A DNA stretch of 34,126 nucleotides, taken from positions 38,526,617 to 38,560,742 of the forward strand of contig NC_068994.1 of assembly GCF_001194135.2 (NCBI RefSeq), written 5' to 3'. Source of the stretch: Octopus bimaculoides (taxonomy: Eukaryota). Of this stretch, positions 1-34,126 are shown piece by piece. Numbering within the stretch: the first letter of the stretch is position 1; each line of letters starts with the position of its first letter. Below the pieces are notes generated by a model. The model saw only the letters and a list, made by a program, of their open reading frames with translations, did not search any database and was not told the DNA's origin. The translations under genes and the position numbers were made by a program.

Positions 1-188
1 CATCAATGGAAATTTAAGAAAAGAAATATTCTATATATCATTGTTTGGGTAAGCTTAGAAAATTCGTTCTTTATGTTTAAAATTGAAATTGATAAAGTGT
101 ATTTATATATATTCTTATACTGGATTCAGTCTTTGGCACAATGTACAAAGGATCCAGTCAATCTGAAAGTATTTGAGGAATGACTTAC

Positions 189-2204
189 CTGTTGATGTGG
201 CCTTAAAACTGGATCATGCCATCTATCATATGATGTAGTTCTGTAGTGAATATCTTCTCTGTCTATGATTGGTTGTTGGGATTTCTTCAGATTTCTCTCC
301 ATTGTGTACTGAACTCCAGGAGGAACACAAGTAGGATCAAATATATATTTTGATTGNNNNNNNNNNNNNNNNNNNNNNNNNNNNNNNNNNNNNNNNNNNN
401 NNNNNNNNNNNNNNNNNNNNNNNNNNNNNNNNNNNNNNNNNNNNNNNNNNNNNNNNNNNNNNNNNNNNNNNNNNNNNNNNNNNNNNNNNNNNNNNNNNNN
501 NNNNNNNNNNNNNNNNNNNNNNNNNNNNNNNNNNNNNNNNNNNNNNNNNNNNNNNNNNNNNNNNNNNNNNNNNNNNNNNNNNNNNNNNNNNNNNNNNNNN
601 NNNNNNNNNNNNNNNNNNNNNNNNNNNNNNNNNNNNNNNNNNNNNNNNNNNNNNNNNNNNNNNNNNNNNNNNNNNNNNNNNNNNNNNNNNNNNNNNNNNN
701 NNNNNNNNNNNNNNNNNNNNNNNNNNNNNNNNNNNNNNNNNNNNNNNNNNNNNNNNNNNNNNNNNNNNNNNNNNNNNNNNNNNNNNNNNNNNNNNNNNNN
801 NNNNNNNNNNNNNNNNNNNNNNNNNNNNNNNNNNNNNNNNNNNNNNNNNNNNNNNNNNNNNNNNNNNNNNNNNNNNNNNNNNNNNNNNNNNNNNNNNNNN
901 NNNNNNNNNNNNNNNNNNNNNNNNNNNNNNNNNNNNNNNNNNNNNNNNNNNNNNNNNNNNNNNNNNNNNNNNNNNNNNNNNNNNNNNNNNNNNNNNNNNN
1001 NNNNNNNNNNNNNNNNNNNNNNNNNNNNNNNNNNNNNNNNNNNNNNNNNNNNNNNNNNNNNNNNNNNNNNNNNNNNNNNNNNNNNNNNNNNNNNNNNNNN
1101 NNNNNNNNNNNNNNNNNNNNNNNNNNNNNNNNNNNNNNNNNNNNNNNNNNNNNNNNNNNNNNNNNNNNNNNNNNNNNNNNNNNNGATATCTGAAATGGTA
1201 GAATATCTTTTCCAATAGTCAACAAAGAATAGGTTAATTGTCCTCCATCTCCAATATCTGGGTCTGTAGCATTGACTTGTCCAACAGGGAAGTCTTTGTG
1301 TTCATTTTCATAGGTGAGAAACTTAAATATGTCCTGACTAAACTGAGGTTGTATGTCATTTATGTCAGTAACCAACATTGAAAACTGTTTCTGTACTTTC
1401 AATGGAGGTAAACCATTATCTTGACATTTAATGGTGAAATTAAATCTCTTCTCACTCTCTCTGTCTATTTCACTCTTGACAATAACTTTGTATTTCTTTT
1501 CAGAAATTGAGATTAGCTGAAGGTATCTATTTTGTAAATGACATTTCACTTGTCCATTTACTCCACTGTCATTGTCAATAACTTTGACATACGCAACAAA
1601 GCTGTGAATTTTAGTTGCTTCTGAGATGACAGCTGTGTTTCCAGTTGAATCTAAGACAAACTTGAAGTCAATATTTGGTGGATTGTTTAAGTAACTGATT
1701 CCATTTATTAGAACAGTGACAGTTGAGGACATAGGTGGCTTACCATTATCTGTGGCTTTTACAAATATTTTATAGGATTTTCCAAACTGAAATTCTGTTG
1801 TTAGAAATAGTTCTCCAGTTTGCCTATTCAGTTGAAAGCATTCTTTTATTTTACTTGGTGTCTTAGTACTTAAGCTATAGGAAATTCTTCCATTTTCTCT
1901 TTCATCCAAGTCTGTAGCAGACAGTCTTAAAATAGGTTTGTTTATCTGGTGTGTGTCATTTGCAGTGACATTGTAAATATGGTGAGAGAACACGGGGGAG
2001 TTATCATTTTCATCTTGCACTGATATTTCTAAATTTAGTACACCTTTCTTTGTTGGAGTACCCCCATCTATGGCAATTAACTGAATGTTGTAAATGTTTT
2101 GTGTTTCACGGTCCAAGTTACCATCTATAAGCAGTTGTAACAAATCACTTCCATCCAATTTCTTAGATACAAACAATTGGAATGGAACATCTTCATCCTC
2201 TTTG
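189..2204 (-). CDS. Protocadherin A, large coding exon 1 (partial: end of EC2, EC3, EC4, start of EC5, then proximal cytoplasmic segment); 5' part in gap 2205-3071, middle in gap 357-1184, exons 2-3 beyond the window edge
   Basis: Cadherin motifs LDRE, AIDGG, DENDNSPVF, ATDLDE, DINDIQPQF, ATDPD. Bases 356-189 translate as QSKYIFDPTCVPPGVQYTMERNLKKSQQPIIDREDIHYRTTSYDRWHDPVLRPHQQ (homologous to B and C) and end at a phase-0 donor CAG|GTAAGT (GT at 188-187). The NQNIYL... tail in the ORF track is a wrong-frame reading across the gap. Confidence 0.93.
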
Positions 2205-3071
2205 NNNNNNNNNNNNNNNNNNNNNNNNNNNNNNNNNNNNNNNNNNNNNNNNNNNNNNNNNNNNNNNNNNNNNNNNNNNNNNNNNNNNNNNNNNNNNNNN
2301 NNNNNNNNNNNNNNNNNNNNNNNNNNNNNNNNNNNNNNNNNNNNNNNNNNNNNNNNNNNNNNNNNNNNNNNNNNNNNNNNNNNNNNNNNNNNNNNNNNNN
2401 NNNNNNNNNNNNNNNNNNNNNNNNNNNNNNNNNNNNNNNNNNNNNNNNNNNNNNNNNNNNNNNNNNNNNNNNNNNNNNNNNNNNNNNNNNNNNNNNNNNN
2501 NNNNNNNNNNNNNNNNNNNNNNNNNNNNNNNNNNNNNNNNNNNNNNNNNNNNNNNNNNNNNNNNNNNNNNNNNNNNNNNNNNNNNNNNNNNNNNNNNNNN
2601 NNNNNNNNNNNNNNNNNNNNNNNNNNNNNNNNNNNNNNNNNNNNNNNNNNNNNNNNNNNNNNNNNNNNNNNNNNNNNNNNNNNNNNNNNNNNNNNNNNNN
2701 NNNNNNNNNNNNNNNNNNNNNNNNNNNNNNNNNNNNNNNNNNNNNNNNNNNNNNNNNNNNNNNNNNNNNNNNNNNNNNNNNNNNNNNNNNNNNNNNNNNN
2801 NNNNNNNNNNNNNNNNNNNNNNNNNNNNNNNNNNNNNNNNNNNNNNNNNNNNNNNNNNNNNNNNNNNNNNNNNNNNNNNNNNNNNNNNNNNNNNNNNNNN
2901 NNNNNNNNNNNNNNNNNNNNNNNNNNNNNNNNNNNNNNNNNNNNNNNNNNNNNNNNNNNNNNNNNNNNNNNNNNNNNNNNNNNNNNNNNNNNNNNNNNNN
3001 NNNNNNNNNNNNNNNNNNNNNNNNNNNNNNNNNNNNNNNNNNNNNNNNNNNNNNNNNNNNNNNNNNNNNNN

Positions 3072-3934
3072 CCAATCTAAAAGAGACATTAAGAGTTGCA
3101 ACTAATTGATGTGTAACACCAGACAAGCAGACCAAATGAAAGGCAATCAAACTAAGAACTTCATATTCTTTTAAAAATATTCCATGCCAGCATGGAAAAA
3201 TAGACGTTCAATGCTGAAGATGATTTATTGAATACCATAAGATGCAGTATTTCTAATCTGAAGCGTGTGATTTGATAGATACTTGGTTGCTATTTCTAGC
3301 AAGTCCAAGAATTCATTAAGAGTATTAATTTATTTAGAGTAACCTCCCTTACTTTCAAAACTACTTCATGATCCAATTTCTCAGATATTGAATCTAACAA
3401 TCTTGGGAAAACAAGATACTCAAATATTTTACAATATAAAGTAAAAACTTGATAAACTNNNNNNNNNNGAACAAGAGGTATTTCATCACCGTTGCCCTCT
3501 TGTTAACAGCTTTATCAAGTTACTTATACAGACTTACATTTTCTACACATACTTGGTAGCTCAATTAAATAAATTATTGAAACATTACCAATCTAAAAGA
3601 GACATTAAGAGTTGCAACTAATTGATGTGTAACACCAGACAAGCAGACCAAATGAAAGGCAATCAAACTAAGAACTTCATATTCTTTTAAAAATATTCCA
3701 TGCCAGCATGGAAAAATAGNNNNNNNNNNNNNNNNNNNNNNNNNNNNNNNNNNNNNNNNNNNNNNNNNNNNNNNNNNNNNNNNNNNNNNCATTAAGAGTA
3801 TTAATTTATTTAGAGTAACCTCCCTTACTTTCAAAACTACTTCATGATCCAATTTCTCAGATATTGAATCTAACAATCTTGGGAAAACAAGATACTCAAA
3901 TATTTTACAATATAAAGTAAAAACTTGATAAACT
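3072..3934. repeat. Identical direct duplication (3072-3458 and 3588-3934) bounded by N gaps; probable assembly artefact
   Basis: 3072-3202 equals 3588-3719 and 3315-3458 equals 3790-3934; gaps at 3459-3468 and 3720-3789. Confidence 0.85.
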
Positions 3935-4294
3935 ACTCAATTAACATTAACTAAAACAATTATCATCAGTACATCCCGTCTGTTACATCCTGATCTATCA
4001 ACTAATCCTATACTAAATGATTAAATTGACAATATTGCAAAAAGAGAGAAAATATATATTTTTAAAGAATGTAATTATTAAAATAATACTAAATTCTGTT
4101 TATGAAACTTCCATCTCAAGTATTTATTGAAAATATATATAAAATGTATATAGAAAATGACATTGCTGTACAGGAAGTAATTAACTATCTGATTTTCCTA
4201 TGGGTGTAGTTTTAGCAAGATGGTAGTTAATGGGAAGTGAAATGATCAAACATCAACAAAAACAATTTATACATCAGAATAACTTTTAATAAAT

Positions 4295-4303
4295 ACTTAC
4301 CAA
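4295..4303 (-). promoter_or_regulatory. Predicted splice donor of a non-coding 5'-UTR exon of Pcdh A (TTG|GTAAGT)
   Basis: Strong donor consensus just downstream of the conserved upstream block; homologous site in B at 11361-11369; B and D coding exons are preceded by acceptors. Confidence 0.55.
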
Positions 4304-4435
4304 CAGTTGTCAGTCGTTTATGCAGTTGTTACTGTATTGTTTCAGTCTTCTGGTAACAAAGTTATAGTACTAGCAGAAGTTTTGAGTAGTTTGGTATGTA
4401 ACAGTGTTATGTAGTTCTATCAAGTTGGTTGTGTT

Positions 4436-4602
4436 GTATGTAATGTGTGTTGTAGCCAATGACAAGCTGTCTATTATTCCAGTGCAAGGAAACGGAAATA
4501 CAACCTCCAGTTCTTGCAGTAAATGATGGGCTGACTCACAAAATATTTCACTTAGACACACTCATATATAGATACATACATATACATGTGTGTGGTGAGA
4601 AG
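4436..4602 (-). promoter_or_regulatory. Conserved upstream element of Pcdh A (candidate promoter/TSS region)
   Basis: 166/167 identical to 11506-11672; contains CCAAT, an ETS-like ACGGAAAT and an AP-1 TGACTCA; lies upstream of the predicted 5'-UTR donor. Confidence 0.55.
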
Positions 4603-5422
4603 GTACCCAACTAAATGGATGGAAATATTAATAAGGTTTAAAGCAATGAAAACTAAAAATATCATATTTTAAAAATATATCATATTTAATTTTACGGTAG
4701 AAAAATTATTTTCTAACTTCAGTCAAAATTGCAAAACTTTTTATCTTACATTTCCGTCTGGTTCTATAAAACTTTTTGCTTGAAACACCCTTAATAAATG
4801 TTATTAAATAATATTTTTAGAAGTTAATTTCATTATAAAATTGTTGAAATCATTTAAAAATACGAAATTATGGCTCCAAATAATTGTGTTGAATAATGAT
4901 TGCAATATGGTTTGTTCTTACAAGCATTCCTATTACAGAACTAATACTTTTAAAATGGAAATACAAATTTGTAAATTTCACAATCGAAACTTAACAAAAA
5001 TTTTTATTAAAACTGAAGCCTATTCATTAAATGTAGTTGCAAATGGAGTTCCTTTCTGATATATATATGCCATGTATCTAATTTTCTTTTTCTTTGTTTC
5101 CTTTTTTTTGCCCACCTTTTTGGAAAGCTGATCAATAATGCATATTTTTTATATTGCTTTGAAATGGTAATCTAATGCTGAAAATTTAGAAACAGAGTAA
5201 AGTATTTTGTATACTTTGACTACATAACAAAAATACTTTTAAGGAGAAGCAATATTGCTTTTCCAGGGCTTAAATAAAACTGTTTCTTTTTAAGTTAGGT
5301 TAACTGCTGAAATTATGCTATCTTCAGTAGTTTTTATAAGAAAATGTCCAGAAACTATAATGGAGAATTGTGTTATATATTTTTGTATGGCTTTCCTATG
5401 TATATATATCCAGATATCTTCA

Positions 5423-5456
<34 letters not shown>

Positions 5457-5761
5457 TAGAATATGTTAAATGATGATGATGATATATATATCCTGACAGT
5501 TTCAGTAATATACATGGTTATAAGTTTCTCAGCAAAAACTTTGGTAGATATCAACTGCTAGTTTGTGAGAATATTTCATTCTTAACTCTTCCAGTCATTC
5601 AAAATATCTTGATAATTCTGTCATATTTTCTTTTGGTGATTCTTTACTTTGATTAAAGACTAAATAAGATAAAAATTTATCAATTTTGGTGAAAATTTAT
5701 CATAAATTTATAACTAAGGAATGTTATGACAATGTCATATAATTTCTTGATCAAATATTAA

Positions 5762-5923
5762 TATTCTTTTCTACTCTAGACATAAGGCCTGAAATTTTGT
5801 GGGAGGGGGCCAGTCAATTAGATTGATCTCAGTCAATTTATCAACCCCAAAAAGATGAAAGCCAAAGTCGACCTCAGAGGAATTTGAAATCAGAACGTAA
5901 AGACAGACGAAATAGCACCAAGC
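5762..5923 (-). mobile_element. SINE fragment (same family as 16690-16925 and 24355-24825)
   Basis: Core GATGAAAGCCAAAGTCGACCTC...GAATTTGAAATCAGAACGTAAAGAC is the reverse complement of the bodies of the two plus-strand copies. Confidence 0.75.
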
Positions 5924-6196
5924 AATTATAATTACTTTTCATACTTCCATTCAGATATTTGTAGTAATATACAAGCTCTACTTTTATATAAGATAAAATT
6001 ATTTTTGATATTGTCTGTATTAAGAGGAAGTAAAATTATGTAAGCTGATAAAGAAGACTGGCAAATAATTGGCTTAGTCATCTGTGGTAGAATATGATTT
6101 GAAATTAGTACACAAATATAAAATACTGTCAGGATTTTAGGCAGTCATTGTTCTAGTTCTGCAGCTGCCTGTCGTTGGTTTCTAAATATTGCTGCA

Positions 6197-6519
6197 TTAG
6201 TTTTGTGGTGTTGATAGAGGTGGTACTTGAGGTATTGAAGGTACCTTTGGTAATGTTGTTACCTTAGGTACAGCTGGTAGAGGTGGTTTACAGTTTGAAA
6301 TAAAGGCACTTTTCATTGGCACCATAGATGATTGTTCAGTTGTATTAGATGTGGTCCCAGCTATAGTCAATGGTATGTGGTCGAGATGACAAGAAGAGTT
6401 CTTGTCAACATTTGGTTGATAGTGATATCCATTGTTGTTATCTCCCCTTGATCTGTCGAGCGTGTGTTGAGGGTGATTTCTTCTATTCCATGTACGATCA
6501 CTTTGATAACGACATAGAT
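6197..6519 (-). CDS. Protocadherin B coding exon 3 (distal Pro-rich cytoplasmic tail, (D)LCRYQSDRTWNRR...KPPLPAVPKVTTLPKVPSIPQVPPLSTPQN*)
   Basis: Acceptor TACTTTCAG at 6521-6520, phase 1, joins exon 2 in frame (G+AT = Asp); open to TAA at 6197; paralogous exon at 12720-13026. Confidence 0.85.
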
Positions 6520-6654
6520 CTGAAAGTATATCGATGTGTTGGCTGTTTTTTTTTTTAATATTCATGCATGATGAATAAAAGTAAACTGTTTTAAACAGGT
6601 TTATAGCAATGAAAAATCAAAACATTAGTATATTTTAACAAATAAATAAGTAAT

Positions 6655-6920
6655 GTCCCAGCTACCCTGTCTAGAGTGAGCACCATGCACTGTGATAGCT
6701 TGGGATTCAAGGGTCCACAGCTATTTAATGCCTTGTCCAAACATCTCAGGGATCTTCATGGAGTAGAGTAGATGTTTTCCAGAAATAAATTGACCTCTTG
6801 TCCCAGATGAAACTTTATTATGGCAGGAAACTCAATCACTAAAAGCCTATCATGTAAGATAGGCCATTGAAAACATGATTTCAGCCTTAACACAGAATCG
6901 TATAAATAAATAAATAAAGT
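6655..6920 (+). mobile_element. Degenerate 3' end of a CR1/L2-like LINE in Pcdh B intron 2
   Basis: Translates as ...DSLGFKGPQLFNALSKHLRDLHGV*, then in a shifted frame VDVF...VPDE, resembling CR1-type ORF2 C-termini; (TAAA)n tail at about 6902-6917. Confidence 0.55.
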
Positions 6921-7224
6921 CCCGTTCAGATATGTACAAGCTATACAAAGACAAAATTTGCTTTCACTTTTATGGTAAAGGCTCTAGCATGGCTGTGTTA
7001 TGAAGAATTTCACTTCTCAACCACATGATTATAGGTTTAGTTCTCTACTGCTGTCTCAGACAAGTCAAATTCTTTTGAACGATAGTACAAACAGAAAAAT
7101 GGGAGGCATACAGTCAATTTTCTGATAGTATTTATCATTCAAAAGTAATAATTGTGTGCTTGTCTCCTGCTATTGATAGTTGTCAGCGAGCATTGGCATC
7201 ACACATGCTGTAGCATTCATTTCT

Positions 7225-7403
7225 AAGTTTTCATGAAAGCATGTCCAGCAAATGGGAAAATATTATCTTGCTTGGAAATAGTTGAGGGCTGGTGACAAGA
7301 AGGCAAACACGGCCACGAAATATCTGCCTCAAATAATTCTTTTCAACCCATGTTAGTATTCCAAAGTAGATGTCAAAATGATGATGATGATGATGATGAT
7401 GAT
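7225..7403 (+). mobile_element. 3' end of an RTE-like retroelement with (GAT)n tail
   Basis: (ATG)n tail at 7378-7402; its reverse complement resembles the RTE 3' ends at 23460 and 32738. Confidence 0.55.
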
Positions 7404-7468
7404 AACTAAATATAGACCAACAGATTATCATACTATATTGCAGAAATATTCATTTTTTTCTAAGTTAC

Positions 7469-7619
7469 CTGGCAGTTCCTCATAGTGTCCAGCACTGCCG
7501 ACACTCCATCCATGACCTCTATCTGTGCGAGATGACAATGTTGACATCTCACTGAATTGGTCAGTACTGTTTAGTTCTCTGTAACCTGGAGACATGCTTT
7601 CTTCTCTTGGAACAAATAT
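7469..7619 (-). CDS. Protocadherin B coding exon 2 (IFVPREESMSPGYRELNSTDQFSEMSTLSSRTDRGHGWSVGSAGHYEELP)
   Basis: 151 nt, acceptor TTTGTATTTAG (7621-7620, phase 0), donor CAG|GTAACT (7468-7467, phase 1), no stops, in frame with both neighbouring exons. Confidence 0.88.
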
Positions 7620-7939
7620 CTAAATACAAATATATAGATTCAATGTATCATCATAATGTTAAGGGCATTCCAAAAATATATATACATAGAAATACATCCA
7701 CCTGTCCTACATATCTACATATACACACTAAGTCACTAAGTATGACCATACTTAGAAAGTTTTACTTGTAAATAGAATTTGCAGTCAAACAAGAAATAAT
7801 ATAATTTGCAATAATAGCTAGAAATAAAAGATCCATGAATTTAAAGAAATCGTATTTAATAAGAAATACCAGAACAAAATATTACTCTGCAAACGACTTA
7901 TGATCAACTATTCAAACAACTGGTAATTAACTGTCTTAC

Positions 7940-10165
7940 CTGTTGATGTAGTTCAGTGAAAGCTGGGTTACCCCATCTATCATATGATATAGTTCTGCAG
8001 TGAATATCATCTCTGTCTACCATTGGTTGATGAGATTTCTCCACATTTCTCTCCATTGTGTACTGAACTTCAGGAGGAACACAAGTAGGATCAAATATAT
8101 ATTTTGATTGGATGTTTAANNNNNNNNNNNNNNNNNNNNNNNNNNNNNNNNNNNNNNNNNNNNNNNNNNNNNNNNNNNNNNNNNNNNNNNNNNNNNNNNN
8201 NNNNNNNNNNNNNNNNNNNNNNNNNNNNNNNNNNNNNNNNNNNNNNNNNNNNNNNNNNNNNNNNNNNNNNNNNNNNNNNNNNNNNNNNNNNNNNNNNNNN
8301 NNNNTGATGGTTCATTTGAAATAAGTGTTTCTCATTACCTCTGAGTATTTCATATGTGAGGAAGGCATTGTGTTGACTGTCTCTGTCAGAGGCCCTAACA
8401 ATTGTGATATCATGGTCAGAGTGGGGATGGTAGTGGACATTAAGACTGAAAGGGTCAACATTAGGGAAACTGAAATAGGGAGCATTATCATTTAAATCCA
8501 TAACCTCAACAACAACATTTGCTGTGTTCTCCAGTGATGGTGTTCCTTTATCTTTTACTAAAACCTTAAACTCATACATGTTCTTTTCTTCTCTGTCTAG
8601 TGACTCAGTTGTGGAAATAAATCCCACATCAGATATCTGAAATGGTAGAATATCTTTATCATTAGTCAACAAAGAATAGATTAATTGTCCTCCATCTCCA
8701 ATATCTGGGTCTGTAGCATTGACATATCCCACAGGGAAGTCTTTGTGTTCATTTTCATAGGTGAGAAACTTAAATATGTCCTGACTAAACTGAGGTTGTA
8801 TGTCATTTATGTCAGTAACCAGTATAGAAAACTGTTTCTCTACTGTCAATGGGGGTAAACCATTATCTTGACATTTAATGGTGAAATTAAAGCTCTTCTC
8901 ACTCTCTCTATCTATTTCACTCTTGACAATAACTTTGTATTTTTTTTCAGACATTGAGATAAGCTGCAGGTACTTATTTTGTAAATGACACTTCACTTGT
9001 CCATTTACTCCACTGTCATTGTCAGTTACTTTGACATACGCGACAAAGCTCTGAATATGAGTTGCTTCTGAGATGACAGCTGTTTTCCCAGTTGACTTAA
9101 TGACAAATCTGAAGTCAATATTTGGTGGATTGTTAAGATGAGTGATTCCATTTATAAGAACAGTGACAGTTGAGGACATAGGTGGTTTACCATTATCTGT
9201 GGCTTTAACAAACACTTTATAGAATCTTCCAAACTGAAATTCTGTTGTTACAAATAGTTCTCCAGTTACTTTATTCAACCGAAAGCATTCTTTTATCTTA
9301 TTAGGTGTTTTAGTACTAAAAGAATAAGAAATTCTTTGATTCTCTCCTACATCTGAATCTGTTGCAGACAGTCTTAGAACAGGTATGTTTATCTGGTGTG
9401 TATCATTGATAGTGATGTTATAGATATTCTGTGAAAACAGTGGAGAGTTATCATTTTCATCTTGCACCAATATTTCTATATATTTTGTACACCTTCTTTT
9501 TGTGGTGATCCTCCATCTCTTGCAATCAACTGTATATTATAAATGTCTTTTTTCTCACGATCTAATGTACCTTTTAAAATTAGTTGTAATAAATCATTCC
9601 CATCAGAATTATTAGATATAAACAATCGAAATGGGATATCTTCACTATCATAGAGTCGATAAATCAGTTTAGAATTTTGAATACTAACGTCATTATCAAT
9701 GGCATTTGGAATAATCCTTTTTGAACCTAATAGACTTTCCTGTAACTCTATTTGAAATACCTTGTCTGGAAACATAGGATAATTATCATTGATATCGTCT
9801 ATTATAATTTTGACTTCTAATATCTTGATAACAGAATGGCCATGTTGAACTGCTACTTCTAAAATCCTGAAACATTCCACATTATATTGGCACAGAGTTT
9901 CTGCATCCAATATGGTAGCTGTATACAAGTGTCCTCCAGGTGTAACATTAAATAACTGAACAGTTCCATCAGTACTATCCTGGATTACATTAAATATTAG
10001 TCTGCTGCTATCATCCTGAGATGGTACAGTATTCAGCAGTAGTGTATCAGTGGCAATATCTCCAATATAGCTGTGTCTATCATTGTTCTCTTTCACATGG
10101 TAGATATGATCTACACACCAGCAACTTCCAGAAAGAAACAACACCAACAATACAACTGGACACAT
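7940..10165 (-). pseudogene. Protocadherin B large coding exon 1 (signal peptide, EC1-EC6, TM in gap 8120-8304, proximal tail) with a +2 frameshift at about 9480; pseudogene, null allele or consensus error
   Basis: ORFs 10165-9476 and 9470-8305 are consecutive parts of one protocadherin; against A (GTA CTA AAT TTA GAA ATA TCA GTG) B reads GTA CAA AAT AT ATA GAA ATA TTG GTG. Acceptor TATTTCAG at 10174-10173 precedes the ATG; phase-0 donor CAG|GTAAGA at 7939. Confidence 0.85.
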
Positions 10166-10338
10166 TTTCTATCTGAAATAGAGTTATATATCAATATTCA
10201 TAATTCAAGATTTAATAAATGCAGAGAAAATATGACTGAAAATTTTGCTACATACGTAGATATTTATGAAATCTGAAATCTGTACATATCAGTGTTGTCT
10301 TTAATATGTTTGATGTAAGTGAATTATATTTAGCTGTA

Positions 10339-10475
10339 GTGGAGGCGCAATGACTCAGTGGTTAGGGCAGTGGACTCGCGGTCATAGGATCGCGGTTTCG
10401 TTTCCCAGACTGGACGTTGTGAGTGTTTATTGAGTGAAAACACCTAAAGCTCCATGAGGCTCCGGCATGGGATGG
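10339..10475 (+). mobile_element. tRNA-derived SINE head in the 5'-UTR intron of Pcdh B
   Basis: Pol III A-box-like TGACTCAGTGG (10351-10361) and B-box-like GGTTTCGTTTCCC (about 10394-10406); GC/CpG-rich island in AT-rich DNA; does not close as a full tRNA. Confidence 0.75.
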
Positions 10476-11360
10476 TGAATTTCAGGGAGCATGGAGGATT
10501 TCCACCTCCCAGGATGCCAATTATTTCATTTTCTCTATCTCTTACACAATTACTGCCATTTTCAAATAGAGAAATATCACTGCTAGGCATCGACTGGTGA
10601 CAAAATCTCATGTTTAAAACAACAATTTCATATATACCAGCCCTTGTATCAACTCCCCAATATTACATATTAAAACTTCTCCCTGATATTACATTTCTAA
10701 ACATGCAGAGATATTAAGAGTTTCTATATTGATGTGTAACACTAGACCAGCTCTGACCAAATAGAAGTATTTTGAAAGGCATGCTGTATTTCTTAACTGA
10801 AGGGTGTGAGTTGTGGGATATTTGGCTGCTATTTCTAGCAAGTCCAACAACTGCGTAGAATTTCCTTCGACGAATCTTTGGGAGTAATCTCCCTTTCTTT
10901 CAAAACTACATCATTATTCAATTTCTTAAATGTAGAATCTAAACTATCAGATGAAAACAGAATACTCCTTATTTTGCAATATAAAATAAAAACTTCATAA
11001 ACCCTTACACTAATATAAAATAATATTGGTATTGTCAGTATATATTTATCAACAGTAACTGATATTATGGCTATAGATGACTAGACTGAGAATTTTGTAA
11101 AAAGAGAGAAAACAATATATTTTTAAAGAATGTAAATGTTAAAATAATGTTGAATTGTATTTGTATTTTGCTGATAATTCTGCCTTAAGTATTTGTTGAA
11201 AATATTTTATCAATAATTAACTAAAGGTTTTTAAAAAATAACATTGTTGTACAGGAAGTAATTATGTTTCATATTGGTGTAGTATTAAGATGGTGAGGGA
11301 GAGAGAAATGAACAAATGTCTAAAGAATCAAATTATACATCAAAATAACTTTGAATGAAT

Positions 11361-11369
11361 ACTTGCCAA
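11361..11369 (-). promoter_or_regulatory. Predicted GC-type splice donor (TTG|GCAAGT) of the Pcdh B 5'-UTR exon
   Basis: Homologous position to the GTAAGT donor of A at 4300; matching acceptor at 10174-10173. Confidence 0.45.
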
Positions 11370-11505
11370 CAGTTGTTTATATTGTTTATATTGTTGTAAA
11401 TGTACTGTTTTAGCGTTCTGATAACATAAAGTTGTAATAGAAGCAGCAGTTCTGAGTAATTTGTTATGTGATGGTGTTATGTAGTTCTGTGAAGTTGGTT
11501 GTGTA

Positions 11506-11672
11506 GTATGTAATGTGTGTTGTAGCCAATGACAAGCTGTCTATTATTCCAATGCAAGGAAACGGAAATACAACCTCCAGTTCTTGCAGTAAATGATGGG
11601 CTGACTCACAAAATATTTCACTTAGACACACTCATATATAGATACATACATATACATGTGTGTGGTGAGAAG
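11506..11672 (-). promoter_or_regulatory. Conserved upstream element of Pcdh B (candidate promoter/TSS region)
   Basis: 166/167 identical to 4436-4602 (single difference 4482 G / 11552 A); about 1.3-1.5 kb upstream of the ATG. Confidence 0.55.
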
Positions 11673-12719
11673 ATTTAAAATTGAGTGGACAAAATGTATA
11701 GAATATTTGAATCAATGACATATAAATATTACTTTTAAAAATGTATCATAATTTAATTTCAAGGTTGAAAAAGAATTTTATGACTTTTGCAAAAGTTGTA
11801 AAACTTTTTGATGAAAATTCTTTTAGCTTTCTCTACAGTATTTCCAAACTTCTCCATTTGAAATGTCTCCCATAAAAGTTATTAAAAAGATTATTTTAAG
11901 CCACTAATTACTTTATAAATTGGAAGAGCTCATTTAATAATGCGAAACTGTGGCTCTAAATAATGATATTGTATAATATGATTTATGTTGTGAAGTTATT
12001 CTTAATAGAAGACCAATAGGTTTAAAATATAATTAAATCTTTTTTAATTTTTGAATGTGGAATCTTACACAAATATTCATAAAAGTTGTAGCTGTTGAAT
12101 TGAAAACAAGACTGGATGCTTTTCTAATGCATTCATATAATTGCATTTGTCTTTGTCAATTAATAAAAGTTATTTGTTGTTCAATTATCAATTAACCAAT
12201 AATACAATATTGTATGTGAATTAGGTGTTTTAAAGAATATTTCATTGAAAATTTCTATAAGTTACTCCTGATATTTTAATCAGTTTGTTATCCTTTCATT
12301 ATTTCTTGATGTATTTGTTTCAATAAGGAGATAATATCAACTTTGAAGAAGAATTTACTCAAAATTAGTAACATCAAGAAATGCTATGAAAATGTTACAT
12401 GAATTTCTCTAAAATATACTCTGAAGTATTTCTAAATAAAATATAAATATTGAAGCAATTCATGATAATTGTGTTTCATTCTTCCAGTCAAAATATTTGT
12501 TTTGATTTACAAACTTAAGCTTATATAAGATATAATTAATTTTGATATTGTTACAAAACTTTGTTTGTTTAGCTGATAAAAACCTCCAGGAAATTGATAC
12601 CAAGGTCAACACTGGCAGAATTTCAAGTCAAAATACAAAGATACGTGATAAAATACTACAAGGTATTTAGTCATGCAATGTACTGATTTTCCTTCCATTT
12701 GTTTCAAAGTGTTCTAGTG

Positions 12720-12938
12720 TCAGTTGTATAACGTAGATGGAGGAAGTGCCTGAGGTATTGGCAGTACCTGAGGTATTGAAGATAACTTTAGTAGGGTTGT
12801 TACTGGTAGAGGTCGTTTACAGTGTAAAGTAAAGTTACTTGTCATTGGGTCTGTGGATGGTTGTTCAGTTATATTAGCTGAAAAGTTAATGTAAGCATCA
12901 GGTTGATATCCATATTTGTTATCTCCCCTTGATCGGTT

Positions 12939-12976
<38 letters not shown>

Positions 12977-13026
12977 TAGTTGATTTCTCCTGTTCCATGT
13001 ACGATCACTTTGATAACGGGACAGAT
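12720..13026 (-). pseudogene. Protocadherin C terminal coding exon, frameshifted by an internal (CA)17 repeat
   Basis: Acceptor TACTTCCAG at 13028-13027; starts (D)LSRYQSDRTWNRRNQLP as in B exon 3; the homologous LNRSRGDNKYG...CKRPLP tail is in another frame after the repeat at 12941-12974. Confidence 0.8.
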
Positions 13027-13059
13027 CTGGAAGTATATCAATTTATAGTTTATCCAATA

Positions 13060-13249
13060 TTAATTATATATAAATAAATAAATAAATAAATAAATAAACA
13101 TTATATATATATGCACACACATACATAAATACACTTGCACACACGTGTCTGTGTCAGTATGTTTGTATATATATATGTGCGTATGCGTGTATATACATGT
13201 ATGTATGTATATATATGTATACATACATATATGTATATATATATATATA
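13060..13249. repeat. (TAAA)n and (TA/CA/TG)n low-complexity tract abutting gap 13250-14175
   Basis: Visible simple repeats; Pcdh C exon 2 is expected in this gap but is not visible. Confidence 0.85.
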
Positions 13250-14865
13250 NNNNNNNNNNNNNNNNNNNNNNNNNNNNNNNNNNNNNNNNNNNNNNNNNNN
13301 NNNNNNNNNNNNNNNNNNNNNNNNNNNNNNNNNNNNNNNNNNNNNNNNNNNNNNNNNNNNNNNNNNNNNNNNNNNNNNNNNNNNNNNNNNNNNNNNNNNN
13401 NNNNNNNNNNNNNNNNNNNNNNNNNNNNNNNNNNNNNNNNNNNNNNNNNNNNNNNNNNNNNNNNNNNNNNNNNNNNNNNNNNNNNNNNNNNNNNNNNNNN
13501 NNNNNNNNNNNNNNNNNNNNNNNNNNNNNNNNNNNNNNNNNNNNNNNNNNNNNNNNNNNNNNNNNNNNNNNNNNNNNNNNNNNNNNNNNNNNNNNNNNNN
13601 NNNNNNNNNNNNNNNNNNNNNNNNNNNNNNNNNNNNNNNNNNNNNNNNNNNNNNNNNNNNNNNNNNNNNNNNNNNNNNNNNNNNNNNNNNNNNNNNNNNN
13701 NNNNNNNNNNNNNNNNNNNNNNNNNNNNNNNNNNNNNNNNNNNNNNNNNNNNNNNNNNNNNNNNNNNNNNNNNNNNNNNNNNNNNNNNNNNNNNNNNNNN
13801 NNNNNNNNNNNNNNNNNNNNNNNNNNNNNNNNNNNNNNNNNNNNNNNNNNNNNNNNNNNNNNNNNNNNNNNNNNNNNNNNNNNNNNNNNNNNNNNNNNNN
13901 NNNNNNNNNNNNNNNNNNNNNNNNNNNNNNNNNNNNNNNNNNNNNNNNNNNNNNNNNNNNNNNNNNNNNNNNNNNNNNNNNNNNNNNNNNNNNNNNNNNN
14001 NNNNNNNNNNNNNNNNNNNNNNNNNNNNNNNNNNNNNNNNNNNNNNNNNNNNNNNNNNNNNNNNNNNNNNNNNNNNNNNNNNNNNNNNNNNNNNNNNNNN
14101 NNNNNNNNNNNNNNNNNNNNNNNNNNNNNNNNNNNNNNNNNNNNNNNNNNNNNNNNNNNNNNNNNNNNNNNNNNNCCTCTTAGCCATTATTGTTCCAAGA
14201 TCTACCCTGAACTAAAATAGTAGCATCTGTTAGTGTTACAGCTATGGTTTAATTACCATGTAAACCACTGAAAGTAAAGGAACTATAATATAAGTAAGAA
14301 GACGAAATTTTAAAAATCTGTTATCTCTCTCTCTCTGTCTCTCTTTACACCGTCGCTAGAAGGGGACTTAACTCATGTTTGCAAATGCCTCCGACTTGAA
14401 AATTGTTAGAATTTATGGTTTAAAATTATTTTTAATGCAAAAATTCACGTGTTAGGAAGCAAAAAAAAACAAAAACAAATGGCCGATTCCAGGCATTTTT
14501 GACCATGTAGAATCCATTGGTGCGACTCCCAGATTGCTAACTTGTAAGGTGTGGATTTCTATAAATGCAACACACACACACACACTCAAAAACTCAGCTT
14601 GTGAGTTTGATTGCAGCATATTCATCAAAAATGCATCTTTTCAAATGAAACATTCTATAAATCATTGTGTAAGTTAATGAAGTAGATTAAACAGTAATTT
14701 AATATCTTTATCTTTGAGATTAGAATTGATGAAATGGGGTTATCTTTATTCTTTTGCATTCTGTGGCACTGCTTCCAAGGTCCTTTGTAATTTACATCAA
14801 ATTTAATTTTAAAACTGAAATTTTGGAAGGGGAAATATTTTGAAATTAACTGAAAATTATCTCAC

Positions 14866-15614
14866 CTGCTGGCATATTCTTAATGTTGGGTTATTCCATT
14901 TATCACCTGAAATGGTTCTGCAGTGAATATCTTCTCTGTCTACCATTGGTTGATGAGAATTCTTTACATTTCTCTCTCTTGTGTAATGAACACCAGAAGA
15001 AACGCAAATAGAATCGAACATATATTTTGATTGTATGTTTAATGTTGGTGTAACCTTGTAGTAAATATCAACACTACTATCATAGTTGCTATCTGTCTGC
15101 TTCAGTCTATGAACTATACAGATTGATATAGAGATCTCTATAACAACTGATACTATCACAGCTGCTATAACAATAACAATCATCACATTCAATTGGAGAC
15201 CATTACTTGATTCTGTTGTTGTCTTTGAAGGGGTCTTAAATATCTTTGATGTGTTGTTACTAACTGTTAGAGTCAAAGACAATGTTGTTGTTGATGAGAG
15301 AACTGGATTCCCACTGTCTTTCACACCTAATTCCAGTTCATAGAATCCAGCATCATTTTGGTAAAGTGAGCGAGAGAAAGATAAGACACCAGAGTGATGG
15401 TTCATTTGAAATAAGTGTTTCTCATTACCTCTGAGTATTTCATATGTGAGGAAGGCATTGTGTTGACTGTCTCTGTCAGAGGCCCTAACAACTGTGATAT
15501 CATGGTCAGAGTTGGGATGGTAGTGGACATTAAGACTGAAAGGGTTGACATTAGGGAAACTGAAATAGGGAGCATTATCATTTAAATCCATAACCTCAAC
15601 AACAACATTTGCTG
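14866..15614 (-). pseudogene. 5'-truncated protocadherin C exon 1 (end of EC5, EC6, TM, proximal tail)
   Basis: Open frame ANVVVEVMDLNDNAPYF...EC6...VMIVIVIAAVIVSVVIEISISICIV...LRICQQ; phase-0 donor CAG|GTGAGA at 14865; identity to B stops abruptly at 15614 with no N gap and no upstream cadherin sequence. Confidence 0.85.
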
Positions 15615-16689
15615 AACATTAGTCCTGAATCAGCTATTAGTAGTTCACTGTGCAAAAGAATTCCAGCTGTAAGCATCTTATAGTTTACTCTTCTTTTATC
15701 TTTAGAAAGTTAAAATGGTGAGTATTCAGGTAGATTTGGCTGCTATGTTTAGCAGTTCAAGCTACTAACTAGAGACTTTGTTAGTATAAGTGACTGGTAC
15801 AAATCACTTCCTGTGAATCACTATCTGAAATGCAATTTTGATTTCTCTCAAAAATGTTTTTTCATTAAACGTGATGCTGATCTAAAACACCGAACCTTAA
15901 CTTTTCTTGTGATGGTTCATCCTTATAAAGTTAATAAAACATTGCTTTGGTTACCAAGAACTATTTATTCTGCATAAGAACAAATTCATACTACTCTTCT
16001 TCTGTCAACTTGTGTAAGACATATAAACTTGTCACATAATCCATGAATTATAAGATTTGTGTGGTGTTATTTGTGTTGTCATGTCTTTCATAACTTGTAC
16101 TGTATGGAGCTGCCTCTTCTCAAAGGAACACTTGGCCATTGGATTTTACACTTCATTTAAAGTCTCAAAATACAAGCAATACTACGAAGATACAATTAGA
16201 ATTATCTGCTGTAGCTGCTTAGCGAAAAACAGGTTAGCTGACACTAATATCAGTTGAATATTTACTAATGAATGATTTATACCTTGTATTTAACCCTGTA
16301 TACAATGCCCATGTGTAGCTTTAATGCATTCACATGTCTAAGTATTAATTTGTTGGTAGAGATATTACAAATATTCTAGTAGATTCTCTTTAGTAGAAGT
16401 ATTTTTCATGTTCAATAAGCACATTTCCTTCGTTCATTTATCCTGAAATCCATAGAATCTAAGGGAGGTAACTAATGATCAAACAATTCCTTTTGCTTCG
16501 TAAACAGTGCAACCCGTCTGAAACAAAATGAGTATTCTTTTCACAGATGGAAGGTGCAGTATCAAGGAAAATTGGCAGTTATTTCCTGACCACATAGAAT
16601 TAAAATGCTTTCACGCATATCATTTCAGTTTGGTCATTAGAACTGACGAGGGAGCAGATGTTCTATAACAACAACTACAATATTTTCAT

Positions 16690-16925
16690 TATCATCTCAA
16701 TGTTCTATAAAAAGGGTGAGTTAGCAGATTCATTAGTGCGTCACACAAAATGCTTAACGGCACTTCTTCTGGTTCGTTATTTTCTGAGTTCCAATTCTGT
16801 CAAGGTCAACCTTGCTTTTCATCTTTTCAGGGTGGATTAAATAAATGCCAGTCAAGCTGTTTGATGTAATCAACATAACCCTTTCCCCTAAAATTTATGG
16901 TTTTGTGCCAAAATTAGAAACAATT
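16690..16925 (+). mobile_element. Degenerate SINE (same family as 5762-5923 and 24355-24825)
   Basis: Colinear with 24355-24825 once the 24510-24757 insertion is removed (...AAAATGCTT...GAGTTC...GGTCAAC...GATGTAATC...CCCC...TTGTG.CAAAATT.GAAAC). Confidence 0.7.
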
Positions 16926-18022
16926 AGTCCTACTATGCAACAGTTCCTGTGAAGCCACATGTTCTGTTGTTTGGCTTCTCAATTTGGGTGTTACTAAACT
17001 CTAGAAGATGGTGGAATATTGAGGTGCTGGGAACAAAAGTGGAGGTACGAAGTGCAAACAAAAGTGCAATTTTCTTTTAAGTTTTTTTTCCACATATTTA
17101 TTCTTTTAATTGTTTCATTCATTTGAGTGCGGTCATACTGGAGTGCTTCCTTACTATTTTTAACAGACCAAATAACCACATACTGTTGTCCTCGTTGTCT
17201 TGTAAAAATATTGATTACTGAAGGCATTTCTAATGTCATTCTAAAACTAATTTACATTTATCATAATGATGTTTACATTTCTACTTTTGTAACATTTCCA
17301 TTAACAATTGGAATTTATTAAAATTGTGAGATCAATTAGTTGATCAATCAATGAGAGCAATACATAAAATAATCAATAACGTAAAAAGTTTTTTTTTTTG
17401 TTGAAATACTTTTAATGAAAAATTTCTGTGTAAATTAATACAAAGTGAATACATTGTTTTAAATACATATACAAAAAAAAAAAANNNNNNNNNNNNNNNN
17501 NNNNNNNNNNNNNNNNNNNNNNNNNNNNNNNNNNNNNNNNNNNNNNNNNNNNNNNNNNNNNNNNNNNNNNNNNNNNNNNNNNNNNNNNNNNNNNNNNNNN
17601 NNNNNNNNNNNNNNNNNNNNNNNNNNNNNNNNNNNNNNNNNNNNNNNNNNNNNNNNNNNNNNNNNNNNNNNNNNNNNNNNNNNNNNNNNNNNNNNNNNNN
17701 NNNNNNNNNNNNNNNNNNNNNNNNNNNNNNNNNNNNNNNNNNNNNNNNNNNNNNNNNNNNNNNNNNNNNNNNNNNNNNNNNNNNNNNNNNNNNNNNNNNN
17801 NNNNNNNNNNNNNNNNNNNNNNNNNNNNNNNNNNNNNNNNNNNNNNNNNNNNNNNNNNNNNNNNNNNNNNNNNNNNNNNNNNNNNNNNNNNNNNNNNNNN
17901 NNNNNNNNNNNNNNNNNNNNNNNNNNNNNNNNNNNNNNNNNNNNNNNNNNNNNNNNNNNNNNNNNNNNNNNNNNNNNNNNATATATATATATATATATAC
18001 ATATATACATAAATATACATAC

Positions 18023-18064
<42 letters not shown>

Positions 18065-20469
18065 ACACATACATGTACATACATACACATTTACATGTAT
18101 ATATCTATATATTTCACAAAATGTTTTATAAAGATGGAAAAAAAAAAAAAATATCAATATGCAACATGTGTGTTTATTTCAGTAACTACTTCAAAAAATA
18201 ATGTTCAGTATGGAATTTAATTTGGATTTCATTATATTTTATTAGTCTAACATATTAGACCATAAAATCACATGCACTCACATGTATACATGCATGCACG
18301 CACACATGCACACACACACACGCACATACACCAACATTTATTATGACATACTACTGGCTAATGTTTGTACAGTCAATAGGTTTTCATCTATAAGTGACAT
18401 TGGTATGGATTAAGTTTGTCTCTATTTGACATCACATAAAAAATAGTTAAGTTTTGGAACAGACAATTAGAAAAATATCAAAAATCTTTAACTATTCACA
18501 AATTATTATGTGGCAAGGTAATGTATGAAATATTTATCACATCAGGATAGTAGCTCACTACTAAGACCCAACAGTTAAAAAAAAACAAAAAAACAAAAAA
18601 CATGAAGAACATGGATTGCACTATCCCTCATCTCACCCCATGGCGACAGGGCATCCATTAATAACCCAATTAATATGTTAGTACTAGTCTACTGAACTTC
18701 AGACTTGGTTAGTTATTGATTTCTTCTGATCTGGCCCAATCTTTGAAGAATTAGAAGATGCATGTAATTGAATCAAAGCTAGTATATTGCTGGTACTATA
18801 TTATAAATCCTGGTAAGCCATTTTTGGCAGGATTTCAACACAAAAACAGATGTACAAAATTAAATAATATTAAGGATTAAATTCAGCATTTTACTTTGTC
18901 TGATGCTCTTAAATTGGGTTTATAGTATTTTCTGGATTTTCCAAAATGTGGCTATTGGAATGGTCAAATTTCTGCAAATGGTTCTCATAAAATGGATCTG
19001 TGTCATGAAGTAAAACATCATTGTTTGATATTGTATTCTTTTGTGGTTTTTGTTGTTTAGCTCGAGGTTAATCATGATCAAGTAGACCTATGATCAAATA
19101 GACCCAGGTTAACCATAATGAAGTAGTCTATGAACAGGTAGACCTAGGCTAATAATGATCAAATAGACCTCTGATCAAAAATGTTTAACCTTGACCTTCA
19201 CATTTTTTATTTATTAGAATTATTTTTCTAAGACTACATTATTCAGCATTATTTTTCTTCTTTCAGGATAATAGAGCAACACTTCCCAACCAGAGTTTCC
19301 CAGTACCTTAGGTTTCCACAAGAAGTCACTAGGGTCTCCACAAGAATTCATGATAAATAATAAATAGGCTAATTATATATAAATATATTTTCCATGTTTA
19401 ATTCTTCATTCATAAGTTTATTATACATGAATAGAATTCTCTAATGTAAGGAAACCCTGCCATTGGCAAGTATTAAGGAGGCCCAGTAAGAAAAATAACT
19501 AACCTTAGTGAGGATTGTTGAAGAATCTGGTCTAAACAGGGTCTTAGTTAAGACAAAATTTCTAAAGCCTTTGTCACATCTGATAGATTTAAGCAACCAC
19601 ACTTTTTAAAGCCAACTTTATGATTTGTTTCATCCTTTATGAAATTTAATTTCATGAAAAAGAAATAAAATGATTAATAAATATACATTAATATTTATAT
19701 AAGTATAATGATAGGAAATGCAGCGATAAAATGTAAATTTTAGGAAGATTTGGCTACTATTTCTAGGAAATTGAGTGACTTTGTGAAGGTTCTTTCATTG
19801 TTGACATGCTGTAGGAAAAGGTTTAAGACTGAAATATATGGTCCCTTTTACAGACATGTTATTGCGCTTGTCAAAGCTGTCTTAGCAGAACAAAATCAAA
19901 TAATGACATAAAAGTTAATCAATCCTATTGGAAATATCTGCCTGAAATATGATTGTTGATTAAGATTAATTTACCATGGGAAAAGTGTATCTAGATCTAC
20001 AACAAAATCAATAAGTTCAGTTGAATTATATTTCAGCTGAAATCGCACCTTGCTCATCTGACAAAACGACTTTTAATGAAAGGAAACTGCAATATAGTAA
20101 AAACAACCTCTACTGCCAGTAACTTAAGGCTCCATGCTGGCAAAAAGAGATTATACTCACTGCAGAATCTGACAGATTACAAAATGATCTTATGGTGAAC
20201 TCTATCACCTATCAGATCATAAAGGTACCACCACTAGATTCATCGTTTGATTTTATCTAGGGCAAATCAACTTGGCAGATTGCTTGGCTCAACCCAAGTT
20301 GTTATATATATACAGACCTCATATAGGAAAAGTTGAACGAATATTAAAAGAGCTAAAAAGAAACACTTGTTAAATTTGTATTACTGCTAGGTGTGAACTG
20401 AGCTGTTGAGAATGTTAAAGAGTTAAGTCTCTTTACATGGATACAGCACTGTGCTAGTAGTGTTACAGG

Positions 20470-20765
20470 GTACAGAGAAATATAGAGAAAGAAAGAGAGG
20501 ATGATAGAAAGATAAAAGAGAAAGACAGGGAAAAATAAAAAGGAAATAAAGAAAAGTGAGGTTGAGCTGGGAGACAAATATGGAGAATGGAAGAGGGAAA
20601 GAGTGAGAGAGAGAAGTAGATATAAATAAAAAGAGGCCGAAAGAATTGCAAATAAGGAGAGATGTAGACAGATACATACAAAACACACACATACACACAT
20701 ATATGTATATGCATACATGCATACATGAATCCATCCATCTGTCCGTCTGTTTGTCTGTCTGTCTA
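20470..20765. repeat. Purine-rich (GA/AAAG) low-complexity tract followed by CA/TA and CTGT microsatellites
   Basis: Direct inspection; explains the biased ORFs at 20353-20828. Confidence 0.8.
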
Positions 20766-21039
20766 TCCATGACATTGATTTTTTTCTCTTCATTTACAAA
20801 AGATCTACACTACCTTTTTGTTTGTTAATAATCAAGAATTCGAAAAGCTTTAGTAACATAACTAACTTATATTTTAAAAGCTGCTGTTTGGAACCTGAAC
20901 CATTATCACTTTCACATAAAATAATAATGAGAAGTTTTTAGTTGAAATATAAACACTTTAAAATGAAGTATTGTATCTTAGAACCAGAGGTGGTCACAGA
21001 CAAGTTGGTATCAAAAGGATTATAAATACAGTAATGATA

Positions 21040-21140
21040 GAGATGGTACTGTTGATGATAATGATGACAATGATGGTGATGATAATGTTGATGACAACAA
21101 TTATGATGGTGATGATGATCATGAAGATTACAGTGATGAC
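21040..21140. repeat. Imperfect (GAT)n trinucleotide repeat
   Basis: GATGATAATGATGACAATGATGGTGATGAT... Confidence 0.85.
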
Positions 21141-21454
21141 TGCTTAAACATTAATTTAATCTATTTCAGAAAAAACTTTTCTACAGAGCTTAAAAGATAT
21201 AGAGGATGATGGAACAGTCATAGATCAATTGTGCAAAGTGTTATAAAGATAAAGTATATTTTCTTTAGTATTATGGCTAAATATAAACTGAATTTAAAAC
21301 AACATGTCTGAATTAGATATAAATTCTTGTTCCCCCCCCCCTTTTTTTTTATAGAACTTGATTTTACAACATCGTATATTTTAGTCATTATATGGATCTT
21401 GTAATTTTAAACTTGCAGCACATTATTTTGAGTCAATTTTGATAACAGTCAACG

Positions 21455-21862
21455 GATCTTTTATCTTTTATCGTTTACTTGTTTCAGTCATTAGACTGTG
21501 GCCATGCTTGAATAAGTTTTCGTCAAATGAATTGACCCAGGTACTTATTTTTTGTTAAGCCTAGTACTTATTCTATCAGTCTCTTTTGTCAAACTGCTAA
21601 GTTACAGCAACATTAACACGCCAATAGCAGTTGTCAAGCAGTGGAGTGGGGACAAACACAGACACAAAAAACATACACATATATATATATATATATATGA
21701 TACGCTTCTTTCAGTTTCTATCTACTAAATTCACCCACAAGGCTTTGATCAGCCCAAGGCTATAGTAGAAGGCACTTGCTCAAGGTGCCATGAAGTGGGG
21801 CTGAACCAGGAACCATGTGATTGAGTAGCAAGCTTCTTACCACATAGCCATGCCTGTGCCTA
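21455..21862 (-). mobile_element. Near full-length tRNA-derived SINE with internal (TA)n/(CA)n
   Basis: Minus-strand head GGCATGGCTATGTGGTAAGAAGCTTGCT...GGTTCAGCCCCACT (A/B-box-like); body shared with 28220-28362, 29078-29370 and 33962-34126. Confidence 0.8.
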
Positions 21863-22594
21863 TGAAATAGCAAAAGGCACTTTTCTGTTTTCCCAAGAAT
21901 GTAATGATGTTGGTGCTGTAGGTGGTAGAGGTGGAAGGGACAAGAAGAAGCATGAGAAATAAATTCAGATGTATTGAGGTACAGGACAAAAGGAAAGATT
22001 TCCTCATTTTTATCTGACATATTGTGGGATTAAGAAATACTTTCACTTCTCCCCATAGAAAAAAAAAAAAAAGGAAATCATTAACATTTAGCTTTTTATG
22101 AATTAATGTACATATGATAGACAACAATAAACATTTATTATATGATTTCATGTAGTGATATATCAATAAAATTATGAGGACGGATGTTCTAAGACACTTG
22201 GTAAAATTTTGTTTTGGAATTCTATGAAGATTATTCTATTATACTATTATACTATAGTATAATAGTATACTATTATACTATAAAATTACATTCATAGCAT
22301 TCATGGACATAGTGATATGAGAAGAGGACCGTCTTTAAAATAAAGTGATATCATACAAAAGAACTCACCAAAATATTACTATATTTGTTGGCATAGAAGG
22401 AAGCCTTTGACTTTTTCCAACAATGTAGCCTCATGGTCGACTATATTTTACATGACGGGTCATGAAAATTTTCTGAGTCTACCATAAAAGTATTAAAAAA
22501 AAATACAAAAAGAAAACCTAAAAAAAACCCCGAAAAATTCACCAAAAAATGCTGTTTTGGTGTGTCTTAGATACCAACAAATACAATACTTTGA

Positions 22595-22850
22595 GGAAGT
22601 GGTGTATATGTGTATGTGGTCATGTGTATATGTAACCACAAGTATGTGTGTGTGTGTGTGGACATATGTTTATGACCACAAGTATGTGTGTATGTGTGTG
22701 TGGACAAGCTTGTGTGTATGTGCATGTGTACGTGTGTGTATGCAGACATATGTATATATGACCACAAATGTGAACGTGTGTGTGATATGCATATGTATGT
22801 GTGGGTGTGGGTCATGTATTTATCCAAGCATGTGTATCTGTATCTATTAA
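22595..22850. repeat. Complex (TG/TA) microsatellite with recurring ATGACCACAA(G/A)T units
   Basis: Direct inspection; source of the VCVC/HTHT ORFs. Confidence 0.8.
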
Positions 22851-23098
22851 CCTGTGCCCAAACATGCTTCTTTTTTCTCATGCGATATTTTATTATAAAA
22901 ATATATTAATTATTTTCATAACATTGTGATGATGATTCATACACATATAAACATCATTTTGGTGTAAAGTGACCTTTTGTGAAATATCCTTTTGTGGAAT
23001 ATCTTTATGGAATATCCTTTTGTATAAATATCCACTTGCAGTTAGCTCTTCATATCTCCATATTAGTAAATTGCTTTTTTGGAGAGAAGCAAACTTGT

Positions 23099-23346
23099 TC
23101 ATGTCTTTGGTATTGGTGGTAGTGGTCTAGAATAACAATTAAAACTGTTTTTCATTGGTAAATTCCAAGTTTTCTGTGACAAGGGAGGGTCTGTCGTATT
23201 AATTCTTCCAAGTTTCAAATCAATGATATCAGCAGTAGATTGATTGGTAGTTTTATTTACAAACGAGCAGCCCTCGGAAGAAATGTCGTCACTTTTTGGG
23301 TGTAAAGGTGGGCTAGACAACTTAATGTCTGTATTGTCTTGACAGC
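23099..23346 (-). CDS. Protocadherin D coding exon 3 ((G)CQDNTDIKLSSPPLHPK...MKNSFNCYSRPLPPIPKT*)
   Basis: Acceptor TTTATATTTTCTCAG at 23348-23347, phase 1, in frame with exon 2; the C-terminal M-x-x-x-F...PLP motif matches B and C exon 3. Confidence 0.8.
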
Positions 23347-23399
23347 CTGAGAAAATATAAAGAAATGAATGTAAGGATAGAAAGAATAAAAAAGTCTCA

Positions 23400-33961: not shown

Positions 33962-34126
33962 GCCCTTTGACCCCAGTACTTATTCTTTGTAAGCCTAGTA
34001 CTTATTCTATCAGTCTCTTTTGCCGAATCACTGAGTTATGGAGACGTAAACACACCAACATCGGTTGTTAAATGATGGTGGGAGGACAAACACAGACACA
34101 CAAATACATATATATACATATATACA
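33962..34126 (-). mobile_element. SINE body fragment running off the window edge
   Basis: GACCCCAGTACTTATT...AAGCCTAGTACTTATTCTATCAGTCTCTTTTG...GGACAAACACAGACAC shared with 21535-21670. Confidence 0.8.

What the first reader, a model, noticed from the sequence alone, without database searches (positions are those of the whole stretch)
4436..4602. Non-coding 167-bp block more conserved between paralogs than their coding sequence: candidate cluster promoter element
Seen: 4436-4602 and 11506-11672 differ at one base although flanking non-coding DNA is visibly much more diverged and EC2 is only about 75% identical; the right boundary is sharp (GAGAAG|GTACC vs GAGAAG|ATTTA). It lies just upstream of a predicted 5'-UTR exon and contains CCAAT, ACGGAAAT (ETS-like), TGACTCA (AP-1) and a minus-strand TCATTT initiator-like motif. 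Established: vertebrate clustered Pcdh promoters share a conserved sequence element bound by CTCF that underlies stochastic promoter choice; no counterpart is something I can recall for cephalopods. Inference: this could be the functional analogue, kept identical by selection or promoter conversion. No copy is visible upstream of truncated C or within the 2.2 kb upstream of D.
Basis: partly seen in the sequence, partly recalled or inferred. Interest (0 to 1): 0.72.

Follow-up and report, generated by a model that had tools for sequence, protein, structure and literature searches.

The report
Octopus protocadherin promoter with conversion patch
The near-identical 167-bp block is real: it is most likely the conserved promoter region in front of a non-coding first exon of one octopus protocadherin gene subfamily, made almost identical in two neighbouring gene copies by a recent gene-conversion event, and it shows no sign of being a cluster-wide CTCF-type switch like the one in vertebrates.

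Summary
Observation confirmed. 4436-4602 and 11506-11672 match at 166/167 positions, inside about 63-73% identical non-coding DNA. The longest perfect run is 120 bp; the maximum in 20,000 permutations was 43.

The genes lie on the minus strand. In gene sense the block sits at the 5' end of a ~330-bp element (4267-4593), the only intergenic DNA that aligns with O. sinensis. It recurs there upstream of two tandem paralogs. It ends at a conserved GT donor (last exon base 4301 / 11367), and an acceptor lies 7 nt before gene B's ATG. So it looks like a proximal promoter plus non-coding exon 1.

Two layers explain the identity:
- Core 4436-4539 is 93-94% identical across species and paralog lineages, so it is constrained. 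It holds TGAGTCA, tandem GGAA and an inverted CCAAT.
- Distal 63 bp (4540-4602) is low-complexity, 56% identical to O. sinensis, yet 100% identical between A and B. Gene B is frameshifted and its exon 1 is decaying. Recent A/B gene conversion fits this best.

The CSE/CTCF analogy is not supported. The element is absent near 11 other Pcdh exons in 287 kb, gene D orthologs carry a different element, and no CTCF-consensus match falls in the block. No transcript data or independent assembly were available.

The parts
4436..4602 (-). The reported block, copy A (upstream of Pcdh gene A). It consists of the promoter core plus the distal low-complexity segment.
   Evidence: 166/167 identical to 11506-11672; alignment.
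11506..11672 (-). The reported block, copy B. It lies 1341-1507 bp upstream of gene B's ATG at 10165.
4436..4539 (-). Deeply conserved promoter core, copy A (copy B = 11506-11609). In gene sense it reads TGTGAGTCAGCCCATCATT ... GTATTTCCGTTTCCTTGCA ... AGACAGCTTGTCATTGGCTACAACACACATTACATAC.
   Evidence: 98/104 identical to both O. sinensis copies; 97 of 104 columns invariant across the four copies. The AP-1-like, tandem-GGAA and CCAAT combination is found only at the four element copies, 4 observed vs 0.015 expected.
4540..4602 (-). Distal 63-bp low-complexity (CA/TA/TG-rich) segment, copy A (copy B = 11610-11672). It is unconstrained across lineages but identical between A and B. This is the part that needs gene conversion to explain it.
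   Evidence: A-B 63/63. A or B vs O. sinensis 56-57%. Os1-Os2 96.9% plus a 2-bp indel. P(63/63 at the background identity of 0.63) is about 2e-13.
4301..4435 (-). Putative non-coding exon 1, copy A (TSS not mapped). It ends at the donor CTGTTG|GTAAGT, with GT at 4300-4299.
   Evidence: Over 4304-4435, A vs O. sinensis is 87-89% but A vs B only 78.8%. Donor position. Cross-species similarity stops about 35 bp past the donor.
11367..11505 (-). Putative non-coding exon 1, copy B. It ends at a GC donor (CTGTTG|GCAAGT) and carries an excess of B-private changes.
   Evidence: Donor. About 20 B-derived vs 8 A-derived differences, including two 2-bp insertions.
10173..11366 (-). Inferred intron 1 of gene B (1194 nt). 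Acceptor ctctatttcag|atagaaaATG. It contains a SINE-like insert at about 10337-10477.
   Evidence: The SINE-like piece has a 93% copy in O. sinensis L004.
7940..10172 (-). Large coding exon of Pcdh gene B (ATG 10165). It has a private 2-bp insertion at 9485-9486 leading to a stop at 9476-9478, and an N gap at 8120-8304.
   Evidence: Pfam Cadherin and Cadherin_2 domains. Frameshift relative to five other copies. Exon end CAACAG|GTAAGA.
291..356 (-). Second A/B-private near-identity tract (coding, TM region), paired with B 8045-8110. It is cut off by N gaps.
   Evidence: 65/66 identical between A and B, while gene C and all three O. sinensis copies differ at about a dozen sites.

Best explanation
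The block is where two things overlap.

(1) It is the 5' part of a ~330-bp conserved element that serves one subfamily of tandem octopus protocadherin genes (A, B, C-like). The element is a proximal promoter followed by a non-coding first exon. The promoter carries a palindromic TGAGTCA (bZIP/AP-1-type), a tandem GGAA (ETS- or IRF-type) and an inverted CCAAT box (NF-Y-type). The first exon is spliced, across a 1.2-2.9 kb intron, to an acceptor 7-19 nt before the start codon of the large cadherin exon. Purifying selection on transcription-factor sites keeps the 104-bp core about 94% identical, even between paralog lineages in different species.

(2) A recent non-allelic gene conversion between neighbours A and B lies on top of that. 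It spans at least 120 bp and most likely about 170-180 bp, with a sharp 5' end at 4602/4603. It erased all divergence, including in 63 bp of unconstrained microsatellite-like DNA. This is why the block is more alike than constraint alone would make it.

Shown: the identity pattern, the cross-species conservation, the splice-site architecture, the restriction to one subfamily, the frameshift in B. Inferred: promoter activity, TSS position, factor identities, and conversion rather than another homogenising process.
For: - Only exons and 4267-4593 align between the window and O. sinensis L001. The element recurs there at 6767-7092 and 15494-15817, upstream of two tandem paralogs.
- Identity by segment: core A/B vs Os 93-94% (coding 81-84%); distal 63 bp A-B 100% vs 56% to Os; exon part (4304-4435) A-B 78.8% while A-Os is 87-89%.
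- Conserved GT donor and AG acceptor in all copies.
- The same promoter/exon-1/intron layout occurs in gene D orthologs of O. sinensis and Argonauta, with a different sequence.
- Longest identical run 120 bp vs a permutation maximum of 43.
- Gene B carries a private frameshift, a GC donor and a roughly 2.5-fold excess of private exon-1 changes. Selection on B's own promoter is therefore an unlikely cause of the identity.
- A second A/B-private tract exists in coding DNA.
- O. sinensis tandem units, from an independent assembly, are a 73-99% identity mosaic. A 96-99% stretch runs over about 1.6 kb of otherwise unconserved intergenic DNA up to and through the element.
- Gene conversion has already been proposed for cephalopod Pcdh arrays (PMC9068888; PMC6339937).
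- No ncRNA signal.
Against: - No transcript, CAGE or chromatin data were reachable, so the TSS and promoter activity are inferred.
- A and B are sister copies, so conversion shows up only as a branch-length anomaly and not as a topology conflict.
- True orthologs of A and B in another species could not be retrieved. Lineage-specific constraint on the distal 63 bp is therefore not formally excluded.
- The window is a gap-rich draft with evident artefacts: two exactly duplicated segments (132 and 145 bp) beside gaps at 3072-3458 vs 3588-3934. No independent O. bimaculoides assembly or reads could be checked.
- B's 2-bp frameshift could itself be an assembly error.
Confidence: 0.6

Rival explanations
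1. Purifying selection alone. The whole 167 bp, including the distal 63 bp, is a functional element specific to the A/B lineage and has been held invariant since the A/B duplication, without any conversion.
For: The core is clearly constrained, at 93-94% across lineages. At that level of constraint, one difference or fewer in 104 bp is not very surprising. Other parts of these genes are also 97-100% conserved at the nucleotide level.
Against: - The distal 63 bp is microsatellite-like, 56% identical to O. sinensis, and already shows substitutions and a slippage indel between the young O. sinensis copies.
- A-B identity does not follow the constraint profile. It falls to 78.8% in the exon part, which is 87-89% conserved between A and O. 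sinensis.
- B looks like a decaying copy.
Confidence: 0.12
2. Assembly artefact. The two copies are less alike in the real genome, and a shared consensus was written into both during contig building or gap closure of a short-read draft.
For: The window has nine N gaps and two exactly duplicated segments beside gaps. Gene C is broken, and its 5' half sits on an unplaced contig. A 120-bp exact repeat is longer than a typical k-mer.
Against: - The block is not next to any gap.
- One paralog-specific difference (4482) is kept inside it.
- Both flanks are paralog-specific and continuous with the block.
- The core must be nearly identical anyway, given its cross-species conservation.
- The same kind of identity mosaic is seen in the independent O. 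sinensis assembly.
Confidence: 0.12
3. Functional counterpart of the vertebrate Pcdh CSE: a CTCF-bound element shared by cluster promoters that underlies stochastic promoter choice.
For: - The element is in promoter position in a tandem Pcdh array and is conserved.
- CTCF exists in cephalopods, and CTCF sites are reported as enriched at TAD borders in Euprymna (PMC10658181).
- A weak shared layout, ATTGGCTA followed by a CA-rich tract, is seen in both the A/B/C-type and the D-type elements.
Against: - The element is absent from 11 other Pcdh genes in 287 kb.
- D-type genes use a different element.
- No CTCF-consensus match falls in the block, and the window count equals chance.
- The ATTGGCTAC recurrence is at chance level. 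The layout test is post hoc, with only one independent and doubtful extra case.
- Cephalopod Pcdhs are complete genes without shared constant exons (PMC9068888), so the vertebrate promoter-choice logic is not required.
Confidence: 0.05
4. A dispersed repeat (TE or SINE fragment) or a small RNA gene that happens to lie in both units.
For: The distal end is low-complexity and matches microsatellite-like DNA at many places. Octopus genomes are repeat-rich, and real multi-copy repeats are present in the window.
Against: - The unique part of the block has no copy other than the four syntenic ones in 287 kb, whereas known repeats in the window hit many times.
- It sits at the same position in both units, with no insertion gap.
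- No Rfam or tRNA hit, and unremarkable folding z-scores of -1.6 to +0.7.
Confidence: 0.03

Closest known systems
Vertebrate clustered-protocadherin promoter CSE/SSE (CTCF-bound; PMC3333863)
   Same: Both are conserved non-coding sequence in promoter position in front of each gene of a tandem protocadherin array. Like the SSE, this element is specific to a gene or subfamily and conserved across species.
   Different: - The CSE is a ~22-bp motif shared by all 52 promoters. This element is about 100-330 bp and restricted to one subfamily.
- There is no CTCF-consensus match.
- The motifs here are AP-1-like, tandem GGAA and inverted CCAAT.
- The octopus element precedes a spliced non-coding exon.
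- Octopus Pcdhs are stand-alone genes with no shared constant exons.
Gene conversion and concerted evolution in tandem gene arrays, including Pcdh clusters (Noonan et al. 2004, as cited in PMC6339937; proposed for cephalopod Pcdhs in PMC9068888)
   Same: A short tract of near-identity between adjacent paralogs, with a sharp boundary, embedded in diverged DNA. Mosaic identity is seen along the tandem units in two species.
   Different: This tract covers a promoter and not coding sequence. From my own recollection, not checked here, the vertebrate Pcdh conversions were described mainly for coding regions. Conversion here is inferred from one pair of copies in one draft assembly.
Ordinary metazoan proximal promoters with NF-Y (CCAAT), AP-1 and ETS sites and a non-coding first exon
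   Same: Motif content, the spacing of the CCAAT box about 155 bp upstream of the exon-1 donor, a conserved GT donor, and an acceptor just before the ATG.
   Different: Factor binding, the TSS and activity are untested. No conserved TATA box was seen.

Membership tests
Vertebrate-type Pcdh CSE (cluster-wide CTCF promoter element) | Short core motif common to (nearly) all promoters of the cluster | tested here: not met
   The nhmmer profile and the three-motif scan find the element only at four A/B/C-subfamily sites in 287 kb that carry 11 other Pcdh big exons. D-type genes have a different conserved element.
Vertebrate-type Pcdh CSE (cluster-wide CTCF promoter element) | Contains or overlaps a CTCF binding site | tested here: not met
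   Consensus CCASYAGRKGGCRSY with up to 3 mismatches gives no match in 4436-4602. The window has 7 matches vs 6.95 expected. Actual CTCF binding cannot be tested here, and an octopus-specific CTCF motif was not available.
Vertebrate-type Pcdh CSE (cluster-wide CTCF promoter element) | Lies in the promoter just upstream of the TSS and is required for transcription | not testable with these tools
   The position is compatible, directly 5' of a putative exon 1. No TSS or reporter data were available.
Proximal promoter plus non-coding first exon | Conserved 5' splice donor at the 3' end, and a matching acceptor upstream of the start codon | tested here: met
   CTGTTG|GTAAGT in ObA, Os2-up and Os3-up (GCAAGT in ObB). 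Acceptors lie 7-19 nt before the ATG in ObB, Os1-3 and L003.
Proximal promoter plus non-coding first exon | Conserved across species while the surrounding intergenic and intronic DNA is not | tested here: met
   Only 4267-4593 and the exons align with O. sinensis. Core 93-94% vs flanks 36-51%.
Proximal promoter plus non-coding first exon | Transcript evidence: a TSS and an exon 1-exon 2 junction | not testable with these tools
   The window ORFs are not on record in any transcript-derived contig. No nucleotide search of octopus transcriptomes was available.
Non-allelic gene conversion tract | A run of identity between paralogs significantly longer than the background divergence allows, with discrete ends | tested here: met
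   120-bp perfect run (167 bp with one difference) vs a permutation maximum of 43. Sharp end at 4602/4603.
Non-allelic gene conversion tract | Identity extends over sites that are not under constraint (judged with an outgroup) | tested here: met
   Distal 63 bp: 100% between A and B vs 56% to O. sinensis, and variable between the O. sinensis copies.
Non-allelic gene conversion tract | Phylogenetic incongruence between the tract and its flanks | tested here: inconclusive
   A and B are sisters in the flanks too, so only branch lengths differ. In the adjacent exon part, A is closer to O. sinensis than to B. The orthologs of A and B needed for a topology test could not be fetched.
Non-allelic gene conversion tract | Both copies confirmed by independent reads or an independent assembly | not testable with these tools
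   Only the draft sequence itself was available. The independent O. sinensis assembly shows a similar mosaic, but that does not verify this locus.

The most novel reading that the evidence does not exclude
Octopod clustered protocadherin genes each carry a promoter with a shared minimal grammar: an inverted CCAAT box (ATTGGCTA) followed by a CA-rich initiator region and a non-coding exon 1. Within subfamilies, these promoters are actively homogenised by gene conversion so that neighbouring genes present equivalent promoters. That would be a convergent, CTCF-independent route to the interchangeable promoters that stochastic choice needs in vertebrates.
Probability: 0.08. Interest if true: 0.65.

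Novelty: new member of a known kind. Interest (0 to 1): 0.3.

Why it matters
None of the papers I could search describes a cis-regulatory element for cephalopod protocadherin genes, and one review calls their regulation "still-enigmatic" (PMC10658181). This locus gives a concrete, testable candidate:
- a ~100-bp core with three conserved motif clusters;
- a predicted exon 1-exon 2 junction for one Pcdh subfamily;
- a second, different element for the gene-D subfamily, conserved from Octopus to Argonauta.

It also gives a clean small example of conversion acting on a promoter in these arrays. In kind, though, this is what one expects of tandemly duplicated genes. It does not show vertebrate-like promoter-choice logic.

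Tried and rejected
- ncRNA reading: Rfam on the region (E up to 10) and on the whole window, ARAGORN, and RNA folding on both strands. Nothing found.
- Bacterial promoter/terminator scan: irrelevant to a eukaryote and uninformative.
- The 98.2% B/C tract at 8305-8524 vs 15395-15614: I first took it as independent evidence of conversion. Rejected, because the same segment is 97-100% identical to O. sinensis, so it is deep constraint.
- Exact-product look-ups for the window's D and B ORFs, hoping for transcript contigs or a second assembly: not on record. P0143 was also not on record.
- Third protein search, aimed at O. vulgaris or Argonauta members of the A/B/C subfamily: it returned only relatives at 59% identity or less over most of the query, so true orthologs of A and B were not obtained.
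- Cluster-wide motif idea:
  - ATTGGCTAC occurs once outside the family, where about one occurrence is expected by chance.
  - The ATTGGC-plus-CA-rich scan gives 7 of 9 hits upstream in gene sense, but only one independent, microsatellite-like new case.
  - The weak D-profile hits in L002 are CA microsatellites.
- Reading the element as a plus-strand exon: the GT after GAGAAG exists only in copy A.

Full report
**Setting.** The window is a gap-rich draft with nine N runs. It carries four protocadherin (Pcdh) genes, all on the minus strand, each with Cadherin and Cadherin_2 domains.
- Gene A: its ATG is lost in the gap 2205-3071.
- Gene B: ATG at 10165.
- Gene C: truncated at 15614.
- Gene D: intact 811-aa exon at 29432-31867.

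A and B are tandem units offset by 7070 bp. The closest named proteins are octopod; gene D is 93% identical to an O. vulgaris protocadherin. A transposon copy that is 96.6% identical to O. bimaculoides chromosome CM046614.1 points to O. bimaculoides as the source. That attribution is an inference.

4436-4602 and 11506-11672 differ only at 4482. The surrounding non-coding DNA is 73% identical by blastn, and 63% outside 4400-4602 in a global alignment. The longest perfect run is 120 bp. In 20,000 permutations of the mismatch positions the mean was 16.6 and the maximum 43. The right edge is sharp and the left edge decays gradually.

**What the element is.** I obtained 253 kb of related octopod DNA through protein look-ups:
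- O. sinensis L001, L002 and L004
- O. vulgaris L005
- O. bimaculoides L003, L006 and L007
- Argonauta hians L008

L001 holds three tandem paralogs of the A/B/C subfamily. Between the window and L001, only the exons and window 4267-4593 align. That stretch has two homologs at 81-87% identity (L001 6767-7092 and 15494-15817), each upstream of a paralog.

Read in gene sense, the four-way alignment shows, in order:
1. A low-complexity CA/TA stretch.
2. A highly conserved core containing TGTGAGTCAGCCCATCATT, GTATTTCCGTTTCCTTGCA and AGACAGCTTGTCATTGGCTAC.
3. About 135 nt more of conserved sequence.
4. The donor CTGTTG|GTAAGT, with the last exon base at 4301 in A and 11367 in B (B has GCAAGT), and at L001 7058 and 15783.

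Every copy has a polypyrimidine-AG acceptor 7-19 nt before the ATG. The architecture is therefore a promoter, a non-coding exon 1, an intron of 1.2-2.9 kb, and the large coding exon. Gene D orthologs in O. sinensis and Argonauta show the same architecture with a different conserved sequence (78.6% identical; donor TAT|GTAAGTCA). The layout is thus general, and the sequence is specific to each subfamily. No ncRNA signal was found.

**Why the two copies are nearly identical: two layers.**

| Segment (window coordinates) | A vs B | A or B vs O. sinensis |
|---|---|---|
| Core, 4436-4539 | 99% | 93-94% |
| Distal, 4540-4602 (63 bp) | 100% | 56-57% |
| Exon part, 4304-4435 | 78.8% | A 87-89%, B 82% |

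- The core is better conserved than the coding DNA (81-84%). Constraint alone could account for one difference in 104 bp.
- The distal segment is microsatellite-like. It already shows substitutions and a 2-bp slippage indel between the young O. sinensis copies. The chance of 63/63 matches at the background identity is about 2e-13.
- In the exon part, A is closer to O. sinensis than to B. A-B identity therefore does not follow the constraint profile.

Gene B also looks like a decaying copy:
- a private 2-bp insertion at 9485-9486 that gives a stop at 9476;
- a GC donor in place of GT;
- about 20 private changes in exon 1, against 8 in A.

Purifying selection on B's own promoter is thus an unlikely cause. 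A recent A/B conversion tract explains the pattern best. It is at least 120 bp long, is most simply read as 4436-4602, and may extend to about 4422.

Three further observations support conversion:
- A second A/B-private tract of 65/66 identity in coding DNA (A 291-356 vs B 8045-8110), cut off by gaps.
- A 73-99% identity mosaic between O. sinensis units in an independent assembly. It includes a 96-99% stretch of about 1.6 kb running through otherwise unconserved intergenic DNA into the element.
- Published proposals of gene conversion in cephalopod Pcdh arrays (PMC9068888; PMC6339937).

**Comparison with the vertebrate CSE.** The CSE is a ~22-bp motif common to all 52 cluster promoters and bound by CTCF (PMC3333863). 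Here:
- The profile and the AP-1 / tandem-GGAA / CCAAT combination occur only at the four subfamily sites in 287 kb that include 11 other Pcdh big exons.
- The CTCF consensus has no match in the block, and its count in the window is at chance level.
- One shared feature, ATTGGCTA followed by a CA-rich tract, appears in both the A/B/C-type and D-type elements. It is not statistically supported and I record it only as a lead.

**Caveats.**
- I had no transcript or chromatin data, no whole-genome nucleotide search of octopus assemblies, and no independent O. bimaculoides assembly or reads.
- The draft shows artefacts: two exactly duplicated segments beside gaps at 3072-3458 vs 3588-3934, and gene C broken, with its probable 5' half on the unplaced contig L003.
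- Collapse of the two copies in the assembly cannot be excluded. Against it: the block is not next to a gap, it keeps one copy-specific difference, and it is continuous with copy-specific flanks.

**Verdict.** The block most likely consists of a subfamily-specific proximal promoter, lying just upstream of a non-coding exon 1, plus 63 bp of unconstrained distal sequence, all homogenised between A and B by a recent conversion. The promoter reading and the promoter-conversion option are supported. The CSE/CTCF analogy is not. It is a new example of known kinds of feature and of modest interest. Its main value is as a concrete candidate regulatory element for cephalopod Pcdh genes.

Noticed in passing
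window 8305-8945 (gene B, minus strand); also A ~1185-1500, C 15043-15614, and L001 ~2538-3437: Part of the large coding exon is 91-100% identical at the nucleotide level across paralogs A/B/C and across species (B vs O. sinensis 97-100% over 8305-8584). The EC-domain part of the same exon is only 57-86% identical. This implies constraint at synonymous sites. RNA-editing structures are one possibility recalled from memory, not tested here.
   Followed up: partly
window 3072-3203 = 3588-3719 and 3314-3458 = 3790-3934: Two 100% identical duplications that flank N runs (3459-3468, 3720-3789). They are almost certainly gap-closure or scaffolding redundancy in gene A's intron 1 and not biology.
   Followed up: partly
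window 15614 (end of gene C homology); L003 (O. bimaculoides LGKD02088491.1, 1459 bp): The truncation of gene C looks like an assembly break. The unplaced contig L003 carries a 5' Pcdh exon half that is about 91% identical to the O. sinensis L001 genes, the same level as window gene C. It may be the missing half of C.
   Followed up: partly
window 9485-9486: A private 2-bp insertion in gene B, relative to A, L003 and three O. sinensis copies. It shifts the frame into a stop at 9476-9478. B is a probable pseudogene, or this is a sequence error. O. sinensis Os2 is also frameshifted, while Os1 and Os3 are intact (809 and 841 aa).
   Followed up: yes
window ~10337-10477 (intron 1 of gene B): A GC-rich, tRNA-like SINE-type insert, with a 93% copy in O. 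sinensis L004 25143-25283. ARAGORN and Rfam do not call it.
   Followed up: partly
window 25820-25897: Head-to-head interstitial telomere-type repeats: (TAACCC)x5 directly abutting (TAGGGT)x7, forming a perfect-type palindrome.
   Followed up: no
L002 8341-8679 and L008 4821-5269: Gene D orthologs in O. sinensis and Argonauta hians share their own conserved promoter/non-coding exon-1 element (78.6% identical; GCTATTGGCTA followed by a CA-rich tract; donor TAT|GTAAGTCA). No copy is in the window, so gene D's exon 1 must lie in the gap 32317-32712 or beyond 34126.
   Followed up: yes
window 21457-21863, 23459-23650, 32715-33065, 33967-34126; 33152-33481: Multi-copy dispersed repeats with many hits in all octopod loci, up to 96.6% identical in O. 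bimaculoides L006. There is also a 165-bp tandem duplication (2 copies, 87% identical) upstream of gene D.
   Followed up: no
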